DNA from: Escherichia phage mistaenkt | DNA length: 64,000 nucleotides | Sequence record: MN850587.1 | Reading direction: 5' to 3' (one strand) | Shown here: positions 1 through 64,000 of the stretch, in pieces | Layout of the letters: every line of letters starts with the position of its first letter | Position numbering within the stretch: position 1 is the stretch's first letter | The notes under the pieces: generated by a model | What the model was told of the DNA's origin: nothing | The model's input: only the letters and a program-made list of their open reading frames with translations | The model's database searches: none | Made by a program: the position numbers and the translations under genes

Positions 1-7311: not shown

Positions 7312-8094
7312 TTAGTTCTTTGCAGCTAAGAACTTGATATTGGAAATGTCTACAATTGCTTCAGCATCTTTCTCATTTGCTGCAAGAATGTACACATCAG
7401 GTTCACTTCCAAATGTCACTGCACGTTGCATACTGCCTTTCAACGGTGGGGTAACTTGAGTGTTACTTAGAGACATTCTCTCAACCGGAGGGTTACTCCG
7501 ATGTACCTTGTTCTTACGATGCCTGAAGAGGGTAACTCCGTCTTCGTTGACAACGGCTACCCCTGCAAAGTATTGTGGTTCACTGTGATTACCCCATGTT
7601 GACAGAGTATTAAACATTGCCTCTTCAAATACGTAAAGGTAAACATCAACATCTGTCAAGATGTGATTCATGATTACCACAACAGCTTTCGGGTCAAGTC
7701 CACCAATACCTGCACCAATCATTGGGAGACCAACTTTCTTCAGTTGATTCACTTTGCAGTACTGGTTAAGGCTCAACAAAGCACTCTCAAGAGCATCGTA
7801 ACGGGCATCTTTACCAGTCTTCAACTGAGTATATAGGTTAGCAATACGGCCTTGTTTAAGACGTGCTACAGAGAGTTTACCAAGCAGTTTCTGGCAAGGT
7901 TTATGCCCTCTTCCTCCTGCTACACGGTAGACTTCAGCATCGGTTTCATAGGCTTTTGGGTAGCCTTTAGAAATCTTATCAGCAATACCTGCACCCATCA
8001 GGTTCATGCAGTTACAACCGTGACCGATGATATCAAACTTACCTTTTTCAAAGTCTGCGAAGATATCACCTTTGATGACTTTTACAATACCCAT
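7312..8094 (-). CDS. Macro-domain protein with uncharacterised C-terminal extension (260 aa)
   Basis: N-terminal GDIFADFEKGKFDIIGHGCNCMNLMGAGIA and later GLPMIGAGIGGLDP resemble macro-domain GDIT...NAAN...GGGV and FPAISTGIYG motifs; C-terminal about 100 aa unrecognised. Confidence 0.6.
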   Translation of the reverse strand: MGIVKVIKGDIFADFEKGKFDIIGHGCNCMNLMGAGIADKISKGYPKAYETDAEVYRVAGGRGHKPCQKLLGKLSVARLKQGRIANLYTQLKTGKDARYDALESALLSLNQYCKVNQLKKVGLPMIGAGIGGLDPKAVVVIMNHILTDVDVYLYVFEEAMFNTLSTWGNHSEPQYFAGVAVVNEDGVTLFRHRKNKVHRSNPPVERMSLSNTQVTPPLKGSMQRAVTFGSEPDVYILAANEKDAEAIVDISNIKFLAAKN

Positions 8095-8095
8095 C

Positions 8096-8314
8096 TTACC
8101 ATTTCTCCCATGATTCTTTATCTTTAGAAGGCTTCACACGCTGTCCTTCATGGTCTACCCAGATTCCACCACAACCTTCACAGAGTGTTGGCATAGCGTA
8201 ACCAGCTTTGAACTCTTCTTCAGAGATAAGACCTTTTAAGTCTCCTGTGTCACGTCCAAACAGTTTGATGGAACAGTCTTTGCAGAAATCAGCCATTTTC
8301 TTTACCTTTTTCAA
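8096..8314 (-). CDS. Small zinc-ribbon-like protein (72 aa)
   Basis: CKDC ... CEGC cysteine pairs. Confidence 0.55.
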   Translation of the reverse strand: MKKVKKMADFCKDCSIKLFGRDTGDLKGLISEEEFKAGYAMPTLCEGCGGIWVDHEGQRVKPSKDKESWEKW

Positions 8315-8615
8315 AGAGAACTTTCTCTGTCAACTCGTACAAGTCTACATGCTCTATGCCAGCAATGTCAATACCAAGTTTAGTATAACGCTCTTTGATA
8401 TCTTTCTCATTCATCCAGATAAGACACCAATGATTCCTGACAGACTCTTCGAGTTTATCTACACAATCATGAAATGTTGGTGTGTCACCTCTTGTACCAA
8501 CCATTGCCACAACACCATAAAGGAACTCACCGTTACCATGTGTGACTTGTGCTACACCAATATCTTTTTCACTATCTTGAATAACAGCTACAAAGGTTTT
8601 ACCATTCAATTCCAT
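8289..8615 (-). CDS. Hypothetical protein (108 aa)
   Basis: ORF in operon context. Confidence 0.55.
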   Translation of the reverse strand: MELNGKTFVAVIQDSEKDIGVAQVTHGNGEFLYGVVAMVGTRGDTPTFHDCVDKLEESVRNHWCLIWMNEKDIKERYTKLGIDIAGIEHVDLYELTEKVLFEKGKENG

Positions 8616-8772
8616 CAGAGACTACCTCTTCAATTTGTTGTAGAATTGCTTCTGAAGTTTCTTCCCACATCATCATACTGTCAATATCACCACAACAGCT
8701 TTCTCCAGCAACGTTGTAACGTGCTTGACCATATTCTTTGATGAGTTCAATCAACTTCTCTTTGCTTGACAT
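8599..8772 (-). CDS. Small acidic protein (57 aa), not in ORF track
   Basis: ATG at 8772, overlaps the start of the next gene; hand translation MSSKEKLIELIKEYGQARYNVAGESCCGDIDSMMMWEETSEAILQQIEEVVSDGIEW. Confidence 0.3.
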   Translation of the reverse strand: MSSKEKLIELIKEYGQARYNVAGESCCGDIDSMMMWEETSEAILQQIEEVVSDGIEW

Positions 8773-8773
8773 G

Positions 8774-9043
8774 CTACTTCCTCGTTTTGAGAACTGCCAT
8801 AATTTCTTTGGTATCTTCTAAGAACCATGTGTAGTGATTCTCTTTGATTTCTGGATGCGTGTCAATCTTTAATTTGCAATCTCTTCCAGTATCTTTAAGT
8901 TGAGTTGTAATACCCTTCATAAAGATATGACACATCACGTCATCCATAACCATTGGCATGAAGTCAATGCGCATGTAAGTATCTTTTGGTCTTGGAAGAA
9001 GTAAATAACCTTCTGTATAGAACAGTTCTGTCTCTTGACTCAT
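8774..9043 (-). CDS. Hypothetical protein (89 aa)
   Basis: ORF in operon context. Confidence 0.55.
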   Translation of the reverse strand: MSQETELFYTEGYLLLPRPKDTYMRIDFMPMVMDDVMCHIFMKGITTQLKDTGRDCKLKIDTHPEIKENHYTWFLEDTKEIMAVLKTRK

Positions 9044-9309
9044 TGCTGCTTATTCCCTAACAAAATCATATCAATCAAATTATTGGCTTTCATCGTACAC
9101 TGATAGTATCCATCACGATAAAATTCAAGGGCTTGTGACAGGTCTGTGCCTGTATTACCCTTGACAACATAGCGTGATTCTTCTTGAGTGTACTTATCAT
9201 TTTCACTTACTTGGGAGTTTTTGAACGTAGAGTTCACTTTGTTCATTGAACACCCTGACATAAGTATCAGTAGCACAAATGTTATAAAACTCTGGCTTAG
9301 TCTTTTCAT
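9040..9309 (-). CDS. Putative o-spanin (outer-membrane lipoprotein)
   Basis: Signal peptide with lipobox-like LILMSGC; short mature protein with one more Cys; overlaps the 3 prime end of the upstream TM protein gene in another frame. Confidence 0.45.
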   Translation of the reverse strand: MKRLSQSFITFVLLILMSGCSMNKVNSTFKNSQVSENDKYTQEESRYVVKGNTGTDLSQALEFYRDGYYQCTMKANNLIDMILLGNKQQ

Positions 9310-9550
9310 ATGTCAATACCTCTTTTGTGTGTTTGTTTTTAGCAAGCACATCTTTCAAATCATTTTTGTAACTGGAGCTAAGATTTGATAAACCTTCTTG
9401 GTAAGCATCCTTAGCAACACTGACAAGTTTCTGATTAGTTAACTCTGTTTGAGTGACTTGGTAATCCTTGTAAGAATAACCTCCCCAGACACCTACACCA
9501 ATCAGGAAAACAACTATGAAAGCGGCTTGACAGAACTCTTTAAATGTCAT
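9203..9550 (-). CDS. Putative i-spanin (N-terminal TM anchor, periplasmic helical domain)
   Basis: TM segment AAFIVVFLIGVGVWGGY then charged helical region; 107 bp overlap with the lipoprotein gene. Confidence 0.45.
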   Translation of the reverse strand: MTFKEFCQAAFIVVFLIGVGVWGGYSYKDYQVTQTELTNQKLVSVAKDAYQEGLSNLSSSYKNDLKDVLAKNKHTKEVLTYEKTKPEFYNICATDTYVRVFNEQSELYVQKLPSK

Positions 9551-9564
9551 TTGTCAATCTCCTA

Positions 9565-9590
9565 AAACGAAAAAGGCTCCCGAAGGAGCC
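9565..9590 (-). terminator. Rho-independent terminator with UUCG-type tetraloop
   Basis: GGCTCC-CGAA-GGAGCC; minus-strand RNA GGCUCC-UUCG-GGAGCC followed by UUUUUCGUUUU. Confidence 0.7.
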
Positions 9591-9602
9591 TGTATCATAA
9601 CC

Positions 9603-10067
9603 TTAACCGAGGACTTTAGCAAGGACATTCGCAGCCATCGTTGAAGCTTTTGCAGCAGCAGCTACGCCAGCCTTGATAGTGCTATCCTTAATGGCAGATA
9701 CCGTTGCAGCATCAGTAAAGAGATACGTGGTAGTTTGCGAACCACTTGTAAAGGAAAGCATAAGAGCAGTTTCCAGATTGAAAGAACGGTACGGAGCACC
9801 GGACTGTACAATTCCTTTAGCACCTAACTCCGAAGCCATACCCATATCATAGATGGTCATCAGGTTTTCTTTATGTGCTGTAGTAGAACCGACACCTTTA
9901 ACGTGTTTTGAAACGTTCAGCAAAGCACGATATTCACGGATATCACCATCCGCTTTTACGTTGACAGCACGAAAGATTTTGCCATCAAAGTTGCTTTTAA
10001 TGATATCACGAACAACCTGTGATTTGTTTGCTGATGCGTCGATAGCTACTGTAATAATGTTTTGCAT
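9603..10067 (-). CDS. Hypothetical protein (154 aa), Ala/Ser/Thr-rich
   Basis: ORF followed by a strong terminator. Confidence 0.6.
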   Translation of the reverse strand: MQNIITVAIDASANKSQVVRDIIKSNFDGKIFRAVNVKADGDIREYRALLNVSKHVKGVGSTTAHKENLMTIYDMGMASELGAKGIVQSGAPYRSFNLETALMLSFTSGSQTTTYLFTDAATVSAIKDSTIKAGVAAAAKASTMAANVLAKVLG

Positions 10068-10079
10068 GATTTCTCTCTC

Positions 10080-10775
10080 TTAGTGTTTGATAAGCATTGT
10101 TTTAATGTCTGGAAGGATTCGTTTAACCTTCTCAACATTCCTTACTGTATCTTCTATAAAGCATACTACATCATAGTACGGAAGAATGCAAGACTGAATC
10201 ATACGAACTTTCAAACTTTCTGCACTGATTCTGTTTGAACCAAAACCACGCATAAAAAGCATGTAGTCAGTCACAATATGCTTGTCAATAAATAAATGAG
10301 TTGGTACACGTTGAGACTCGCCACGAGCAGTTAAAACACCGATTGCAGCACTCTGATGAATGCCTGAAATGATGTTGAAGATATACGTAGGTTGAGCATC
10401 AACTGAGTCAATCAAGTTTGTATATTGTGACAGAGTACCATCTTCTAGATACGTTGAATTTGTCGGCTTATCAAACTTAGTGAGGACACCATCAATATCT
10501 GTTAAAACCATTGGCTTTTTCATATCAAGGTCTTTTGCAACCAAGATTAAACTATCACGTTTCACTGACACTGTTTTACCTGATTGAAGGTCTGTGCATA
10601 ACACTCTTTCAGCCGTGGAATGGAAGTTCTTAAAATCACACTCAACAGCCCTTGCAGTATCTGCAAAGTCTTCTTTCATAAGGTCTGTCCAACTTGCTGC
10701 ACTTAAATCAATATCCAAAGGATTGATATCGTAAGCGTGACAAAATACCTTGTCCAATTGTTTTAATTCGCTCAT
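10080..10775 (-). CDS. Putative HAD-superfamily phosphatase or nucleotidase (start uncertain)
   Basis: Internal MVLTDIDGVL resembles HAD motif I (DxDG); track start 10817 overlaps the upstream gene; ATG at 10775 has an AAGG SD; later Mets at 10679 and 10520 are possible. Confidence 0.45.
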   Translation of the reverse strand: MSELKQLDKVFCHAYDINPLDIDLSAASWTDLMKEDFADTARAVECDFKNFHSTAERVLCTDLQSGKTVSVKRDSLILVAKDLDMKKPMVLTDIDGVLTKFDKPTNSTYLEDGTLSQYTNLIDSVDAQPTYIFNIISGIHQSAAIGVLTARGESQRVPTHLFIDKHIVTDYMLFMRGFGSNRISAESLKVRMIQSCILPYYDVVCFIEDTVRNVEKVKRILPDIKTMLIKH

Positions 10776-11301
10776 GTTTAACCTTTTTAATGTTTGTTGC
10801 AAACTCACATTGAGCAAGCACCTTCATGTTATTGTACACATCTTGAGAGTATTGTCTAGCTTTTGGGATGCGATATGAGTAACCTGCATTGTATGAAGCT
10901 AAGACACGCTGTAAAGAATATTTCCCATTAGGATTACCATGAACCTTAGTCCAGAACTGAAGCTCTTTGTGTGTTTCCTTTGCAGCATAATCGAAGTCTC
11001 TGATAAGTTTCTTCTTAGCTACGTTTGGGTTAACTTTGTTACGCTTTACAACAGTCTTCAAGTGATTCTGGAACAATCCATAATCGTGAGTCTTTTTATT
11101 TTCAAGACGAAGACCTAACTCTGACTCTTGTAAGGCTATAGCGGCTAAGGTTAAACCCCAACCTTTACCCATCTCTTTCTCACCGTAGTGATAAGCTTTA
11201 AGCATGTTTGTTTTCTGACTGATGGATAATTCTGGACAGTCTGAAGCAACTGCCAAATGTGCTGTTAAGAATAAGCACAAACCTAAAATGAACTTCTTCA
11301 T
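10708..11301 (-). CDS. Lytic transglycosylase (SLT domain) with N-terminal signal peptide; candidate secreted endolysin
   Basis: Signal-like MKKFILGLCLFLTAHLAVAS; catalytic-region motifs ALQESELG and DYGLFQ typical of family 1 lytic transglycosylases. Confidence 0.7.
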   Translation of the reverse strand: MKKFILGLCLFLTAHLAVASDCPELSISQKTNMLKAYHYGEKEMGKGWGLTLAAIALQESELGLRLENKKTHDYGLFQNHLKTVVKRNKVNPNVAKKKLIRDFDYAAKETHKELQFWTKVHGNPNGKYSLQRVLASYNAGYSYRIPKARQYSQDVYNNMKVLAQCEFATNIKKVKHERIKTIGQGILSRLRYQSFGY

Positions 11302-11360
11302 TGGTTCTCCTGTTTAGTTCAACATGCAAGCAATTATACACTACTCTGCACAAAACACAA

Positions 11361-11385
11361 ATAAAAAAGGCTGCCGAAGCAGCCC
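11361..11385 (-). terminator. Rho-independent terminator with UUCG-type tetraloop
   Basis: GGCTGC-CGAA-GCAGCC; on minus strand followed by TTTTTTAT. Confidence 0.7.
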
Positions 11386-11401
11386 TTTAAGAATTTACTT
11401 A

Positions 11402-12529
11402 TCAGATTTCACGTTTACGCTGAGAAATCAGTTCACCAGCAGTACCTACAACAACATGCAGTGCTTCAGATTTGCCATCCCACTCTTTGACAACCTGACG
11501 CTGACCATTTACAATTGCTGCAACCTCATAACGTGAAGCTCGCATTTTCATGTCTTGATAATCAGTTGGTACAGATACAACGTCTCGTGGATGTACACGA
11601 ACTTTCAGGATGGTATCACCAGAGAAGCTACGTACATAATCCCAAGCACCAACATGAAGACCTTGAGAGCAAGTTACTGTACGGTCATTATCAACCATCC
11701 ATCGTGGCATTTCTACAACGTTACCCAAATCATTAGGAACTTTGCATGTACGAGAGTCAAACAGCTTACCGCCACGAGTTGTAACTTTCTTCCAACCAAT
11801 GATATAACCTTCTTCATCAATCTCAACATCAAGGTGAGATACAAAGCCCCAAAGTTGTTCTACAGAATCTTTGGATGGGTTTTCCATAAGTTTTTCGAAG
11901 AATGCTACCAGACGTTTAAATCCGTCATCACCAACTTTCATCATGTCCAGAATACGGTCTACCAGAGTTGAACGCATTTGTACAGCACCGTAGTACAGGT
12001 TATCGCCTTTGATAGTGATTGCACCCTGAGTGAAGTTTTCGATAGATTTGCGGATATTCATCAGTTCGAAAGCTTTCTTATACTCGCCACCTACAACAGC
12101 CATCACAATCTCTTTGTAGTTCGGATGGGTAGACTCAACGATTTCAGAATCTGCACCGAAAGTCATGATAACAGAATCACCAGTAATCATGTACTCAATC
12201 TGGTTACCATTCTGCATTGCTTCATGCAGTTGGTTAACAGGTTCTTTCTTCACTGCCTCTTTAACAGCTTTGGCAACTTTGGCAACTTTGGCAACTGGTT
12301 TAGTAGCCGTCTTCTTAGCAGACTTTGCAATCTGTTTCAGAGTCTGTTTAGCTGGCTTGGAAGTTGCTTTCTTAGCACCTCTCAGTGTTGCTTCGTGACG
12401 TTCTACAGCACGACCAACGGAACGTGTAGAAGTATTATACTTCATTGCAATGGCAGTTTTGGTCAGTTTACCTTCCTGAACCATTGCATAAATTTCTGCG
12501 TCGATTTGTGCTTTAGTTTTAGTAGTCAT
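11402..12529 (-). CDS. Putative rIIB-like protein with N-terminal HTH-like segment and Lys/Ala-rich tract (375 aa)
   Basis: Immediately downstream of rIIA, as in T4-type rII loci; KKATSKPAKQTLKQIAKSAKKTATKPVAKVAKVAKAVKEAVKK tract; rIIB identity is by position and recollection, not verified. Confidence 0.45.
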   Translation of the reverse strand: MTTKTKAQIDAEIYAMVQEGKLTKTAIAMKYNTSTRSVGRAVERHEATLRGAKKATSKPAKQTLKQIAKSAKKTATKPVAKVAKVAKAVKEAVKKEPVNQLHEAMQNGNQIEYMITGDSVIMTFGADSEIVESTHPNYKEIVMAVVGGEYKKAFELMNIRKSIENFTQGAITIKGDNLYYGAVQMRSTLVDRILDMMKVGDDGFKRLVAFFEKLMENPSKDSVEQLWGFVSHLDVEIDEEGYIIGWKKVTTRGGKLFDSRTCKVPNDLGNVVEMPRWMVDNDRTVTCSQGLHVGAWDYVRSFSGDTILKVRVHPRDVVSVPTDYQDMKMRASRYEVAAIVNGQRQVVKEWDGKSEALHVVVGTAGELISQRKREI

Positions 12530-12608
12530 CTTATTACTCTCTCTTGTTAGTTAAAATTACTTAGTGGCTCGTATTCTAAGGGGCTTTTCAGCCCCTGTCA
12601 AACTATTT

Positions 12609-14975
12609 TTAATCAAAAGCCTGAGTTCCTTCAGGGATGCACTTAACATCAAACCCTAAGAACTGACCAACTTCAACAGGACTTACTTTATTCCAGTCTA
12701 AGTTAGAAAGCAAGAAGTTTTCTGCTTTACGTGCTTTGAAGTATACGGTCAATTTCTGCTTAATACGTTCTCTTGCGTTGTATATTGCAGAATGTACCTT
12801 ACTCTTCGCTCTTGTCAAACGCTGTAAGTCATGCAGAACGCTTGTAACGTCTTTATAAGCAATCGGTGAAGCAACATAAGCCAGCTTACCAAACATTGCT
12901 TCTACGGCCTCTTCGTTCCCTTCCAAGAAGATACGTTTGCTGTAATCAGCACTATATACATAGCCTCTTGAGCACTTCTTATCACCAAACTGGAACGTTC
13001 TGGCAATAACACCTTTATCAGTGATATCGCAGTTTGAGCTACACCACTCACGAGTTACAAAGCGGTTAAACTCAATCCAGTGAATGTCAGTGATAGAGTC
13101 TTTGAAGACTTGCTGATTCACTTCTAACCAGTCTTCAGGAATTTTCTTCCAGTTTGCTTTACGGAACACATAAACTGGCTGTCCAGTTAAACGTGCCATA
13201 ACCTTTGCAGCACCTTCTGGTGAGCAATTAAAGATTCCACCCAAAACATCATCACCCTGTGCTTTGATATAATACTGAGGTTCTTCAATATCATCAAAGT
13301 TTTCTTTGACTTCTGTATAAGATACACCGTGTTCATGTACAGAAGCTTTGTAGAGTTTTACAACACCACGAGTTACGGTACGCTTCACATAGTGATGCTC
13401 TTTGTCAGACATTTTAACAATCGTCAACAGACTCTTATCAATCATGTGGAGATTAATAAACTGGTCTAACTCTTGTTCATCATAGAACACATAAACAATA
13501 CCGTTGTAGCGACGGAAGTTCGGTTCTTCATTTTCACGGTCACGACAAGCGCCACGAATAATCTGATTGCGTCCTACAGTCTTTTCAGTACCATTTTTGT
13601 TTCGACGGTCATTGATAAGGAACAAATAGTTAGACATTTTGTTCTTACTCATTGCACCGAAGATACTGAAGTTCGCACCTTCCTGAGTGTACATCGCTGA
13701 AGTTGCACGAATCTTATTTTCCAGTTGACTATACTTGAAGTAAGCAACAGGCTCATACAGATTCCCAATAACAGGAATGTGATTACCACTCTTATCAACA
13801 ACCAAAGCTCCTGAATCATCAGTTGCAAACTTTGGAGTGCCATCTTCATTACTCAACTGTCCTTGACGAATCTTTAAAAGTCTCTGTTCAAGGTCTGCTA
13901 AGTTCTGACCATTCCATTCAAGACGTGTAAACACATGCTGGAAGATTTCACGAGAGTTAGCTCGCAAGTCTGCATAAGCCTGTGCAGCGTCTGCCAAGGT
14001 TGGCTCGTTGTCAATACGTTTTACCACATCTTCTACAATCGTTGCAGTAATCTTTTTAACTGCATCTGTAATTGCTTTCTTAGTGGTCTCATTCATCTGC
14101 AATGCTTCACGAGATGCAGCGATAGCCACTGAACCGATTGGCATGTAGATGTTAACAAGGTCTACAGCATTACGGAAGAAGGTAGGCAGTACGTTGGTGA
14201 ACTCTGCACCAAGTAAATCTCCTAAGTCAACCGGATAAGCAATGTTACCCATGACAACGTTGAAGTTTGTCTGGTTATTACTTGAACGCCAGTTCTCTTT
14301 ATACTTCATTGCATCGTAAACACCATCTTCACGAACAATGGTTGTCATCTCACTGAGAATGTCACGATATTCAACGTTGCATTCTGGCTTCAGTTTGAAG
14401 TAAGAGAATACGTTACTCGCTTCTTCATGGAACTTCTGAATACGGTGGCCAGCCACTGCAACACGAACTGCTAAACCATTTGGTTCGGTAGTTGGGTTAG
14501 TAGTCAGTTTAGTAACTTGAGGAATACCATTCTCAAGATATACAGAGTACTTGTTAACCACTCCATCTACGTAGCTGGACACGGTGAATGACTGTGCAAT
14601 TGCAAAAGGTGACTTCGAACCGATACCCATAGCGCCGATGTAGTCGTTTGAGTCATTCTTAGTAGAAGCTCCATAGTTCAGGTACAGAGACATAACCTTC
14701 TCATGAGTCAGGCCAGTACCGAAGTCACGAACTTCAAAGTACGGGTCAAAACGAGTTGGCAGGTGTACACGAAATGGTACATTCTCTTTTCCAGCTTCTT
14801 TGTGAGTATCTACAGCATTACAAGACAACTCACGAATTACAGCACGTTCTTTAAAAGTGTAGACACCTGAACTTAACAGGCTGAACATTTCAGGAGTCAT
14901 CGTGATAGATGCCTGAGAAGTTTCTAATGAAGATGAACTCTTAATCACCTCTGCGTGGTCATTTACCATGCGCAT
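12609..14975 (-). CDS. rIIA: rIIA-like protein with GHKL-type ATPase domain (788 aa)
   Basis: Bergerat-fold motifs IRELSCNAVDT (N box), EVRDFGTGL (DxGxG), GAMGIGSKS (GxxGxG); size and position fit phage rIIA. Confidence 0.75.
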   Translation of the reverse strand: MRMVNDHAEVIKSSSSLETSQASITMTPEMFSLLSSGVYTFKERAVIRELSCNAVDTHKEAGKENVPFRVHLPTRFDPYFEVRDFGTGLTHEKVMSLYLNYGASTKNDSNDYIGAMGIGSKSPFAIAQSFTVSSYVDGVVNKYSVYLENGIPQVTKLTTNPTTEPNGLAVRVAVAGHRIQKFHEEASNVFSYFKLKPECNVEYRDILSEMTTIVREDGVYDAMKYKENWRSSNNQTNFNVVMGNIAYPVDLGDLLGAEFTNVLPTFFRNAVDLVNIYMPIGSVAIAASREALQMNETTKKAITDAVKKITATIVEDVVKRIDNEPTLADAAQAYADLRANSREIFQHVFTRLEWNGQNLADLEQRLLKIRQGQLSNEDGTPKFATDDSGALVVDKSGNHIPVIGNLYEPVAYFKYSQLENKIRATSAMYTQEGANFSIFGAMSKNKMSNYLFLINDRRNKNGTEKTVGRNQIIRGACRDRENEEPNFRRYNGIVYVFYDEQELDQFINLHMIDKSLLTIVKMSDKEHHYVKRTVTRGVVKLYKASVHEHGVSYTEVKENFDDIEEPQYYIKAQGDDVLGGIFNCSPEGAAKVMARLTGQPVYVFRKANWKKIPEDWLEVNQQVFKDSITDIHWIEFNRFVTREWCSSNCDITDKGVIARTFQFGDKKCSRGYVYSADYSKRIFLEGNEEAVEAMFGKLAYVASPIAYKDVTSVLHDLQRLTRAKSKVHSAIYNARERIKQKLTVYFKARKAENFLLSNLDWNKVSPVEVGQFLGFDVKCIPEGTQAFD

Positions 14976-15033
14976 AATAACTTTCCTCTTGGGTTGTTTG
15001 ATGCAGAGACTTTAAAGAACTCTGCACCGATTG

Positions 15034-15216
15034 TCAACTGTTTCCGTTATGTTTCTTTCCAGTTCCACCACAATAAGGGCAGCAACCATAACTTACCAGA
15101 CCTGTACCATCACAATCTTCACACTCTTCTGCACCGAAATAGTGTTTAGCCAGAAGGTATCCGATTACAATCAGACCACCAAATGACAGGATTAACTCTA
15201 ACCAATAACCTTGCAT
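15034..15216 (-). CDS. Small membrane protein with DnaJ-type zinc finger (60 aa)
   Basis: TM segment LELILSFGGLIVIGYLL followed by two CxxCxGxG repeats (CEDCDGTG, CPYCGGTG). Confidence 0.5.
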   Translation of the reverse strand: MQGYWLELILSFGGLIVIGYLLAKHYFGAEECEDCDGTGLVSYGCCPYCGGTGKKHNGNS

Positions 15217-15533
15217 AACTTCTCTCCAACATGTTTGTACAGAATGAAACTACGGTCATGAACAATACTTGAGGCAACTGCAAAGTTCTCTTCCAGTATT
15301 GCTTTGTTCGGATTATAGAATCCGTCTAAGAATTGGTCAAGTGCTAATTGGTGGTTTTGTGGAAGACCTTTCACATAAATCTTCATAGAAAGTGTGGCAA
15401 CCACTTCACCTTGTAGTTCATCTCGTGCTGCTACCAAGATTTGGTTAATGAACTTGTGACCATCTTCAGGACGTTTAATATCATCCCAATTCTCTTCCAA
15501 GACCATGTTGATATTCATCTGTTTGATTTTCAT
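15198..15533 (-). CDS. Hypothetical protein (111 aa)
   Basis: ORF directly downstream of the Nampt-like gene. Confidence 0.6.
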   Translation of the reverse strand: MKIKQMNINMVLEENWDDIKRPEDGHKFINQILVAARDELQGEVVATLSMKIYVKGLPQNHQLALDQFLDGFYNPNKAILEENFAVASSIVHDRSFILYKHVGEKLCKVIG

Positions 15534-15550
15534 AACATTCTCCAGAAATT

Positions 15551-15571
15551 AAAAAGGCTCCCGTAGGAGCC
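15551..15571 (-). terminator. Rho-independent terminator
   Basis: GGCTCC-CGTA-GGAGCC followed on the minus strand by TTTTTAATTT; downstream of the Nampt-like gene. Confidence 0.7.
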
Positions 15572-15586
15572 TCTTATAATACTTAT

Positions 15587-17413
15587 TTAAAGCTGTCTGT
15601 CAATAACATTTCGTACATCACGAAGGTTAACGTAGCCATATGGCTGAGAGTCGCAGAATACCAGCTTCAGAGCACACTGAGGGTTGTCAAGTACGCCTTC
15701 AAACTCTGCAAAGCCAAAGCCATCTACAGCTTCCAGCTTATCACCATCCCACATAGGGACTACACCACCAAAAGCAGACTTCTTCAGACCACTGTCAGTT
15801 TTAGGGTCTTTTGCCAGCATGATTTCTTCACCATCCATCTGTGCAAGAGTTGCTTTAACAGCGAATGCAAAGGTATCACGAGTCAGGTACTGGTAAGTGT
15901 ATGAACCAACACCAAAGACAACGTTAGAACTTGCAAAGCCCTTTTCAGCAAGACGGCTAAGAATCTCTTCAGCACGTTCCAGAGTGATAGAGTCACCATA
16001 GATTAAGCCAATATGTTCATCAAGGACTTTGTAACCTTTAGAGTTTACAGTGCCTCCAAAGATGTTGTACAGAGTTTTGATAGCCCCATCAATTTCTGCT
16101 GTCAGCATACGTTTAACAACAACTTTACCAGTCTTGTAAGTCTCTTTAAGGTTAACTGTATCGGCAACGTTAAAGTCTTCTGCATCAACAATTAACTCAT
16201 AACCTTCAGAGATTAGCCAAGCAGAGAAGCCATAACCCATATCTGTCATGTTACAATTCAAGATTGCATCAAGTAGATAAGTATTGTCAGGGGAAATAGT
16301 TGACATGTGTTTGTAATACATGCTCTTAGCATTTTCCCATTCAATTGCACGATAACCAGTAACAATGTGTACAGGGTCACCTGAATCTGGACGGATTACC
16401 AGTTTACCATCACGGTTCATGATTTCTTCACGGAGTTCTGGAAGAATCTCTGTAACTGTACGCCAGAAGTTGTAAGTATCGGACACAACACTTGCAATAC
16501 CAGTTGGGTAAACATCTACCAGCAGGTGCTTAAAGGTTTGAACCTCACCACGCCAGCGTTTAGCATCCAGCAAGCTATCAGACTGCATAATGTACTGTGA
16601 GTGAATGTCATCTTCTGTCAAGTCTTTCATATTCCATGAAATGTTTGCACACATCACAGAGTGTTCAGTTGCTGGAACAGAGTTACCAATATCACTTACA
16701 GTCATGAACTGACCATATGCACGTTTAGCAGTATACACAGCAGGGAAGCTGTCAGTGCCTTTAAAGCTGGTCAGGTGACCTACAGCGTTGAAAGCATCAT
16801 CTGTAAAGCCAGACATACCACGCATTGCAAAGTCGTGACACTGCCAAGGAAGATGGAAGTCATTGTCACAGGTCTTGTCAGCCCAAGATTTACAGATACG
16901 TTTGTAATGCAGTGCAATAGTTGCAATGGTACAAGCTTTCCAGATTTCAGCAGAGAAAGCATCTTCCAGATAACCAGCTACCCAATGGAAACCTTCAACG
17001 GTATTTTTGAAGATAATCATTGGAACACGCATAGGAACGATTGTACCTTCTTCAACAGAGTACACTGCAACTGGCAGATAACCTAAGTCGTGAAGTTCTT
17101 CCCAATGATGACGCTTGATAGCATCTGCACCAAGAACACCATTCATGATTTCCAAGATTTCATCAACAGCTTCTTTCTTATCACGTTCGAAGAAAGTTGC
17201 ATTCCAATGGTCTACTAAGTAATCTTTAACGAAACGTTGAATACCGAAAGCAACTACACCGTCAGTCTCCAAAGGAGTATTAAACCACTTATCGCCACGG
17301 GGTGTAAGGTTCAGCATCAGATACTGAGTTGCACTCGGATACTGGTAGGTGTGACCAGCTTTATAAGCATCTGCATTAAGACCTGCTGGAACTGCATAGA
17401 TTGATTTAGACAT
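15587..17413 (-). CDS. nadV: Nicotinamide phosphoribosyltransferase family protein (Nampt/NadV-like, 608 aa)
   Basis: N-terminal DAYKAGHTYQYP and C-terminal GLIYGDSI, VVFGVGSY, TRDTFAFAVK, KDPKTDSGLKKS blocks match the Nampt family as recalled; longer than typical Nampt. Confidence 0.8.
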   Translation of the reverse strand: MSKSIYAVPAGLNADAYKAGHTYQYPSATQYLMLNLTPRGDKWFNTPLETDGVVAFGIQRFVKDYLVDHWNATFFERDKKEAVDEILEIMNGVLGADAIKRHHWEELHDLGYLPVAVYSVEEGTIVPMRVPMIIFKNTVEGFHWVAGYLEDAFSAEIWKACTIATIALHYKRICKSWADKTCDNDFHLPWQCHDFAMRGMSGFTDDAFNAVGHLTSFKGTDSFPAVYTAKRAYGQFMTVSDIGNSVPATEHSVMCANISWNMKDLTEDDIHSQYIMQSDSLLDAKRWRGEVQTFKHLLVDVYPTGIASVVSDTYNFWRTVTEILPELREEIMNRDGKLVIRPDSGDPVHIVTGYRAIEWENAKSMYYKHMSTISPDNTYLLDAILNCNMTDMGYGFSAWLISEGYELIVDAEDFNVADTVNLKETYKTGKVVVKRMLTAEIDGAIKTLYNIFGGTVNSKGYKVLDEHIGLIYGDSITLERAEEILSRLAEKGFASSNVVFGVGSYTYQYLTRDTFAFAVKATLAQMDGEEIMLAKDPKTDSGLKKSAFGGVVPMWDGDKLEAVDGFGFAEFEGVLDNPQCALKLVFCDSQPYGYVNLRDVRNVIDRQL

Positions 17414-17457
17414 GTTTTAATCTCTCTCAAAGTGGGGCTTAAAAGCCCCTGATTAAT

Positions 17458-18339
17458 TTAATAGATGTTTGCTACAGTTACTTGACCGAAATGAGTCAGA
17501 CCACGGTCTTTCGCACTACCTAAAGAGTCTGTAGTGTAGATGTGTGAAATACCATTGTCAAGCAGGTTTTCAACACCTTTTGAGAAAATACCATGTGTTA
17601 CATACAGTTCAACTTTAGATGCTCCAGCTTCACGAAGATACTTGGCTGCTTCAATGAAGGTACGACCACCATCACAGATATCATCAATGATGAGTACAGT
17701 TTTACCAGTAAGGTCTACATCATCAAGCAGACGCATACCTGTAATCTCACCAGTCTTCAGGTCTCGAACCTTAGCCATTGTTACGTAAGGCTTATCAACC
17801 TCTTTAGCCGTCTCTGCAATCTTCTTAGCTGCTCCTGCATCTGGTGCTACCAGAAAATCAATGGTAGGCTCACTGGCATAGTGTGCTGCAACATCTTTTT
17901 GATGGATGTTCTGGAAGCATTTGAACAGGTTGTCTGCAACGTCACTGTGAGCATCCAGAGCACATACTGCATCAAAATCCATTGCATTGACCAGATTAGC
18001 AAACACTTTCAGTGCTGCTGCATCACCTTTAAACATGTGACGGTCATATCGAGCATTTGGCAGGTAAGCAAAGATGACAGTTTTCATAGTTGCTTTCTGA
18101 GGAATCATTTTGTCGATTGCCTCTTTTGCCAGAGCTAAAGCAAACAGAGTGTCTTTGTCGTAACCTTGTACAGTGAAGATGACGTTCTCAATCTGGGAAG
18201 CATTCTCTTCAGCATAGGTTACTAATTCTTCAGAGAAGTTACCACCAATTTCCCCAGACGGGAACTGGATAATGTTGAACTCTTCTTGGTGAGCACCTTT
18301 TTTCTGTGAGTGCAACAGTACGCTAATAATAGTTTTCAT
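17458..18339 (-). CDS. prs: Ribose-phosphate pyrophosphokinase family protein (Prs-like, 293 aa)
   Basis: PRPP-binding loop VLIIDDICDGGRT and THGIFS block, FPSGEI N-terminal block, VAPDAGA. Confidence 0.8.
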   Translation of the reverse strand: MKTIISVLLHSQKKGAHQEEFNIIQFPSGEIGGNFSEELVTYAEENASQIENVIFTVQGYDKDTLFALALAKEAIDKMIPQKATMKTVIFAYLPNARYDRHMFKGDAAALKVFANLVNAMDFDAVCALDAHSDVADNLFKCFQNIHQKDVAAHYASEPTIDFLVAPDAGAAKKIAETAKEVDKPYVTMAKVRDLKTGEITGMRLLDDVDLTGKTVLIIDDICDGGRTFIEAAKYLREAGASKVELYVTHGIFSKGVENLLDNGISHIYTTDSLGSAKDRGLTHFGQVTVANIY

Positions 18340-18351
18340 CTTTAATCTCTC

Positions 18352-18630
18352 TCAATCAAAAGTTACAAAGGTCACAGCCATAGCTGTTTTACATTTTTGT
18401 GGATTCACAATGTGATAGATGACTGAACAGTTTCCTGTTCCATCTGGTACTGGTTTTGTCCAAGTGCGTTCAACATTTGGTTCACCAAGTTCTTTGTAGA
18501 ATCCGTTTGTGTGATGGTCAATCATCTCAAGTGCTAATGAGTCTGGTACATGACCACGAATCATATACATCTCACAGCCATTGCCAGCATCACTTACAAG
18601 GTCTTTTATTTCCCAATCTGCTCTAGCCAC
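18352..18630 (-). CDS. Hypothetical protein (92 aa)
   Basis: ORF directly upstream of the Prs-like gene. Confidence 0.55.
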   Translation of the reverse strand: MARADWEIKDLVSDAGNGCEMYMIRGHVPDSLALEMIDHHTNGFYKELGEPNVERTWTKPVPDGTGNCSVIYHIVNPQKCKTAMAVTFVTFD

Positions 18631-19138
18631 GATAAGTTGCCTTATAAACAGTTTCGAATTTCAACAGGAGAGATATTGCCAGAACTGCATATTCTCTGTC
18701 AAGCATTGGTGGCATATTATTTCTTAGATACTCTTTTTGTTCTTCATAAGTCATCTTTGGAGTGTCTAAAATCTTCTCACCTTGCTTCTGGTTATCAATC
18801 TGAGTCTGGATAAACCAGTTTGCACAGTGGTGCTCACCACCTTTTGTAACTGGCTTGTGGTGGCCTAATGTAAAGGCTTGCTTGCCAGAATAACGACAAA
18901 GCTTGTTAAGAGTTGCAATAGTGTTCTTGACAACACAGTATTCATAGAGGTTATCAATTGTATAGTGAGGGTAGTATGCAAAGAGGGAACTGTCACGAAA
19001 CTTCCCACGATTCCAAAGAACCATGTGATTAGAGTTAGAAGGGTCATACTGATGGGAATCAATGAACTCTTGACGTTCATCAAAGTCAAGTCTTAGAACA
19101 GACATTGCAGCGGCACGTTTCAAGTTAGGTAAGTACAT
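18623..19138 (-). CDS. Hypothetical protein with HNH-like motif (171 aa)
   Basis: GHHKPVTKGGEHHCANW resembles the HH...GG...N core of HNH nucleases; weak. Confidence 0.4.
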   Translation of the reverse strand: MYLPNLKRAAAMSVLRLDFDERQEFIDSHQYDPSNSNHMVLWNRGKFRDSSLFAYYPHYTIDNLYEYCVVKNTIATLNKLCRYSGKQAFTLGHHKPVTKGGEHHCANWFIQTQIDNQKQGEKILDTPKMTYEEQKEYLRNNMPPMLDREYAVLAISLLLKFETVYKATYRG

Positions 19139-19151
19139 TTTCTCTCCAAAA

Positions 19152-19177
19152 TAAAAAGGGAACCTTTTACAGTTCCC
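19152..19177 (-). terminator. Rho-independent terminator
   Basis: GGGAAC-CTTTTACA-GTTCCC followed on the minus strand by TTTTTATTTT. Confidence 0.6.
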
Positions 19178-19190
19178 TAATCATAACTTA

Positions 19191-19502
19191 TTACTGAAGC
19201 TCTTTCAAGACTCTTACAAAATCTTCTTGGCTTACATCCATCTTGAGAGACTCAGATGGCTTGACAAGGTTGTTTGTACATACAATCTTCTTGTGCTTTT
19301 TGTCATAAGTCAGCTTCAGTTGATGCAGTTCTTTATCAGACTCATCCTGAGTGTTGTACATCTCAACAGCTTTTTTAAATGGGGTGTATGCACCACCAAA
19401 AGCTAAAAAGCCTGTACCACAATAATGTGCATTGTGTTTGTCATACATGAACTGGCACAATGCTAAAATCTGAAGTTTACGAGTGTTATAAATCTTGCTC
19501 AT
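19191..19502 (-). CDS. Hypothetical protein (103 aa)
   Basis: ORF preceded by a terminator hairpin. Confidence 0.6.
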   Translation of the reverse strand: MSKIYNTRKLQILALCQFMYDKHNAHYCGTGFLAFGGAYTPFKKAVEMYNTQDESDKELHQLKLTYDKKHKKIVCTNNLVKPSESLKMDVSQEDFVRVLKELQ

Positions 19503-19513
19503 GACAATTTTCC

Positions 19514-19771
19514 TTATTTATTACGTTTACGATTACGCGCTTTCTTAGCTGCACGTTTAATAGCTGCTGCACCAGTCTGACGATGGGCTTGTTTCTTACC
19601 GCCTTTGCCACGACCTACATAGATATATGGTTGTGCAAGAGTCTGTGCATTGATGCTGTCAGTGACAGTTTTGATATCAATTCCTGCATCTTTACCAGTT
19701 GTTGCAATCACTGCTGCAACCTTTGCAAGAGCCGCTAACATACGGCTTTTCATTCCACTAAAAATTCCCAT
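19514..19771 (-). CDS. Hypothetical protein with basic C-terminal tail (85 aa)
   Basis: C-terminus AAIKRAAKKARNRKRNK. Confidence 0.55.
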   Translation of the reverse strand: MGIFSGMKSRMLAALAKVAAVIATTGKDAGIDIKTVTDSINAQTLAQPYIYVGRGKGGKKQAHRQTGAAAIKRAAKKARNRKRNK

Positions 19772-19788
19772 TTTAATATCTCTCTCTT

Positions 19789-20187
19789 TTAAAGTTTGAT
19801 GCAGAACTGTGTAAGTTCTTCTTCTGTAATTCCGACAACAGAACCACCGACAACAAGGTTTGTAATGTAGAAATTGGAGTTGTGACCTTTGAATTTTACT
19901 TTAAAGGTTCCAGCTTTTTCAATCTCCGCCAGAGCACTCAGACCTGTACTACCAAACAGTGATTGAGTGTAATCTTTCCAGTCTTCCAGTTTATCTTGAT
20001 TAACTTTATATTGACCAAGAACAGACATGTTGCAACCAATTACTAAAAACTCACCTCTGCGAAAGCCATTATTCAGCTCTCCACTGACAATCACCTTGCC
20101 ACCCATATTCTTTTCTCCAAAGGTTTTGGTTATCAGAACCACGATACGGTTTGTTCGTTGGTTTAGAAGCATCATACTTACCATCAA
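19789..20187 (-). CDS. Hypothetical protein (start uncertain; track start overlaps nrdG)
   Basis: ORF; a later Met around 20106 would reduce the overlap. Confidence 0.5.
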   Translation of the reverse strand: MMVSMMLLNQRTNRIVVLITKTFGEKNMGGKVIVSGELNNGFRRGEFLVIGCNMSVLGQYKVNQDKLEDWKDYTQSLFGSTGLSALAEIEKAGTFKVKFKGHNSNFYITNLVVGGSVVGITEEELTQFCIKL

Positions 20188-20554
20188 TCACCACGTCAAC
20201 ATATTTCATTACTTCATGGTGAATTTTTTGGTGAAGCTGGAAACCTGTCCAAAGCCAGATAGATTTTTCTGGATAATGCTCTTTAACAGTCTTGCAGATA
20301 TACGCCACAGTGTCAATGTTTCGTTCTTCTAAAGGTTCTCCACCTAACACTGACAATCCTTCTATACCATCATCTTTCAACATAGCTAAGATATCAGCCA
20401 TATCAAAATCAGTAAACTCTTGACCTGCATTGAATTTCCAAGATTCTTTGTTGAAACAACCTTCACAGTGATGTTTGCAACCAGCTACGAAGATACTTAC
20501 ACGAGCACCTTCACCATTAGCGGTATCAAATCCTCGAATTTCCATAAAATTCAT
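20069..20554 (-). CDS. nrdG: Anaerobic ribonucleotide reductase activating protein (radical SAM)
   Basis: CKHHCEGC (CxxxCxxC) radical-SAM cluster motif near the N-terminus; adjacent to nrdD. Confidence 0.85.
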   Translation of the reverse strand: MNFMEIRGFDTANGEGARVSIFVAGCKHHCEGCFNKESWKFNAGQEFTDFDMADILAMLKDDGIEGLSVLGGEPLEERNIDTVAYICKTVKEHYPEKSIWLWTGFQLHQKIHHEVMKYVDVVIDGKYDASKPTNKPYRGSDNQNLWRKEYGWQGDCQWRAE

Positions 20555-20949
20555 TCAACTACCTCCACTTCAATCTTTTCATAAGACATAACATATTCTG
20601 GACAGTGTTTGTAAATGAAGTCTTGCAAAATTTTACTATCTTGTGCAGCAGTCATCAAGGCCACGTACTTAGGATTCATCTTCTGGATGTAGCTGTAGAA
20701 CGAGATATCACCAATCTCAGTTCCCCAATCGTCATCCCAAGTGCCTGTGATGATAATGATTTTATCAAGTAACCAATCAGGGACTACTAAGTTTTCATCC
20801 TCTTTGATTGAGTCAATGAGTTCTTGAGTGATGGTTAACTCACTGGTGATGTAAAAGCTGGAACCACGGCGATGTTCTTTCTCGCACTTTCCATCATCTA
20901 ACGTGCATTCTTTCAGCACTTCCATTAACGCTTTGGAGATTTTAAACAT
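20551..20949 (-). CDS. Hypothetical protein between nrdD and nrdG (132 aa)
   Basis: ORF with 4 nt overlap with nrdG. Confidence 0.6.
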   Translation of the reverse strand: MFKISKALMEVLKECTLDDGKCEKEHRRGSSFYITSELTITQELIDSIKEDENLVVPDWLLDKIIIITGTWDDDWGTEIGDISFYSYIQKMNPKYVALMTAAQDSKILQDFIYKHCPEYVMSYEKIEVEVVE

Positions 20950-21105
20950 TTTAACTTTCCTCTTAATTCACAATAAAGGAGTCCTAAAAAGAACCCTAGT
21001 AAGACAGAACCGATGAATAAACCAATGATGCTCTCTGCCATAACCAACATCCAATAAAAAAAGGTGATGCAAGCCTATCAAGACTTACACCACCTTGTCA
21101 ACTAC

Positions 21106-23247
21106 TTACATAGATTTTCTGTCACGAATCTCAGCAATCTTTGCATCGTTCATTCTTGAAGTTCCTTTGATTTTAGTCCATCCAAGGTAACCACAAACAC
21201 GGTTAATGACTGAGATATCATGTGAATGACACTTAGGACACTCTTCAACGTCTGCATTAGGACGATGACCACAATTCTCACAGATTGCTAAGTCAAAGTT
21301 CACACCTTGATAGAACCCTTTGCCCATACCTCTTGAGACACAAGCTTTGATAGCTTTATGATTCTCTGGGTTAGCCAGACGTACATACTGAATGTGACCG
21401 CCATTACAGCTATGGAACAGAGGTTCTTCCAAGTCTTGCTTCTGATACGGAGTAATCTCTGCTGCAACGTTCATATGGAAGCTATTAGTGAAGTATTCTT
21501 TATCAGAAACATCTTTCACAACACCAAACATATTACGGAACTGCTTCAATTGCGTCCCACAAAGGCTCTCAGCAGGTGTACCGTAAAGGGCATACAAGAA
21601 GCCATCTTGCTCTTTAAAGTACGCCAGACGGTCATTCAGGTAGTCCAGAACTTGCTGTGCAATCACTTTCTGAGACTCATGCAGTCTACCTTCTCCAGCC
21701 AGTACAGAAAGCTCATCAAGTGCAGTTACGCCGAAAGAAGCTGTGAAGGACTTCACAGTACCCCAACCAATCTTATCAGTTGGCTTCTTATCCCCTTTGT
21801 AAAGGCCACCTTGTGTGAATGCCAGAGGGTTTGAACTTGCTGGCATGTTAGCAATCATCTCATAGCGTTTCTTATGGAAGCTACGAATCATCTCAAGGTA
21901 TTTGTCAAGTTCTTTCCAGAAGTCTAAACCGTTCTCTTTAGCATACTGATAAATCATTGGCAAGTTCAAAGAAACTGCACCAATGTTTGCACGACCAACG
22001 TAGAACTCTTCTCCGTTTTCGTCATAGTATGGAGACAGGAAAGCTCGACAACCCATCGGTGAAATTACCTTTCCAGAACGTTCAAACGCTTCTGCAACAG
22101 CACCATGACCAGATACACTCAAGAAGTCTGGGTACATTGCTCTAGAGCAACATTCAATAGCCTTGTTATACAGTCTTGCTTGGCAGATATCAAGAGCATA
22201 TCTTGTCTGGTCATGAATGTAGACCAGTTTAGGGAACACAACAGGCTTCTTATTCTTCCCTTGACCATTCATACGAACATCAAGGATTGTATCAGCAATC
22301 ATAAACTGGAGGCGGTTATCCTCGTTGTGCATATCAGGTTCCAGTAAACCGAATGTCAAAGTTGTGAATGCAAAGTCACCACGGCTACAAGGAACTGTGT
22401 TAAGCTTCATCTCAAGTGATTGAAAGCCTTGTGTAAGTTCAATTTGGAGTTGTTCCATCACGTAGTTGTAATGTTGGTCTTTAGGGATTCCATAAGCCTC
22501 TGCTTTCTCAGAGTGGTAGCGTAAAGACTTCTTAGCATACGGCACAAGAACCTTATCAATCTCTGGGATTGTGAAGCCACCAAATTGCTGTGCAGTTGCT
22601 GATAACACAACATCTCCAATGACCTGTAAAGCTGACAGAACAGACTTAGGTTCACAGTATTCTATACCGGACATTTCAAAGCCACCTTTTAGGACTTTAC
22701 CAATGTCAAACAGGCAACAGTTAATACCACCAAATACCAAATCTCTCAGGTCATGAATGTAGATGAAACCTGCTTCAATAGCTTCAAGTTCTTCTGGTGT
22801 CAAGTGATACTGCTTGAAGATTTCTTTAGTCAGGTAGCCACGAATGATAGAACCTTTTGTAGAGATTAAGCTACTGTCAAAGTTAGCATTCTCACGGTCA
22901 CCTAAGAAGAGGGTATCTTTGGTCTTCTGATAGAGTTCATCCCAATTCTGTGCAACCTCTTTACGATAGTTACGATAGGTTGAATAAGATTCATAAATCT
23001 CGTGATTAACTTCTGCTAAAGCCCCTTCAACAATGCTGTGAATGTCATCTACAGAAATCAGCAAAGTATTCTGGTTAGAAGCCTTTACAAGAATCCGCAT
23101 AAAAGCTGACTCAAGAGCATGGACAACCTCTAACGGGAGTTCTTTATAGCCAACTCGGTTAGCTGACTTTGTAACTGCTGCTAGGACTTTCTTAATATCT
23201 GGTTCTTCAAGTGAGCCATTCTTTTTAATAATTTGTACTTTGACCAT
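21106..23247 (-). CDS. nrdD: Anaerobic ribonucleoside-triphosphate reductase (class III)
   Basis: N-terminal ATP-cone-like VKVQIIKKNGSLE; C-terminal glycyl-radical motif RVCGYLG and Cys-rich zinc site; start moved from track 23349 to ATG 23247, which has an AAGGAG SD. Confidence 0.9.
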   Translation of the reverse strand: MVKVQIIKKNGSLEEPDIKKVLAAVTKSANRVGYKELPLEVVHALESAFMRILVKASNQNTLLISVDDIHSIVEGALAEVNHEIYESYSTYRNYRKEVAQNWDELYQKTKDTLFLGDRENANFDSSLISTKGSIIRGYLTKEIFKQYHLTPEELEAIEAGFIYIHDLRDLVFGGINCCLFDIGKVLKGGFEMSGIEYCEPKSVLSALQVIGDVVLSATAQQFGGFTIPEIDKVLVPYAKKSLRYHSEKAEAYGIPKDQHYNYVMEQLQIELTQGFQSLEMKLNTVPCSRGDFAFTTLTFGLLEPDMHNEDNRLQFMIADTILDVRMNGQGKNKKPVVFPKLVYIHDQTRYALDICQARLYNKAIECCSRAMYPDFLSVSGHGAVAEAFERSGKVISPMGCRAFLSPYYDENGEEFYVGRANIGAVSLNLPMIYQYAKENGLDFWKELDKYLEMIRSFHKKRYEMIANMPASSNPLAFTQGGLYKGDKKPTDKIGWGTVKSFTASFGVTALDELSVLAGEGRLHESQKVIAQQVLDYLNDRLAYFKEQDGFLYALYGTPAESLCGTQLKQFRNMFGVVKDVSDKEYFTNSFHMNVAAEITPYQKQDLEEPLFHSCNGGHIQYVRLANPENHKAIKACVSRGMGKGFYQGVNFDLAICENCGHRPNADVEECPKCHSHDISVINRVCGYLGWTKIKGTSRMNDAKIAEIRDRKSM

Positions 23248-23271
23248 TTGTGCTCCTTTATATACGAAAAA

Positions 23272-23287
23272 GGTCTCCGAAGAGACC
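23272..23287 (-). terminator. Terminator or attenuator hairpin with UUCG-type loop just upstream of nrdD
   Basis: GGTCTC-CGAA-GAGACC followed on the minus strand by TTTTTCGTATATAAAGGAG. Confidence 0.6.
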
Positions 23288-23293
23288 CTTATA

Positions 23294-23500
23294 TTAATTC
23301 TTTTTGAAAATCTTCTCAACAAACTTTTTGAGTTTGCCGCTAATGTCAAGATGGATTTCTAGAATCTCAAAGATTACCCATACTAGCATAGCACCAAACA
23401 AAGCACCTTGTTTGATATCAATAAACAGGTTCACAAAGAAGAAACCGAGTACAATCATCGGTGCATCAACTGTGAAACCTTCCCACAAACGCTTAAGCAT
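23294..23500 (-). CDS. Small membrane protein (68 aa)
   Basis: Two hydrophobic segments (MIVLGFFFVNLFI, ALFGAMLVWVIFEIL). Confidence 0.5.
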   Translation of the reverse strand: MLKRLWEGFTVDAPMIVLGFFFVNLFIDIKQGALFGAMLVWVIFEILEIHLDISGKLKKFVEKIFKKN

Positions 23501-23735
23501 TGTTCACCTCTGCCATAAAGTCTTGTAGTGTACCAACCGGAGTCAGGACAGTATCTTCAGTCTTCATAATGAACGGCATCTGACGAACTGGCATCTTTGC
23601 AATATCCATCAGGTCTGACAGTTCATAGTCCTGTCCTAACATTCTTACAATGTGGTCAATACCACGAGCCTTCGCAAAGTTCTTTGCAGTTTCACACTGA
23701 GGGCAACCAGTTTTGGAGTAAATTACGTAAGTCAT
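23493..23735 (-). CDS. Glutaredoxin or NrdH-like redoxin (80 aa)
   Basis: Active-site CPQC near the N-terminus, thioredoxin-fold size, between nrdB and nrdD. Confidence 0.75.
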   Translation of the reverse strand: MTYVIYSKTGCPQCETAKNFAKARGIDHIVRMLGQDYELSDLMDIAKMPVRQMPFIMKTEDTVLTPVGTLQDFMAEVNNA

Positions 23736-24808
23736 TAAGGAACCTCTAAATATCCTGAGTTTAAATCATCTACAACGGTATTCAACAAGTACGCACCGTT
23801 TTGCTGTTCTTGGTTAGCATTCTGCTCTTTATCAATTTCCATCTTCTTAATCATGTATTTCAAAGGTGGTTCTTTAGGAGCTACGAAGTCTCTTGGAATA
23901 CCAAACATATCATACAATGGTGCAGCATTATAGTAAACCCACTCATGTAGAAGTTTTGTATTCAAACCAACTACGGCACGACCTTCAGAGAAAATATAAT
24001 AAGACCATTTCTCTTCACTTTCAACTACTTCATCAAGAATTACTTTGATTTCTGGAAGAACCTGACGGAAAGCTTCTTGCCATTCTTCATCTTTCAAAGT
24101 CTCTTTCAGTGCTTCAATGTCAATCTTCGTGTGAAGGATTTCATCAAGCATAATTTTCTGTACTGCCTGAGCAATACCTTGGAACTTATCTTGTGCATCA
24201 AGTGCAAAGGTACATGCAAAGGATGCCATAAAGGATACACCTTCCAAGGCAGTTACTGCAAAGAGACCTTTCAAAATTACTTTGTGAAAGTGTAAAGGGT
24301 CTTTCTCAAGCAGTGAATCACGAACATAACTTAGACGATAGTTGATACCTTCGTCAAGTAATTCTTCCAGTGCTCTGTTCACAGTCTTCAGACGGTCTTG
24401 TACAGCAGCATTCTGGTTAATCTCATCAAGGATTGTCTCAGGATTCTTAATACACTGGCGAACAATCTCTGAATAAGTCAAGGCATGAAGGTTCTCAATT
24501 TCAGATTGCTTCATGATTGCCGTTGCGTAGATATCATCAGAGATGAATGGTGCAAAAGCAAATGCCAAACTCTTAGCAACCTGTGTATCAGCTTCCCACT
24601 GCCACTTAATAATCTCAAGCATTACACCAGACATTGATTCTGGAACACTTTCAAAGTCTAATCGTGACTGCTCAAACGGGAACTCATCTTCAGACCAGTC
24701 TTGTGCTTTCTGCTGTTTGTACAGTTCAAAGATTTTTGGATAGTGTTTGTTGAGTGAGTCAAAAGTTTTTCGCTCACCACCTAAAAAGATTGGATGTTGG
24801 TTAATCAT
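23735..24808 (-). CDS. nrdB: Ribonucleotide reductase class I small subunit
   Basis: Di-iron and radical-site-like block EGVSFMASFACTFAL...LDEILHTKID; directly downstream of nrdA. Confidence 0.85.
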   Translation of the reverse strand: MINQHPIFLGGERKTFDSLNKHYPKIFELYKQQKAQDWSEDEFPFEQSRLDFESVPESMSGVMLEIIKWQWEADTQVAKSLAFAFAPFISDDIYATAIMKQSEIENLHALTYSEIVRQCIKNPETILDEINQNAAVQDRLKTVNRALEELLDEGINYRLSYVRDSLLEKDPLHFHKVILKGLFAVTALEGVSFMASFACTFALDAQDKFQGIAQAVQKIMLDEILHTKIDIEALKETLKDEEWQEAFRQVLPEIKVILDEVVESEEKWSYYIFSEGRAVVGLNTKLLHEWVYYNAAPLYDMFGIPRDFVAPKEPPLKYMIKKMEIDKEQNANQEQQNGAYLLNTVVDDLNSGYLEVP

Positions 24809-25080
24809 AATGGTAGGTTTCCTGTTTCATAAAATTCTCTGGCTTCTGACGCTGTTAAAACTTGCCAACGGTCAACTTTAAACATATCAAGAGACCTTGC
24901 ATAAGTGTTGCTTGGGTTAAAGCAATCAATGTAACGAAGATGCTCTTTCCAAGAACCATCTGGCATTTTAACTTTCAGATGATAGTCTGCAATATAATAT
25001 AGAGACTCTCTTGGAATATAATACAGATACAAAGCACAGTTTGGTTCTCTGTTCCTTGCATCTTGAATGAGTTCTAACAT
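24805..25080 (-). CDS. Hypothetical protein between nrdA and nrdB (91 aa)
   Basis: ORF with 4 nt overlap with nrdB. Confidence 0.55.
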   Translation of the reverse strand: MLELIQDARNREPNCALYLYYIPRESLYYIADYHLKVKMPDGSWKEHLRYIDCFNPSNTYARSLDMFKVDRWQVLTASEAREFYETGNLPL

Positions 25081-25093
25081 GGTTTCTCCAAAA

Positions 25094-25109
25094 GGGGCTT
25101 TACAGCCCC
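25094..25109 (-). terminator. Hairpin terminator or attenuator
   Basis: GGGGCT-TTAC-AGCCCC followed on the minus strand by TTTTGG. Confidence 0.55.
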
Positions 25110-25117
25110 CTGTTTAG

Positions 25118-27352
25118 TTAAACTCCGCAACCTTCACAGTAAGCGTCTTGGAGTGCTGACTTACCAACACCAATACGACTGTTAAGGTAGTACATAGTTT
25201 TCATCCCAACTGAGTTAGCATAAATCATGTACTTCAAAGCTTGCTCTAATGATACCTTTTTCGATTTTGAATAGTCAACATAGAAATCTGAAGAGATAGC
25301 TTGACCAGTGAATTTTTGAACAATTGCATAGCAATCAATCATATCAAAGGTGTCAATATCCCAAGCAATTTCATAGACATACTTCAACTCTTCGTAATCT
25401 GGAACGATAAATAAAACGTTACCAGTTGCTGACTTCTTGGTTAAGATGAAGTCACGAATTGGGTACAAACCATTTGTCGTATTAGTTGCCAGTGAAGAAC
25501 TCTCATTAGGCATGTAAGCCTCAAGTACAGAGTTTCTGATACCACCATTTGCTTTAATACGGTCTGCTAAGTCATCCCAATCATAACGAAGTTTTGCATC
25601 GTGTTTTGTATCAATCTTCCTGTTAGCTGTCTTCGGAGGAACCCAACCTTCAGGATACTTGGTGAACTTCATATATTCAGGTACACCACGCTCTTTTGCA
25701 AGTCTTAGTGAAGCCTCATGCAGATAGTAAGAGTGCATCTCTGCAAGTTCATGTAGCTTCGTTTTACCTGCTCTTGAAGAATAGTTCACGTAGTTCTTCG
25801 CAAGGTAGTGAGCCACATTCGTAAGGCCAATCCCAACAGAACGACGTTTCTGAACGTGGTTACGCATTGACGGATACGGATAGTCCATAAGGTCAATAAC
25901 GGAGTCAACCATTGCAAGAGCATAATAAGCAACGTCAGCGTATTCATCTTCTGTGATTCTCCCTGCTACCAGACTAGCTAAGAAGCAAAGAGCAACTTCA
26001 CCATCTTCTTTAGGTGCTGTGTAACTGTAAAGGTCACGTTCATCTTCAAACCCGTAAACTGGCAGTATAATTTCCATGCACAAGTTAGACATTTTCAAAG
26101 CTTCTTTAAACGGTGTGTGTGTGTTCGCATTGTTCGTAAAGAACGGATACACACGACCTGTGGCATAACGTTGCTGGATGAACAGCTTGGCAACTTCACG
26201 AGCCTTAACACGTTTATGCTTAACACCTGAATGCACTGCGTGACCGACTGCCATAGCAAACTCATCAGCAGATGCTGTGTAGAACATGTCATAAAGCTTT
26301 GGAGCGTCCTTGTAAGAGAACAGCAACCAATCTGTGTCATACTGTACACACTGCCAGAAATAGTCATTTGCACCAAATGAATAGTCCATCTCATTAATAC
26401 GCTTCGAAGGAACCGTTGTAGGATGCTTCAAACGCAGTAAATCTTCAATCTGCGGGTCTAGGGCAGTATAGAAGTTGTTAGCTGAACCACCACGACTCTT
26501 CTGCTTATTGGCCTCTACAGCAGCACGTACAAGCTTGTAGTAAGGAAGCTTACCCATGTGTTCAATGGTGTTTTGACGAATACCATCACCAATTGTACGG
26601 GTCTCCATAAGCATACCAATACCAGCTTGCTTGGTGGTCATATCATAAGCTACCTTAGTAGCAATGCCAAGAGACTCAGCAGTGTCATTAGCCTTGATTA
26701 AGCAGCATGACGCATAACCTGACTTAGTAGCACGTAAACCATTCAGATAAGGCGTAGGGGCGTTAATCTTCAGGTCAGACAGGTAAGTGTACAGCTTGAT
26801 AACATCTTCCAGTCTACGGTGCTTAGGTTGTCTCTCAAAGGCTTTCATAGCCATACCCATAAACATAAATTGTGGGGATTCAAACAGACGACCTGACTTG
26901 ATATCTCGGATGCCATACTTGTCACGGAACTGTTTCAGTACTGCATAACCGTAAGAGATATCTTTTGAGTGAACAATGTGACCTTGTAAATAGTCAATCT
27001 CTTGTTCGGTGTAATCCATGTGTTCCCACAAACCCATTTGCTCCATCTTCATAACGAAGTTGAACAGTTGAGGAACTTTTGTGAAACCACCAAAGGCTTC
27101 TTTGTAGATGATACCAAGGAGTAATCGACCAGCCATATCAGAGTACTCTTGAGTCTGCTTATCAATACAAACGTCAATCATAGCTTGGTGCATCTCTTTG
27201 GTAGAGCAACCTTCATAAACACGCTTCATGGCTTCCATAGTTACTTCTGACCAAATGATTCCTCGTTTGTCAGCCCATGAAGCCCATTTGTTTAAACGTT
27301 CTGGTTCGAATGGCACGATTGTACCGTCAGATTTGCGAATGGTCTTAATCAT
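25118..27352 (-). CDS. nrdA: Ribonucleotide reductase class I large subunit
   Basis: 744 aa; N-terminal ATP-cone-like region; C-terminal CEGCGV redox-active Cys pair. Confidence 0.9.
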   Translation of the reverse strand: MIKTIRKSDGTIVPFEPERLNKWASWADKRGIIWSEVTMEAMKRVYEGCSTKEMHQAMIDVCIDKQTQEYSDMAGRLLLGIIYKEAFGGFTKVPQLFNFVMKMEQMGLWEHMDYTEQEIDYLQGHIVHSKDISYGYAVLKQFRDKYGIRDIKSGRLFESPQFMFMGMAMKAFERQPKHRRLEDVIKLYTYLSDLKINAPTPYLNGLRATKSGYASCCLIKANDTAESLGIATKVAYDMTTKQAGIGMLMETRTIGDGIRQNTIEHMGKLPYYKLVRAAVEANKQKSRGGSANNFYTALDPQIEDLLRLKHPTTVPSKRINEMDYSFGANDYFWQCVQYDTDWLLFSYKDAPKLYDMFYTASADEFAMAVGHAVHSGVKHKRVKAREVAKLFIQQRYATGRVYPFFTNNANTHTPFKEALKMSNLCMEIILPVYGFEDERDLYSYTAPKEDGEVALCFLASLVAGRITEDEYADVAYYALAMVDSVIDLMDYPYPSMRNHVQKRRSVGIGLTNVAHYLAKNYVNYSSRAGKTKLHELAEMHSYYLHEASLRLAKERGVPEYMKFTKYPEGWVPPKTANRKIDTKHDAKLRYDWDDLADRIKANGGIRNSVLEAYMPNESSSLATNTTNGLYPIRDFILTKKSATGNVLFIVPDYEELKYVYEIAWDIDTFDMIDCYAIVQKFTGQAISSDFYVDYSKSKKVSLEQALKYMIYANSVGMKTMYYLNSRIGVGKSALQDAYCEGCGV

Positions 27353-27373
27353 TATTTTAGAGTCCTACAGGTG

Positions 27374-27396
27374 AAAAAGGGTCTCCGAAGAGACCC
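27374..27396 (-). terminator. Rho-independent terminator with UUCG-type loop
   Basis: GGGTCTC-CGAA-GAGACCC followed on the minus strand by TTTTTCACC. Confidence 0.6.
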
Positions 27397-27404
27397 ATTA
27401 GAGA

Positions 27405-27740
27405 TTAAATGCTAAAGATTTGTTTACTTTGCCAAAGTTCATAGAACTTGTGAGAAACCTTAGTCAGTGAAGCTTTTGACATTGCGTTGCAGTACCACCA
27501 ACGTTTAGTTTCATCAAACAGTTTTTCAAGGTCTTCGTGCAGGTTATCTTCCATTCGTGAAATAACAAAGTTACCACGCTTCTTACCAGTAACACGACCA
27601 AACTTGATATCACTTCGCCCTTTACAATCCTCTGTGTACATCACTATGTCACCGAACCGTAAAGGTTTGTCAAACTTATCTACTCCAAGTTCAACGCCAG
27701 CTTTTACATCTTCAATTGTAAGCTTATTTGCTTTAGACAT
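27405..27740 (-). CDS. Hypothetical protein (111 aa)
   Basis: ORF in operon. Confidence 0.6.
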   Translation of the reverse strand: MSKANKLTIEDVKAGVELGVDKFDKPLRFGDIVMYTEDCKGRSDIKFGRVTGKKRGNFVISRMEDNLHEDLEKLFDETKRWWYCNAMSKASLTKVSHKFYELWQSKQIFSI

Positions 27741-28065
27741 GATATTTATCCAAGTTTCGTTTCAGGTAAAGCCACCCATCATCAGTGCGCTCAACACCCA
27801 TGAACAGTGGAGCCGTTACAACCTTTCCAAACGTATTGCGATGTTGACAAATCTCATAAGAATACGTTTTCTCAATGTTTAGGCCATATTTGAAAAGCAC
27901 TGCTTTCAAGACCTGTTCATTATCCAGTAAAGTTTCTGGTGTCTCTCCATATTTTACTAACAGTGAATCATTCATAAACACTGTCATAGAGAGATTATAG
28001 TTTGAGAAATGGCTCTTTGGAGCCACCTCTTCAGTATTAATGTTCTGTGAATCCATTATAACCAA
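27733..28065 (-). CDS. Hypothetical protein (110 aa)
   Basis: ORF in operon. Confidence 0.55.
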   Translation of the reverse strand: MVIMDSQNINTEEVAPKSHFSNYNLSMTVFMNDSLLVKYGETPETLLDNEQVLKAVLFKYGLNIEKTYSYEICQHRNTFGKVVTAPLFMGVERTDDGWLYLKRNLDKYHV

Positions 28066-28792
28066 CCCCTTTTAACCAATTCTTCAGGTTATTTGCATCA
28101 TAGTTCAGTTTCGGGTATGAGGTCACATGGAACTTCTCACCGTCATAGTAAACAATATCTGCAAGCCATAATCCGTTTTCTCGGCAGAAGTCTTTGTCTG
28201 CTTTCGAACTGATTGGTCGAACTTCTGTGAAGTCACTCAATCCAAGGTCTTTCAAACTTCCTACAAGACCTTTACAGATAACGCATGTGTCAGATGTTAC
28301 CACGAACAATTCTTTGCTTTCAAGTTCCGCGATGAACTCTGCAAGCTGTACTTTAGGAAGATTAGACTGCTTCATAACCTTCTTATCAGACTCACGGATA
28401 ATGGCGTACCATTCTTTTCCGTCAATCGTTGAAGCACGTACACGACATTCATCACCAGTACGCTTTTCGATATCTGCGAGACGTTTCAAAGCTTCTTCGT
28501 AGTTATCAGTATACTTCAGGTTGTTATTCTCACAGACTGCTTTCATAGCTCCGTCATGGTCATGCTGTGAAAGGTAAATCAGTCCATCAAGAACATACTG
28601 TAAATCTGCCTGAGCATCAAGAGCCTCAATAGGGTCTTTTTCATCAACAGCTTTCAAAAGCTCTTTGGCTTCTTCTAACATGCAAAGTGCTTGACTACGC
28701 ATCGAAGACCAGTACTCAGGTGTATAAGGAGTCAACGGGGTCTTACCACAACGCTGATTCCAAGTTAGAACGGATTCTCTGGAATTAAACAT
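28037..28792 (-). CDS. Two-domain protein: all-alpha MazG-like N-terminal region plus thioredoxin-fold-like CxxC C-terminal region (tentative)
   Basis: N-terminal acidic helical pattern EEAKELLKAV...EALDAQADLQYV; C-terminal VVTSDTCVICKG. Confidence 0.4.
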   Translation of the reverse strand: MFNSRESVLTWNQRCGKTPLTPYTPEYWSSMRSQALCMLEEAKELLKAVDEKDPIEALDAQADLQYVLDGLIYLSQHDHDGAMKAVCENNNLKYTDNYEEALKRLADIEKRTGDECRVRASTIDGKEWYAIIRESDKKVMKQSNLPKVQLAEFIAELESKELFVVTSDTCVICKGLVGSLKDLGLSDFTEVRPISSKADKDFCRENGLWLADIVYYDGEKFHVTSYPKLNYDANNLKNWLKGVGYNGFTEH

Positions 28793-29001
28793 TAAACCTC
28801 CTGAAACAGTTTCTGCTGAGACTCAATATAATCCAGTCTGCCTTTCAGTTCAACACGTTTGTTAATCAGGTGCTGAATCTGGGACTCAAGAGCCTCCATT
28901 TCGGACTCCGTAGCTGCTTTAGCTTTGACAATTGCATCTTTCAGTGCTGCAATGTGGCTGTCAATTTTAGCTACGTGGTCATTCTTAATTTTGTTAAACA
29001 T
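28792..29001 (-). CDS. Small coiled-coil protein (69 aa)
   Basis: Heptad-like charged helix. Confidence 0.5.
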   Translation of the reverse strand: MFNKIKNDHVAKIDSHIAALKDAIVKAKAATESEMEALESQIQHLINKRVELKGRLDYIESQQKLFQEV

Positions 29002-29005
29002 AATC

Positions 29006-29506
29006 TTATTCTCTCTCGTTAAGTTTCATGATTTTATGGATTCTCTTCTCAGCATCTTCATAAGTCTCTTTGGTAAGAAACTTGATTGCTGCAATGTTTG
29101 CATTGTAGAAGAGTCGAAGCTTGGAGTCAATCCTTTTTGTCATGACGTCAAACTTATGTTGGAGGTTAGCTTCTCCGTAGACCAACCCACCTCGCGTATA
29201 ATAAGTTTGCACAATATAGAAGTCAAACTCTTTTTCACCGAAAGTTTCAATATCTTTCTTAATGTACTCAGAAGAGGTCTGGTAAACCATCCAGTCACTC
29301 TCTTTTGTCACAATCTTACGTCTGGCCTTTCCAGCTACTTTCTTCTTGGTGACATTGTTAAACTGCTTCTTACCAATGTAATACTGTCCAGTCTTTTTGC
29401 AGTACACTAAGTAAACGAAACCAAAATACTTAGCGGGGTCAATCTCCCCGCACAGTGAAATCCAATGCCCATATTCAGGGCAATTGCCAAAACCTTTAAT
29501 CTTCAT
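29006..29506 (-). CDS. GIY-YIG family endonuclease (putative homing endonuclease)
   Basis: FGFVYLVYCKKTGQYYIGKK matches the GIY...YIG motif; 166 aa; inserted between the exonuclease gene and downstream genes. Confidence 0.6.
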   Translation of the reverse strand: MKIKGFGNCPEYGHWISLCGEIDPAKYFGFVYLVYCKKTGQYYIGKKQFNNVTKKKVAGKARRKIVTKESDWMVYQTSSEYIKKDIETFGEKEFDFYIVQTYYTRGGLVYGEANLQHKFDVMTKRIDSKLRLFYNANIAAIKFLTKETYEDAEKRIHKIMKLNERE

Positions 29507-30536
29507 TCATAACAGGCTCCCAACCATATTTAGCAAATGTGAAGTCATCTTTCGGATTACGCTCTTGATAGGCAATCCAGAAGTGCTGGTGCATAAGTTC
29601 AAGAGGTGTTCTTGTGACCACTTGACCATCCCATGATTCATAAGTATATGACTCTTTCTTAGCGTAAAGTTCATAGATAGCATCAAGACACTCTTTGTAA
29701 GTCTCTTTACCTTCCAGAGCGTTCATTACAGCAACTTTCCCTGCACCCTTAAGGCCAAAGTAGTTATCTGCGTTGTCTCCTGCTACAGCTTGATAGCAGA
29801 GGAATTTGAAGCCTACACCAACAGTCTTTTTAGCTTTCGGCTTAGACTTGATAGGGCAATCCCAAATATTACCTACGTTACCGTCTGCAATGAAAATCAG
29901 AGGGGCTTTCTCGTAAGTCATATCAATACAGTAAGTTCCTTCCGCTTGGCGAAGGTCTTTATCAATACTCATAAGAGCAGCCTTCTTACCCATCTTCTCA
30001 GCTTTTGCAATAACAATGGAGTCAGCTTCAAAGCCACCTTTGAGAAGCTTAAACTCAGGTCGTGACAGAAGATACTCACGACAAGCAACTAAATGCGTAG
30101 GGGTTACTGATTCTTTACGGTTACCTTGATACTGGTGTTCAAGACCTTTAATGTCTTTGTGTTTATGTACACCTTTCTCAGTGAGGTATCCCATCCAAGT
30201 TCGCTCTTTACCAACAACTTTCAACCATTCCTGAAGAACTTGTTGAGTTGCCATAATAGCTTCTTTTTCACTCTTAGCTTCTTTCCAAGATTGTCTTTCC
30301 CATTCATCTTCATCGAATGCAAGACCAAGTTCCTCTGTTAGAACTCTCTGGTCAGATAGCCATTGATTAGCATCTTTAGCACTTTCAAAGGCATCAGACT
30401 CTTCAGCAGTGAGTTTATTCACATACTTGTACTTTGCTTTCTCAACGACACAGGCTCCCTTGTAAGCAATACTGTCAGAGTCAATAAAGACATGTGTCAC
30501 AGTATCTGGGAGTTTTGTTAACGTGTACTTTTCCAT
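29496..30536 (-). CDS. 5-prime to 3-prime exonuclease / flap endonuclease (FEN family)
   Basis: N-terminal VFIDSDSIAYKG and later SIDKDL, GVGFK blocks; track start 30548 is TTG; ATG at 30536 has a GGAG SD 7 nt upstream. Confidence 0.8.
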   Translation of the reverse strand: MEKYTLTKLPDTVTHVFIDSDSIAYKGACVVEKAKYKYVNKLTAEESDAFESAKDANQWLSDQRVLTEELGLAFDEDEWERQSWKEAKSEKEAIMATQQVLQEWLKVVGKERTWMGYLTEKGVHKHKDIKGLEHQYQGNRKESVTPTHLVACREYLLSRPEFKLLKGGFEADSIVIAKAEKMGKKAALMSIDKDLRQAEGTYCIDMTYEKAPLIFIADGNVGNIWDCPIKSKPKAKKTVGVGFKFLCYQAVAGDNADNYFGLKGAGKVAVMNALEGKETYKECLDAIYELYAKKESYTYESWDGQVVTRTPLELMHQHFWIAYQERNPKDDFTFAKYGWEPVMNED

Positions 30537-30551
30537 TTGTATCTCCAATAC

Positions 30552-30580
30552 GAAAAAGCCCCATACTAAGTACAGGGCTT
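30552..30580 (-). terminator. Hairpin terminator
   Basis: AGCCCC-loop-GGGGCT; minus strand followed by TTTTTCGTATTGGAGAT. Confidence 0.5.
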
Positions 30581-30598
30581 TGTAGTAACTACTGAGAA

Positions 30599-31450
30599 TT
30601 AATCTTCAGTATCGAAATCTTCTTCGTCGTCGTCATCTGGGTCTGGCATATCATCGTCGTCATCGTCAGAGTTAGTATCTTCAGAATCCTTCGCATCTTC
30701 TTCGGTGATTTCACCGTTATCTTCAACGCCATCCAGACCAAGCAGAGCCAGTTCATCTTCATCCAGTTCAGGCTCACCGTTACCACCTGTACCACCAGTG
30801 TACGGAACCAGAGTATCAATGATAAACTGTTCCTGAATCGGCTTCGTCAGAACGTTGCTTTCAAAAGTGTAGAAGTGAGTTGCAAGAATCACACTACCAA
30901 ATGAACCGTTGCCGACTGCGATATCTGGGTGAATAACATCATAAGTTTTGTCGTCATCGTGTTTGTCAGAATGTTGAGCCTTGATTTTCTTCATCGGCTG
31001 TTTAACTGCAACACGCTTACCGTTAACTTCTTCAATCAGCATAACAGGGAATGACTGTTTCGCTGTCCAGACTGCACCATCTTTATAAGCAGCAGCACGA
31101 CTTACTTTCAGAATGTGATAAGTGTCTGCTTCAAATGGTGGTTTGCAACCGAACTTCTCTTCAAAGTCATCTGCATCAACAGCTTCAGTTGTAACCTTAT
31201 CCCAACCATCAGGATTCTTTTTAGACTTGGTGAACTCTTTGAAGAGTTTGTTACCATCTTTTGCCAGAATTGAAACACTGTAGTTACAATCTTTGCCTGG
31301 GAATTTCTTATCAACTGATTTACCTTTTCCCGGACGTGGAATAGTATTCAGGTAGTAGAACCAAACATCTTTTAGCAAGTAACGCAGAGTCTGACGTTCA
31401 GTACCGTTGTATTTTTCTACCGGAGATTTCATTTTAACAACTTTAGACAT
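30599..31450 (-). CDS. Putative single-stranded DNA-binding protein with acidic C-terminal tail
   Basis: C-terminus DSEDTNSDDDDDDMPDPDDDDEEDFDTED; adjacent to primase-helicase; start moved to the ATG at 31450 (MSKVVKM), which has an RBS. Confidence 0.55.
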   Translation of the reverse strand: MSKVVKMKSPVEKYNGTERQTLRYLLKDVWFYYLNTIPRPGKGKSVDKKFPGKDCNYSVSILAKDGNKLFKEFTKSKKNPDGWDKVTTEAVDADDFEEKFGCKPPFEADTYHILKVSRAAAYKDGAVWTAKQSFPVMLIEEVNGKRVAVKQPMKKIKAQHSDKHDDDKTYDVIHPDIAVGNGSFGSVILATHFYTFESNVLTKPIQEQFIIDTLVPYTGGTGGNGEPELDEDELALLGLDGVEDNGEITEEDAKDSEDTNSDDDDDDMPDPDDDDEEDFDTED

Positions 31451-31535
31451 TCTTAAATCCTCTTTCTCAAAATTATTTCTTTCAAACTTGAAGGAGTACA
31501 ATCTTACAGACTTCATACTCCCTTGTCAAACACTT

Positions 31536-31673
31536 TTAAGCAGATTTTTTAGCTGCTTTACGTGCTGTCTTACCAGTGCGAACACGTTTTGCTTCGTAGT
31601 GTGCAGCAGATTTACCAGCAGTTGCTTTCAGTGAATCGCCAAATACTTTTTCAAACGCTTTAGAATGTTTCAT
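31536..31673 (-). CDS. Small basic Ala/Lys-rich protein (45 aa), not in ORF track
   Basis: ATG at 31673 with GGAGAG SD; hand translation MKHSKAFEKVFGDSLKATAGKSAAHYEAKRVRTGKTARKAAKKSA. Confidence 0.4.
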   Translation of the reverse strand: MKHSKAFEKVFGDSLKATAGKSAAHYEAKRVRTGKTARKAAKKSA

Positions 31674-31951
31674 ACAACTCTCCGATAAATTTCGTATTCA
31701 AATGTTTTGTCAGTCAACTTAAACATATATCCAGTATCATTGTCAACAGAAACTAAGATTCCATCAAGGCCAATCTCAATCTCTCTGTGCTCTAACTCAA
31801 CCGTATGCCCTTCGTTGATGAGTACTTTACAGAAATTGTCTATACGAGTCAAGCACTCTTTTTTAAATTTTACTGAATTTGTTTCTTCATAGAAGGGCGT
31901 AAAGCCCTCCTTAAGATACGCATCAGTCAGTTTCAAACGGGCAGTCATCAT
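31670..31951 (-). CDS. Hypothetical protein (93 aa)
   Basis: ORF overlapping the primase-helicase 3 prime end. Confidence 0.55.
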   Translation of the reverse strand: MMTARLKLTDAYLKEGFTPFYEETNSVKFKKECLTRIDNFCKVLINEGHTVELEHREIEIGLDGILVSVDNDTGYMFKLTDKTFEYEIYRRVV

Positions 31952-33920
31952 CTTCTCCGTCTTCGTTTAATACTGGTGGAATAGTATAACTTTGACGTTG
32001 CTCTTGAGTGTAAATCTCTCCAGTCTCACGGTCAAAGACTTCATCATCATAATGCGGCATAGAGTCATCGTAGTGGTCATCGGCTTCACCAATACCAAAC
32101 TGCTGACGAATATTCTCTGCTGCACCATCAATATCAACACCACTACCAGCAGCCTTGATAAGACGGCCTGTATCTGGATTATACCAAGTGTGACCAGCAA
32201 TACCAGTTGACTTACCATGACGACGACATTTCGTTAACTTGATTTTGGTCAAGTTTTTCTTAACAGGGTCTGGGTCAACCTTGTTACGCATTAACAGAAT
32301 GTTGTTCATGGAAATCTGGAAGTATGCACCAGAACCCTTGATATCCTCTTCAGAAATATCACCACCTTCAGAGTTAGCCTTCTGACCACCTGCACTCTTA
32401 CGAACGTGACAGACGTTTACCTGTGCATATTGGTAACGCTTGCAACGACGCAACAGTTCAGACAAAACTTCTTCTTCATCCGTATCAGAACGTGACAGAG
32501 CCAACGTGATAGGGTCAAGAATAATAATCTTACAGTCTAAGCTGTTAACCAGATAGTCAACAAACTCTAACAGGTTATCTTGGTCGATTGCCCCTTGGTG
32601 GTCAACGATATGGATACGACGACCAGCAGACAACTCAGCATGTGCAACCTTGATTTCATCCCAATTACGTTCATCGTAAGGAATCTCTGAAATCTGTTTG
32701 CTAAGGTGAATTGCACAGAGCATCTCCATTAACTCTTCGTAAGTATCTTCTACAGGAATCACACCGATATTGTAATCAGTTTCCTTCCAAGCAGTATAAA
32801 TCATTTCACGAGTGTAAGCTGATTTACCTACTGAAGATGGTGCTGCCAGAGTTGTAATCTCACCTAAACCGTAACCGCCATAAGTCAGTCTGTTCAAATC
32901 TCCGAAAGATTCTGGGAATGGAATCAGTGGAATCTGACCACGATTCTTCATTGCCTCAAAACCATCTGCGAAGTTCTTGATACCAGCAGGGCAGTATCGA
33001 GGTGCATTATAGATACGCTGTTTAAATCCTTCCAGTACTGTATCTTTCTCTTTATAAAACTTAGTCCACCATTCATTCAGGTCTTTGACACCTTCTGGAT
33101 ACTGGAATAAGCGAACCTTCTCAATCGGAAGAATACCAGCAGCCTCTTTAGTGGCTTTTGCACCTGCTTCGTCGTTATCAAAGCACAGGTAAATCTCATC
33201 AAATGATGTGATGTACTGATAGTTGTCTTTGATAGACTTAATGTTTGCACCTGATGGAACAGATACGTGACAGTAATTCTTACGACGAGACTTATCTTTA
33301 ATTGCCAGAGAAGTCATGTAGATTGCTGTAGCACATTCCATCTCACCTTCCCAGATGAAGAGACGGTTACCACCTTCTGGAGCAATCCATGAACCGAACA
33401 TTGCCAGTTCACCTTTAATGTCACCTACACCACCTGAGAAGTCTTTCAGCTTACCACGAAGATGCTCTTTCGGATGGTCTTCTGGGTAACGGTGACGAAC
33501 ACGGTAACCTACATGCTCAAGCTTTCCATTTTCATCTTTCTTGTAAGTTGGGTAAAAGTGTGCATCAATTTCACCTTCACCATCTACATCAACCTTGATA
33601 CCAAGACGGTCAAGCACCTTTGCAGGAATCTTACGGTCTTTCAAATCCATTGCTTCAAGGTTATCTTTTACATCGTCTAAATCCATACCACGGAAAGTAC
33701 GATTTTTATTGTCTGAACCAGTAGAATAAGTACTCACAATTTGCCCTTTATCAAAATCCCACTCTGGAAAACCCTTGTTGCAACTAAAGCAAGTCATCGA
33801 ATAAGAATCATCGTCATGATGATAGATTGAACCAGCATCTGATGAACCACACTTAGGGCAAGCACAATGACCAACAAACTGACCAGCTTCCTTCAATTTA
33901 CGACCTTTAGACATTAGCAC
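31923..33920 (-). CDS. Bifunctional DNA primase-helicase (T7 gp4-like)
   Basis: N-terminal zinc ribbon CPKCGSS...CFSCNKGF; helicase Walker A APSSVGKS; 665 aa. Confidence 0.85.
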   Translation of the reverse strand: MLMSKGRKLKEAGQFVGHCACPKCGSSDAGSIYHHDDDSYSMTCFSCNKGFPEWDFDKGQIVSTYSTGSDNKNRTFRGMDLDDVKDNLEAMDLKDRKIPAKVLDRLGIKVDVDGEGEIDAHFYPTYKKDENGKLEHVGYRVRHRYPEDHPKEHLRGKLKDFSGGVGDIKGELAMFGSWIAPEGGNRLFIWEGEMECATAIYMTSLAIKDKSRRKNYCHVSVPSGANIKSIKDNYQYITSFDEIYLCFDNDEAGAKATKEAAGILPIEKVRLFQYPEGVKDLNEWWTKFYKEKDTVLEGFKQRIYNAPRYCPAGIKNFADGFEAMKNRGQIPLIPFPESFGDLNRLTYGGYGLGEITTLAAPSSVGKSAYTREMIYTAWKETDYNIGVIPVEDTYEELMEMLCAIHLSKQISEIPYDERNWDEIKVAHAELSAGRRIHIVDHQGAIDQDNLLEFVDYLVNSLDCKIIILDPITLALSRSDTDEEEVLSELLRRCKRYQYAQVNVCHVRKSAGGQKANSEGGDISEEDIKGSGAYFQISMNNILLMRNKVDPDPVKKNLTKIKLTKCRRHGKSTGIAGHTWYNPDTGRLIKAAGSGVDIDGAAENIRQQFGIGEADDHYDDSMPHYDDEVFDRETGEIYTQEQRQSYTIPPVLNEDGEDDDCPFETD

Positions 33921-34098
33921 CTCTGCGTTGTAGTTCTGCTTTTAAGCCATTTTCAATCTTGTCTAGCTCGTGAATCTCTTCTGCAATCTCTTTCCGTCTT
34001 GAAGCGACCCTTTCAAGTCGCTCCATCATAACTTCTTTGGAAAGAGATGAGAGTTCCACCGAACGATGGTCAACAACTTCTAAATTATTTACTCTCAT
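33907..34098 (-). CDS. Small coiled-coil protein (63 aa)
   Basis: ORF upstream of primase-helicase. Confidence 0.5.
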   Translation of the reverse strand: MRVNNLEVVDHRSVELSSLSKEVMMERLERVASRRKEIAEEIHELDKIENGLKAELQRRGANV

Positions 34099-34109
34099 CT
34101 TTATCTCTC

Positions 34110-34853
34110 TTATTTAATGATAATAGCTTTCAGCTTATTTTCGAGGTCTTCAAGGCTACCATTGTTTTGAATAATGTCACGTTCAAATTTGGTAGAAATC
34201 CCATTTTCTGATTTATGTGATGAAACCTTAACCAGATTGTCTCTTTTTACCTCAATGATTTGGCTGTCAAAAGACTTTAAGAACTCTGCTTCATGGTCAA
34301 AACGTAAGTCACTAATCAGTGCAATACCATACTGGTTAGCTTTTGAGCATGATTCAAAGAACCTTTCCATTCTTTCTGCAAGGTCACGAATCCAGAACTT
34401 CTCTCCAAGAACTTTCCTGACAACTTCAGTTCCCCAGATTTGTTGAATCTGACGTGAAGAGAATTTGTAAGTTTTACTAAGTCCCATTCTGGTTAACAGA
34501 GTTGGTTTAGCAACCTTCTTCAGTTCCATGATTAATCGTCCAGTTAGCTCACCACATAACTTGACGTCAAGATGCAAGTTTTTGTGTGGGAATACCTGTT
34601 CAAGTGACCATTGAACTGCAAAGTACAGGTCAGAGAATCTTAAGTTGAACTTTTGAGGTGTCTCTTTAGTTTCACCATACAAATCGTTCCAGTCAAGGCC
34701 AAAGATGTATGCAGCAGATTCTTTTAAACTGTCTGCAAAAGCAAAGATGTGAACATTGCAACCTTCCTCATCTTGAAGGAAGTTCTTTACCAACATGCAG
34801 GAAGTGTCCTTACCAGAACGAGCCTTTCCAGTAAATGCAATAATACTTTTCAT
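34110..34853 (-). CDS. Deoxynucleoside monophosphate kinase (T4 gp1-like)
   Basis: P-loop GKARSGKDT at the N-terminus and C-terminal GSLEDLENKLK block resemble T4 dNMP kinase as recalled. Confidence 0.75.
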   Translation of the reverse strand: MKSIIAFTGKARSGKDTSCMLVKNFLQDEEGCNVHIFAFADSLKESAAYIFGLDWNDLYGETKETPQKFNLRFSDLYFAVQWSLEQVFPHKNLHLDVKLCGELTGRLIMELKKVAKPTLLTRMGLSKTYKFSSRQIQQIWGTEVVRKVLGEKFWIRDLAERMERFFESCSKANQYGIALISDLRFDHEAEFLKSFDSQIIEVKRDNLVKVSSHKSENGISTKFERDIIQNNGSLEDLENKLKAIIIK

Positions 34854-34862
34854 ATACCATTA

Positions 34863-34890
34863 TCTCCATACGAAAAAGCCCCCAATTAAG
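34863..34890 (-). terminator. Imperfect hairpin terminator
   Basis: AGCCCCC-AATTAA-GGAGGCT; minus strand followed by TTTTTCGTATGGAGAT. Confidence 0.45.
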
Positions 34891-34913
34891 GAGGCTTTGG
34901 GAAAACAATTCTA

Positions 34914-35717
34914 TTAGTGAATCTGCGTAGAATCAAGCTTTTCTTTATCAGACAGAGCCTGAATAGTTGCTACAAATTCATCACCAAAGTGGATGGCAAT
35001 CTTGTCTTGAAGAACTGCTGCACCAGTTTGCATAATCACTTCTCGCAGGGCTTCACCACTTACGTTACCAGCAATCTGCTCTACAAACTCAATAGGTGCA
35101 TCAATCAAACCTGCAACTTCAAACAGAGCGTGAATGCTCATCACGGTGATGATTGAAGGAACCAGAGCAGTCAGTTTGACTTGAATCTCATCAAGGCCAC
35201 GTTCAGCTTCATTGTCAACAACCTCTTGAAGTTGCTCTTTGGTCAGTTTCACCATTTCCTGTGAACGCTCAAAGATATCTGCAAAACCCCAATCAAGTTT
35301 TTCATAGCGTGGAAGTTTCTCTTGAACACGCTTCTCAAGTACAGCCATCACACTTGCAATTGAGTTGATAATCAGGTTGAAGGTCTCGTCTTCAGTGAAC
35401 TCAAGCAGTGCTTCTTTCTCTTCTTCAGAGAGAACTTTGTAGTCACCAGTTTGCATCTTGTCAAAGACATAACCAGCAAAGGCATCTACACCAACAGCTA
35501 CTGAAGCCAGAGCCAGTTGACGGTTATTCAGAAGCAGTTCAACCTGCGAGCGAAATGCTGACTCATCAGAGATTTCTGCATTAACCTGATAAGATTCAGG
35601 AGTTGCTTGTGAACTGAAGGTATTGCTACGCATAACGATAGCAAGGCTTTCAACAGTGTTCAGCATAAAGTTACTATCAATACCTTTGGAGGCCAGCATT
35701 TCATTTACAGTAGTCAT
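34914..35717 (-). CDS. Hypothetical protein (267 aa)
   Basis: Long ORF in the leftward operon. Confidence 0.65.
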   Translation of the reverse strand: MTTVNEMLASKGIDSNFMLNTVESLAIVMRSNTFSSQATPESYQVNAEISDESAFRSQVELLLNNRQLALASVAVGVDAFAGYVFDKMQTGDYKVLSEEEKEALLEFTEDETFNLIINSIASVMAVLEKRVQEKLPRYEKLDWGFADIFERSQEMVKLTKEQLQEVVDNEAERGLDEIQVKLTALVPSIITVMSIHALFEVAGLIDAPIEFVEQIAGNVSGEALREVIMQTGAAVLQDKIAIHFGDEFVATIQALSDKEKLDSTQIH

Positions 35718-35718
35718 A

Positions 35719-36141
35719 TTAATTCTCTCTCATTTTGTTAAGTGTTTGTCGTGATAACTTTAAGCTTTCTGTAGAGGAAAAGTCAAGAACTTTTTCAGAC
35801 CTTGGGAAGTAATGTCTATCCCATGAACTTTCTACATCGCTAATCAGTGTTGCTAGGTTATCTAAGTCTGTTCCGTTTTGCAACTTCTTTTTTAAAGAAT
35901 CTATCAAGAAGAGTGTATCTTTTGCTTTACGCCTCTCAGCAGATATCTCCTTCATATGCTCAAAGACTGAACATTTCATTCTTTCATCGTAACCTTCGGA
36001 GAGTTCAATCTCATGTTGAACATCAACCATTCGACGGTGATGGTAAGCGTATTCCTTTTGAGCAGCAATGTCAAGTTCTTCCAACTTTTTTAAAGCTCTC
36101 ATGAAGTCAGCTATGTCTGGGTGAACAAACATTCTCTGCAT
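35719..36141 (-). CDS. Hypothetical protein (140 aa), first gene of the leftward operon
   Basis: ORF starting at the divergent control region. Confidence 0.6.
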   Translation of the reverse strand: MQRMFVHPDIADFMRALKKLEELDIAAQKEYAYHHRRMVDVQHEIELSEGYDERMKCSVFEHMKEISAERRKAKDTLFLIDSLKKKLQNGTDLDNLATLISDVESSWDRHYFPRSEKVLDFSSTESLKLSRQTLNKMREN

Positions 36142-36398
36142 AATGCCCTCTTTTAAGTACCTATTAAACTTAATCTGTTTTCTTTACGTATTCTATACGT
36201 ATAACTTTAAAGCTTCTTAAAAGCTATTAAAAATCTTTTAAGGGTTTTAAAGAAACTGTATAGTTAATCTGTAAAGGGAGTCTTTTAAGTTAAAACCCAC
36301 TTCGCAAAGATTAACACCTTGTCAAGTGAATTGTCAACTTGCTTTTTGAAACTTTTTGCAGTAATGTATTGAGTCAATGATTTTGAGAGGGAGTAAAA
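36142..36398. promoter_or_regulatory. Divergent control region between leftward and rightward operons
   Basis: 257 bp AT-rich, several CTTTTAAG/CTTAAAAG motifs, TTGTCAAGTGAATTGTCAA direct repeat, candidate TTGCTT-17-TAATGT promoter ahead of the polymerase gene. Confidence 0.5.
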
Positions 36399-39098
36399 AT
36401 GGAAAACGTAGATTTTGAAAACTTGCACTTGGTAGGTGATACCGAAACTGATGGGTTACTCCTTGAGTTCACAAAAGCACACGTAATGGCATTTGCAGAT
36501 TACAAAGATGACAGTGACGAACCTGCTGTGTGGGTCTTCACTGATGAACCTATTCTTGGTCACAAATGCACTAAGTACATTAAAGGTGGTCTTCGTGAAG
36601 GTGTAGAGTTTGCTCTTAAGGCAAAACGTCTCTGCATTCATAACGGCCTTGGCTATGACTGGTGGGTGTTCAATCACATTGCACCGGACTTATGGAACTT
36701 TGATAATCCGAAGTGTAAACCTTGGGGAGACTTCTTTCAGGATTCTCTTATCCAGTCTCGTGTTCAGTGGATGGATAGACCTACACCGAAAGGTTACAAA
36801 GGTGCTCATGGTTTGGCTGCATGGGGTGCTCGTGTTGGTGTTCGTAAACCAGAGATTGAAGAGTGGGGTGTTTGGAATGCTGATATTCTGAACCGTGTTG
36901 TTGAGGATATTCGAATCAACGCCAAAACTAAACGTGCTCTTGATAACGAATACCTGAAGCTGAAGAAGTGTGGTGTAGACACTTATGAAACCTACATGCG
37001 AGCTAAAGAAACATCTTTCTGGATGAGTCAGCAAGCTATCAACGGTTGGAAAGCTGATATTGAACTTATGCAGTTCCATGTCAAAGAACTTGACAGAATG
37101 ACTGATGAATTAGCTGCTGAAGTTGAGCCTCATCTGCCACCGACTATCAAGACGAAAGGTAAAGTTACTGGTGAAGAGTTTGCAAGGGCTTGGAACGAGT
37201 ATGTTGAGACATTTGGTGAAGCAGATGGTTTGAAGCGTATCACTAAGTATCCAAAAACTAAGTTCCGTCAGCAGGTTCGCAATGGTGAGATGCAGACTTA
37301 CGCTATCAAACCTTTTGGTAAGCCAACTACCAAGATTTTCAACATTGAGAAGCGTAACTGCTACACTCCAACTAATACGGTTACTGGAGAAGAGTACAAA
37401 GAAGGTTTCGTGGCAATGAAAGATGCTCGTGCAGTTTGTAACGAGTTGAATGCTGCGATTGATAAGAAGTGCAAAGACTGGAAGCCAGTTAAAACTGTGA
37501 AGACTGTGAAGTACTACAACAATCACGTAGTAAATCACTTTGAACTTGAGTCAAGTCGTTACACAGGTTTGATTGATGCACCTTATACACCGATTGAGTT
37601 TGAAGTTTCACGTATGACTCAGGTTGCTGTTGTGAAGGATTATCTGAAAACTCTTGGCTGGATTCCTGATGACTGGAACTACAAGAAAGATTCTGATGGT
37701 CGTCCGGTGAAGGTTTGTCGCTTCAAAGACAACAAGAAGATGATTCGTAAACATCCTAAATGGCAAGAGATGGTGGAACGTTGCGGATTGAACTATGTTG
37801 AACATGAAGGTGTACAGTACATCGAACACAACTGGTCTGTGAAGAAGTACACAGATTTGCTTGAACCTTGCTTGATTCGTACTTCACCGAAACTAACTGA
37901 ATCATCTTACGATACGATTGAAGGTGAACTTGGACAGAAGATTGCGAAGTACTATACTTTAATGCACCGACGCAGAACTATCGAGAACTCAAAGGATGAC
38001 GAAAAAGGTTGGTTAAACCAGATTCGTCCAGATGGTCGTTTGAGTGCTGGTGCAATGGTGTTTGGTACTTCAACTGGACGTATGACACAATATGGAATTG
38101 TGAACGTACCTTCTGGGGCTGCTGTTTATGGTGAACCAATGAGGGCAGTCTGGATTTGTGAAGAGGGAACCAACGTAGTATCCGTTGATATGAACTCTGC
38201 ACAGCTTGTTTTACTGTGTAACTTTATGGGCGATAAAGAGTTCACCAAAGCGGTAACTCAAGGTAAAGAAGAGATTGAGTTTATCCGTCAGGAAGATGGC
38301 AGATATTACTGCAAACACTTTGACGAATACCTGAATCCAGAAGTTGATAAGTATCTACGTTATGACTCTGAAAACGACTTGTACGTAGTTTATTCAGGTA
38401 CTGATGCTCATACACTGAACAGCATCTACTTCAGCTTGAACGAAGAACAAGATATATTGACTTGTCGTATGACTCAGGATGAAAATCTTCTTCACGAAAT
38501 TAGTAAAGGTCGTAAGAAAGCTAAGAATGGTATCTATGCGTTACTGTTCGGTGCTGGTGATGAGAAGTTTGCTAAGACGATTAAAGCTGCGACTACTCAA
38601 GAAGGTGCATTAACTAAACAGACTTACTTTGTTCGTTTACCGAAGATTAAGAAACTGTTAGATGACTTGGAAGCTGACTTTAAAGCAACTAAGAAAGCAC
38701 TCGAAGAGGTATTTGGTAAGACTGCTGCAATTGCTAAAGGTGGTTTTGTCAAGGTTGCTGGAGCATGGTTGTGGTGTAAGTCTCCACACAAACTGTTGAA
38801 CTACTTGCTGATGGGTTCAGAAGCACAAGTTCAGAATGAAGCAATCAACCTTGCATGTCGTCGTATGATTGATGAAGGTTTGATGAAGTTGAATGGTCGT
38901 AAGCCAGCTATCGGTGCTCGTTTACTCTGTGCATATCACGATGAAACAAGTTGGGAATGTCCAGAGAGCATGACAGCAGAAGTTAAGGCTGTAACTGACT
39001 GGTACTACGGACAAGCTTCTAAGAACTTAGGGCTTCGTAAAGAAACTCTGGTAACAGGGACTGGTAAAGTTGGTAAGTCTTGGTATGAGGTGCATTGA
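36399..39098 (+). CDS. DNA polymerase, family A (T7-like), with 3-5 exonuclease domain
   Basis: Exo I motif DTETDG near the N-terminus; KKAKNGIYALLFG and HDE motifs in the polymerase domain; 899 aa. Confidence 0.9.
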   Translation: MENVDFENLHLVGDTETDGLLLEFTKAHVMAFADYKDDSDEPAVWVFTDEPILGHKCTKYIKGGLREGVEFALKAKRLCIHNGLGYDWWVFNHIAPDLWNFDNPKCKPWGDFFQDSLIQSRVQWMDRPTPKGYKGAHGLAAWGARVGVRKPEIEEWGVWNADILNRVVEDIRINAKTKRALDNEYLKLKKCGVDTYETYMRAKETSFWMSQQAINGWKADIELMQFHVKELDRMTDELAAEVEPHLPPTIKTKGKVTGEEFARAWNEYVETFGEADGLKRITKYPKTKFRQQVRNGEMQTYAIKPFGKPTTKIFNIEKRNCYTPTNTVTGEEYKEGFVAMKDARAVCNELNAAIDKKCKDWKPVKTVKTVKYYNNHVVNHFELESSRYTGLIDAPYTPIEFEVSRMTQVAVVKDYLKTLGWIPDDWNYKKDSDGRPVKVCRFKDNKKMIRKHPKWQEMVERCGLNYVEHEGVQYIEHNWSVKKYTDLLEPCLIRTSPKLTESSYDTIEGELGQKIAKYYTLMHRRRTIENSKDDEKGWLNQIRPDGRLSAGAMVFGTSTGRMTQYGIVNVPSGAAVYGEPMRAVWICEEGTNVVSVDMNSAQLVLLCNFMGDKEFTKAVTQGKEEIEFIRQEDGRYYCKHFDEYLNPEVDKYLRYDSENDLYVVYSGTDAHTLNSIYFSLNEEQDILTCRMTQDENLLHEISKGRKKAKNGIYALLFGAGDEKFAKTIKAATTQEGALTKQTYFVRLPKIKKLLDDLEADFKATKKALEEVFGKTAAIAKGGFVKVAGAWLWCKSPHKLLNYLLMGSEAQVQNEAINLACRRMIDEGLMKLNGRKPAIGARLLCAYHDETSWECPESMTAEVKAVTDWYYGQASKNLGLRKETLVTGTGKVGKSWYEVH

Positions 39099-39610
39099 TG
39101 CAAGATTGTGGTTTTACTCATGAGCAATTAAAATCATGGATTCACTACGACCCCTTAACAGGTGTCTTAACTTGGATTGGTAGACCTCCTAACAGTGGTA
39201 GGGTGGTTATAGGCAGTCAAGCTGGGTCAATCAAAAGGACAAAATCTGGTGTGTATCTTCATACACAGATACTAGGTTACAGGACAGGGAATCACCGTAT
39301 TGCTTGGTTCTGGATGACTGGAAAATGGCCTGATAAACATATTGACCATAAGGATGGAGATGGTCTAAACAATGCTTGGGAGAATCTTAGAGAAGCCACG
39401 AAAGAGCAGAACATGGCTAACAGGAGACAACCTAGAACATCAAAGAGTTTAAAAGGCACAAGTAGAAGCAAATCTGGAAAGTGGATTGCACAGATTAACC
39501 ATAATGGAAAGACTAACCATATTGGCACATACATGACCGAGCAAGAAGCCCACGAAGCTTACTGTGAAGCTGCTATAAAACTCCACGGAGATTTTGCAAA
39601 ACTTAGTTGA
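39098..39610 (+). mobile_element. HNH homing endonuclease with AP2-type DNA-binding domain
   Basis: HIDHKDGDGLNNAWENLREATKEQN (HNH core), then GKWIAQINHNGKTNHIGTYMTEQEAHEAYCEAA (AP2-like); ATG overlaps the polymerase stop (TGATG). Confidence 0.75.
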
Positions 39611-39662
39611 CAAGGTGCTCATGGAAGAGTACCTTATACTATATATTGTATAGGAGACTTGT

Positions 39663-39863
39663 ATGACTATTTCAGAAATTGAAGTTCAACTGCAATGTGC
39701 TGGATATTCTCAAAGTGAGATTGAGGCTATGTGCATCATCATTTGCAGTAGCCATAAGCACCTCAAGCTTTCTAATGAAAATCTTTTCAAGGTTGATATT
39801 TTTATCGCTGGGGGCAAGATTATCAAGGATAAGACAGGCTACCTTAAAGGTGAACGTCTATGA
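39663..39863 (+). CDS. Hypothetical protein (66 aa)
   Basis: ORF. Confidence 0.5.
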   Translation: MTISEIEVQLQCAGYSQSEIEAMCIIICSSHKHLKLSNENLFKVDIFIAGGKIIKDKTGYLKGERL

Positions 39864-40069
39864 GCCATCGTGGAAGAACTCATCTTGCCATGATGCAAGG
39901 GGCTTCAAAAGAGACTATCAAGAATCGGAAGAAAACTCTTTTTGACAGAATGAATAGACTCATTGATAATGCAAGTCTACCTAACTCTGAAAAGGTTTTC
40001 TTGAAAGGGAATCTGAAGAGTATTGCACAGGAACTTATTGATATTGAATTTTGGAGACACCAAAAATGA
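39860..40069 (+). CDS. Hypothetical basic protein (69 aa)
   Basis: ORF with overlapping stop-start. Confidence 0.5.
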   Translation: MSHRGRTHLAMMQGASKETIKNRKKTLFDRMNRLIDNASLPNSEKVFLKGNLKSIAQELIDIEFWRHQK

Positions 40070-40317
40070 GCAATAAAGAGCAAGAAGCTTTAGCAATCTT
40101 CAAGAGTGAAGACAAATCAATAGCTTTTGTCTCAGAGGCTTGGTGCAGAGATTTGGGGTATGATTGGTATCTCTTCTTATGCGCTAAGAAAGATGTTAAG
40201 CCAGTTGATGAAACCCGATTCAAAGAACTGTATAATGTCTGCCAAGATGGTTATGAAGAACATTACAAAGGTTCTTTGAATCCTGTAAATTCAAAAGCTT
40301 CAGATTTATTTTATTGA
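40066..40317 (+). CDS. Hypothetical protein (about 83 aa)
   Basis: ATG at 40066 after a GGAG SD; track start 40051 is TTG. Confidence 0.5.
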   Translation: MSNKEQEALAIFKSEDKSIAFVSEAWCRDLGYDWYLFLCAKKDVKPVDETRFKELYNVCQDGYEEHYKGSLNPVNSKASDLFY

Positions 40318-40327
40318 GAGGTTTAAA

Positions 40328-40573
40328 ATGTTAAAATTATTGATACCAGCTTTAGCAGTCCTACTGGTTGGGTGTAACCCTTCTTATGAGAATAAGGATG
40401 CTTCTTACAGACTTCCTCCAGAAATGCAAGACTGCAAGATTTATAAGCCTAATGGTGATGCCATTAGCAGGGATGTTATTGTAGTTCGCTGCCCAAATTC
40501 TCAGACGACAACTTCTTACAAGTATGGGAAGAATAGTCAGTCACACGCCACAGTTTTTGATGAGGGATATTGA
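40328..40573 (+). CDS. Small lipoprotein (81 aa)
   Basis: Signal peptide MLKLLIPALAVLLVGC with canonical lipobox LVGC; mature part about 65 aa with 2 Cys. Confidence 0.6.
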   Translation: MLKLLIPALAVLLVGCNPSYENKDASYRLPPEMQDCKIYKPNGDAISRDVIVVRCPNSQTTTSYKYGKNSQSHATVFDEGY

Positions 40574-40574
40574 T

Positions 40575-40781
40575 ATGCAGGTTCTGGTAAACTTTATCTA
40601 TAAGTATGAAAACATCTTCAGCACTATGACTGTAGCTCAACGCAATCCAGTTATTCCCCGAGAAGGGGAGACTGTTGAGATTAATGATTGGAACTACAGA
40701 GTTGAAGAGGTCAAGCATAAACTTAAAGATGGTTATGACCACCAAGTTGTAAATGTGTATTTAAAAGGTAAGTGGCAATGA
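40575..40781 (+). CDS. Hypothetical protein (about 68 aa)
   Basis: ATG at 40575 after a GAGGGA SD. Confidence 0.5.
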   Translation: MQVLVNFIYKYENIFSTMTVAQRNPVIPREGETVEINDWNYRVEEVKHKLKDGYDHQVVNVYLKGKWQ

Positions 40782-41020
40782 GTAGAGAAGACCAGTTAAT
40801 TGATATGCAAAATGACAAAAATGAGGCAATATCCATAATCCCAATATTGTGGGGGCATGACTGCACATATGGTAACTATCTGTGTGTTTGTGAAGACCGA
40901 AACATTGAACCCGTAAGCCGTAATGAGTATCAAAAACACTTAAAGGCTCTTGACAATTACTTCACAGATAATAAATGCTCTCAGATTTCAAGTGAGGTCT
41001 TGCATGAAGATTTTTATTAA
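40772..41020 (+). CDS. Hypothetical Cys-containing protein (82 aa)
   Basis: ORF. Confidence 0.5.
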   Translation: MAMSREDQLIDMQNDKNEAISIIPILWGHDCTYGNYLCVCEDRNIEPVSRNEYQKHLKALDNYFTDNKCSQISSEVLHEDFY

Positions 41021-41101
41021 AGTTATTGATGAAGATTTTGGAGGGTGCTCTTGGCACTCATTTTTCACAAAAGGTTGTCTAGCTTGTGAGGCACGTAATA
41101 A

Positions 41102-42202
41102 ATGACAATTCTGTACAAACAAAATAAAGATGGTTCTTTCAACGTCTGGTCATGCGTTGCTGTAGGTGACAAAGTGGTTACCACGTATGGCAAAGAAAAC
41201 GGTAAAATGATGTTTGAAGAGTACACAGCAGAACCGAAGAACATCGGTAAAAAGAATGAGCGTAATGCTGAACAGCAAGCTCTCTTTGAAGTTACTGCTA
41301 AGTATAAGAAGCAAGTTGACCGTAAAGGTTATGCTTATTCAAAATCTGCTGCACAGGAAGTTGAGAAGGTTGGTGTACAGCTTGCTCATGATGCTTCCAA
41401 GGTTAGCCACAAAAAATATCTGAAATTTCCTGCTGATGCTCAACCGAAACTTGATGGTGTTCGTTGCAGAATTTCAAGGGATGTTGATTCAGTAAGCTTC
41501 ACAGCTTATTCTCGTGAAAATACTGTTTACAATGTGCCTGAAGAGTTAATTCCTGATTTGCTTCTCATGCTTAAGTGTCACCCACAAGTTGAAGACTTTG
41601 ACGGTGAGATTTATGCTCATGGCTGGGACTTAGAAGATATTGTATCCATGATTAAGAATGCTGACAATCCAGACCGTCACCTTCTTAAATTCTACTGGTA
41701 TGATATCTGTGACAATACTAAATCATGGCCTGAGCGACGAGAGGTTATTGATAACTCACCTATCGTTGAACTTGGTGATGCTTGCAGGGTTGTTCCTGTA
41801 CAGACTATCCGTGTAAACTCTTGGGAAGAGTTCGACAAAGCCCATGATAATTGGGTTAAGCTGAAGTTTGAAGGGGCTATGTACCGTTCAATCTCTGAAG
41901 AATCTTTCTACGAGTGTAGTCACCGTTCATACTTCTTAATCAAGCATAAGAAGATGCACACTGAAGAGTTTAAAGTAACTGGTGTGAAGACTGATAAGCG
42001 TGGACATGGTAAGTTTGTTGTAGAGACTCTTCCTAACGTCTTTGTGGATGTTTCATGGAAGACTACCCATGAGAAGAAACAGTATCTTGCTGAACACCCT
42101 GAAGAGTTTATCGGGAAGCCTTTGACGGTTCAGTTCCAGAAGATGACTCGCAAGGGGTCTTTGCAGTTCCCTGTTGGGTTAGTTATTAGAGATTATGAAT
42201 AA
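41102..42202 (+). CDS. ATP-dependent DNA ligase
   Basis: Nucleotidyltransferase motif I KLDGVRC (adenylation lysine); 366 aa. Confidence 0.85.
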   Translation: MTILYKQNKDGSFNVWSCVAVGDKVVTTYGKENGKMMFEEYTAEPKNIGKKNERNAEQQALFEVTAKYKKQVDRKGYAYSKSAAQEVEKVGVQLAHDASKVSHKKYLKFPADAQPKLDGVRCRISRDVDSVSFTAYSRENTVYNVPEELIPDLLLMLKCHPQVEDFDGEIYAHGWDLEDIVSMIKNADNPDRHLLKFYWYDICDNTKSWPERREVIDNSPIVELGDACRVVPVQTIRVNSWEEFDKAHDNWVKLKFEGAMYRSISEESFYECSHRSYFLIKHKKMHTEEFKVTGVKTDKRGHGKFVVETLPNVFVDVSWKTTHEKKQYLAEHPEEFIGKPLTVQFQKMTRKGSLQFPVGLVIRDYE

Positions 42203-42208
42203 AAGTTG

Positions 42209-42236
42209 TTGACATACTCTCTCCGGTAGTTATACT
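42209..42236 (+). promoter_or_regulatory. Strong sigma70-like promoter (TTGACA-16-TATACT) within an inverted repeat
   Basis: -35 at 42209-42214, -10 at 42231-42236; 9 bp inverted repeat CCGGTAGTT (42223-42231) / AACTACCGG (42260-42268). Confidence 0.55.
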
Positions 42237-42286
42237 AGCAATATAAAATTTGATATAGGAACTACCGGATGAGTTAGGAGAAGAAA

Positions 42287-42667
42287 ATGAAAAAGATTAT
42301 GGTAGGTGTCATTCTGGCAACTCTGAGTTTTGGTGCATCAGCTATGAAGATGCCTGAAGCAGACTTTAGCAAGGTCTCTACAGAGGCTTGTCAGATTGTT
42401 CGTAAAGTCGTAACAGATGCTGGAGAGTTGGCTAAACCGTTATCTTCTCCAACTGTCATGGAAATGTCTGACCGCATCACTGATTACAATTATCGTGTGA
42501 TGGCAGATTACTACGAAGCTGTCTCTGATGCTATGGTCACTCAGGATATTGATTTGCTTGATGACAAAGACATTGAGAAGGTTGAAGACACCAAGCGTGA
42601 CATGATGGATGAAACTTTCAAAGGTGTTCATTATTTTGTTGAAAAGCGTACTTGTGTAGGTCTATGA
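42287..42667 (+). CDS. Putative secreted or periplasmic protein (126 aa)
   Basis: Signal peptide MKKIMVGVILATLSFGASA; acidic mature region. Confidence 0.6.
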   Translation: MKKIMVGVILATLSFGASAMKMPEADFSKVSTEACQIVRKVVTDAGELAKPLSSPTVMEMSDRITDYNYRVMADYYEAVSDAMVTQDIDLLDDKDIEKVEDTKRDMMDETFKGVHYFVEKRTCVGL

Positions 42668-42668
42668 T

Positions 42669-42872
42669 ATGAAGAAGAATCGTTGCAAGAAGAACTATGG
42701 AGAAGTGCTTGACGATGAAGGTCATGTCATCTTCCGAGTTTACTGTGCAGATGACTCTGAAGTAGATAAAGCACTTGATGACTATATCAACGGTACTCGT
42801 GAAAACGTCAGAGCAACAAACATAGATTCATTGATTGACACTTCCAGAAAACGGAGGAAGAAAGATGAATGA
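42669..42872 (+). CDS. Hypothetical protein (67 aa)
   Basis: ORF. Confidence 0.5.
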   Translation: MKKNRCKKNYGEVLDDEGHVIFRVYCADDSEVDKALDDYINGTRENVRATNIDSLIDTSRKRRKKDE

Positions 42873-43164
42873 AGTCTTTGACCCTTACGCCCCACAAGAT
42901 AAGTGGGAAGCTGATAGAGAGTATGAGATGGAAAGTTATATCTGCCCAATGGATGTAGACGAAATGAGAGAGTTCGTTGCATTCCGTTTTGAAAAAGAAA
43001 TTGAGAAAAGAAAACTTTCTCAGGCACAAGTTGCAAAGATTTGTGATATCTCTCAAAGTCGTGTTTCCAACATAGTCAATGGTACTGGAAAGATTACCCT
43101 TGAATACATGTTGAAAGCTTGTGAAAAACTTGGTGTTAACTTCAACTTAAGGCTGTCAGATTAA
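42865..43164 (+). CDS. XRE-family helix-turn-helix DNA-binding protein
   Basis: LSQAQVAKICDISQSRVSNIVNG helix-turn-helix; ATG at 42865 with SD. Confidence 0.6.
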   Translation: MNEVFDPYAPQDKWEADREYEMESYICPMDVDEMREFVAFRFEKEIEKRKLSQAQVAKICDISQSRVSNIVNGTGKITLEYMLKACEKLGVNFNLRLSD

Positions 43165-43165
43165 T

Positions 43166-43525
43166 ATGAAACGTGAAAATGCAATCTTCAAAGGTAACTT
43201 TGCAATTGGCTTCTATGGGAAACCTACCGAAGCTGAGAAGGTGTGGGGGCATGAGATTCTTGAAGAGATGATTCCAAAACTCCAAAAAGGAGAAATAAAA
43301 CATTCTGAAAAGAATCGTGTGAAAGGTTATATGGCAATTGGTTCAGCTATATCCAACATCAAACTTGAGACGACATGTGCAAAAGATGTTCGTAACTCAT
43401 TTATAAAGGAACTCTTCAACAACCTTGATGGTGTAGATGCTACCGCTATCTGGCTTGATGTTGATGGTGCTAAGTATACAACTTTCGTATTTAAAAATGA
43501 GGATATCAAATGTCTCTTCCCGTAA
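43166..43525 (+). CDS. Hypothetical protein (119 aa)
   Basis: ORF. Confidence 0.6.
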   Translation: MKRENAIFKGNFAIGFYGKPTEAEKVWGHEILEEMIPKLQKGEIKHSEKNRVKGYMAIGSAISNIKLETTCAKDVRNSFIKELFNNLDGVDATAIWLDVDGAKYTTFVFKNEDIKCLFP

Positions 43526-44010
43526 AAATTGACTTGTTCTTCGGATACAATCTGATGACAGGATGTATGCTTAGTCTTCCAAAGTCTCCTTATCGTACTG
43601 AGAAAGGTGCTGTGAAACGTGCTGCACACTACAATAATGACTTAGGTCGTTTGCAGACGATTTACAAGTGGCTTGAAGAAGATGGTCGAGTAAATGAGTA
43701 CTTCCATAAACTTCGTATGGCTAACGAAGAAAATAAGATGGGCTATGAACTGTTCCCACGTCTTTACAAAGTGACTTCACCAACTTCTCAAACTTGGAAT
43801 GAGAAGTCTATTGAGGGTTACAAAAAGGTCACAATGTCTCCGTTTAGTAGTGGTGCAGAGTTTGAGAAGCTACGTGAGATAATTTATCAGACTGTTGCAA
43901 AGCGTGTTGCAAAGGGTCTTTCTTATAATGAAAAGATTGACTGGAACACTCAAAAGGTTATACAATTCTTTGCATACGATAATGACAAACAAACTTTTGT
44001 AGAGGTTTAA
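43510..44010 (+). CDS. Hypothetical protein (166 aa)
   Basis: ORF. Confidence 0.6.
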   Translation: MSLPVKIDLFFGYNLMTGCMLSLPKSPYRTEKGAVKRAAHYNNDLGRLQTIYKWLEEDGRVNEYFHKLRMANEENKMGYELFPRLYKVTSPTSQTWNEKSIEGYKKVTMSPFSSGAEFEKLREIIYQTVAKRVAKGLSYNEKIDWNTQKVIQFFAYDNDKQTFVEV

Positions 44011-44011
44011 C

Positions 44012-44530
44012 ATGAAGATTGGAAATAGCTTAACAGAGCCAGAAGCAATTCTACTTAAGGGTGTTATCAAAGAACATCTGAAAAATCGTAGACTTCAAGA
44101 GGGCACAATCCTTATTGAGACAAACTATGAAGCTGGAACGATTGAGTTTCTTGATGAAGATACTGGTGATGCACTTTGCCTTTTACCAACTCACCTCTTC
44201 ACTACTGAATTTCGAGATTCTAAATCAATCTCTGTGAAGCTGGTTCCAAGCATTGAGTTGTATGAAGGTATGCAATACCCACGTAGCTTCAAAGCTTTAC
44301 TTAACATCTTCATAGACGACATTGTAGATTTAGTAAGGCCAGAAGCTGGTGAGTATGTAATTACTGCTGAGTGTCAGAATAGCAGCTACATCACTCTCGC
44401 TGGTAATCTCTCAACGATGAACTTCTTAGATTTCATCCCGAAACACTTTGAAGACTTCCTTTCATCGTGTGGTGATGACCTTGATTTCATTGTAAAACTG
44501 GAACAAGAATATAAGGTGAATAAGAAATGA
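44012..44530 (+). CDS. Hypothetical protein (172 aa)
   Basis: ORF. Confidence 0.6.
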   Translation: MKIGNSLTEPEAILLKGVIKEHLKNRRLQEGTILIETNYEAGTIEFLDEDTGDALCLLPTHLFTTEFRDSKSISVKLVPSIELYEGMQYPRSFKALLNIFIDDIVDLVRPEAGEYVITAECQNSSYITLAGNLSTMNFLDFIPKHFEDFLSSCGDDLDFIVKLEQEYKVNKK

Positions 44531-44823
44531 AAATCTTTAAAGTTGAACACTGTTACATGCAGAGTGGTGAGCCAATTCGTTGTCCACATTGTGGTGGCAC
44601 AGACTTCCAAGGTGAGGTTACAGATATCATCTCTGGTCATGTAGCAGAAGAGTATACTCGTTGCCGTGGTTGTATGAAGATTGTTTCATTTTGGGCTTAT
44701 GGAAGTTATGAGCCACACCCACACATTATTTACCATCCAGTTAAAGTGGTTAAGAACGTCATCAACTGGTTTATCATTAAGGGTTTTTCAAATGATTCGT
44801 TTAGTATTTGCAAGTGGTCGTAA
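44527..44823 (+). CDS. Small zinc-ribbon protein (98 aa)
   Basis: CPHCGG ... CRGC cysteine pairs; 3 prime end overlaps the DHFR start. Confidence 0.5.
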   Translation: MKIFKVEHCYMQSGEPIRCPHCGGTDFQGEVTDIISGHVAEEYTRCRGCMKIVSFWAYGSYEPHPHIIYHPVKVVKNVINWFIIKGFSNDSFSICKWS

Positions 44824-45337
44824 AGGTGAGTTTGGTACTCCTGATGGGATGCCTTGGGAACGTAATCGTGAAGATATGAAAGAGTTTAAAAAGCTGACTC
44901 AAAACCAGCTTGTAATCATGGGTAACGAAACTTTCAAGACTCTTGGACGAAAACCTTTACCAAATCGTGAGAACATGATTCTGACAAACAACCTCCCATA
45001 TTACGGGATAGACTTTGATAATGATGGCTTTGTATTTGCGAAGGTTGACCCAGATTCTTTTGGTGCATTCTTGAAGAAGATTGACAGCCAGATTGATGAA
45101 AACGTATGTGTGATTGGTGGTGCAAACATCTTAAAAGCAGCTTTACCGTTTGCTGATGAAGTTTACCACACAGTTATCTATGAAATTACTAAAGAGCCAA
45201 CTGTGTATCTTCCTGAAGAGGGATTCTTTGAGTATTTACACGAGCCTGAACTCTTTGCTAGAATACAGGCTAAACCTCTGGCTGATAAATCTGGGGTTGT
45301 AAATTTCTATGTTCCACAAGTAAGAGGACGTTTCTGA
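44792..45337 (+). CDS. frd: Dihydrofolate reductase
   Basis: N-terminal MIRLVFASGRKGEFGTPDGMPWE pattern typical of DHFR; immediately upstream of thymidylate synthase; start moved to ATG 44792. Confidence 0.8.
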   Translation: MIRLVFASGRKGEFGTPDGMPWERNREDMKEFKKLTQNQLVIMGNETFKTLGRKPLPNRENMILTNNLPYYGIDFDNDGFVFAKVDPDSFGAFLKKIDSQIDENVCVIGGANILKAALPFADEVYHTVIYEITKEPTVYLPEEGFFEYLHEPELFARIQAKPLADKSGVVNFYVPQVRGRF

Positions 45338-45338
45338 T

Positions 45339-46235
45339 ATGTCACAAGCAGATGTAAGCTACAAAAATATTCTGAACCATGTTTTAACAGTTGGTGAGCA
45401 GCGTAAAACCCGAACTGGTTCTGTAATTTCAACGTTCTCACCTCCAGAGTTTCGTTTTGATATGCGTACTGGTTTCCCTTTACTGACCTCTAAACAGGTT
45501 CTGACCAGACAAGTTATCGGGGAAGCTTTATGGTTCTTGAACGGTGAGAATAAACTTGGTCATCTTCGCTATCGTACTTGGGGAGAAAACGATGGAGAGC
45601 GTTGGACAATCTGGACAAATGACTTTGAACGCTGGCTTAAAACAACCTATGCAAGTGAGCAAGATTGGTTAGATGATGCAGGTGGACGAATCTACGGTGT
45701 TCAGTGGAGAGCCTCAGAAGGTCATGGTGGCGTTACAGTTGACCAGCTAGACAATCTGATTACCAAGATGAAAAAGTCTCCTACAGACCGTTACATGCTG
45801 GTTAACGCTTGGAATGCTGCTGATATCTCAGCTAACACAATGGCATTACCACCTTGTCATGTACTTTTCCAGATTTACATCTCGAATACTGGTGAAGTGG
45901 ATTTAAAATGGTATCAACGTTCTGTAGACAGCTTTTTAGGTTTACCATTTAACATTGCATCTTATGGTTTTATCTTGGAAGTGCTTTGTAAGATGACTGG
46001 ATATACACCTCGTTACTTGATTGGTACTTTTGGTGATACTCAGATTTATCAGAACCATATGAATCAGGTATTCCAGCTTTTAGGTAATGAAGAGTTTCCT
46101 GCACCGAAGTTTGAGATTGTTCAAGATTTGAAATGTCTGGATGACCTCAAGCATATGACTGCAAGTGACTTTATCGGTGGTTTCAAAGATTATCGACATG
46201 CAGGGAAGATTGAAGCTCCCTTGTCAGTAGGTTGA
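45339..46235 (+). CDS. thyA: Thymidylate synthase
   Basis: Active-site block ALPPCHVLFQ (catalytic Cys). Confidence 0.9.
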   Translation: MSQADVSYKNILNHVLTVGEQRKTRTGSVISTFSPPEFRFDMRTGFPLLTSKQVLTRQVIGEALWFLNGENKLGHLRYRTWGENDGERWTIWTNDFERWLKTTYASEQDWLDDAGGRIYGVQWRASEGHGGVTVDQLDNLITKMKKSPTDRYMLVNAWNAADISANTMALPPCHVLFQIYISNTGEVDLKWYQRSVDSFLGLPFNIASYGFILEVLCKMTGYTPRYLIGTFGDTQIYQNHMNQVFQLLGNEEFPAPKFEIVQDLKCLDDLKHMTASDFIGGFKDYRHAGKIEAPLSVG

Positions 46236-46248
46236 TAGATACAAAAAA

Positions 46249-46268
46249 GGCTCCTTTTTACGGGAGCC
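46249..46268. terminator. Bidirectional rho-independent terminator between convergent operons
   Basis: GGCTCC-TTTTTACG-GGAGCC with T-runs on both strands. Confidence 0.75.
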
Positions 46269-46274
46269 TTAAAC

Positions 46275-46649
46275 TTATTTTTTCTTAGCATTTTGAGTGT
46301 TCTGTTCAGTGATTGCTTGCAAAGCCGATACAGACTGTGCTAGGTTATTAACACTGTCAGAGAATTTATCAAGGGTTTTGGTCAACTTGGCGTTTTCACC
46401 CTTTACGTTCTCTAGCTGAACCTTCTGGTTCTCCATGCCTAATTGCAGGAGTTTCATGTCAGACTGTAAATCACGAATAGCTGAATAGTTGCTTTTGTTG
46501 TAACTATCAAGCTGTTGTAACTTTGTCGAAACGGAAACTTCCTGCTTCCCACTAGACACCTGCATTGTAGTGTACATACCAATTACACTGAAGATACCCA
46601 CAACAATTGCACCAATATTATTTTTGAAAGCATCCTCTAACCATCTCAT
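46275..46649 (-). CDS. Membrane-anchored coiled-coil protein (124 aa); possible lysis or fibre-associated function
   Basis: TM segment IGAIVVGIFSVIGMY then a long heptad-like helix; last gene of the late operon. Confidence 0.5.
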   Translation of the reverse strand: MRWLEDAFKNNIGAIVVGIFSVIGMYTTMQVSSGKQEVSVSTKLQQLDSYNKSNYSAIRDLQSDMKLLQLGMENQKVQLENVKGENAKLTKTLDKFSDSVNNLAQSVSALQAITEQNTQNAKKK

Positions 46650-46843
46650 TCTTTCTCCCCTTTAAAGGCTTTTTCCAAGTTATTAACAAATTCATCATCA
46701 ATAGGCGTATCTGTCTTACTCGCAAGGTATCTTGCAAGTCTGAAGAAGGCTTTCTCAATCATGTATTCACTCAGAAGGGAAAGAACGAGTTTCCAGAGGA
46801 AGCTACCCAAGTTTTTTAAGAGGATTGCTAGGATAGTCGGCAT
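46646..46843 (-). CDS. Small hydrophobic protein (65 aa)
   Basis: Hydrophobic N-terminus ILAILLKNLGSFLWKLVLSLL; ATGA overlap with the downstream gene. Confidence 0.5.
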   Translation of the reverse strand: MPTILAILLKNLGSFLWKLVLSLLSEYMIEKAFFRLARYLASKTDTPIDDEFVNNLEKAFKGEKE

Positions 46844-46922
46844 TATGTCACCTCATCAGCCAAGATGGTGAGAATACCTATGAAAATATTAACACCATCT
46901 TAACATTTAGTCAACAAATTGA

Positions 46923-49124
46923 TTACGCCGTTCTAACCCATGCCATCAATCTGATAAACAAGTTCACAACACTGAATGCTGAACCAGAACCTGTACCACC
47001 AGTGTTACCACTAACTGTGTGGGTGTGAGCACCAATACCAACTGTGTGAGCATGGTTACCAGCAGAAGCAGCAGAACCACTTACAGAGTGAGTATGAGCA
47101 CCAGTAGTGTTAGAGGTCTTCGTACCATAGTCAAAGCTACTCGTTGTAGCGGAGAAGCTGTGAGTGTGTGAAGGAATATGCCCTACAGATAATGTCACAG
47201 TGTCTGCACCACCAACTGACTTCACATCTGAACCATTCGCTGCACCGATTCTAACTGTTCTACCTACACCCTCATTCAGATACGTCCAAGTCATACCTGC
47301 AAGAGTTGTGTTAGGGTTCTGGTTAGTAGCAAACCATGTTACAATCCCAACTGGATAGACTTTCTTAAGGTCTGTTGAAGATGTAACAGCCGTAGCAATC
47401 TTCTGGTCAGTTTCTGCTTTGGTGTATGCACCAATTTCAGAAGGTGTTGGTTTCTGTGCTTCTGTATAAATCTTAGACCAATCTGCTTCAAAACCATAGC
47501 TATCCCTAGCCGACCTGTACCACATCCCACCATTTTTATAGTTGAATTTCAACTGAGCAGACGGTGTTGATGATGCACCCTGATACATATGGTAGACCAG
47601 TTGTGTTGAGCCACCAGTTGAAAATGTAACATTGTACAAACCTGTCTTGGCATTCCATGCTACGCCATCTCCACCATTCTGTTCAGTGGCATTGCCTGAT
47701 GAGCCAGCAAGCATAAATCTAGAGTTAGCTGCTGTCTGTGTGAAGTATCTCGCATCCAAGTTACCCCAATCAGAAGGTTTCACCTGTCCAGTAATCTGTA
47801 AAGATTTAGACAGAAGAATCTCATCAGACAAGTCAATTCTCGCACCAGTTAAGTAGTTATGGAAAGATGCAACCACAGAGCCATTTGTACCACAACCAAC
47901 ATACCACTTATTAGTGTTATCAGTGTTCTTTCCAACAATGTAAGAAGCATTGTTCTGGACTTTGCTGTAAATCCTTAAAGCTTCACCGTCAGACTGAATA
48001 TTTTGTTGAAGGGTGAATGTGTTAGCTTCATTCTTCTTAGCAAGGTTAGCATATGTACCAACCAACACATAACGAGAGTCAATGTTAGCCCAATCTGTAG
48101 GCTGAACCTGTCCAGTAATTGCAAGGCTCTTGTTCACTCTGACCATGTTATCAAGCAATACATAGGTATCATTTGAGATGTTTGTCAATACAACTGAGTT
48201 GCTACCATCTGCATAGTTACCTACAGCCCACTTCATAGAAGCATCTGTGTTCTGACCTTCAATGTAAAGTGCTTTACCAGTTGTCAAGTTCTTCAGGGTT
48301 AATCTTGCACCGTCACCAAGTAACGTTGTAGTCCCTCTGAAGGTGTTGTTTCCAGTAATCGTGTTAGCTGCTGCCAACTGAACAAATCTTTGGTCTGCTG
48401 CATCACGAGTATAGAATCTTGCATCGAAGTTTGCAAAGTCTGAAGGAACAACCTGTCCAGCAACTTGAAGCTGCTTGTTAATACCTACAGAACCAGTACC
48501 AAGAACAATATTAGTATTCTGTTTGGTGTTTGCAATAGTAACGTCAGAACCAGAACTCAAGTTACCAATTGTGAACCTTACAGCGTTTGCTGTATCACGA
48601 CCTTCATAATACAATGCAGCCGCAGCAGTGTTCTTCAAAGTCAAACCAGCATTATCTGTCTGGAAAATCTGACTTGCTGTAAAGGTATTTTGAGTTCCCT
48701 TGATAGCAAATCTTGCATCGTTCTCATCATTAGTTCTCATCCCAAGTTCATTGGGAGATGGCTTATTCAGAGTGTGATAAACAGTTGCACTTCTTGAAGC
48801 ATCTGCAATAGTCAGTTTAAGACCATTTGCATTAAGCTTGAAAGTTTTTGCAGTGTCACCGAAGACAATTTCGGAGTTACCTGTTGGGTCAAGTAAATCT
48901 TTTCCCCCATAGGTAAGCTTCACAATTCCTAAATTACCTGTCATGGTTCCACCAACTAATTGCAGAAATCTTTCCAGTCTAAATGATGCAAGGAAATCTG
49001 CATAAGTCATTCTACGGTCTTCATCACCTAGCATCTCAGTTCTTTTCTTAACTCTGACATGCAATAGGTCATCAGAACGAATCTCACTAATCGAGTTTAA
49101 TTCACTCAATTTAAATTCTGCCAT
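46923..49124 (-). CDS. Long tail fibre protein with His-x-His repeat tip
   Basis: 733 aa; C-terminal HTHSFS, HTHSVS, NHAHTV, GAHTHTVS repeats and conserved terminal motif shared with ORF 49167-50315. Confidence 0.8.
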   Translation of the reverse strand: MAEFKLSELNSISEIRSDDLLHVRVKKRTEMLGDEDRRMTYADFLASFRLERFLQLVGGTMTGNLGIVKLTYGGKDLLDPTGNSEIVFGDTAKTFKLNANGLKLTIADASRSATVYHTLNKPSPNELGMRTNDENDARFAIKGTQNTFTASQIFQTDNAGLTLKNTAAAALYYEGRDTANAVRFTIGNLSSGSDVTIANTKQNTNIVLGTGSVGINKQLQVAGQVVPSDFANFDARFYTRDAADQRFVQLAAANTITGNNTFRGTTTLLGDGARLTLKNLTTGKALYIEGQNTDASMKWAVGNYADGSNSVVLTNISNDTYVLLDNMVRVNKSLAITGQVQPTDWANIDSRYVLVGTYANLAKKNEANTFTLQQNIQSDGEALRIYSKVQNNASYIVGKNTDNTNKWYVGCGTNGSVVASFHNYLTGARIDLSDEILLSKSLQITGQVKPSDWGNLDARYFTQTAANSRFMLAGSSGNATEQNGGDGVAWNAKTGLYNVTFSTGGSTQLVYHMYQGASSTPSAQLKFNYKNGGMWYRSARDSYGFEADWSKIYTEAQKPTPSEIGAYTKAETDQKIATAVTSSTDLKKVYPVGIVTWFATNQNPNTTLAGMTWTYLNEGVGRTVRIGAANGSDVKSVGGADTVTLSVGHIPSHTHSFSATTSSFDYGTKTSNTTGAHTHSVSGSAASAGNHAHTVGIGAHTHTVSGNTGGTGSGSAFSVVNLFIRLMAWVRTA

Positions 49125-49142
49125 TATACAATCCTCTTAAAA

Positions 49143-49158
49143 GGGGCTAAAAAGCCCC
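49143..49158 (-). terminator. Hairpin between the two tail fibre genes
   Basis: GGGGCT-AAAA-AGCCCC; minus strand followed by TTTTAAGAGG. Confidence 0.5.
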
Positions 49159-49166
49159 TGTAATAA

Positions 49167-50315
49167 TCAAGCAGTTCTCTGCCATACATATAGAACAAAT
49201 GATGGCTGTTCAATGTTAAATGCCTGACCAGAACCAGTTGAGCCAGTTGTACCAGAGTGAGAGTGTTCACCTGCACCTGTAACAGTTACAGTAGCAGTAT
49301 GCGAGTGGCTACCAATTGATACAGAGTGGCTATGAGCACCAATCGCTACAGTATGAGTGTGCGCACCAATCGCTACAGTGTGCGTATGGTTGTTAGCGGT
49401 TGTCAGAGTGGCTCTTGGGTCATAGTCTGCACCAACTACTGAAAGTCCCGGATGACTCCCTGGGTCATAACCACGGTTAATCCACGTTGTCTGAGTGAAT
49501 CCAGCAGAACTCGTAGTTTTATTACCATAGTTAAATGATGATGTGGTCTTAGTACCATAATCAAATGTTGTAGTGCTTCTATTCCCATAGTCAAATGAAC
49601 TGATTGAAGCAGTTGCACCATGTGAGTGACCACCACCTGTAACGTACACTGAGTGAGTGTGAGCAGGGATGTTATTAGCTGTCAATGCAGCAGTCTGAGA
49701 ACCAAACGTAGAACCTGCTGGTCTCGAAGCACTATCATAGCCTACAAGTGCTCTACCTCTTGAAACTAGCTCCCAAGTACCTCCACAAATCAGGTAAGTA
49801 GATGGGTTAGCAGCATTCATAGACAAGTGGATAGTACCCACTGGATACGAAGCCTGAACAGCCCTGTATAGACTATTAACTGCTCTTGCTGTAGCATACT
49901 TATCAGCATCTTCATTATATGCGTTAGAGGCTAACCAGTTCTGAACATTACCCAAGCCAACTTGTGATTTAGTTGTATTGTGAGGGTTGTTCTTGTCATT
50001 AATGTGAGCCTGAATAAGTTGATTAACTTCATCAGAAGACATAATCTGTAAGTTCGCTCTTGCTTCAGCTACGTCAACGATATCTGATAAGTTATTTGCA
50101 GCGACAAGCTGTAAAGCGTTTAATACGTTACCTAACTCAACCTGAACCTTTGTAACACCGTGAGGGTTATTTCTCAAGGATGCGTGAGGGTCAAGTAATT
50201 GTTCAAGTGTACATCTTTTGTCTTCAATACCTTGTTTAAGGTGGAAGATATCACTTAGCTCAATTGGTAACGACGCTTGAGGCAAGGCACTAATTTGAAT
50301 TTCACCTACTGCCAT
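49167..50315 (-). CDS. Tail fibre protein paralogue with His-x-His repeat tip
   Basis: 382 aa; HTHSVYV, HSHGAT, HTHTVAIGAHTHTVAIGAHSHSVSIGSHSHTATV repeats; same terminal motif (GSGQAF ... WQRTA) as 46923-49124. Confidence 0.8.
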   Translation of the reverse strand: MAVGEIQISALPQASLPIELSDIFHLKQGIEDKRCTLEQLLDPHASLRNNPHGVTKVQVELGNVLNALQLVAANNLSDIVDVAEARANLQIMSSDEVNQLIQAHINDKNNPHNTTKSQVGLGNVQNWLASNAYNEDADKYATARAVNSLYRAVQASYPVGTIHLSMNAANPSTYLICGGTWELVSRGRALVGYDSASRPAGSTFGSQTAALTANNIPAHTHSVYVTGGGHSHGATASISSFDYGNRSTTTFDYGTKTTSSFNYGNKTTSSAGFTQTTWINRGYDPGSHPGLSVVGADYDPRATLTTANNHTHTVAIGAHTHTVAIGAHSHSVSIGSHSHTATVTVTGAGEHSHSGTTGSTGSGQAFNIEQPSFVLYVWQRTA

Positions 50316-50317
50316 TA

Positions 50318-50632
50318 TTAGCCTCCGATAAATTCATAAGTGTACTGATTAGTTGTGCTTGTTGGAGCAGTACCTGTCACGGTATTAATAAGGTTCCATC
50401 CAGCCGATACTAAATCAGGTTGCTCGGTAGCAAAGCTTCTTACTTCGCCTACAATAGCTGTTGTCCCATTTGCTCTTTCCAACAAATAGTTTAAAATATA
50501 GTTATACCATTGACGACCCATTGGTTCGCCACGAAGTAAACCTGTTGCCTGAATCTCAGGAGGTGGTAACACTTTTAACTGGTTACCATCAGCGTCTACA
50601 TCATCTGTAGCCCATCTTACTGCATCTGCCAT
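50318..50632 (-). CDS. Baseplate or tail fibre-associated protein (104 aa)
   Basis: Position between baseplate and fibre genes. Confidence 0.45.
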
Positions 50633-51489
50633 TATGAACTTCCTTCCTGTTGAGATTTATCTTTTCTGCCTTTGATGATTTGTGCAACTTCAGCCATTAC
50701 ACCATATTCACCACCTGCAACCGTTTCTTTACCGACAATAAAGTTGTCGTTACTGTTATTCGTTCTGCTCACATTCATATAATCTTTTGAAGTGCTTCCA
50801 GCAGTTCTATCAATTCTGAAATAACCGTCTCTTACACCTGCATCTGCTAAACTACCTAACAAGTTAGCCTCAAGAGAACCACCTGTGTTATTCGTTACAA
50901 GACCTCTGTTGTTATCTGTTACGAACCAGTTATCTTTGTCATCAACGATGGCTAAGGCTGAGTCAGCAACCTCTACAGGTGTCCAAGCAGTACCATTCAA
51001 AGTTACATCTCTTAAGATGACTGCTGAACCAATTGTTGTTGCAGCAATCCTTGAAAGTGTGTATGCTGTATCTAGAACGTTATTTCTCGTGTTAACACGA
51101 ATAACAATACCACCAGTCATCGGTGTGATATGTTCAAATACCTGTGAAAAGGTAGCATTGTAAAGTGTCATTACGGCATTTTGAAGAAACGCTGGAGTTG
51201 TGTCAGAACGTCTTAGGAAAATTTGGATATACAGCATTGCACGATATGAATCGTCATCAGCACCAAGAGGTCTAGGGACTTTAATCAAAGCCCCGATATT
51301 ATCTAATTGCTGACCAATAGCTGTACGGATATTACGTTCTGTGTGCATCTGCCAAGTAATATCCTCTAACAATTGTAACTCATCTGTAATAGATTTCAAT
51401 AGACTAGTGTAAATAAACTTTTCTTTGAATTGAGTTACAGTTCTTTCATCCAATGTTTTGTAATAGACGTCTTCAATCTTTTCAAACAT
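50632..51489 (-). CDS. Baseplate wedge protein (285 aa)
   Basis: Position downstream of the J-like gene; translationally coupled. Confidence 0.5.
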
Positions 51490-51491
51490 TG

Positions 51492-52960
51492 TTACTCCTT
51501 AGTGATAGTGTACTGGCTGCTTTCCCATACCGTATACTGGTCACCATCAACTGTGATTCTTGAAGTAGTATACTGGTCATCTGTTGGTGGAACTGCTTGG
51601 TTATTTGAAAGGGCAACTTTAATCTCATTGATTTCAATTCCCTGAATAACATCATAGATGTATCCATAGATTCTGTTAGGAATCACGTCATTACCAACTT
51701 TCAGAGTTCTACCATAATCGTTAATACCCTGTACAATACTGTCATGGATATCTTCTTCAGGGATTGTCAAGCTTTCTTCATCATACAACTCGTAAGTTAC
51801 CTTAACAAAGACATACTTAGGTGTTGGTCTGCTGAAGTAAACGTTATGAGCCAAACCTCCAAGGTCGTATGCAGTACCAAAGATGGAACCATAAGCCCTG
51901 ATACCAGCAGGTTTAGTATCCCAGATAGCTTGAGCAACGTTATCATTCTGACCACCTACAACGACAATCTTGAAAGATTTCGGAGGAATACCATCAGAAG
52001 TTGTTGTCTCAGTGTCGTTCTCAACACCTGAAGCATCTGAAACACCCTGAACTCTCTTGACAGCAGCAACGATAGCGTCTAAAGTACCTACACCAGTAAC
52101 GGTTAAAGACTCTAGGTAACGTTGACGAAGTTCTGTATCAGTTTCTTCATCACGTCCTGTTGTCAGGTCGTATCTGTTAAATACACTATCAAGACCGTCT
52201 ACAGTTGTTTCAATTTCAATCAGTGTTCCTGCCAAAGCTGGAATAGCACCAACCTGTTCAGCAACTACATCGTGGATTGTAGTAATCTTTGTAAAACTTA
52301 AGAAGGTCGTTGCAGTAACAACCATAGGGTTTGTTCTGGCAATAATATCTCCTTCATCTTTATAGATTCTTAGGGATGAGCCATCATTAATAACCTCAGC
52401 TTTAGCAACAATACCACCATTAATAGCATCTGCAAGTTCGTTTAGCAGAGTTGTGATAGTATCCGAAGAAGTAGGCTGATAAGAGAAAACAACGTTATCA
52501 ATAATAATAACATAGTTTGCATCAGTACGTAAAGAGTTAACTTCTAAAACTGCTTCAACACAATAAGATGGTGTCAAGGTGAATGTAGAAACTGGATAGA
52601 AAATATTACCAGCAGTACTTCTCAGTCTTGTTGTTGCAGGAATTGAAGCACCAGTTGTACCAGTAAATTCAGCCTGTCCTCTTGTAGCCTGAGCGACATA
52701 TCTGTAGATTGCGTTTAAGGCTGTGATATCATCTAGGTTGAATCCTTCAGCTTTGTCAATAGTGTTACCATCATAAATCTCAGACAGAACTTCATGGGTA
52801 TCTGCCAAGGCTCTTGCTACTGATGCTAAGAACAGACCTAACTGGCTGTCTTCAGATACATCAAGGTTTGGGGAGATATCTCTTAAAAGTCTTGCTTTGA
52901 TATTATCAAAGATTTCTTGATATCTCAATGTTTGTAATCCTGTTGCGGTTAATCCAGCCA

Positions 52961-52961
<1 letters not shown>
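51492..52961 (-). CDS. Baseplate J-like protein (489 aa)
   Basis: Size, position and N-terminal region typical of baseplate J / gp47-type proteins (inference). Confidence 0.55.
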
Positions 52962-56117
<3,156 letters not shown>

Positions 56118-56118
<1 letters not shown>

Positions 56119-58358
56119 TATTCTTCCTCTGGGTAACTTGAGTTAAGAAGGATATCTTCTTGGTTCTTGTCCATGATATCAACCGTCTTAGTAGCAATCT
56201 GCTTACCATCCAGATTGAATGAAACATTCAGAGTCTGTCTAGTCTGCATAGGGAAACCAGAAGGTGTCATCATCATTGGGGTTTGGTTGAACTTCGTTGC
56301 AAAGTTATTTAAAGACTCTGACAAGTTGTTCATGATAATATCCCAATTGGACATTCCATTATCAACAAAGCTGCGATTGCCTTGAGCATCTACAGAATAT
56401 TGTGCAAACTGTAGCTGTCCATTCTGGTCAAAGAACATTGGACGTTTCGGGTTGGTAATGCTTGCTACGGCATCTTCAAAAGGTTTTGGAAGGTTTACTT
56501 CACTGAATCTACCATTATTCTTTCTGTCTGTAGAGCCAGATAGCATTAATGATGAACCAACTGTACCAAGAGCCATTCTTGTTGCTGATACTCCTGCAAC
56601 ACCTGCTGCTTCAGATGCGGCTGCTGCACCACCTAAACCAAACTTCTTCATGATTTTTGCAAAGATACCTTCTTCAAAGATACTCTTGACAAATGCTACA
56701 GTACCGCCAAAGATTTTTGCAACCTTCGTGATAGCGGCAATTGCAACACCAATCATAGCAAAGGTTGAAACTAGTTCAGCAGAATCCTTGATAAGTTTCT
56801 GTTGACTTGCATCCAAATCCTTGTACCATGCCATTGCAGAGTAATATAGTGAAGATGTTCTATACATGATATCTGTTACGAAGTCAAGTAAGTTACCAGC
56901 ACCTTTTAACAGGTAACCAATCACTGTACCGAGTGCTTCAGCAGTACCCATAGAACCTTGTAAGAACATTGCAATGGATTGTGAAAGCTGTGAAATACCG
57001 TCGCTAGAGTTGTTAAACAATGCAACTAACATGTTATCCCACATAGACTTTGCTTGACCCATTGAGGTAGCTGTCTGCTTAGATACGGCATTCATACCAC
57101 CTGCTGCCTGTACCAACTCAGCCATCTTTTCAGATACCTTTGGAAGTACATCTTCAGCAAGGAGTTTACCGTCCTTCATCATCTTATCAAGTTCTTGTGG
57201 TGTCTTACCGATAGCGTCAGCAAATAGCTGTACAGCACCTGCCAAACGGTCACCTAACTGACCACGGAGTTCTTCAGCCTGAATCTTACCCTTAGAAGCC
57301 ATCTGCTGGAAAGCAACCATGATACCTTTCAGGTCTTCGTCTGTTGCACCCCTGATACGGGAGAACATCGCAGCGTTCTTATAGAACTCCTGAGTTCCTT
57401 GGAATCCAAGAGCAGGTTGAGCACCAGCAGCAAAGTTTGCGTATTGCTTCATGGTCGCTGTGTAGTTCTGTCCAATCTGATGAGCGAACGATGCAGCGAA
57501 CATTCTAGCTTGCTGTGTATCTGCTCCGAAGATAGCTGTTGAGGCTAACTGTGCAGACTGTCTTTTAACACCTGCATCAATTGTCTTCTGAGCCAATTCT
57601 AAGGCTGCATAAGCTGAAACAAAACCACCAATCATCTGACGTAGAGATGAGTTAGCTCTTTCCTGAAGCCAAGCTGATTCTCTGACTGACTTGAGTCTAG
57701 CATTTTCTGCAATAACCCAACGCTTGGTAACGTCAATGAGCTTCTTGACTTCCATCTCATATTCACCGACTTTACCAGTTCCCTTATATTTGTTATAAAG
57801 ACCTTGCAGGTTTCCTCTGAAGGAAGCTGCCATTTGGTTACCTTGTCCACCAATAGTTTCAAGGCGACGTGTCAGACCAGAATAGAAGTTGTTGTTAAAC
57901 ATTCTTTCCATCTGTCTCTGAGCAATATCAGGTCTTGGAGGTCTTGGGTTACCACTTCCACCAGTAGGAGGGAAACCAGTACCACCCTTTCTACCACCAC
58001 GAACAGTGACTTTTCCATCAACTTTCATAGCGTCTCTTAAAGCTTTATTAATCTCCTTGGCAGTTTTTCTACCTTGAGTTTCCAGTCTTTTAAGAGATTT
58101 TACACCTTGTGAATCAAGGTTAAGGGAGTTGTTGAGTGCTTTATTGATTCTGCCCGAAGCAGTCTGAGCGTTTTTTACAATTCTGTTTAATGCTTCTTGT
58201 GAAGACTTATTAGGTTTCACGTCAAAGGCTTTGTTAATATTACGTTCGATTCGTTGAGCAGACTGCATAGCCATCTTTTCAACTCTCTGCAAACCTTTAA
58301 CAACCTTTTCACTGAAACCCAACTCCACAATAAAGCTATCAACTGTATATTGTGCCAT
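56118..58358 (-). CDS. Tail tape measure protein
   Basis: 746 aa, Ala/Gly/Gln-rich helical composition, hydrophobic central segments, between chaperone pair and baseplate genes. Confidence 0.75.
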
Positions 58359-58597
58359 TAAATTTTACCTGCCCTTCTAAGTTCGTTATAAGCAATTTCT
58401 TCTTTGTATGACCTCTGGATTTCTAAATACTGTCGCAGAGATAATAAATCAGAGAAAGTCATTGAGAAGAGTTGGTCGAGTGTTTCTTTACACCCTTCCA
58501 TACCGTAAATAGCAAGCACAAATTTCATCTCATCTGCTTCTTCATAAGTTGCTGCTACAGCCCCATCAGTCAATGGGGTCTGCATAGCACTACTCAT
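58358..58597 (-). CDS. Tail assembly chaperone (second ORF of the pair)
   Basis: Small acidic protein directly upstream of tape measure. Confidence 0.45.
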   Translation of the reverse strand: MSSAMQTPLTDGAVAATYEEADEMKFVLAIYGMEGCKETLDQLFSMTFSDLLSLRQYLEIQRSYKEEIAYNELRRAGKI

Positions 58598-58599
58598 GC

Positions 58600-59010
58600 T
58601 TACTGAGAAGTTAGGCTTTTGAAAATGCTTGCTTCGAAAAAACTTCCGAAATTAGTCTCCAGAGCAAATGCTAAGAAGTCAATAAATTCACCGTAGTTTG
58701 CTTGGAAGTATTTATCTACGTTTAGAGGGAAGTCATCTACAGTTGCACCTTGGAATAACAGAGCAGCCATTGAATCAATATCGAGTTCATCAATACGGTC
58801 AAAGCAAGCCTCTACTAATTCTTTAAAAGGCACTGCTGTTACACTTTCTTCACCATCTTTCTGCTCTTTCCCAGATAAACTTGAAAACATCTGAGCAATT
58901 GTCGGTACAACAACTTTACCAAGTTTCATCGACATTTTAATACCATCTCTTGCACCTAGCAGGACAATATTCACTTTCTTACCATTAATAATTTTTGATT
59001 CTGTCTTCAT
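58600..59010 (-). CDS. Tail assembly chaperone (first ORF of the pair)
   Basis: 136 aa between tube and tape measure genes. Confidence 0.5.
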   Translation of the reverse strand: MKTESKIINGKKVNIVLLGARDGIKMSMKLGKVVVPTIAQMFSSLSGKEQKDGEESVTAVPFKELVEACFDRIDELDIDSMAALLFQGATVDDFPLNVDKYFQANYGEFIDFLAFALETNFGSFFEASIFKSLTSQ

Positions 59011-59043
59011 TGTGATTCCTTAAATTTCTTAGGTTCTATAAAC

Positions 59044-59075
59044 GAAAAAAGGGAAGACCTTTTACAGTCTCCCCC
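59044..59075 (-). terminator. Imperfect hairpin terminator or attenuator after the tail tube gene
   Basis: GGGAAGAC-CTTTTACA-GTCTCCC; minus strand followed by TTTTTTCGTTTAT. Confidence 0.5.
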
Positions 59076-59089
59076 TTATTAGGATGTTC

Positions 59090-64000: not shown

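Follow-up and report, generated by a model that had tools for sequence, protein, structure and literature searches.

A MazG-like pyrophosphohydrolase module joined to a thioredoxin-fold CxxC domain in the deoxynucleotide gene cluster of Felix O1-type phages

The dCTPase/dUTPase gp56 of phage T4 is a dNTP pyrophosphatase of the T4 dNTP-synthesizing complex, where it acts alongside ribonucleotide reductase (RNR), thymidylate synthase and dNMP kinase. Thioredoxin folds of the Spx/ArsC type employ a CxxC as a redox switch or interaction module and not as a general oxidoreductase. In thioredoxin-fold thiol-disulfide oxidoreductases a cis-proline is nearly universal. For MazG-type enzymes, an ExxE...ExxD magnesium site is known from Mtb MazG and C. 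jejuni dUTPase (PMC10014863), and DR2231 of Deinococcus radiodurans is reported to be exclusively dUTP-active in the title of Mota et al. 2016, which PMC10014863 cites. Here we examine a gene in a 64,000-nucleotide stretch of Escherichia phage mistaenkt (MN850587.1; the window) that combines a MazG-like module with a thioredoxin-fold domain.

The complete coding sequence of 251 amino acids plus stop codon, established from the ORF list, PHROG 2144 and tblastn, fills positions 28037..28792 exactly and lies on the minus strand, which the first-pass annotation had not given. Reading of the sequence showed a Shine-Dalgarno motif AGGAGG (28797-28802, minus strand) 4 nt 5' of the ATG. The start codon overlaps the stop codon of the upstream ORF (TAATG) and the 3' end overlaps the next ORF. 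The protein matched PHROG 2144 ('MazG-like pyrophosphatase') over its full length, with residues 1-250 aligned to positions 1-290 of the 290-position profile (E=4.3e-94), and the C-terminal 114 amino acids alone matched profile positions 169-290 (E=4.7e-31). Full-length tblastn matches, the most distant at 37% identity, came from 301 phage records, and this fused form was confined to Ounavirinae-type phages. Felix O1-type (Ounavirinae) phages carry it as a conserved core gene. Since the full length is conserved in 301 records and the CxxC is among the six invariant positions of the C-terminal domain, the pattern reflects more than chance, and the ORF is a genuine gene in the nucleotide-metabolism cluster of a Suspvirus/Felix O1-type (Ounavirinae) phage.

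The N-terminal module (residues 1-150; 28343..28792, minus strand) was delimited by Pfam, the structural model, matches to DR2231 and stand-alone homologues. Residues 12-86 matched PF01503 (PRA-PH, of the MazG-like clan) with E=2.6e-7 and 31.4 bits, above the gathering score of 21.3. In the predicted model, helices occupy residues 4-112 and are followed by a beta-hairpin (116-133) and a basic segment with R133, K138 and K141. The core is an all-alpha bundle of helices 4-14, 25-50, 54-75, 79-93 and 98-112, with pLDDT mostly >90. The closest solved fold found by Foldseek for the N-terminal half was DR2231 (TM by target 0.66), a marginal match with E ~1e-2 and 15-24% identity; viral proteins labelled 'DR2231-like' were matched as well. 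Neither the N-terminal domain nor the whole protein had significant sequence-level relatives in the PDB, and the Pfam search of the protein gave no dimeric-dUTPase match. The proposal that this half is a MazG-like all-alpha NTPase is thus supported by the above-threshold PF01503 match, by PHROG 2144 and by the DR2231 matches.

Alignment of 20 fused and stand-alone homologues revealed the likely catalytic residues of this module. The first acidic metal-binding motif, E40-E41-x-x-E44 (EExxE; 28661..28675, minus strand), was recognized from this alignment and the sites described in PMC10014863. An acidic cluster of E56, D59 and D63 in the next helix (28604..28627, minus strand) would form the second half of the metal site. 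E40, E41, E44, D63, K93, K138 and K141 are invariant in the 20 sequences, and D59 and R133 are nearly so. The acidic residues fit an E-x-x-E ... E/D-x-x-D ligand arrangement, with E41-x-x-E44 (plus E40) and E56/D59/D63 as its two parts. The spacing between the two motifs is short (11 residues), and in one member an acidic residue has moved to position 60. Judged by these sequence features, residues 1 to ~150 constitute an all-alpha MazG/PRA-PH-type NTP pyrophosphohydrolase with a complete set of acidic metal ligands and basic residues. The invariant-looking Cys87 (VCxNN) was considered as a target of the CxxC domain and rejected: many stand-alone modules keep this cysteine, and the fused homologue P0038 has a serine.

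The C-terminal domain (residues 161-244; 28061..28312, minus strand) was defined by structural models, Foldseek searches of the PDB and profile matches. Its AlphaFold model (pLDDT 91.3, pTM 0.81) has a beta-alpha-beta-alpha-beta-beta-alpha topology; in the models, strands span residues 161-165, 189-191, 212-216 and 221-225 and helices residues 171-182, 197-206 and 233-242. The best 50 PDB matches were thioredoxin-fold proteins without exception (50/50), and catalytically inactive thioredoxin folds (calsequestrin, PDI b domains, ERp27) occurred among the structural matches. Sequence-profile matches were weak and one-directional, to Grx, Trx, DUF836 and NrdH, the last with E=0.66. The Pfam search with the domain of this phage gave no match at E<=1 or E<=10, no NCBIfam model matched, and one of 10 members reached PF00462 (Glutaredoxin, E=1.6e-5). 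The motif CVIC, C170-x-x-C173 (28274..28285, minus strand), was located from the sequence and alignments at the N-terminus of helix 1. The first-pass annotation had described a beta-strand followed by CVIC and a glutaredoxin-like fold, and this is how the modelled domain is built: the helix starts at residue 171, just after strand 161-165 and the first cysteine. In the model, residues 161-244 make up a small domain of thioredoxin/glutaredoxin fold, and its invariant CxxC occupies the canonical position of the active site. Both fold assignments hold in the per-domain HMM searches and structure predictions, and unrelated folds were not seen.

Conservation within the C-terminal domain is centered on the cysteines. 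The CxxC was kept in every member examined, down to 27-37% identity, and belongs to only six invariant positions in an alignment of 10 diverse members. Members follow the pattern C-x-[IMQL]-C, in which the first x varies, and the homologues of LPML1 and Erwinia likewise have both cysteines. C203, the third cysteine, is replaced by Ala in two members and so is dispensable. Further conserved features of the family's own are S-x-A-D at helix 2 and W-L-K in helix 3. The site equivalent to the cis-proline, before strand 3, corresponds to residues 210-211 (L-A; 28160..28165, minus strand), with the register set by hhalign against a canonical thioredoxin with GLPTT and by the family alignment; a HMMER alignment to the thioredoxin domain of an APS reductase requires an insertion at 210-211. 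No cis-proline occurs at 210-211 in any of the 10 diverse members, position 211 being A, G or S. Glutathione-binding motifs (TVP, and GG/CDD after strand 4) are absent from the alignment of these members, as is the NrdH motif WSGFRP, with TSYPKL, TNYGSE, INFRSI and the like following strand 4. Because the cis-proline and the glutathione motifs are missing, the domain is not an ordinary glutathione-dependent glutaredoxin. A recent duplication of the phage glutaredoxin was also considered as the domain's origin and rejected; BLASTP between the two was not significant and hhalign covered only 27 columns around the CxxC. One 2481-aa protein (P0021) with 12 matches to the C-terminal domain is repetitive, cadherin-like and devoid of a CxxC, and was therefore discarded as a composition or repeat artefact.

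The two domains are connected by a linker (residues 142-160; 28313..28369, minus strand) with pLDDT 72-81. It is modelled less confidently than the domains and is probably flexible. Although each domain is predicted with confidence, the full-length model (pLDDT 88) has a pTM of only 0.57, and the inter-domain geometry is predicted without confidence.

The gene is embedded in a deoxynucleotide-synthesis region. The large subunit of a class Ia RNR, NrdA, is encoded at 25118..27352 on the minus strand (ORF translation and phiSUSP1 annotation), and its C-terminus ends in YCEGCGV. Two small ORFs separate nrdA from the 251-aa gene, which is thereby three genes from nrdA. The small downstream ORF (27733..28065, minus strand; 107-110 aa) overlaps the 251-aa gene and matches PHROG 4007 (E=1e-60); members of this family travel with the cluster of N-module, ThyX and RNR in other phages and were tagged in 8 loci. 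A canonical glutaredoxin of 80 aa with CPQC and a QMPF cis-Pro loop (23493..23735, minus strand; PF00462, E=7.4e-7) adjoins nrdB. In phiSUSP1, the closest reference genome, the order is dNMP kinase, primase/helicase, exonuclease, the 251-aa gene, nrdA, nrdB, grx, nrdD and nrdG, and ThyA, DHFR, dNMP kinase and two RNRs are encoded. No canonical dUTPase was found in the 64-kb window or in the complete phiSUSP1 genome, with a Dut query that finds Dut in 2434 other phage records. The complete reference genome has no histidine-biosynthesis genes, and nothing visible in the gene's surroundings points to defence or anti-defence. The proximity to RNR genes had been noted from the start and stands, with nrdA two small ORFs away. 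If the earlier description of this arrangement as unusual is taken to mean rare, it does not hold, for Felix O1-like phages conserve this gene as part of their core, and it already bore the label MazG-like.

Homologues of the N-terminal module also occur by themselves, as proteins of 158-163 aa whose coverage is exactly that of the module (e.g., P0042, P0051 and BFVD A0A516L8P2). They share 30-36% identity over the entire module and have the same invariant catalytic residues. Their neighbours include NT5C, dNMP kinase, ThyX and RNR, and some adjoin a dGTP-diphosphohydrolase-type enzyme. An alignment-based search for related loci gave 15. In eight of 12 non-fused loci ThyX is adjoining or a few genes away, with RNR also near. 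Scanning these 12 by HMM/phmmer and CxxC searches uncovered one split arrangement (L011), where the N-module is followed after a 30-nt gap by a 95-aa WCPNC thioredoxin and then by ThyX and NrdA. This thioredoxin is weakly similar to the C-terminal domain (hhalign E=0.017). The cis-proline is present in it (GLPTT), as it is in the phage's own glutaredoxin (QMPF). The fusion probably arose from such an adjacent pair of MazG-like and thioredoxin genes, as seen in this one other phage lineage. No further split partner emerged: the directly adjoining genes in L012, L013 and L015, and the ORFs with a CxxC in L010 and L030, do not look thioredoxin-like. Distant whole-length BFVD matches in Pseudomonas phages SM1, pf16, H101 and phiA8-29 were rejected as MazG-thioredoxin fusions on the strength of the one counterpart inspected, PaP1 gp077, whose MazG helices are C-terminal, behind an unrelated N-terminal region, so that the architecture is different.

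The protein is best explained as a two-domain enzyme of the phage deoxynucleotide-supply module, probably a dUTP/dNTP pyrophosphatase with an attached domain that docks or switches by thiol chemistry. The N-terminal domain would hydrolyse (d)NTP to (d)NMP and PPi by the two-metal mechanism of MazG enzymes. The most likely substrate would be dUTP; its hydrolysis would prevent uracil from entering phage DNA and provide thymidylate synthase with dUMP. Support for this choice comes from gene context, including the lack of a canonical dUTPase in the closest reference genome. Against it, other phage MazG proteins prefer other dNTPs (PMC6850273), and the Dut of the host might be enough. Sequence alone does not tell which substrate is preferred. 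The dithiol of the C-terminal domain most likely serves one of two ends. It may anchor the enzyme to a partner that carries thiols, for example NrdA through its CxxC tail, or it may act as a thiol-disulfide switch by which pyrophosphatase activity follows the redox state that drives ribonucleotide reduction as well. The missing cis-proline argues against a redox role. A more specific version, in which the domain represents a new class of thioredoxin-fold thiol switch that has no cis-Pro and gates the dUTP/dNTP pyrophosphatase, or targets it, according to the RNR redox state, for example through a mixed disulfide with the NrdA tail, is distinctly unlikely. If true, nucleotide reduction, dUTP removal and thymidylate synthesis would be physically coupled in a phage dNTP 'factory'.

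Several other explanations concern the C-terminal domain. It is rather unlikely that this is a degenerate, non-redox thioredoxin fold with only a structural, oligomerization or protein-binding function, which would leave a plain MazG-like pyrophosphatase with an accessory domain. Degeneration would agree with the loss of the cis-proline in 10/10 diverse members, the lack of glutathione-binding and WSGFRP motifs, the failure of Pfam and NCBIfam to recognize the domain of this phage, and the inactive folds among its structural matches, but the two cysteines never change in a stretch where their neighbours vary freely, and the CxxC lies exactly at the N-terminus of helix 1, the usual place of a redox-active pair. 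MazG-type enzymes are oligomers, so the CxxC pairs of two subunits could come together and possibly ligate a metal or an Fe-S cluster; a four-cysteine site within one chain is excluded by the dispensability of C203. An NrdH- or T4-glutaredoxin-like hydrogen donor for the phage RNR, making the protein a bifunctional RNR reductant and dNTP pyrophosphatase, is highly doubtful. The glutaredoxin next to nrdB, present in this phage and its relatives, means that a second reductant is not needed, and the lost cis-proline and WSGFRP motif and the variation of the CxxC dipeptide in the family weigh in the same direction. In its favour, the C-V-x-C type resembles NrdH (CVQC) and T4 glutaredoxin (CVYC), both fold and profile searches matched NrdH structures, nrdA with its CxxC tail is three genes away, and the N-module of L011 is separated from ThyX/NrdA by a canonical thioredoxin.

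With respect to the N-terminal domain, a substrate other than dUTP is unlikely, yet it is a reading of some weight. The enzyme could act on another canonical or damaged dNTP, in house-cleaning of oxidized or deaminated nucleotides or in dCTP/dGTP turnover, or on a host signalling or defence nucleotide, and the thioredoxin-like domain would link its activity to oxidative stress. The MazG family is broadly promiscuous, with Mtb MazG hydrolysing every NTP, canonical or not (PMC10014863), cyanophage MazG has pyrophosphohydrolase activity (PMC6850273), and the likeness to DR2231 is at fold level, at 15-24% identity. The dGTP-diphosphohydrolase-type enzyme beside some stand-alone relatives suggests a division of substrates. 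The tight association with thymidylate synthase and RNR, repeated across lineages, and the absence of another dUTPase in the reference genome point instead to dUTP; as to signalling or defence nucleotides, cyanophage MazG does not hydrolyse (p)ppGpp according to the title of PMC6850273, and the gene lacks a visible defence or anti-defence context. Identity with HisE, the phosphoribosyl-ATP pyrophosphohydrolase of histidine biosynthesis, is suggested by the product name on many GenBank records and by the sole Pfam match being to a family named PRA-PH. However, PF01503 covers MazG-like proteins broadly, the protein nearest in fold is a MazG of dUTPase type, no histidine-biosynthesis genes are found in the phage, and a dNTP-synthesis context is seen in every lineage sampled. 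The probability of this identity is minute, and context effectively refutes it.

In ~300 genome records the gene is labelled 'hypothetical', 'MazG-like' or 'phosphoribosyl-ATP pyrophosphohydrolase', the last of which is misleading. The second domain goes unmentioned in the annotations of the gene among the records inspected, and our literature search found no description of the MazG-like plus thioredoxin-fold architecture or of the biochemistry of any family member. The novelty is modest: the domain was unrecognized, and the widespread family was already known as MazG-like. Felix O1-type phages are widely used in typing of Salmonella and E. coli, in biocontrol and in therapy, and the gene is a core gene of their early region. 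The tethered CxxC domain leads to a concrete hypothesis for how a phage without a canonical dUTPase deals with dUTP and supplies thymidylate synthase, and raises the possibility that nucleotide sanitization is linked, physically or by redox, to ribonucleotide reduction. For the enzymology of thioredoxin folds, a natural example with an invariant CxxC and a lost cis-proline has some interest. In practice the consequence is modest, namely better annotation, and this is not a new kind of system.

The C-terminal domain shares its fold, size and the CxxC at the N-terminus of helix 1 with 7c10 (cGrx1), 1ttz (XcR50) and 4hs1 (NrdH), with TM by target of 0.63-0.73, but small glutaredoxins, NrdH-redoxins and DUF836 proteins are free-standing, whereas this domain is fused to an enzyme and is without the cis-proline before strand 3, the glutathione motifs and WSGFRP. 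The likeness to Spx/ArsC-type proteins is conceptual only: they are not among the structural matches, have a different helical insertion and are not fused to an NTP pyrophosphatase. T4 gp56 offers an analogy of function for the suggested role in shaping dNTP pools, and no homology is claimed; gp56 has no thioredoxin-fold domain, and T4 requires a dCTPase to exclude cytosine, a need of which there is no sign in Felix O1-type phages. The stand-alone phage modules end where the linker begins and lack the thioredoxin-fold domain. DR2231 and 'DR2231-like' MazG-type proteins share with the phage module the all-alpha core and the acidic metal-binding residues on adjacent helices, and DR2231 is the best solved structural match over residues 1 to ~160. 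Relative to DR2231, the acidic motifs of the phage module are closer together, an extra beta-hairpin and a conserved R-x-x-D-x-K-x-x-K segment are present, and the phage protein adds the C-terminal thioredoxin-fold domain.

The gene occupies 28037..28792 on the minus strand, where the ORF list has an ORF of 251 aa at exactly the coordinates given by the first-pass annotation. A ribosome-binding site (AGGAGG, minus strand) stands 4 nt before the ATG. The ATG overlaps the stop codon of the upstream ORF (TAATG) and the 3' end overlaps the next ORF, which indicates a tightly packed, co-oriented gene array. At the nucleotide level the window shares 96-97% identity with Escherichia phages EP1 and phiSUSP1 (Ounavirinae, Suspvirus). 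On the coding strand of phiSUSP1 the order is dNMP kinase, primase/helicase, exonuclease, GIY-YIG endonuclease, a 69-aa ORF and the MazG-like gene, followed by two small ORFs, nrdA, a small ORF, nrdB, glutaredoxin, a small ORF, nrdD, a homing endonuclease, a small ORF and nrdG. The nearness to RNR genes remarked on earlier was thus correct, with two small ORFs between the gene and nrdA.

RefSeq phiSUSP1 and PHROG 447 call the gene at 29006..29506 (minus strand) 'NAD synthetase', a mistaken name that has propagated to many Ounavirinae records; the product is a GIY-YIG homing endonuclease of SegE type (PF19835 in Pfam, E=5e-27). At its 3' end the MazG-like gene is overlapped by a small ORF (27733..28065, minus strand), which belongs to a conserved small-protein family of 107-130 aa, with members also in the phage loci L013 (1422-1685), L008 (7603-8004), L015 (4522-5070) and L007 (21496-21885, PaP1 gp111). 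Its invariant residues are S23, L54, G58, H72, R73, G87, R90 and D92. In 8 loci on unrelated phage contigs the family accompanies the cluster of the MazG-like module, ThyX and RNR genes; for a protein of this size the label 'thymidylate synthase' (PHROG 3506, PaP1 gp111) looks like a propagated error.

The MazG-like nature proposed for the N-terminal half (N-module) was borne out by sequence and structure. Residues 12-86 match Pfam PF01503 (PRA-PH, MazG-like clan) at 31.4 bits, above the gathering score of 21.3 (E=2.6e-7). A full-length AlphaFold model based on 11 homologues had a mean pLDDT of 88.3; in its N-terminal half, residues 4-112 form five helices, after which residues 116-133 make a beta-hairpin. 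The nearest solved structure is the MazG-like DR2231 of Deinococcus radiodurans (TM by target about 0.66; sequence identity 15-24%), and no PDB relatives were detectable by sequence alone. Stand-alone proteins of 158-163 aa that span exactly the N-module with 30-36% identity were found by profile search, and the viral structure library concurs (A0A516L8P2, stand-alone, TM by target 0.88). When 20 fused, stand-alone and more distant homologues were aligned, E40, E41, E44, A48, D63, V86, N90, K93, K138 and K141 were invariant and D59 and R133 nearly so. The acids agree with the ExxE...ExxD pattern of metal ligands known from Mtb MazG and C. jejuni dUTPase (PMC10014863), and the basic residues would be expected to bind phosphate. 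Judging from this alignment, the conserved acidic and basic residues indicate an NTP pyrophosphohydrolase catalytic apparatus that is intact and under selection.

The C-terminal domain (residues 161-244) of the window's protein was not recognized by Pfam or NCBIfam. Modeled separately from an alignment of 10 diverse members, it gave a pLDDT of 91.3 and a pTM of 0.81, with the order strand-helix-strand-helix-strand-strand-helix and the CxxC in the first turn of helix 1. The CVIC reported previously lies at residues 170-173 (window 28274-28285). All of the 50 best PDB matches were thioredoxin-fold proteins (thioredoxins, glutaredoxins, PDI/ERp domains, calsequestrin, DUF836), with TM by query at most 0.68 and rmsd 2.4-3 Å; in the full-length search, TM by target was 0.63-0.73 for small glutaredoxins and NrdH. 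Profile matches were weak and nearly uniform in direction (APS-reductase Trx domain, E=0.045; yeast Grx1, 0.064; DUF836, 0.12; NrdH, 0.66). One family member reached Pfam Glutaredoxin at 1.6e-5, and four had weak Glrx-like matches. Together the model, the PDB matches and the profiles make the thioredoxin fold secure, in agreement with the suggested CxxC domain; taken domain by domain, structure prediction gave folds that are not unrelated to those proposed.

Six positions are invariant among the 10 members, whose identity goes down to 27%: both cysteines, A198-D199 where helix 2 begins, and W239-L240 within helix 3. The two residues that separate the cysteines are variable (VI, II, AI, PI, RM/SM, EI, FI, TQ, SL), and two lineages have Ala in place of the third cysteine, C203. 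Thioredoxin-fold thiol-disulfide oxidoreductases carry a cis-proline before strand 3. None of the 10 members has a proline in this loop, position 211 being A, G or S, whereas it is present in the phage's own 80-aa glutaredoxin beside nrdB (CPQC ... QMPF; Pfam Glutaredoxin E=7e-7) and in a canonical phage thioredoxin from locus L011 (WCPNC ... GLPTT). The alignment likewise lacks motifs for glutathione binding and the WSGFRP of NrdH. On these features we assign the domain to the thioredoxin fold but outside the glutaredoxin, NrdH and thioredoxin families. Origin as a recent copy of the phage glutaredoxin was rejected on sequence comparison.

Of the 304 phage records matched by tblastn, 301 contain the protein over its full length, at 77-99% identity in Felix O1-like phages of Escherichia, Salmonella, Shigella and Citrobacter and at 36-42% in relatives from Erwinia, Pectobacterium, Hafnia and Yersinia phages. 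When the C-domain by itself was run exhaustively with phmmer against 1.84 billion representative proteins, there were only six real matches, each of 244-251 aa with the same architecture; a seventh was a repeat-protein artefact. The fused form is thus lineage-specific, yet conserved, in Ounavirinae-type phages, and its C-domain has diverged from other thioredoxin-fold proteins past sequence recognition. PHROG 2144 spans both domains, and in sequence records the gene goes under 'hypothetical', 'MazG-like pyrophosphatase' or 'phosphoribosyl-ATP pyrophosphohydrolase'. Full-text literature searches turned up no account of the second domain. The gene family is therefore known and widespread, and its so far unannotated second domain is an atypical CxxC thioredoxin fold without cis-proline. 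The record OK283618.1 ('Listeria phage LPML1') gives Listeria monocytogenes as host and Ounavirinae as classification, and contains the same Felix O1-type replication/RNR cluster, in which the fused gene is 39% identical; Listeria seems a doubtful host, the group being otherwise enterobacterial.

Among 12 sampled loci with a stand-alone N-module, ThyX thymidylate synthase adjoins the module or lies within a few genes in 8, and immediately follows it in L017 and L018; NT5C, dNMP kinase and RNR genes are the usual company. The closest complete genome, that of phiSUSP1, encodes ThyA, DHFR, dNMP kinase, class Ia and class III RNRs and glutaredoxin, and has no annotated dUTPase or dCMP deaminase. 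With E. coli Dut as tblastn query no match was obtained in the window or in phiSUSP1; as a positive control, the same query matched canonical Dut in 2434 other phage records. DR2231 is exclusively dUTP-active, according to the title of a paper cited in PMC10014863. The ThyX/RNR association, the DR2231 fold and the absence of canonical Dut make dUTP -> dUMP + PPi the most economical proposal, with dUTP as leading candidate substrate. The host possesses its own Dut, which counts against a firm assignment. So do the promiscuity of MazG enzymes (PMC10014863) and the preference of other phage MazGs for other substrates (PMC6850273).

In the same Dut search, Campylobacter phages A11a and A18a (MG065691.1, MG065686.1) contained a region 100% identical to E. 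coli Dut at protein level, suggesting host or contaminant E. coli sequence in these assemblies. In several phages a second, different nucleotide pyrophosphohydrolase adjoins the stand-alone N-module just ahead of ThyX: PF18909 dGTP_diPhyd_N in L010 (6485-7015) and L014 (1680-2183), and proteins with, by eye, possibly DUF3310-like N-termini in L012 (3471-4151) and L019 (4559-5221). This suggests that dNTP substrates are divided between the two enzymes. A viral contig (L030, 1387-2064) has an N-terminal extension of about 85 aa on the N-module in place of the C-terminal thioredoxin-like domain, and PaP1 gp077 (L007, 310-1119, minus strand; 269 aa) has its MazG helices C-terminal; fusion of MazG-type modules to other domains has thus occurred on more than one occasion in these phages.

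Both cysteines of the C-domain are invariant in a varying surround and at the canonical position, which argues for thiol chemistry, either redox or metal. The phage NrdA (25118..27352, minus strand) ends in ...LQDAYCEGCGV and is a possible thiol partner. Such C-terminal CxxC tails are substrates for reduction by thioredoxin or glutaredoxin, which gives NrdA two phage-encoded candidate partners, the CPQC glutaredoxin and the CVIC domain. That the latter is a true second RNR reductant is very unlikely: a regular glutaredoxin already stands beside nrdB, and the cis-proline and GSH/NrdH motifs are lost, all of which speaks against a reductase of general function. That the domain is purely structural or binds metal we also consider unlikely. 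Servicing of the invariant Cys87 of the N-domain by the CxxC was rejected, because Cys87 occurs in stand-alone proteins too and is Ser in one fused member. Our preferred reading, to which we give about even odds within the explanation as a whole, is a module for docking or switching that would tie the pyrophosphatase to RNR and its thiol-dependent machinery. The linker was modeled at lower confidence and the whole-protein pTM was 0.57 despite two confident domains, suggesting that the C-domain is tethered. The original observation is confirmed, and as regards fold and domain architecture its interpretation is supported; the 'redox-linked' function is a plausible proposal. The main value of the finding lies in better annotation of the gene family and in clean experimental tests.

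A thioredoxin-like neighbor occurs in one of the 12 stand-alone loci and in none of the 11 others. This locus, L011, and its sibling contigs carry, in order, NT5C, dNMP kinase, a 58-aa ORF, the N-module, a 30-nt gap, a canonical thioredoxin (95 aa), ThyX, a 121-aa ORF and NrdA. The thioredoxin is only weakly similar to the C-domain (hhalign E=0.017), with CxxC and strands in register. This gene pair, from a single lineage, is a split counterpart of the Ounavirinae fusion; among independent hints of joint action by the two parts it is the best.

Follow-up and report, generated by a model that had tools for sequence, protein, structure and literature searches.

The replication region of Escherichia phage mistaenkt carries a small GIY-YIG endonuclease gene, and the question that it raises is whether this gene is a mobile homing element or a working part of the phage. 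The initial annotation described it as inserted in the replication block and as likely to be a second, independent homing endonuclease. We examined the gene in the window (the whole 64,000-nucleotide stretch of record MN850587.1 that was analysed) and in related phages. The window represents a Suspvirus relative within the Felix O1-like phages (Ounavirinae). Across the 5-kb region at this locus, identity is 98% with Enterobacteria phage CHB7, ~97% with Escherichia phages SUSP1 and SUSP2 (both Ounavirinae, Suspvirus) and ~81% with phages of the Mooglevirus type (Citrobacter phage Moogle) and with related Shigella and Citrobacter phages; along the full length of the window, the match to SUSP1 is uneven, with blocks at 73% to 96% identity.

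The gene and its parts are as follows.

29006–29506, minus strand: Seg-type, single-domain GIY-YIG nuclease gene, 166 amino acids (open reading frame and PF19835)
29496–29506, minus strand: overlap of the exonuclease stop and the GIY-YIG start, ATGAAGATTAA (sequence; junction alignment with Bas63, CHB7 and Felix O1)
29366–29422, minus strand: GIY and YIG motifs, residues 29–47, GFVYLVYCKKTGQYYIGKK, forming β1 and β2 (translation; conservation over 149 relatives; model strands 29–36 and 41–48)
29300–29359, minus strand: Lys/Arg-rich β-hairpin insertion, residues 50–69, NNVTKKKVAGKARRKIVTKE (translation; model strands 50–55 and 64–69; basic consensus)
29102–29173, minus strand: helix with the catalytic Glu (E112) through to the conserved Asn (N135) (translation; 149 of 149 relatives; helix 105–118)

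The predicted open reading frame is real. It runs on the minus strand from an ATG at 29506 to a TAA at 29006 (166 codons), and its PF19835 score of 95 bits, its 1289 representative clusters of relatives (exhaustive search) and a dN/dS ratio of 0.03–0.05 show that it is not a chance frame. It lies downstream of an exonuclease gene on the same strand, with its start codon inside the last exonuclease codons and a GGAG-like motif ~10 nt upstream of that start. An overlap between the two genes had been noted previously as 10 nt at the exonuclease start; the overlap exists, but it spans 11 nt and falls at the 3′ end of the exonuclease gene, on its stop codon. Such a stop/start overlap implies that translation of the two genes is probably coupled.

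Profile searching upheld the assignment as a GIY-YIG nuclease. Residues 22–138 align with positions 11–123 of the 123-position Pfam profile PF19835 (SegE_GIY-YIG) at 95 bits, against a cut-off of 25 (E = 5e-27). The motif reported near the N terminus is present, with G29-F30-V31-Y32 as the GIY-type motif and Y43-I44-G45 as the YIG motif. Across an alignment of 149 relatives (28–60% identity), Y32, Y43, G45, W72, Y75, S78, E112 and N135 are invariant and W15, G29, F30, K47, G90, F94 and L122 are nearly so; the motif residues are therefore conserved in homologues, which disposes of one way in which the assignment might have failed. The other, a non-nuclease fold, was not seen either: an AlphaFold2 model (87 sequences; mean pLDDT 91.6, pTM 0.86) has the α/β GIY-YIG fold, and its best structural match is the catalytic domain of I-TevI, which Foldseek ranks first with a probability of 0.99. 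Because neither a single-sequence search of the PDB nor a profile search of solved structures gave a significant match, the fold assignment rests on this model. NCBIfam and PADLOC searches returned no match for the protein.

The canonical arginine of the first helix (R27 in I-TevI, R39 in UvrC) has no alignable equivalent. The position of the I-TevI Arg27 helix is taken here by the β-hairpin of residues 50–69 and a loop that contains the invariant W72, Y75 and S78, and the nearly invariant K47 could substitute for the arginine. Because T4 SegE, a proven nuclease, likewise has no such arginine, its absence is a trait of the subfamily rather than a sign of inactivity, with activity itself a prediction. 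Every metal-site and catalytic residue usual for Seg-type enzymes is in place, with E112 as the metal-binding Glu. The hairpin is common to the PF19835 core, is absent from T4 SegE and forms a gap in alignments to both I-TevI and T4 SegE. It is Lys/Arg-rich and is probably a DNA-contacting element.

C-terminal NUMOD and HTH modules are the classic targeting tail of homing enzymes. The relatives of the GIY-YIG protein are bimodal in length, comprising domain-only proteins of 130–190 amino acids and proteins of 230–390 amino acids with C-terminal modules; a NUMOD3 tail occurs in 38 of the 149, and other long members carry an I-HmuI-type NUMOD or an HTH. In the mistaenkt protein we found no DNA-binding or targeting module (NUMOD, HTH or zinc finger). 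PF19835 is its sole Pfam domain, and the protein ends 18 residues past the domain, with a single helix (151–164). A neighbour-joining tree of 278 domain sequences, built without support values, interleaves short and long forms; exonuclease-linked members are not all grouped together, and short forms linked to a Cas4-type exonuclease (described below) are not placed beside the Ounavirinae clade. We draw from this tree only that tails appear to have been gained or lost repeatedly.

Orthologues at 99.4% identity are found in CHB7 (gp25) and SUSP1 (AVU07_agp056), at 84–86% in Felix O1 (ORF259) and Bas63 (bas63_0057, 86%), and at 60–62% in Erwinia phage phiEa104. Public records call the gene either ‘GIY-YIG homing endonuclease’ (many GenBank records) or ‘NAD synthetase’. 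The second label traces to phrog_447 and is a PHROG/RefSeq misnomer. In one cyanophage paper, a gene bearing the name ‘NAD synthetase’ is counted among the auxiliary metabolic genes; the cyanophage records that we inspected use this name for PF19835 homologues, so that gene probably belongs to this family too. The one paper found that brings together GIY-YIG and Felixounavirus is PMC11482910, a PhageMaP study in which a small nuclease-like gene of the Felixounavirus Bas63, gp77, counters retron Ec67. This is a different gene: we rejected gp77 as an orthologue, as it has no similarity to the GIY-YIG protein, and the Bas63 orthologue is bas63_0057.

We next consider how the gene is distributed. 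In a tblastn census of 50,697 phage records, matches were found in 297 records for the GIY-YIG protein (counted at at least 60% identity), 303 for the exonuclease and 301 for the MazG-like protein encoded nearby. By host, all three genes gave 80 matches for Salmonella, 29 for Erwinia and 23 for Shigella; for Escherichia there were 122 GIY-YIG, 119 exonuclease and 119 MazG matches, the GIY-YIG counts by host genus being for all matches, so that a few phages outside the Ounavirinae may be included. The slot is occupied in about 297 of about 303 Ounavirinae records. The gene holds the same position at every locus inspected (CHB7, Felix O1, phiEa104, Bas63, SUSP1, EC6 and an uncultured 90-kb relative), with the same synteny across Suspvirus, Felixounavirus, Kolesnikvirus and the uncultured relative. 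Among these loci there was no clean gene-less allele, and the genus counts match those of the flanking genes, so the sporadic presence and absence typical of homing genes is not observed. The only disrupted copy, in EC6, is split by a 1-nt insertion after a run of six A residues in an otherwise conserved sequence, and the extra base is most likely a sequencing error.

Selection on the gene resembles that on its neighbours. In unsaturated comparisons, dN/dS was 0.03–0.05 for the GIY-YIG gene, 0.07–0.16 for the exonuclease gene and 0.03–0.10 for the MazG gene; across genera, synonymous sites are saturated and the GIY-YIG protein is still 84% identical. Identity to the Erwinia phage is 60–62% for the GIY-YIG protein, 54–55% for the exonuclease and 37–39% for MazG. 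The divergence of the gene parallels that of the flanking core genes, which indicates vertical inheritance and leaves no sign of decoupled evolution. The GIY-YIG gene is a fixed, vertically inherited core gene of the Felix O1-like phages under strong purifying selection.

The same genomes also show what mobile endonuclease genes look like. Exactly between the 3′ end of the exonuclease gene and the GIY-YIG start, CHB7, Felix O1 and EC6 carry an HNH(-AP2) gene of ~500 bp, whose insertion recreates an overlapping stop/start; the window and Bas63 have the empty site. The window also lacks, at clean indels, two more of the homing endonuclease genes that SUSP1 carries, and its own HNH-AP2 gene adjoins the DNA polymerase gene. 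Even near-identical genomes of the group differ in which HNH genes they contain. Mobile endonuclease genes are thus polymorphic here, whereas the GIY-YIG gene is not. Three testable hallmarks of homing, namely a targeting domain, a sporadic distribution and decoupled evolution, are missing from the GIY-YIG gene. The description of the gene as inserted in the replication block does not hold, as the same position is occupied in all related genera examined and the synteny comparison, which shows the same slot everywhere examined, gave no insertion pattern. The proposal of a second, independent homing endonuclease likewise finds no support in a gene that has no targeting domain, is nearly universal in the Ounavirinae, is under selection like that on its neighbours and keeps its linkage to an exonuclease.

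That linkage is seen in the surroundings of the gene, which include the following features.

29496–30548, minus strand: FEN/T7 gp6-like 5′–3′ exonuclease, the upstream partner (phrog_107, E = 8e-63; weak Pfam 5_3_exonuc matches; labelled exodeoxyribonuclease in relatives)
28792–29001, minus strand: coiled-coil-like protein of 69 amino acids, 4 nt downstream of the GIY-YIG gene in the same operon (phrog_4442; position kept in relatives)
28037–28792, minus strand: MazG-like nucleotide pyrophosphohydrolase (Pfam PRA-PH; phrog_2144)
30599–31516, minus strand: protein with a long acidic C-terminal tail, upstream (open reading frame; phrog_3877 matches residues 23–305)
30555–30581, minus strand: terminator-like hairpin upstream of the exonuclease gene (consensus scan only)
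27379–27396, minus strand: terminator-like hairpin after a gene of 111 amino acids (consensus scan only)

Past the GIY-YIG gene, the genes for the 69-amino-acid protein, the MazG-like protein and two small proteins follow almost without gaps, and a terminator-like hairpin then precedes nrdA. Together with the exonuclease gene, these genes look like one tightly packed operon, with functions in replication, recombination and nucleotide metabolism. The hairpins at 30555–30581 and 27379–27396 may be the 5′ and 3′ boundaries, respectively, of this exonuclease–GIY-YIG–MazG transcription unit; promoter-like sites were no commoner than in shuffled sequence. MazG, NrdA/B and dNMP kinase genes share the block with the GIY-YIG gene, and a MazG/PRA-PH gene is also found downstream of it in distant phages. 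Two gene starts probably need revision: translation of the exonuclease probably begins at the ATG four codons further in (MEKYTL...), and that of the acidic-tail protein probably at 31450. Our guess is that the acidic-tail protein is a candidate single-stranded DNA-binding protein (SSB). A gp2.5-like SSB occupies the corresponding slot of one distant locus (L015), PDB and PHROG searches found no link between the 305-amino-acid protein and gp2.5, and its single-sequence AlphaFold2 model has a pLDDT of 37. A Pfam scan of 53 small, greedily called open reading frames from the non-structural 47 kb (E ≤ 0.001) recognized no other junction-resolving or general endonuclease, a result that is weak evidence of absence.

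We then looked beyond the Ounavirinae, at contigs of uncultured phages that encode the closest relatives of the protein outside this group (44–54% identity). In the 90-kb phage (L018), a GIY-YIG gene of 161 amino acids directly follows a FEN-type exonuclease gene, with a ribonucleotide reductase (RNR) gene downstream; in a second phage (L021), a gene of 129 amino acids lies 40 nt downstream of a FEN-type exonuclease gene, with MazG and RNR genes further on. At other loci the upstream gene instead encodes a Cas4-domain PD-(D/E)XK exonuclease (phrog_1990), which is not homologous to the FEN type. Its stop codon is overlapped by 8 nt in L013 and L014 (GIY-YIG protein of 132 amino acids; exonuclease match E = 7e-42) and by 20 nt in L015–L017 (131 amino acids; E = 2e-47). 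Upstream of these pairs are genes for DNA polymerase A (L013 and L014) or for a gp2.5-like SSB and DNA polymerase A (L015–L017), and in both groups metallophosphoesterase, MazG and RNR genes lie downstream. The exception is L022, in which the gene (158 amino acids) has no exonuclease neighbour and is just upstream of the DNA polymerase A gene.

Overall, a 5′–3′ exonuclease gene directly precedes the short GIY-YIG gene in five of the six lineages examined (closest relatives, 44–99% identity). The order of exonuclease then GIY-YIG gene characterizes the subgroup to which this gene belongs and survives even the replacement of the exonuclease by one of an unrelated type. This conserved linkage points to a functional exonuclease–endonuclease pair, and is the strongest hint to function that we found. 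More distant short homologues (~30–37% identity) are placed differently: those of cyanomyoviruses are downstream of nrdA–nrdB, and those of T4-like contigs and of Stenotrophomonas phage Mendera are isolated and oppositely oriented, a placement that looks like that typical of homing endonuclease genes.

Published knockdown data are available for the SUSP1 orthologue. In a transcriptome-wide CRISPRi-ART screen of this phage, seven guides against AVU07_agp056 gave a fitness score of 0.50 (p = 0.48), classed as ‘Not Fit’, whereas the exonuclease gene agp055 (1.87, p = 0.005) and the gene upstream of it, agp054 (2.8, p = 3e-7), were ‘Fit’ (PMC11879866, supplementary file 16). In the same screen nrdA was ‘Fit’ and the primase/helicase was ‘Not Fit’ (PMC11879866). 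The authors acknowledge false negatives (PMC11879866), and because even the primase/helicase scored ‘Not Fit’ these seem to be common in the SUSP1 screen. The score for AVU07_agp056 therefore shows at most that the gene is non-essential in the laboratory strain.

The explanation that we favour, although we would put it at no better than an even chance, is that the gene encodes a core, tail-less Seg-type GIY-YIG nuclease that is an active endonuclease of low specificity and partners the exonuclease. The protein would be a Mg2+-dependent DNA endonuclease with low sequence specificity, steered by DNA structure or by a partner, with the basic β-hairpin holding the DNA. It may act on DNA that is branched, already nicked or damaged, including intermediates of recombination and replication and the branches of concatemers, and its nicks or cuts would create 5′ ends for the exonuclease to resect. 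T7 endonuclease I fills such a role next to the gene 6 exonuclease. Gene order is what suggests both the substrate and the partner. Most likely the gene arose by the domestication of a Seg-like homing endonuclease, with loss of the DNA-binding tail, and its function would be accessory under laboratory conditions. We conclude that the gene is probably a domesticated DNA-processing enzyme rather than a selfish homing endonuclease. The domain-only architecture, core-gene status, low dN/dS, exonuclease linkage and the fact that no other endonuclease was recognized all favour this explanation. Several observations count against it. The SUSP1 orthologue (99.4% identity) is ‘Not Fit’, whereas knockdown of a resolvase that the phage could not do without should have registered in the screen; the active-site arginine of I-TevI and UvrC has no equivalent, a feature shared by Seg enzymes; L022 has no exonuclease neighbour; distant short homologues occupy positions like those of homing genes; and the tree does not unite all exonuclease-linked members.

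A broader version of this idea is that the tail-less Seg-type domain is a dedicated exonuclease partner (for debranching, junction cutting or end creation) across phages with T7-type replisomes; this generalization is tentative, and we regard it as less probable than not by a good distance. Equally tentative is its scope, which would take in the Ounavirinae and several uncultured lineages, with the partnership kept despite the swap to a Cas4-type exonuclease. If true, it would define a previously unrecognized class of phage recombination or replication nuclease.

Alternatively, the pair could attack the host chromosome, as in a scheme modelled on T4 EndoII and on T7 gp3 and gp6, and this we consider unlikely. 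The nuclease would nick host DNA and the exonuclease would digest it to dNMPs that feed the MazG, RNR and dNMP kinase genes. T4 EndoII is also a stand-alone GIY-YIG domain, the gene is in a block with MazG, NrdA/B and dNMP kinase genes, its exonuclease partner is conserved, and short cyanophage homologues lie downstream of nrdA–nrdB, where T4 has denA. However, an hhalign comparison with DenA gave no specific similarity (probability, 0.4%), and neither the SUSP1 annotation nor the Pfam scan of the 53 small window open reading frames contains a DNA-modification gene that would protect the phage genome. Moreover, the ‘superspreaders’ SUSP1 and SUSP2, which are ~97% identical to the window here and carry the gene, release physically intact, transformable plasmids, unlike EndoII-bearing T4, which destroys them (PMC5241400). 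Keen et al. explain this by the absence of hydrolytic endonucleases (PMC5241400), and the release of intact plasmids argues against the GIY-YIG nuclease as a general degrader of unmodified or bulk host DNA.

A further, distinctly unlikely possibility is that the nuclease is a conditional weapon that cuts the DNA of co-infecting phages or plasmids, or defence nucleic acids, and matters in nature rather than in laboratory K-12. Strong purifying selection without a knockdown fitness effect in a laboratory strain would fit such a role, and Bas63 gp77, also a small nuclease-like gene from a Felixounavirus, does counter retron Ec67 (PMC11482910). Yet gp77 is an unrelated protein, and no match was found in PADLOC or in other defence-related families. 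Anti-defence genes are usually variable and located in hypervariable regions, whereas this gene is universal and is part of a replication operon with an exonuclease gene.

We also doubt, more strongly still, that the gene is an active free-standing homing endonuclease, inserted after the exonuclease gene and cutting cognate sites in phages that lack it. Long members with a NUMOD3 or HTH tail are indeed numerous in the family, which includes T4 SegE, a proven homing enzyme; distant short members are in typical homing-endonuclease positions, many GenBank records use the homing label and the gene is flanked by conserved genes. However, the protein has no DNA-binding domain, every inspected locus has the gene with no clean gene-less allele, the dN/dS of 0.03–0.05 and divergence that tracks core neighbours indicate vertical inheritance, the exonuclease coupling is kept in distant phages and the true HNH homing genes here do show presence/absence polymorphism. 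Finally, a catalytically dead GIY-YIG fold kept for a structural, DNA-binding or regulatory role would agree with the unalignable arginine and the lack of a knockdown phenotype but is scarcely credible, as the Tyr, Tyr-x-Gly, Glu and Asn residues do not vary in any of 149 diverged relatives, long homing-type members among them, which is the pattern expected of an active enzyme.

The GIY-YIG fold, the family and the gene itself are already in databases, so the bare observation is known and nothing is overturned. We did not find a description of the domain-only, fixed and exonuclease-linked status of the gene, or of ‘NAD synthetase’ as a misnomer. Hundreds of public phage genomes carry conflicting labels for this gene, and its recognition as a fixed, single-domain, exonuclease-linked nuclease corrects both. 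It provides a clean example of the probable domestication of a selfish nuclease. It is also a candidate for the DNA-processing endonuclease of the Felix O1-like phages, which are used for biocontrol of Salmonella and E. coli and are studied as plasmid ‘superspreaders’.

Among known systems, the protein shares with other Seg-type enzymes of PF19835 an N-terminal GHW strand, the GIY and YIG strands, the basic hairpin, a W-x-x-Y-x-x-S-S motif and the catalytic Glu and Asn. Long members of the family have a NUMOD3 or HTH tail, whereas the protein described here has none and is fixed in its lineage rather than sporadic. T4 SegE is a peripheral member (36 bits) without the basic hairpin, and its BLASTP match to this protein has an E value of 0.07. 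The I-TevI catalytic domain (PDB 1LN0 and 1MK0) is ~13% identical, and its Arg27 helix is replaced here by the Lys/Arg-rich hairpin; I-TevI is intron-encoded and mobile and has a linker, a zinc finger and an HTH DNA-binding domain, in contrast to the domain-only protein of mistaenkt. The structure-specific GIY-YIG nucleases Slx1 and UvrC have no specific sequence relationship to the protein, in which their RING and UvrB-binding domains are absent.

Closer parallels lie in gene context. The present locus resembles the T7 set of gene 3 endonuclease I, gene 6 exonuclease and gp2.5 SSB by functional analogy alone, and T7 endonuclease I has a fold unrelated to GIY-YIG. Each system links the gene for a small endonuclease to genes for a 5′–3′ exonuclease and an SSB (here a candidate), in a replication module with a T7-type primase–helicase. 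An activity on branched DNA is putative for the GIY-YIG protein. We rejected the protein as a homologue of T4 EndoII (DenA, PDB 2WSH) at the hhalign probability given above, and it does not belong to the EndoII group. The two are nevertheless alike as small, stand-alone phage GIY-YIG nucleases without a separate DNA-binding domain, encoded beside nucleotide-metabolism genes, and T4 EndoII offers a precedent for such an enzyme that serves the phage itself rather than homing.

At the junction between the 3′ end of the FEN/T7 gp6-like exonuclease gene and the start of the GIY-YIG gene, CHB7, Felix O1 and EC6 carry an HNH(-AP2) homing endonuclease gene of about 500 bp. In all three phages, the insertion re-forms an overlapping stop and start with the GIY-YIG gene. 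The site is empty of such a gene in the window, SUSP1 and Bas63. Other mobile endonuclease genes also vary within this phage group, and the loci concerned are as follows.

Window 29507-29530: junction of the exonuclease 3′ end and the GIY-YIG start.
L001 4004-4504, L002 3477-4001 and L024 1073-1564 (EC6): HNH(-AP2) insertions.
Window 39095-39610, plus strand: HNH_3 + AP2 homing-type endonuclease gene (171 aa), adjoining the DNA polymerase gene.
Window ~21105-21133 and ~17427-17465: two indels, one corresponding to SUSP1 agp067 (‘homing endonuclease’, after nrdD) and the other to agp076 (an HNH gene flanked by those for PRPP synthetase and NAMPT).

The HNH_3 + AP2 gene, around which the window does not align to SUSP1 (39184-41101), is probably the ‘first’ homing endonuclease implied when the initial annotation called the GIY-YIG gene a likely second one. 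The window lacks both annotated SUSP1 endonuclease genes, agp067 and agp076, each at a clean indel some 500 bp long, an example of the presence/absence polymorphism typical of mobile endonuclease genes in these phages.

The EC6 GIY-YIG gene (L024 1561-2062) is annotated as two ORFs because an A6 run is followed by an additional base. Elsewhere the copy shows about 95% identity to Felix O1 and no further lesions, so this base is likely to be a sequencing error. The mechanical call of the exonuclease ORF (29496-30548, minus strand) begins at a TTG codon (MEIQMEKYTL...); given that annotated orthologues (346-348 aa) begin at the internal ATG (MEKYTL...), we place the probable start at 30536. Farther upstream lies another gene.

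Window 30599-31516, minus strand: 305-aa ORF with a long Asp/Glu-rich C-terminal tail.

This ORF probably starts at 31450, which would give 283 aa, and its SUSP1 orthologue scored strongly ‘Fit’ in the published CRISPRi-ART knockdown screen. Judged by gene position, the product could be a phage ssDNA-binding protein; it received no family assignment, a sequence link to gp2.5 was sought and not found, and an AF2 model built from its sequence alone was too poor to use (pLDDT 37).

A preprint describes Bas63 gp77, which reportedly counters retron Ec67, as containing a GIY-YIG domain (PMC11482910).

Window 18623-19138, minus strand: Bas63 gp77 orthologue (79% identity).

This ORF is not related to the GIY-YIG ORF at 29006-29506: neither Pfam nor PHROGs identified GIY-YIG in it, and it has only a weak HNH-like match (phrog_2214, E 1e-4) and a HHKPVTKGGEHHCANW motif.

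PF19835 proteins are labelled ‘NAD synthetase’ in PHROGs (phrog_447), RefSeq (for example, NC_028808.2 agp056) and about 390 cyanophage records.

L005 3974-4414 and L010 3807-3884: records with this label.

No domain search here supported the name. The annotated Syn19 ‘NAD synthetase’ CDS spans just 78 bp, whereas the tblastn match covers about 345 bp. One cyanophage transcriptomics study classed a gene so labelled, a putative PF19835 member, as a photosynthetic-electron-transport auxiliary gene (PMC7238727).

In some uncultured phages, a Cas4-type PD-(D/E)XK exonuclease gene precedes a short PF19835 gene with stop-to-start overlap.

L013 5178-6399 and L015 3323-4547: Cas4-type exonuclease/PF19835 pairs.

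The replisomes of these phages comprise DNA pol A and Toprim-DnaB, and in L015 a gp2.5-like SSB gene lies ahead of the pair. A metallophosphoesterase gene follows the pair directly in L015-L017 and about 650 bp downstream in L013, after two small ORFs. This recurrent module may merit a study of its own.

Follow-up and report, generated by a model that had tools for sequence, protein, structure and literature searches.

A probable divergent early promoter region with a conserved leader and repeated boxes between two replication operons of a Felix-O1-like phage

The 257-nt spacer at positions 36142 to 36398 of the window (the whole 64,000-nt stretch of Escherichia phage mistaenkt, MN850587.1, that was analyzed) belongs to a Felix-O1-like phage and is best read as a region of divergent early promoters, with a regulatory leader and with boxes that would act as operators. 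We give this reading a probability of roughly 0.6. Comparison of the sequence with its relatives indicates that the spacer most likely holds two host sigma-70-type promoters arranged back to back, here called P(-) and P(+), with their -35 hexamers one base apart. The spacer is ordinary in kind: divergent promoters between genes 96 and 97 were already assumed in the 2010 genome paper on Felix O1 (PMC3185647), in which Whichard et al. found no promoter-like sequence in that interval. What is modestly new are the exact predicted promoters, a three-member family of double-TTGACA promoters followed by a box, and a conserved box palindrome with a suggestive link to the terminal region of the genome.

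A nucleotide search with a 3-kb piece around the spacer identified the phage as a Suspvirus (Ounavirinae, a Felix-O1-like myophage), with 97% identity to Escherichia phages phiSUSP1 and SUSP2 and ~85% identity to some 250 Felix-O1-like phages. Over the 341 nt centred on the spacer, phiSUSP1 is 100% identical. The spacer is the exact gap between a minus-strand open reading frame (ORF) at 35719..36141, the homologue of Felix O1 ORF97, and the plus-strand DNA polymerase gene at 36399..39098 (899 aa; gene 96 in Felix O1), and the homologous gap carries no annotation in phiSUSP1 and Felix O1. In both of these phages, the leftward unit begins with ORF97, followed by ORF98 and the genes for dNMP kinase, primase-helicase, exonuclease, and ribonucleotide reductase; the rightward unit begins with the polymerase gene and ends with those for dihydrofolate reductase and thymidylate synthase. 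The GC content of the spacer is 29.2%, versus 39.9% for the window, and only 0.03% of 257-nt windows have a lower value, which bears out the AT-rich spacer described in the original prediction. Small ORFs inside the spacer (25, 47, and 32 aa) follow no conservation logic and were dropped.

Transcripts of Felix O1 genes 96, 101, and 105 appear within 5 min of infection, and a phage of the Felix O1 type does not encode an RNA polymerase (Whichard et al. 2010, PMC3185647). The same authors report no polymerase-modifying proteins for Felix O1 (PMC3185647). Because the homologous genes are transcribed this early and both promoters look sigma-70-like, the "middle-gene" wording originally applied to the region finds no support, whereas the broader proposal of a divergent control region, with a promoter each way between two replication operons, is supported. 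For Felix-O1-like phages, the searchable literature yielded no mapped transcription starts, only reverse transcription-PCR timing for Felix O1. The predicted promoter elements and the flanking translation signal of the polymerase gene lie at the following window coordinates:

36142..36398, no strand: the whole intergenic control region, from the ORF97 homologue (minus strand) to the DNA polymerase gene (plus strand)
36308..36316, minus strand: extended -10 of P(-), TGtTAATCT, with a predicted start near 36302
36320..36325, minus strand: second TTGACA, within the P(-) spacer and 12 nt downstream of the first; invariant
36332..36337, minus strand: -35 hexamer of P(-), TTGACA, in the right-hand TTGTCAA copy; 6/6 match, invariant in 20 haplotypes
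36339..36344, plus strand: -35 hexamer of P(+), TTGCTT, one base from the P(-) -35; invariant in close relatives
36342..36358, minus strand: A-tracts upstream of the P(-) -35 (CAAAAAGTTTCAAAAAG on the minus strand), UP-element-like
36362..36367, plus strand: -10 hexamer of P(+), TAATGT, with a predicted start near 36372-36374 and a 5' untranslated region of ~26 nt
36385..36393, plus strand: ribosome-binding site GAGAGGGAG of the polymerase gene, read from the sequence and kept in relatives

A stock consensus scan for promoters and terminators across 35600-36900 gave no match inside the spacer. After this empty result, a weighted sigma-70 scan and phylogenetic footprinting were used instead. 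The set of close relatives comprised 29 phages with 20 haplotypes, and more distant lineages (Kolesnikvirus, L053/L066, L067, L055, and L068) were drawn from IMG/VR, metagenomes, and Logan assemblies. In the weighted scan P(-), composed of TTGACA (36337..36332), an 18-nt spacer, and TGtTAATCT, scored 11.85. It has the -35 near TTGACA and the TAnnnT -10 at 17 +/- 1 nt expected of a sigma-70 promoter, and also a TGn extension. Every lineage examined has a TTGACA. The -10 reads TGgTAGTCT in the Moogle group, where TG, T1, A2, and T6 are kept and n and position 3 vary, and the same three hexamer positions are kept in all of the variants TAGTCT, TAATGT, TACATT, and TACGAT. The A-tracts upstream of the -35 we take to be UP-like, going by what is generally known of sigma-70 promoters.

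A direct repeat, TTGTCAAGTGAATTGTCAA (36319-36337), had been pointed out in the original prediction and proved robust, as both TTGTCAA copies are invariant in the 20 haplotypes and the 5 nt separating them vary. On the minus strand the repeat reads TTGACA-ATTCAC-TTGACA, which supports its interpretation as a double -35 region of P(-) on the opposite strand. No matching -10 was found for the second TTGACA of P(-); in L055, it is the downstream copy that stands at the proper distance from the -10. The likeness of TTGCTTTTT to a T4 MotA box was set aside as a resemblance only, its spacing to the -10 being that of a normal -35. Transcription from P(-) would start near 36302 and drive ORF97/98 and the dNMP kinase, primase-helicase, exonuclease, and ribonucleotide reductase genes.

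On the plus strand of the spacer, the weighted scan returned weak sites only. P(+), TTGCTT-17-TAATGT, matches the consensus at 3/6 plus 3/6 positions and scores 5.9. Its -10 is TAATGT, TAGGGT, TAAGGT, or TAGTGT in close relatives, and TAATTT, TATGAT, TATCAT, and TAATCT also occur, with TAnnnT always kept. The P(+) spacer and the stretch from the -10 to the ribosome-binding site undergo near-neutral drift, with diversities of 0.13-0.23. The distant lineages each retain a leftward TTGACA-17/18-TAnnnT despite turnover of the surrounding sequence, and the rightward -35 adjoins this TTGACA at a gap of 1-4 nt and is followed by a TAnnnT -10. The back-to-back geometry recurs in Kolesnikvirus (TGTCAA-g-TTGTAT) and in L068, and in L055 the rightward -35 is the TTGTCA box itself, giving the promoter TTGTCA-16-TATCAT. 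The rightward promoter of Kolesnikvirus, TTGTAT-18-TGaTATGAT, is much better than P(+). Because hexamers are kept and spacers drift in this way across relatives, both promoters are credible. Of the candidate promoters originally proposed for both directions, the comparison supports one each way; the stock scan had found none, and the weighted scan a good site on the minus strand and weak sites on the plus strand. P(+) would start near 36373 and drive the polymerase-to-thymidylate-synthase operon. The two promoter footprints would overlap by ~38 bp, so that binding of polymerase at P(-), the strong promoter, probably affects occupancy of P(+), the weak one, and vice versa.

P(-) has two counterparts elsewhere in the genome. 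When the ~87-kb genome, assembled from the window and phiSUSP1 pieces, was searched for TTGACA-N4-8-TTGACA, exactly three occurrences were found, all on the same strand: P(-), a site at window position 2007, and one within phiSUSP1 82310-82557, the other divergent spacer, with which a unit of tRNA and morphogenesis genes begins. All three promoters have an A5-6 tract ~4 nt upstream of the -35 and ACTTAAAAGA(C/T)TC 17-29 nt after the -10. A 100-nt local alignment joins spacer positions 36259-36358 with window positions 1931-2028, in which the following feature lies:

1941..2007, minus strand: paralogous module TTGACA-N7-TTGACA, TGaTAGATT, then ACTTAAAAGATTC; weighted score 15.1

The third family member matches the position of P41 (TTGACA-N15-TATAGG), a promoter predicted by Whichard et al. 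between genes 40 and 41 of Felix O1 (2010, PMC3185647). Its phiSUSP1 counterpart (L065, ~4408) resembles P(-) in having a double-TTGACA core and a ACTTAAAAGACTC box. It differs from the published promoter in that the N15 reading of Whichard et al. is not followed and the -10 is placed differently in the present analysis.

Between P(-) and ORF97 lie ~160 nt of AT-rich sequence that evolve 2.5 times slower than synonymous-like sites. Nucleotide diversity in the spacer is 0.087, versus 0.22 for the third positions of codons in the two flanking genes, and it drops to 0.02 over 36206-36237, the core of a palindrome and the most conserved stretch of the spacer. From this we infer that the ~160 nt form a selected cis-regulatory leader. 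It contains the following elements:

36146..36157, minus strand: ORF97 ribosome-binding site (GAGGG) with a CTTAAAAG box directly before it, read from the sequence
36178..36280, no strand: long imperfect palindrome of ~100 nt, which encloses the central palindrome, E1, and E3
36182..36201, no strand: small inverted repeat TACGTAT-TCT-ATACGTA, made up of E3 (36182-36191) and E2 (36195-36201); a hairpin of 7-8 bp
36205..36253, no strand: central four-box palindrome CTTTAAAG-3-CTTAAAAG-11-CTTTTAAG-2-TTTTAAAG (inverted repeat I1)
36269..36276, minus strand: element E1, CTTTACAG on the minus strand, a box-like 8-mer complementary to E3
36278..36290, minus strand: box 1, a ACTTAAAGAC-type 13-mer with ACTTAAAAGACTC on the minus strand, 17 nt after the P(-) -10, at ~+10 to +22

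The repeated CTTTTAAG/CTTAAAAG-type motifs, the remaining observation of the original prediction, are well beyond chance. CTTTTAAG occurs at 36150, 36235, and 36282 on the plus strand and CTTAAAAG at 36216, so that four copies are observed; when the spacer was shuffled 5000 times with its dinucleotide content preserved, the mean was 0.10 and the maximum 2. For the wider near-palindrome CTTWWAAG, the spacer holds 5 copies against 0.16 expected (shuffle maximum, 3). Across the window there are 20 copies of CTTTTAAG/CTTAAAAG versus 4.2 expected and 31 of CTTWWAAG versus 8.4 expected; 16 of these 31 are intergenic, and intergenic sequence makes up 5.8% of the window. Several of the window-wide CTTTTAAG matches are merely the loops of terminator hairpins.

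The arrangement of the boxes is conserved as well. The 13-mer of box 1, with C or T at one position, is also found after both remaining double-TTGACA promoters. At a distance of 15-18 nt from the P(-) -10, a downstream box (CTTAAAAG or CTTAACAG) is present in Felix, L053, L055, L066, L067, and Kolesnikvirus, and one follows the -10 in every lineage examined, L068 excepted. In each pair of boxes of the central palindrome, the centres are separated by 11 bp, and with DNA parameters the palindrome can form a hairpin on either strand (z about -3.5). L053/L066 keep the four-box arrangement around a 14-nt centre of unrelated sequence, with seven boxes in all; box number and arrangement are retained there and the flanking sequence has changed. 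The boxes of L055 and Kolesnikvirus are of the CTGTTAAG/CTTAACAG type instead. In Kolesnikvirus, the other divergent spacer contains a box cluster too. The CTTAAAAG box at the ORF97 ribosome-binding site varies among relatives (CTATTAAG, CTACTAAG, CTTTATAG). The box palindrome probably has a regulatory role.

Two further repeats were considered. The only exact repeat of at least 10 nt in the spacer is TCTTTTAAGT, present in two copies, and a concerted T-to-A change of both copies in Moogle phages is no evidence because it is confined to a single clade and the sites are otherwise variable. The 9-bp inverted repeat GGGTTTTAA/TTAAAACCC (I8) was rejected as a conserved hairpin since its left arm varies (GGG, GAG, GAC) without compensation.

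The symmetry of the leader could reflect a function as RNA, exerted through the long hairpin and the alternative E3-E2 and E3-E1 pairings. Such an RNA could serve in RNase III processing, in transcript stability, as a switch of translation, or in antitermination, and the last could allow read-through of the many terminators in the 36-kb leftward unit; Whichard et al. noted that Felix O1 has no known means by which transcription passes its many terminators (PMC3185647). In the E2-E3 hairpin (36185-36191 with 36195-36201), two pairs are changed on both sides (AU 9/UA 6 and CG 13/UA 2), from AU to UA in the Felix clade and from CG to UA in Moogle and Michonne. The two right-hand columns of this hairpin can pair instead with 36271-36276 (E1), which has changed in step: CTTTAC in Susp, CTTAAC in Felix, and CTTTAT in Moogle. 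E1, E2, and E3 thus covary in two clades without losing complementarity. This is easier to reconcile with base pairing than with recognition by a protein, since no parallel change occurred in the other boxes. However, these compensatory events number only two and are shared by two alternative helices, 14 pairs in the outer arms are broken without compensation between L066 and L067, and the ACGTA hairpin is absent from the L053, L066, and L067 lineages.

Compared to shuffles, the 107-nt palindrome segment has an RNA-fold z score of -3.5 on the minus strand and -5.2 on the plus strand (the range is about -3.5 to -5.5, with similar values in Felix, L038, and L053), and hairpins likewise stand at the start of the leaders behind the two other double-TTGACA promoters, but the stability of the 173-nt leader as a whole is unremarkable (z = -0.48). 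G-U pairs favour the plus strand, 7 versus 1, a preference that is similar in four other lineages, yet no visible promoter transcribes that strand: none scoring above 8.7 lies within 1.6 kb upstream of the palindrome. An Rfam search of the leader at E values up to 10 returned chance-level miRNA and snoRNA matches only, and no family match. Moreover, the box also clusters in the terminal region past the terminators, where a role at the DNA level is more natural. Because several of these results oppose a strict RNA structure, we regard the base pairing or symmetry as real but partial, whether it is carried by DNA or by RNA. That the leader acts as RNA appears rather unlikely to us.

Under the preferred reading, the divergent early promoter region, the CTTWWAAG boxes would most likely be binding sites for a putative phage or host DNA-binding protein that modulates or shuts off the early promoters. 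Boxes occur in the first 20 nt of the three predicted double-TTGACA transcripts, in the palindrome upstream of ORF97, and in the noncoding region of the terminal repeat, at the start of the window:

50..189, plus strand: second box cluster, with four CTTTTAAG and two CTTATAAG, at the edge of the large noncoding region near the presumed genome terminus

This terminal noncoding region measures 1.7 kb in phiSUSP1 and is full of short repeats, and the homologous region of Kolesnikvirus contains the record ends and a direct terminal repeat of roughly 400 bp. The Susp genome has 28 copies of CTTTTAAG, 13 of which fall in the spacer, the other divergent spacer, or the terminal region. The first box after P(-) moreover corresponds to the terminal motif of its own lineage. 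The Susp terminal region contains 6 copies of CTTTTAAG, the first box of Susp. In Kolesnikvirus, the first box CTGTTAAGAG matches the motif that fills the terminal region, and 18 of the 26 copies of TGTTAAGA are terminal, one of the 26 being the first box after P(-). This lineage-specific match between spacer and terminal region is suggestive, though not decisive, of a shared putative DNA-binding factor.

A more far-reaching proposal is that the boxes, CTTWWAAG here and CTGTTAAG-type in Kolesnikvirus and L055, are the sites of one putative Ounavirinae DNA-binding protein, which would link the shut-off of early promoters served by the host polymerase to replication or packaging; in a variant, the palindrome would be an origin. 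We put this forward tentatively, as an unlikely reading.

For the operator array of the preferred reading, repeated near-palindromic sites are present and phased, and the phage encodes a candidate regulator, an XRE/HTH_3 protein (42865-43164) in the rightward unit. This protein was rejected as a universal partner of the boxes, having no homologue in Kolesnikvirus, which keeps the architecture. ORF97 was likewise set aside as the binding protein: it has no Pfam or PDB sequence match, and its AlphaFold model is a long helical hairpin (pLDDT, 74) for which all fold matches have E values of >0.2 and none is DNA-binding.

The region could also be, or be in addition, a replication origin of the T7 kind, in which a strong promoter fires into an AT-rich palindrome and the transcript or the opened DNA lets the primase-helicase and polymerase start. 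The spacer is among the most AT-rich 257-nt stretches of the window, its palindromes have repeats phased at 11 bp, the genes around it encode a T7-like replisome (Pol A, gp4-like primase-helicase, and gp6-like exonuclease), and its boxes recur in the terminal noncoding region. The cumulative GC skew also has its minimum here, but the turn at 36 kb falls where the genes change orientation, and so does the reverse turn at 46 kb; since the skew turns wherever gene orientation turns, it adds nothing and was discarded as confounded. A search of the spacer revealed no DnaA box (at most 1 mismatch), IHF consensus, GATC, or preferred T7 primase site (GGGTC, TGGTC, GTGTC), and iterons of at least 10 nt are absent beyond one pair. 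Of the parts of an iteron/DnaA-type origin, the spacer has the AT-rich element itself. As in a T7-type origin, a promoter and an AT-rich stretch are present, but the promoter is of the host type and there is no phage RNA polymerase (PMC3185647). In addition, the module of box plus promoter stands at two other operon starts, which is unlike a unique origin and points to a transcriptional rather than a replication role. No origin has been described for Felix-O1-like phages in the searchable literature. With nothing specific in its favour, the origin proposed for the spacer in the original prediction is unsupported, and we consider an origin of the T7 kind quite improbable here.

That there is nothing specific beyond the two promoters, the motifs being by-products of AT-rich, low-complexity sequence, would agree with the low GC content and with the terminator loops among the CTTTTAAG matches, but it is very improbable given that the shuffles never reach the observed counts, that diversity is 2.5 times below that of synonymous-like sites and 10 times below it in the palindrome core, and that the box arrangement is conserved across lineages.

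Typing, biocontrol, and therapy directed at Salmonella and Escherichia coli make wide use of Felix-O1-like phages, whose transcription program is essentially unmapped. Both predicted promoters of the divergent early region can now be placed to the base, where the 2010 genome paper found none, and the conserved palindrome offers a concrete target for experiment. If the boxes were indeed an operator or origin system, they would mark a start toward explaining how temporal control is achieved without known polymerase modifiers.

Several known systems share features with the spacer. The primary origin of T7 consists of phage promoters followed by an AT-rich stretch. The spacer resembles it in having a promoter directed into an AT-rich segment, near genes for a T7-like polymerase, primase-helicase, and exonuclease, and differs from it in its host-type promoters, the lack of a phage RNA polymerase, and the lack of preferred primase sites. 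The RNase III sites of T7 early mRNA and the hairpin of the lambda N leader are long, irregular hairpins in the leader of an early phage transcript, as is the hairpin predicted here; the latter differs in being very AU-rich and in having moderate thermodynamic support on the transcribed strand. Operator arrays of the lambda OR/OL type consist of palindromic sites at divergent promoters that are bound by helix-turn-helix dimers. With these the spacer has in common short near-palindromic boxes, an 11-bp phasing within each pair, an overall twofold symmetry, and a location between divergent phage promoters. In contrast to lambda, the boxes are 8 bp rather than ~17 bp long and, instead of covering both promoters, are found downstream of one, the phage is virulent and has no lysogeny switch, and the cognate protein is only putative. 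Finally, the spacer can be compared to the divergent sigma-70 promoters of bacteria and of phage early regions, including those with an extended -10. It departs from them in the invariant second TTGACA of P(-), which has no matching -10, and in the conserved box at ~+10 to +22, and its starts are predicted only. It shares with them the hexamers, the spacers of 17-18 nt, the TGn and upstream A-tract on P(-), the adjoining -35 boxes that face apart, and the transcription of the homologous Felix O1 genes within 5 min.

The long palindrome, an imperfect inverted repeat of about 100 nt in the leader between the predicted leftward promoter P(-) and the ORF97 homologue, is not equally foldable on its two strands. 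When folding energy was compared with that of shuffled sequences, RNA of the polymerase sense (+ strand) from 36176-36282 reached z = -5.2 with seven G-U pairs, and RNA of the ORF97 sense reached z = -3.5 with a single G-U pair. The polymerase-sense RNA is the better folder in five of six lineages. Upstream of the palindrome, no promoter on the + strand can be seen. The asymmetry could mean that an over-stable hairpin is selected against in mRNA read leftward, or that a rightward transcript has gone unseen. At the nucleotide level, the spacer and its edges (36100-36440) are 100% identical to phiSUSP1, and the surrounding 3 kb (35000-38000) is 97.1% identical. This points once more to constraint, or else to a recent exchange of the segment.

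The replication operon opens with the ORF97 homologue (35719-36141), whose 140-aa product is kept across the Ounavirinae at 44-84% identity. The predicted structure of this protein is a long hairpin of antiparallel helices (pLDDT 74), and Pfam, PDB-sequence and fold searches returned no match. Next to the polymerase gene stand mobile endonuclease insertions, on a side that differs by lineage: an HNH homing endonuclease gene directly follows it in the window (39098-39610) and in Felix O1, and lies between promoter and polymerase gene in Kolesnikvirus (L007, 1974-2450).

At all three double-TTGACA promoters, an extra invariant TTGACA, without a matching -10, lies within the promoter spacer:

36320-36325, second TTGACA of P(-)
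1989-1994, second TTGACA of a paralogue in the window
about 4420 in L065 (a phiSUSP1 piece), second TTGACA of the other paralogue

The spacing differs (10 nt) in L055, from a distant relative lineage, where the functional-looking -35 is the downstream TTGACA copy.

At 1-469 the window takes in one edge of a noncoding region of 1.7 kb, which continues outside it (phiSUSP1 72920-74613, equal to L009 6921-8614). The region is dense in short repeats, namely CTTTTAAG, CTTATAAG, CTTTATAG, TTAACA, CTAACAAG and CTTTTACGTAACTTTATAGC (twice). Its homologue in Kolesnikvirus PP079184 contains both the ends of the record and a direct terminal repeat of ~400 bp, filled by TGTTAAGA and CTTCTAAG. The noncoding region is probably situated at the physical genome terminus.

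Promoter-like sites with hairpins occur elsewhere in the window, including repeated cassettes in intergenic gaps of the small-gene region (700-6500, - strand):

2579-2652, 3511-3594, 4334-4418, 5399-5487, 6001-6087 and 6346-6430, - strand, cassette gaps
722-787, 1052-1111 and 1640-1703, - strand, further cassette gaps
12530-12608, - strand, promoter-like site upstream of a 375-aa ORF (11402-12529) and downstream of a 788-aa ORF (12609-14975)

The last site, TTGACA-GGGGCTGAAAAGCCCCT-TAGAAT (score 15.2), has a perfect GGGGC/GCCCC hairpin as its spacer; its neighboring ORFs are taken to be putative rIIB and rIIA, respectively, by size and order relative to the Kolesnikvirus annotation. Within 700-6500, six cassette copies have the sequence CTTTACA-TGGGG...CCCC-AGATAAAGAG and are read as predicted TTTACA-N17-TGaTAAGAT (or TACCAT) promoters with a GGGG/CCCC hairpin in the spacer. 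Three copies contain a GGGGAGGGAGACTTCCCC hairpin, and approximately 13 start codons in this region are preceded by a near-invariant CCTAAACTGGAGAnTC context. T4-type phages carry promoter-early stem-loop cassettes, of which these gap cassettes are reminiscent.

Follow-up and report, generated by a model that had tools for sequence, protein, structure and literature searches.

The open reading frame that begins at the stop codon of the DNA polymerase gene (pol) is very likely a free-standing homing endonuclease gene (HEG) of the HNH(HNN)-AP2 type which acts as a mobile homing element, and the end of pol appears to be a hotspot for at least four lineages of such genes with a common 3' end. The window, the whole 64,000-nucleotide stretch of DNA that was analysed, comes from a phage of the Ounavirinae (Felix O1-like), whose nearest relative is CHB7 with 98.7% nucleotide identity over 3 kb. 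The HEG is inserted exactly between the pol stop codon and a conserved intergenic element. The insertion is very compact and leaves both neighbours undisrupted: the ATG overlaps the pol stop codon (TGATG), the Shine-Dalgarno sequence GAGGT (39087-39091) is written into the final pol codons, and the stop codon TGA (39608-39610) lies inside the TTGACA hexamer of the intergenic element. The features of the locus are listed in Table 1. The pol homologues of CHB7, ESh19, Sf16 and Michonne are also annotated as DNA polymerases.

Table 1. Features of the pol-HEG locus (positions refer to the window, residues to the HEG protein).
Feature	Position	Strand	Remarks
Family A DNA polymerase, 899 aa	36399..39098	+	Pfam DNA_pol_A, PHROG 17; uninterrupted in the window
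pol 3' tail haplotype, linked to lineage A	39075..39098	+	...TGG TAT GAG GTG CAT TGA
Putative free-standing HNH-AP2 homing endonuclease gene (HEG), lineage A, 170 aa	39098..39610	+	
N-terminal beta domain of HEG	residues 1-64		
HNH/HNN beta-beta-alpha-metal core of HEG	residues 65-108		D83, H84, N96, N105, N108
AP2 domain of HEG	residues ~117-166		
Last 69 nt of HEG (AP2 C-terminal helix)	39542..39610	+	...EEAH(K/E)AYCEAAIKLHG(E/D)FAKLS*
Conserved intergenic element	39607..39655	+	TTGACAAGGTGCTCATGGAAGAGTACCTTATACT...; in occupied and empty alleles
First downstream small gene, CHB7 gp38 homologue	39663..39863	+	

The preliminary description had proposed a free-standing HNH nuclease with an AP2-type DNA-binding domain whose ATG overlaps the pol stop codon. 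The position is as claimed, with the ORF lying outside pol, and both domains are borne out, the nuclease fold by a match to the PF13392 (HNH_3) profile (residues 66-107, E=6.5e-15, 54.9 bits with the cutoff at 24.8) and the AP2-type domain by the fold of the C-terminus, a three-stranded beta-sheet packed against a C-terminal alpha-helix. The PF00847 (AP2) profile scores 30.3 bits, which is under its cutoff of 33.3 (E=5.1e-7); it exceeds the cutoff in the sister lineages B1 (45.2 bits) and C (39.0 bits), and phmmer matches the HEG to the AP2 domain of WRI1 with E=5.9e-6. In the beta-beta-alpha-metal core a catalytic Asp-His pair is followed by Asn residues. These catalytic residues are invariant across the compared sequences, and the motif (D83/H84/N96/N105) is intact and I-HmuI-like.

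An intron-encoded HEG within a group I intron was rejected, since the ORF begins at the pol stop codon, pol is intact with 899 aa and an Rfam search of 38300-39900 detected no intron, with no match even at E<=1. No paralogue was found by tblastn of the protein against the 64-kb window, in which the HEG is a single copy. A masking of the HEG ribosome binding site by RNA structure was ruled out as well, the fold of 39050-39140 being no better than that of shuffled sequences (z=+0.55).

In 258 records of related phages the site is cleanly empty in 104 cases and occupied in 154, where the counts are GenBank records including RefSeq/GenBank duplicates and not independent phages. Comparison with the insertion-free relatives defines the site as the junction of pol stop codon and intergenic element. 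In the close relatives ESh19 and Sf16 the alignment shows a clean absence of about 505 bp, which is exactly the HEG ORF; empty alleles match the query again from 39606/39607 onward, carry no scars, and have the start of the gp38 homologue 65 nt past the pol stop codon. The gene is therefore not a constant component of this locus, and the insertion by homing put forward in the preliminary description is supported by the precise empty sites. Lineage A, to which the HEG belongs, is found in 46 records at >=80% aa identity, and among the matches listed 40 of 40 overlap an annotated or adjacent DNA polymerase. Judged by the last 540 nt of pol, lineage A resides on at least five separate pol backbones, the nearest neighbours of which are empty or hold another lineage.

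Beyond what the preliminary description noted, the occupants of the site are diverse. At least four HNH-AP2 lineages with 38-48% protein identity, including Felix O1's own (lineage C), meet at one nucleotide-precise position. Besides lineage A these are B1 (55 records), B2 (26) and C (18), all of which contain HNH_3 and AP2 domains, and approximately 6-9 of the 154 occupied records fall outside lineages A, B1, B2 and C. Because the left junctions differ among the lineages and the last 69 nt of the HEG are nearly constant, the pattern points to a serial replacement of the 5' module at the site.

Lineage A is accompanied by its own pol tail, which turns ...WLEVH of the polymerase into ...WYEVH. 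TGGTAYGAGGTRCATTGATG is present in all 8 lineage A loci, and TATGAGGT in only 2 of 26 other loci (L005 and L028); L028 carries a lineage B1 HEG behind a lineage A pol tail. The tail is probably a co-converted tract and may also provide target-site immunity. The need for a Shine-Dalgarno sequence and a start codon alone could explain the substitutions, without immunity. In the empty allele the tail reads CTTGAAGTACACTAA.

The lineage-specific tail haplotypes of at least four lineages, and L028 with a tail as expected after replacement, would also suit a weapon in inter-phage competition, which instead of or besides homing cuts empty or otherwise occupied alleles and excludes the pol markers of the competitor. 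Through the shared 3' arm each lineage would be able to displace each of the others, and the catalytic core is I-HmuI-like; I-HmuI and I-HmuII were reportedly found by Goodrich-Blair and Shub in 1996 to exclude markers in SPO1 and SP82. However, the argument is purely comparative, and repeated independent invasions of empty sites with subsequent recombination could give the same pattern. We regard such a function as possible, but rather unlikely.

Homing is further suggested by the locus L032 from a Hafnia-phage-like lineage, where the HEG is 86% identical at the amino acid level, but the pol C-terminus only 62-70%. The nearest GenBank relative of this locus, Hafnia phage Zyzzx, has an empty site. 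The sequence of L032 is Zyzzx-like until it becomes donor-like within the last 24 nt of pol, the HEG is found at the identical position despite an unrelated downstream region, and the right junction is illegitimate. The HEG has entered the Hafnia-phage-like lineage laterally and carried at most 24 nt of the pol 3' end with it. The dN/dS values within lineage A are 0.04-0.11 at dS up to 1.3, indicating purifying selection, where the pol comparisons of one locus (L022) are invalid as its pol is interrupted. Lateral transfer and strong purifying selection therefore fit with an active HEG.

Both observations bear on the alternative that the HEG is a passive passenger, the patchiness of which results from ordinary homologous recombination among the mosaic genomes of Ounavirinae. 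Conserved pol and the intergenic element, which is 95% identical between lineages, could serve as recombination arms that shuffle occupied and empty alleles without nuclease action; the downstream small genes are themselves mosaic and are inherited separately from the HEG, and the empty alleles are scarless as described. A useless passenger would however not be expected to show strong purifying selection over its entire ORF and at its catalytic residues, and the entry into the Hafnia-like lineage by so short a tract and the convergence of four lineages on the same nucleotide also speak against this alternative. We consider a passive passenger improbable.

All four lineages share the final 69 nt of the HEG at the nucleotide level. 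Between lineages this stretch is 93% identical (88% at third codon positions), whereas the pol backbone reaches 77% (56%) and the remainder of the HEG 30-60%. Dispersed landing pads were rejected as an explanation, since this segment occurs once per genome and the intergenic element is unique in the window. AYO145A annotates the element as a promoter with a spacer of 22 nt. As a sigma-70 scan of the junction did not call the TTGACA element, and in view of the 22-nt spacer, it is named only conserved element here; the same grounds led to the rejection of a canonical sigma-70 promoter or terminator there. RNA structure does not explain the conserved 3' block either, because the fold of 39530-39670 is not significant (z=-1.8, 12 of 200 shuffles fold as well), and the same is true for the local 8-9 bp hairpin AGGTGCTC-N6-GAGTACCT within it.

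Together, the last 69 nt and the element form a block of about 115 nt, whose conservation extends to synonymous sites in four otherwise saturated lineages. Tentatively, and with somewhat less than an even chance of being right, we propose that this block may be a common right recombination arm or a cis element (for example a docking or immunity site). The end of pol would then be a cassette-exchange site at which nuclease/specificity modules are serially swapped in the course of inter-phage competition, yielding hybrid HEGs in which the AP2 helix stays constant. A domesticated or regulatory protein serving the phage as a transcription or replication factor, with an AP2 domain that binds the adjacent element and a nuclease that is secondary or lost, would agree with the conservation of the last 69 nt together with the promoter-like element that the HEG abuts and with AP2 domains being sequence-specific DNA binders (PDB matches), but is very improbable given that the HEG is dispensable (40% of the relatives have no occupant at all), that the occupants are 38-48% identical paralogues and that the catalytic residues do not vary.

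For the homing endonuclease, the reading preferred here, we propose the following course of events. The HEG would be expressed from the polymerase transcript. In a mixed infection its N-terminal beta domain and AP2 domain would bind the conserved pol 3' end or the empty junction of a co-infecting genome which is HEG-less or differently occupied, and the I-HmuI-like active site would nick or cut nearby. Recombinational repair from the HEG-containing genome would copy the HEG and a short pol tail; the substitutions in this tail would provide the HEG with its ribosome binding site and probably protect the occupied allele from cleavage. At least four lineages would compete for the site and swap each other's 5' ~440 nt, crossing over within pol at the left end and, at the right end, within the shared 69-nt HEG 3' end and the intergenic element. 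The predicted cleavage target is the pol 3' end plus the empty junction, e.g. GGTAAAAGCTGGCTTGAAGTACACTAATTAGTATTGACAAGG; it could instead lie in the intergenic element, but L032, a single event, argues for pol.

The protein is 100% identical to CHB7 gp37 (QBP32990.1, MK562504.1) and 95% identical to gp37 of Citrobacter phage Michonne, both encoded at the same position with the ATG on the pol stop codon, and there is no difference of substance between the HEG and these orthologues. GenBank labels CHB7 gp37 as HNH endonuclease with AP2 domain, and Michonne gp37 is annotated as 'HNH homing endonuclease, contains AP2/ERF domain'. The HNH endonuclease of Felix O1 (lineage C) shares the site, the architecture, the last 69 nt and the downstream element; it differs by an aa identity of ~39% over the rest of the protein, by a start 15 nt upstream of the pol stop codon, not overlapping it, and by the pol tail TACGCCGTACACTAA.

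I-HmuI from Bacillus phage SPO1 (PDB 1U3E) has its gene in a group I intron that interrupts pol, carries a helix-turn-helix at its C-terminus and is a nickase by experiment, whereas the HEG described here is free-standing after the pol stop codon, with AP2 in place of the helix-turn-helix. More similar in position are SegF, SegG and MobE of T4, which are intergenic free-standing genes beside essential genes. The mechanism attributed to them in work cited by PMC2993671 and PMC2790892 is the one proposed here, in which the HEG-less allele is cleaved and then repaired from the HEG-containing genome, with co-conversion and marker exclusion. In contrast to our case their homing is established genetically, and the Seg proteins are GIY-YIG enzymes, while MobE is an HNH protein without AP2. 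The same two-domain architecture is found in the HNN-AP2 or 'IPA-HNH' endonucleases of Xp10-like phages, T5, RB49/RB43/RB16 and ICP1, which occur in several copies per genome with a patchy distribution (PMC2248197, PMC2993671, PMC10448857). According to Barth 2023 (PMC10448857), 29% lie near DNA polymerase genes and different HEGs are interchangeable at one location. The insertion sites in Xp10-like phages seemed sequence-independent, in contrast to the one nucleotide-precise site used here by four lineages with a common 3' end.

The HEG itself adds nothing new, because an identical protein is already annotated, reports on HNH-AP2 endonucleases of Felix O1-type phages go back to 2004-2010, and both the proximity of such genes to pol and their interchangeability are described. 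What the comparison suggests as a new detail is the hotspot. It has to be allowed for as a site of recombination when the phylogeny or taxonomy of Ounavirinae is based on pol as a marker. These are widely used therapeutic and biocontrol phages, and a biased inheritance of the pol-to-ligase region is predicted for phage cocktails. The series of empty, A, B1, B2 and C alleles is a ready system for HEG competition and modular exchange, and cultured isolates of it exist with CHB7, Sf14-Sf19, Michonne, Mordin and Felix O1.

The region shares 98.7% nucleotide identity with Enterobacteria phage CHB7, a Felix O1-like Ounavirinae myovirus, and about 270 Ounavirinae records match it. The homing endonuclease gene (HEG) behind the DNA polymerase gene (pol) is annotated in CHB7 (gp37, 100% identical protein) as 'HNH endonuclease; AP2/ERF domain superfamily' and in the related phage Michonne (gp37, 95% identical) as 'HNH homing endonuclease, contains AP2/ERF domain'. 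The identification made in the preliminary description is therefore already present in GenBank. The observation of the ORF itself is confirmed, and the overlap of its ATG with the polymerase stop is borne out by the ORF coordinates.

Features of the pol end in the window and HNH-AP2 lineages found at this site (L-numbers are related phage loci; records counted at 80% or more amino acid identity)
Feature	Position or loci	Strand	Remark	Records
Polymerase ORF, 899 aa	36399-39098	+	TGA stop at 39096-39098	
HNH-AP2 ORF, 170 aa	39098-39610	+	ATG at 39098-39100, overlapping pol stop (TGATG)	
Shine-Dalgarno GAGGT	39087-39091	+	within final polymerase codons	
Lineage A	window, CHB7, Michonne, L018, L021, L022, L032		ATG overlaps pol stop	46
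Lineage B1	L011, L015, L016, L028		start 7-14 nt after pol stop	55
Lineage B2	L017, L019, L033		start 14 nt after pol stop	26
Lineage C (Felix O1's own included)	L026, L027, L029		start 15 nt before pol stop	18

That the gene encodes an HNH nuclease with an AP2-type domain is borne out by several lines of evidence. The 170-aa protein matches Pfam HNH_3 at residues 66-107 (E=6.5e-15), AP2 (E=5.1e-7; 30.3 bits, slightly below the curated cutoff of 33.3 bits) and PHROG 99 'HNH endonuclease' (3e-61). The low AP2 score is probably of little concern, since the C-terminus also matches the WRI1 AP2 domain among the PDB sequences (5.9e-6) and AlphaFold2 models the protein with very high confidence (pLDDT 96.2). 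In the aligned core D83/H84/N105 occupy the positions of I-HmuI D74/H75/N96, and D83, H84, N96, L97 and R98 are invariant across 66 aligned homologues. N105 aligns to the I-HmuI metal ligand N96. Lineage B1 has a Ser at this position (...CQSAWN...) and retains an Asn three residues later; its activity may be altered or lost judging from these residues. Despite this Ser, B1 is the commonest occupant of the site (55 records).

Alignment with the window, CHB7 and Michonne shows the ORF to be cleanly missing from ESh19 and Sf16, in which the pol stop is directly followed by (T)TAGT(A/G)TTGACAAGGTGCTCATGGAAGAGTACC... The final HEG codons AAA CTT AGT TGA reuse the resident TTAGT..TGACA, so that neither pol nor the downstream element is disrupted; the TGA stop is the TGA inside the TTGACA hexamer of the intergenic element. 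A GenBank phage search with a query made of the final 72 nt of the HEG and the intergenic element matched 258 records, with one copy per genome. The entire query was matched in 154 of them (occupied), and 104 matched only from window position 39606/39607 onward (empty). Alleles lacking the gene, whose absence was to speak against the selfish-insertion reading of the preliminary description, thus do exist.

Lineage A is also associated with a particular pol tail. All eight lineage-A loci (8/8) carry TGG TAY GAG GTR CAT TGA, most empty alleles TGG CTT GAA GTM CAC TAA. The lineage-A changes create the Shine-Dalgarno sequence and the start codon, and may at the same time destroy the target. Two loci depart from this pattern: L005 (3080-3125) is empty with a lineage-A tail (TGGTATGAGGTACAC TAA), and in L028 (3035-3075) a B1 HEG follows a tail of the A type (TGGTATGAGGTACAT TGA). 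The two loci resemble footprints left by the loss, replacement or exchange of a HEG.

Among 29 loci from IMG/VR and GenBank loci, occupancy is scattered when the loci are clustered by the final 510 nt of pol. At least five separate pol backbones carry lineage A, the nearest neighbours of which (2-9% divergent) are empty or otherwise occupied. Locus L032 shows this most plainly: its HEG protein is 86% identical to that of the window, its polymerase C-terminus only 62-70%. Hafnia phage Zyzzx, the closest relative of L032 in GenBank (88% nt), has no HEG. L032 follows Zyzzx at 92-100% until some 24 nt remain to the pol stop and then switches to donor sequence (...AAGTCGTGGTATGAGGTACATTGATG), which turns the C-terminal ESWLAVH into KSWYEVH. 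At its right end the HEG is joined illegitimately, its final four codons being replaced. Since the downstream region is unrelated in the L032 lineage, this case argues that targeting would depend on the conserved pol 3' end. Lineage-A copies show a dN/dS of 0.04-0.11 (dS up to 1.3) and are all full length among the matches listed; selection thus maintains the gene, which is not decaying. Empty alleles, scattered backbones and the L032 transfer together support the homing interpretation at the level of sequence comparison, nuclease activity and marker exclusion being putative.

Other relatives encode a different HNH_3 plus AP2 gene at the same position (38-48% protein identity). Of the 154 occupied records, 145 belong to lineages A, B1, B2 and C. 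Some 6-9 fall outside them at 80% or more identity and may include a fifth lineage or degenerate copies. The left junction and pol-tail haplotype are lineage-specific, the right junction is common to all four. Between lineages, the last 69 nt (EEAH(K/E)AYCEAAxKLHG(E/D)FAKLS*) show 91-100% nucleotide identity, the remainder of the genes 30-60%. Over 89 between-lineage pairs this segment has a mean identity of 93% (third codon positions 88%), the intergenic element 95% and the polymerase backbone 77% (third positions 56%); polymorphisms within the segment are common to several lineages. The simplest reading would be serial replacement of the 5' ~440 nt, with crossovers on the left in pol and on the right in the shared 3' end and intergenic element. 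That the site serves cassette exchange with a constant 3' arm is a tentative proposal, to which we give slightly less than even weight. Alternatively, the shared 69-nt and intergenic block may have a cis function at the nucleotide level; RNA folding of the block revealed no significant structure.

What goes beyond an intact, selected and mobile HNH-AP2 gene we infer. Best supported is classical intron-less homing of the kind shown for T4 SegF, SegG and MobE (references in PMC2993671 and PMC2790892), here performed by an I-HmuI-like HNN nuclease that an AP2 domain would tether. The HEG would be expressed from the polymerase transcript, its product would recognise the conserved pol 3' end or the empty junction in a co-infecting genome and introduce a nick or break, and the HEG+ genome would serve repair, with only a very short tract co-converted. 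Lineages may plausibly compete with one another as well, which would extend homing and not exclude it; I-HmuI and I-HmuII (Goodrich-Blair and Shub, 1996) are reportedly a precedent for such competition.

Six HNH endonuclease genes were reported for Felix O1 (PMC3185647), Xp10-like, T5 and T4-related phages are known to carry HNN-AP2 endonucleases (PMC2248197, PMC2993671), and comparative work on Felixounavirus does no more than list HEGs (PMC8300805). According to Barth et al. 2023 (PMC10448857), 29% of AP2-associated HNH HEGs occur close to DNA polymerase genes, cognate HEGs at one location can be unrelated, and homology-driven recombination exchanges HEG domains. Given these reports and the GenBank annotation, the gene is already known and the hotspot is an instance of the described HEG interchange near polymerase; in the literature searched, neither the pol-end site nor its set of four lineages nor the 69-nt arm that they share was found described.

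The window carries an uninterrupted pol allele. In Felixounavirus-type relatives (L022:1741-2504; also L020, L023-L025, L028) an insert of about 760 bp splits pol at the equivalent of 38540|38541 (...KNGIYA|LLFGAG..., motif-B-like); the Felix O1 genome paper states such insertions to be absent. The insert carries a 160-aa ORF of the Endonuclease VII family (PF02945, E=9e-20) and gives a weak partial match to the Rfam group I intron RF00028 (E=2e-4; 26 bits, where the gathering score is 50). PHROG 6375 models only the C-terminal 184-aa pol fragment. The pol region of Hafnia-phage-like Ounavirinae is matched at about 88% identity by GenBank OK283618.1, a record entitled 'Listeria phage LPML1'. 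Matches to this enterobacterial phage locus also include a few records labelled as 'Campylobacter' and 'Staphylococcus' phages; such names probably reflect host mislabelling or contamination.

The intergenic element (39607-39655) is annotated in AYO145A (L035:402-435) as a promoter 'TTGACA(N15-18)TATAAT'. The hexamers are actually 22 nt apart, and a canonical sigma-70 promoter is not present. A conserved hairpin, AGGTGCTC-N6-GAGTACCT, lies within the element, as does another inverted repeat, which overlaps the downstream GGAG. Mosaicism extends to the run of small ORFs that leads from the HEG site to DNA ligase (39663-41100; equivalents in L005-L029): an extra 69-aa ORF precedes the gp38 homologue in L008, L012, L013, L018 and L021-L023, and gp38 homologues are 35% to 98% identical among phages with near-identical pol.

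What the first reader, a model, noticed from the sequence alone, without database searches (positions are those of the whole stretch)
40328..40573. Small lipoprotein in the replication-gene operon: superinfection-exclusion candidate
An 81 aa protein has a canonical lipobox (LLVGC) and a short mature domain with two Cys. Small phage lipoproteins expressed early can block the phage's own receptor, as T5 Llp does, or alter the envelope.
Basis: inference. Interest (0 to 1): 0.5.

Follow-up and report, generated by a model that had tools for sequence, protein, structure and literature searches.

The report
Orphan early lipoprotein of lytic phages
This is a real gene for a small membrane-anchored lipoprotein that many lytic phages of Gram-negative bacteria carry among their early genes, but its function is untested and it is not a relative of the known T5 receptor-blocking lipoprotein.

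Summary
Window 40328-40573 (+) encodes an 81-aa protein with a lipoprotein signal peptide (lipobox L-V-G-C16) and a 66-aa mature domain with two more Cys (C36, C55). The window is a Felix O1-like myovirus, and the gene lies between DNA polymerase and DNA ligase.

The protein belongs to PHROG 902 / Pfam DUF4884, an uncharacterised family. I found 495 clusters at 90% identity and 1,197 representatives at 50%. All 188 members with the core motif keep the lipobox, and Cys spacing is fixed. The mature domain is under purifying selection.

Homologues sit alone in non-structural regions of at least six unrelated lytic phage groups. None was found in plasmids, E. coli genomes or GTDB genomes. Phage SUSP1 lacks exactly this gene, so it is accessory.

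It is not an Llp/Cor homologue: only the signal peptide aligns, the disulfide layout differs, and the gene is not next to a receptor-binding gene. Ounavirinae use LPS, not a protein receptor. It is not the o-spanin, which lies at 9040-9550.

My best reading is inferred: a periplasm-facing envelope effector that binds a conserved host envelope component. Superinfection exclusion is possible but untested. Blocking the phage's own receptor is disfavoured.

The parts
40328..40573 (+). Coding sequence of the 81-aa prolipoprotein (stop codon included); member of PHROG 902 / Pfam DUF4884
   Evidence: ORF list; phrog_902 E 8.1e-17; 495 and 1,197 homologous clusters; precomputed PF16225:DUF4884 label on homologues
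40316..40321 (+). Shine-Dalgarno GAGAGG, 6 nt upstream of the ATG, overlapping the TGA stop (40315-40317) of the upstream gene
   Evidence: read directly from the sequence
40328..40372 (+). Signal peptide, residues 1-15 (MLKLLIPALAVLLVG): K3 n-region, hydrophobic core, lipobox L13-V14-G15 before C16
   Evidence: sequence; lipobox present in 188/188 homologues; dN/dS about 0.8 here, as expected for a signal peptide
40373..40375 (+). Codon TGT for Cys16, the predicted lipid-modified first residue of the mature protein; +2 residue is Asn, +3 is Pro (no Asp Lol-avoidance signal)
   Evidence: invariant column in alignments A1-A4; +2 residue statistics
40376..40570 (+). Mature domain after the lipid Cys (65 residues): conserved Y-x-L-P, D35-C36, V-V-R-C55-P-N-S-x-T, K68; predicted small five-strand beta domain
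   Evidence: alignments; AF2 models with pLDDT 67.8 and 65.2; mature-domain dN 0.10 with saturated dS
40433..40435 (+). Cys36 codon (TGC), invariant; inferred disulfide partner of Cys55
   Evidence: invariant in A2 and A3; 20-21 residues from the lipid Cys in 169/188 members; lies at the start of strand 37-42, which pairs with strand 50-55 in the model
40490..40492 (+). Cys55 codon (TGC) within the V-V-R-C-P-N-S core motif; inferred disulfide partner of Cys36
   Evidence: invariant in A2, at least 90% in A3; C2-C3 spacing of 17-19 in 169/188 members
36399..46270 (+). Context: rightward replication and nucleotide-metabolism transcription unit (DNA polymerase, HNH-AP2 endonuclease, small ORFs, lipoprotein, ligase and further genes) ending at a bidirectional terminator at 46247-46270
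   Evidence: ORFs and family hits; terminator scan; same layout, with no internal terminator annotated, in phage Michonne

Best explanation
Shown: a genuine, translated accessory gene of a Felix O1-like virulent myovirus. It encodes a small prolipoprotein of the uncharacterised family PHROG 902 / Pfam DUF4884. Inferred from the sequence features: the precursor is exported by Sec and lipidated on Cys16 by Lgt/LspA/Lnt. [quoted passage not shown] The 66-residue mature part folds into a small beta domain pinned by a Cys36-Cys55 disulfide and sits close to the membrane, with only about three residues between the lipid Cys and the first predicted strand. Inferred from genomic position: it is made early or in the middle of infection together with the replication enzymes. 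Inferred mechanism: it acts as a periplasm-facing binder of a host envelope component that is conserved across Gammaproteobacteria. In this way it remodels or seals the envelope of the already infected cell, for example against entry by further phages or other envelope-crossing agents, rather than masking the phage's own receptor. I put about 0.9 on the identity as a lipoprotein of this family, and about 0.35-0.4 on the functional part (an envelope effector acting through a conserved host target).
For: ORF, RBS and tight operon packing. Family membership: phrog_902 E 8e-17, and the DUF4884 label on all homologues. Family size: 495 clusters at 90% identity and 1,197 representatives at 50%. Lipobox in 188/188 members, an even number of extra Cys in 185/188, fixed Cys spacing, and a +2 residue that is mostly not Asp. 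Purifying selection on the mature domain and relaxed selection on the signal peptide. Homologues lie in non-structural, replication-type regions of Vibrio Demerecviridae, Acinetobacter Obolenskvirus, Yersinia/Erwinia/Serratia jumbo phages, Klebsiella Stephanstirmvirinae and uncultured large phages. No neighbour gene is conserved, so it works as a stand-alone module. No hit in plasmids, E. coli complete genomes or GTDB genomes, so it is carried by virulent phages rather than prophages. The gene is cleanly absent from SUSP1 between orthologous flanking genes, so it is accessory. General anatomy resembles T5 Llp: a small beta-rich, disulfide-bonded lipoprotein on the periplasmic side, with a 61-aa mature form (PMC9586334; bioRxiv 10.64898/2026.03.26.714494).
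Against: There is no experimental datum for any family member. Structure models are only moderately confident (pLDDT 65-68) and match nothing solved, so no binding partner can be proposed. About 16% of members have Asp at +2. In enterobacteria that would keep them in the inner membrane, which fits poorly with a single outer-membrane-embedded target. Early expression is inferred from gene order only; the promoter scan is not above chance. Exclusion or envelope protection is one of several roles compatible with the data.
Confidence: 0.4

Rival explanations
1. Llp/Cor-type receptor jammer. The lipoprotein binds the periplasmic face of an outer-membrane protein (a TonB-dependent transporter or porin) and allosterically closes its surface loops. 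This would block either this phage's own receptor or that of competing phages and colicins.
For: Same general anatomy as T5 Llp: a small lipoprotein with a roughly 60-66 aa mature beta-rich domain, two Cys and probable outer-membrane sorting (PMC9586334). The domain starts almost directly after the lipid Cys in the model, so it would be held at the membrane surface.
Against: No homology beyond the signal peptide, and it does not hit phrog_1119. No Llp or Cor structure was retrieved from PDB or BFVD. The disulfide is central (mature C21-C40) rather than linking the termini as in Llp (C11-C58). The gene is not next to a receptor-binding gene. Ounavirinae bind LPS, not proteins (PMC8594841; PMC13196588). 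The domain is conserved across phages of six or more host genera and is under purifying selection. The annotation table of T1-like phage Henu8 lists both a Cor and a DUF4884 protein, which suggests non-redundant roles, though I did not verify this independently.
Confidence: 0.15
2. Envelope stabiliser or enzyme inhibitor. The lipoprotein binds and inhibits a periplasmic or membrane-associated host enzyme (such as a lytic transglycosylase, endopeptidase or protease) or an envelope-stress sensor, keeping the infected cell intact and productive until programmed lysis.
For: A conserved target across Gammaproteobacteria is implied by the wide distribution and purifying selection. The mixed predicted anchoring, with Asp at +2 in 16% of members, fits a target reachable from either membrane. 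A second exported protein of unknown function (42287-42667) lies in the same operon.
Against: No similarity to known lysozyme or transglycosylase inhibitor families (Ivy, MliC, PliC/PliG) or to any Pfam, NCBIfam or PADLOC family. No fold match. The gene is dispensable, as SUSP1 lacks it.
Confidence: 0.2
3. Lysis component: either the outer-membrane spanin subunit (Rz1-like) or a regulator of lysis timing.
For: It is a small phage lipoprotein, with a weak phrog_456 'Rz-like spanin' hit (E 0.058) limited to residues 3-41.
Against: The window already has an overlapped spanin pair: i-spanin 9203-9550 (-), phrog_1152 E 1.4e-37, with an out-of-frame lipoprotein ORF at 9040-9309 (-). Neither neighbour of the 40328 gene has a transmembrane i-spanin character. 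The gene is in the replication operon, not near the holin (46275-46649). Only 5 of 66 mature residues are Pro. Spanin-aware annotators left the Michonne and Mushroom orthologues as hypothetical.
Confidence: 0.05
4. Counter-defence: the lipoprotein neutralises an envelope-associated host defence or abortive-infection sensor.
For: It is an accessory, patchily distributed, single-gene cassette in the early regions of virulent phages, a pattern typical of anti-defence genes.
Against: No PADLOC or other hit links it to a known system. Most known anti-defence proteins are cytoplasmic. Strong sequence conservation across hosts is unusual for arms-race genes.
Confidence: 0.1
5. Spurious ORF or non-functional remnant.
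For: Some GenBank relatives leave the gene unannotated. The lipobox pattern alone has a noticeable false-positive rate.
Against: Hundreds of homologous clusters share invariant Cys and lipobox. dN/dS is 0.16. There is a good RBS and operon packing.
Confidence: 0.01

Closest known systems
PHROG 902 / Pfam PF16225 (DUF4884), an uncharacterised lipoprotein family
   Same: Direct sequence membership. The phrog_902 hit (E 8e-17) covers residues 1-76. All close and distant homologues carry the precomputed DUF4884 label. Lipobox, Cys spacing and the V-V-R-C-P-N-S core are shared.
   Different: Nothing differs in kind; this is an ordinary member. The local, older Pfam copy did not report the family, so the Pfam assignment rests on the precomputed annotation. 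The family has no known function.
T5 Llp / Cor superinfection-exclusion lipoproteins (phrog_1119; PDB 8A60, 7QJF)
   Same: A small phage lipoprotein of about 60-66 mature residues, beta-rich, with two Cys and a periplasm-facing anchor, encoded by a virulent phage and probably made before lysis (PMC9586334).
   Different: The mature domains share no detectable sequence similarity. It belongs to a different PHROG. The disulfide topology differs (central hairpin versus termini). The gene is not adjacent to the receptor-binding protein gene. The host receptor of the phage group is LPS rather than a TonB-dependent transporter (PMC8594841). The family spans many host genera.
Rz1-type o-spanins
   Same: A small outer-membrane lipoprotein encoded by a phage of Gram-negative hosts.
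   Different: It is not paired with an i-spanin gene, is not Pro-rich, and is not in a lysis cassette. A separate spanin pair exists at 9040-9550 (-).
T4 Spackle (Sp) and Imm, the superinfection-exclusion proteins of a virulent myovirus
   Same: Functional analogy only: envelope-located proteins made early by a virulent myovirus that act after adsorption and independently of the receptor. This rests on my own knowledge, not on a test here.
   Different: Sp is a soluble periplasmic protein and Imm an inner-membrane protein; neither is a lipoprotein. No similarity was seen in any family or fold search.

Membership tests
Bacterial-type lipoprotein (Lgt/LspA/Lnt substrate) | N-terminal signal peptide with a positive n-region, a hydrophobic core, and a lipobox [LVI][ASTVI][GAS]C with the Cys at position 15-35 | tested here: met
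   K3, LLIPALAVLLV, L-V-G-C16; it matches the PS51257-like rule; the lipobox is conserved in 188/188 homologues
Bacterial-type lipoprotein (Lgt/LspA/Lnt substrate) | Actual diacylglyceryl modification and globomycin-sensitive cleavage | not testable with these tools
   Needs labelling, globomycin treatment or mass spectrometry
PHROG 902 / Pfam DUF4884 | Significant match to the family profile over most of its length | tested here: met
   phrog_902 E 8.1e-17, residues 1-76. Unmarked PF16225:DUF4884 hits are on record for homologues. The local Pfam hmmscan found nothing, probably because it uses an older release.
PHROG 902 / Pfam DUF4884 | Family architecture: lipobox Cys, a second Cys 20-21 residues later, a third Cys 17-19 residues after that within V-V-R-C-P, and a mature length of about 67 residues | tested here: met
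   The window protein has C16, C36 (+20) and C55 (+19), with a 66-aa mature form
T5 Llp / Cor superinfection-exclusion lipoproteins (phrog_1119) | Sequence or profile similarity of the mature domain | tested here: not met
   hhalign aligns only 18 signal-peptide columns. hmmsearch against 8a60_B matches profile positions 1-18 only, E 2.8. phmmer with Llp against the window ORF gives E 0.63. Llp hits phrog_1119; the window protein does not.
T5 Llp / Cor superinfection-exclusion lipoproteins (phrog_1119) | Disulfide joining the N- and C-terminal parts (Llp C11-C58), required for receptor binding | tested here: not met
   The two Cys lie at mature positions 21 and 40 and bracket a central hairpin. 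Llp data come from PMC9586334 and bioRxiv 10.64898/2026.03.26.714494.
T5 Llp / Cor superinfection-exclusion lipoproteins (phrog_1119) | Gene placed next to the receptor-binding or tail-tip gene whose receptor it blocks | tested here: not met
   llp is divergent from pb5 in T5. The window gene lies between polymerase and ligase; the tail-fibre ORFs start at 46923, about 6.3 kb away on the other strand.
T5 Llp / Cor superinfection-exclusion lipoproteins (phrog_1119) | The phage uses an outer-membrane protein, typically a TonB-dependent transporter, as receptor | tested here: not met
   From the literature only: Ounavirinae target LPS and not protein receptors (PMC8594841 section 17; PMC13196588). 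The receptor of this particular phage was not determined.
T5 Llp / Cor superinfection-exclusion lipoproteins (phrog_1119) | Shared fold | tested here: inconclusive
T5 Llp / Cor superinfection-exclusion lipoproteins (phrog_1119) | Confers exclusion of phage infection when expressed | not testable with these tools
   Needs plating and adsorption assays
Rz1-type o-spanin | Lipoprotein gene embedded in, overlapping or adjacent to an i-spanin (Rz) gene | tested here: not met
   The neighbours are phrog_9065 and phrog_4427, neither a spanin. The true pair is at 9040-9550 (-).
Lambda Bor / other named phage lipoproteins in Pfam and NCBIfam | Profile match | tested here: not met
   No Pfam or NCBIfam hit other than lipid-attachment-site motifs

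The most novel reading that the evidence does not exclude
DUF4884 lipoproteins are a widespread, so far unrecognised class of receptor-independent envelope effectors of virulent phages. They would be anchored at the periplasmic face of the outer membrane and use their conserved edge strand (V-V-R-C-P-N-S-x-T-x-T-x-Y) to bind a universally conserved envelope machine such as Bam, Lpt, Lol or the Tol-Pal/TonB systems. This would shut the infected cell to secondary phage DNA entry, colicins or tailocins irrespective of the surface receptor.
Probability: 0.15. Interest if true: 0.7.

Novelty: new member of a known kind. Interest (0 to 1): 0.35.

Why it matters
If the function were worked out, it would annotate more than a thousand protein clusters that are now labelled hypothetical in lytic phages of Enterobacteriaceae, Vibrio, Acinetobacter, Aeromonas and others, many of them phage-therapy candidates. 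A receptor-independent envelope effector from virulent phages would be a second mechanism beside Llp/Cor for lipoprotein-mediated takeover of the envelope. It could affect how phages in cocktails interfere with each other. As it stands, the gene is an ordinary member of a catalogued family of unknown function.

Tried and rejected
1. Pfam, NCBIfam and PADLOC scans of the protein and of 90 homologues gave only lipid-attachment-site motifs and noise.
2. PDB sequence searches with the single protein and with the profile gave only signal-peptide matches (PqiC, FlgP, Llp).
3. Two AF2 predictions (full length with 90 sequences; mature domain with 119 sequences) both reached only pLDDT 65-68.
5. A search for a conserved partner gene next to distant homologues found none.
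The single-protein scan found no relative. The degenerate V-V-R-C-P-N-S-x-T DNA pattern gave 28 hits, all chance.
7. I tried to verify that Cor and DUF4884 coexist in a T1-like phage. pSf-1 has a Cor-like lipoprotein but no DUF4884 member, so the claim rests on the Henu8 annotation table only.
8. I hoped for CRISPRi-ART fitness data from SUSP1, but SUSP1 lacks the gene.
9. A consensus-sequence tblastn was less sensitive than the native sequence.
10. The o-spanin reading was rejected.
11. The weak InsA zinc-ribbon hits (E 0.008-0.1, well below cut-off) were rejected as noise from the C-P-N-S...G-K segment.

Full report
**Observation**

Window 40328-40573 (+) has an ATG start and encodes 81 aa: MLKLLIPALAVLLVGC|NPSYENKDASYRLPPEMQDCKIYKPNGDAISRDVIVVRCPNSQTTTSYKYGKNSQSHATVFDEGY.

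- It has a short n-region with one Lys, an 11-residue hydrophobic core and the lipobox L-V-G-C16. Two further Cys (C36, C55) lie in the 66-residue mature part.
- A GAGAGG Shine-Dalgarno sits 6 nt upstream and overlaps the stop codon of the preceding gene. The following gene starts 1 nt after the stop. The gene is therefore packed into an operon.
- The lipobox motif by itself is only modest evidence. A PROSITE-like rule hits 5 of 248 ORFs in the window against 0.66 in shuffles, and some of those hits are clearly spurious.
- Conservation makes the observation solid (see below).

**Genome and neighbourhood**

The window is a Felix O1-like myovirus of the Ounavirinae. The 3.3-kb region is 96% identical to Enterobacteria phage CHB7 and about 91% identical to Citrobacter phage Michonne (Mooglevirus).

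- The gene lies on the rightward strand between the family-A DNA polymerase (36399-39098) and the ATP-dependent DNA ligase (41102-42202). An HNH-AP2 homing endonuclease (39095-39610) and several small ORFs of unknown function lie in between.
- The unit continues through a Cro/C1-type regulator, DHFR and thymidylate synthase to a bidirectional terminator at 46247-46270.
- Early or middle expression is inferred from this position. The promoter scan is not above chance, and I found no transcriptome for these phages.

**Family**

- The protein matches PHROG 902 (unknown function, E 8e-17).
- Every homologue in the large protein collection carries the precomputed label PF16225 = DUF4884 as a strong hit.
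- The local Pfam copy did not report this family. Its version numbers are older than those of the precomputed hits, which may explain the gap.
- A profile search found 495 clusters at 90% identity. It found 1,197 representatives at 50% identity with E <= 1e-3, of which 643 had E <= 1e-10.
- Among the 188 retrieved members with the V-x-R-C-P core:
  - all have a lipobox;
  - the lipid Cys to second Cys distance is 20-21 residues in 169;
  - the second to third Cys distance is 17-19 in 169;
  - 185 have an even number of non-lipid Cys, as expected for periplasmic disulfides;
  - the median mature length is 67.
- Nearly invariant positions are P30, D35, C36, V52, V53, R54, C55, P56, S58, T60 and K68.
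- The +2 residue after the lipid Cys varies (E 35, D 31, N 28, S 25, G 19, T 18 and others). The window protein has Asn-Pro. By the enterobacterial +2 rule (established knowledge) this predicts outer-membrane sorting for it and for most members. About 16% carry Asp.

**Selection and dispensability**

- Among six Ounavirinae from Salmonella, E. coli, Shigella and Citrobacter hosts, dN/dS for the whole gene is about 0.16.
- The signal peptide is relaxed (about 0.8). The mature domain has dN 0.10 with saturated dS.
- Ligase gives 0.09 and the small neighbours 0.09-0.29.
- This is purifying selection, not the diversification expected of a component that tracks a variable receptor.
- The gene is nevertheless dispensable. 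Phage SUSP1 (Suspvirus) has orthologues of both flanking genes separated by 8 nt, with no lipoprotein gene.

**Distribution**

- tblastn finds the protein in 546 phage records. These include Ounavirinae, Vibrio Demerecviridae, Acinetobacter Obolenskvirus and ~100-kb Acinetobacter myoviruses. They also include Yersinia, Erwinia and Serratia jumbo phages, Klebsiella Stephanstirmvirinae, Escherichia phage 4MG and Aeromonas phages.
- In each locus I inspected, the gene sits among small non-structural or DNA-metabolism genes, never in a tail or lysis module. No neighbour is shared between lineages.
- I found no homologue in plasmids (tblastn) and none in 5,426 complete E. coli genomes at DNA level.
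- I also found none in GTDB species representatives. A close-relative scan and a codon-restricted degenerate pattern gave 28 hits, all chance.
- Within the limits of those searches, the family is a stand-alone accessory gene of virulent phages of Gram-negative bacteria.

**Structure**

- AF2 with 90 and 119 homologues gave the same small five-strand beta topology but only moderate confidence (mean pLDDT 67.8 and 65.2).
- In the model C36 begins strand 37-42 and C55 ends the paired strand 50-55, which fits a C36-C55 disulfide. This is an inference, as I had no access to coordinates.
- The first strand starts three residues after the lipid Cys, so the domain would be held close to the membrane.

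**Comparison with T5 Llp**

The Llp sequence I recalled was verified as 100% identical to T5 llp.

- Llp belongs to phrog_1119, "Cor superinfection exclusion protein". The window protein does not hit that family.
- Profile-profile and profile-sequence comparisons align only the signal peptide.
- Llp has a C11-C58 disulfide tying its termini. [quoted passage not shown]
- Here the Cys pair is central, and the gene is about 6 kb from the tail fibres.
- Ounavirinae recognise LPS rather than proteins (PMC8594841 section 17; PMC13196588).
- Membership in the Llp/Cor family therefore fails. The specific idea of blocking the phage's own receptor from the periplasmic side is disfavoured.
- The claim "it works like an Llp on some other outer-membrane protein" is lowered but not excluded.

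**o-spanin rival**

The window contains a typical overlapped spanin pair elsewhere. The i-spanin is at 9203-9550 (-) (phrog_1152, E 1.4e-37), with an out-of-frame lipoprotein ORF at 9040-9309 (-). The 40328 gene has no i-spanin neighbour and is not Pro-rich. The o-spanin reading is rejected.

**Literature**

DUF4884 appears only as an annotation label, in a T1-like phage table and a Bacteroides proteomics table. Searches on Felix O1-like phages and lipoproteins found no functional work. The Henu8 table lists both a DUF4884 protein and a Cor protein in one T1-like genome. If correct, this argues that the two lipoproteins are not redundant, but I could not verify it.

**Verdict**

- Shown: a real, conserved, accessory lipoprotein gene of family PHROG 902 / DUF4884, carried singly in the early or replication regions of many virulent phages. 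It is not homologous to Llp/Cor and is not the spanin.
- Inferred: lipidation, outer-membrane sorting, a C36-C55 disulfide and early expression.
- Most likely mechanism, at about 0.35-0.4: a periplasm-facing binder of a host envelope component conserved across Gammaproteobacteria that remodels or seals the infected cell's envelope. Exclusion of secondary infection is one plausible outcome.
- Rivals: an Llp-like jammer of a heterologous outer-membrane protein (0.15), an inhibitor of a periplasmic enzyme or stress sensor (0.2), counter-defence (0.1), and a lysis role (0.05).
- The finding is an ordinary member of a catalogued family of unknown function. Its interest lies in the size and phage-restricted distribution of that family and in how easily the hypotheses can be tested.

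Noticed in passing
window 9040-9550 (-): Overlapped Rz/Rz1-type spanin pair. The i-spanin is at 9203-9550 (115 aa, phrog_1152 E 1.4e-37). A lipoprotein ORF at 9040-9309 (89 aa, MKRLSQSFITFVLLILMSGC|S..., phrog_4180) overlaps it in another frame. The pair lies far from the putative holin at 46275-46649 (-).
   Followed up: partly
window 42287-42667 (+): A 126-aa protein with a cleavable Sec-type signal peptide (MKKIMVGVILATLSFGASA) and no lipobox, in phrog_4332 (unknown function). It is a second exported protein in the same rightward operon, just after the ligase. Among the loci compared it was found only in the Mooglevirus relatives, with dN/dS about 0.28.
   Followed up: partly
window 40051-40317 (+) and 40778-41020 (+): The 88-aa gene upstream of the lipoprotein and the 80-aa gene two genes downstream both match phrog_9065 (E 4.6e-49 and 2.2e-07). 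A pair of diverged paralogues therefore flanks the lipoprotein and the 68-aa gene.
   Followed up: no
L046 (Escherichia phage SUSP1, NC_028808) 30793-31235: SUSP1 lacks the lipoprotein gene precisely. Orthologues of the flanking genes (gp043, gp042) are 8 nt apart. This is a natural single-gene presence/absence polymorphism within Ounavirinae.
   Followed up: yes
window 39095-39610 (+): An HNH-AP2 homing endonuclease whose TTG start overlaps the stop of the DNA polymerase gene. Most relatives align only from about 600 nt into the query, so this endonuclease region is variable among Ounavirinae. In Salmonella phage Mushroom the polymerase is annotated in two pieces.
   Followed up: no
homologues P0001-P0120; window 40328-40573: The precomputed Pfam label PF16225 (DUF4884) is attached to every homologue. 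A live hmmscan against the local Pfam-A copy reports no such hit, even at E 10. The version numbers suggest the local library is an older release.
   Followed up: partly
L013 (Escherichia phage pinkbiff) 2501-2701; also JK55, ECML-1, KhF1-3: Several GenBank Felixounavirus records have no CDS annotated over the lipoprotein gene, or an overlapping CDS in its place. The gene is therefore missed by some annotation pipelines.
   Followed up: no
P0010 (89 aa, 81.9-kb contig): One family cluster has Tyr in place of the third Cys (VVRYPNS) while keeping the second Cys. It is the only exception seen to the Cys pair among the close homologues.
   Followed up: no
L017 (Shigella phage pSf-1) 45529-45759 (-): A 76-aa lipoprotein (MKELIAVLIAAVALTGC|AQNLKNGDC...), annotated as hypothetical, lies right after the tail genes. 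This is the position typical of Cor in T1-like phages.
   Followed up: no
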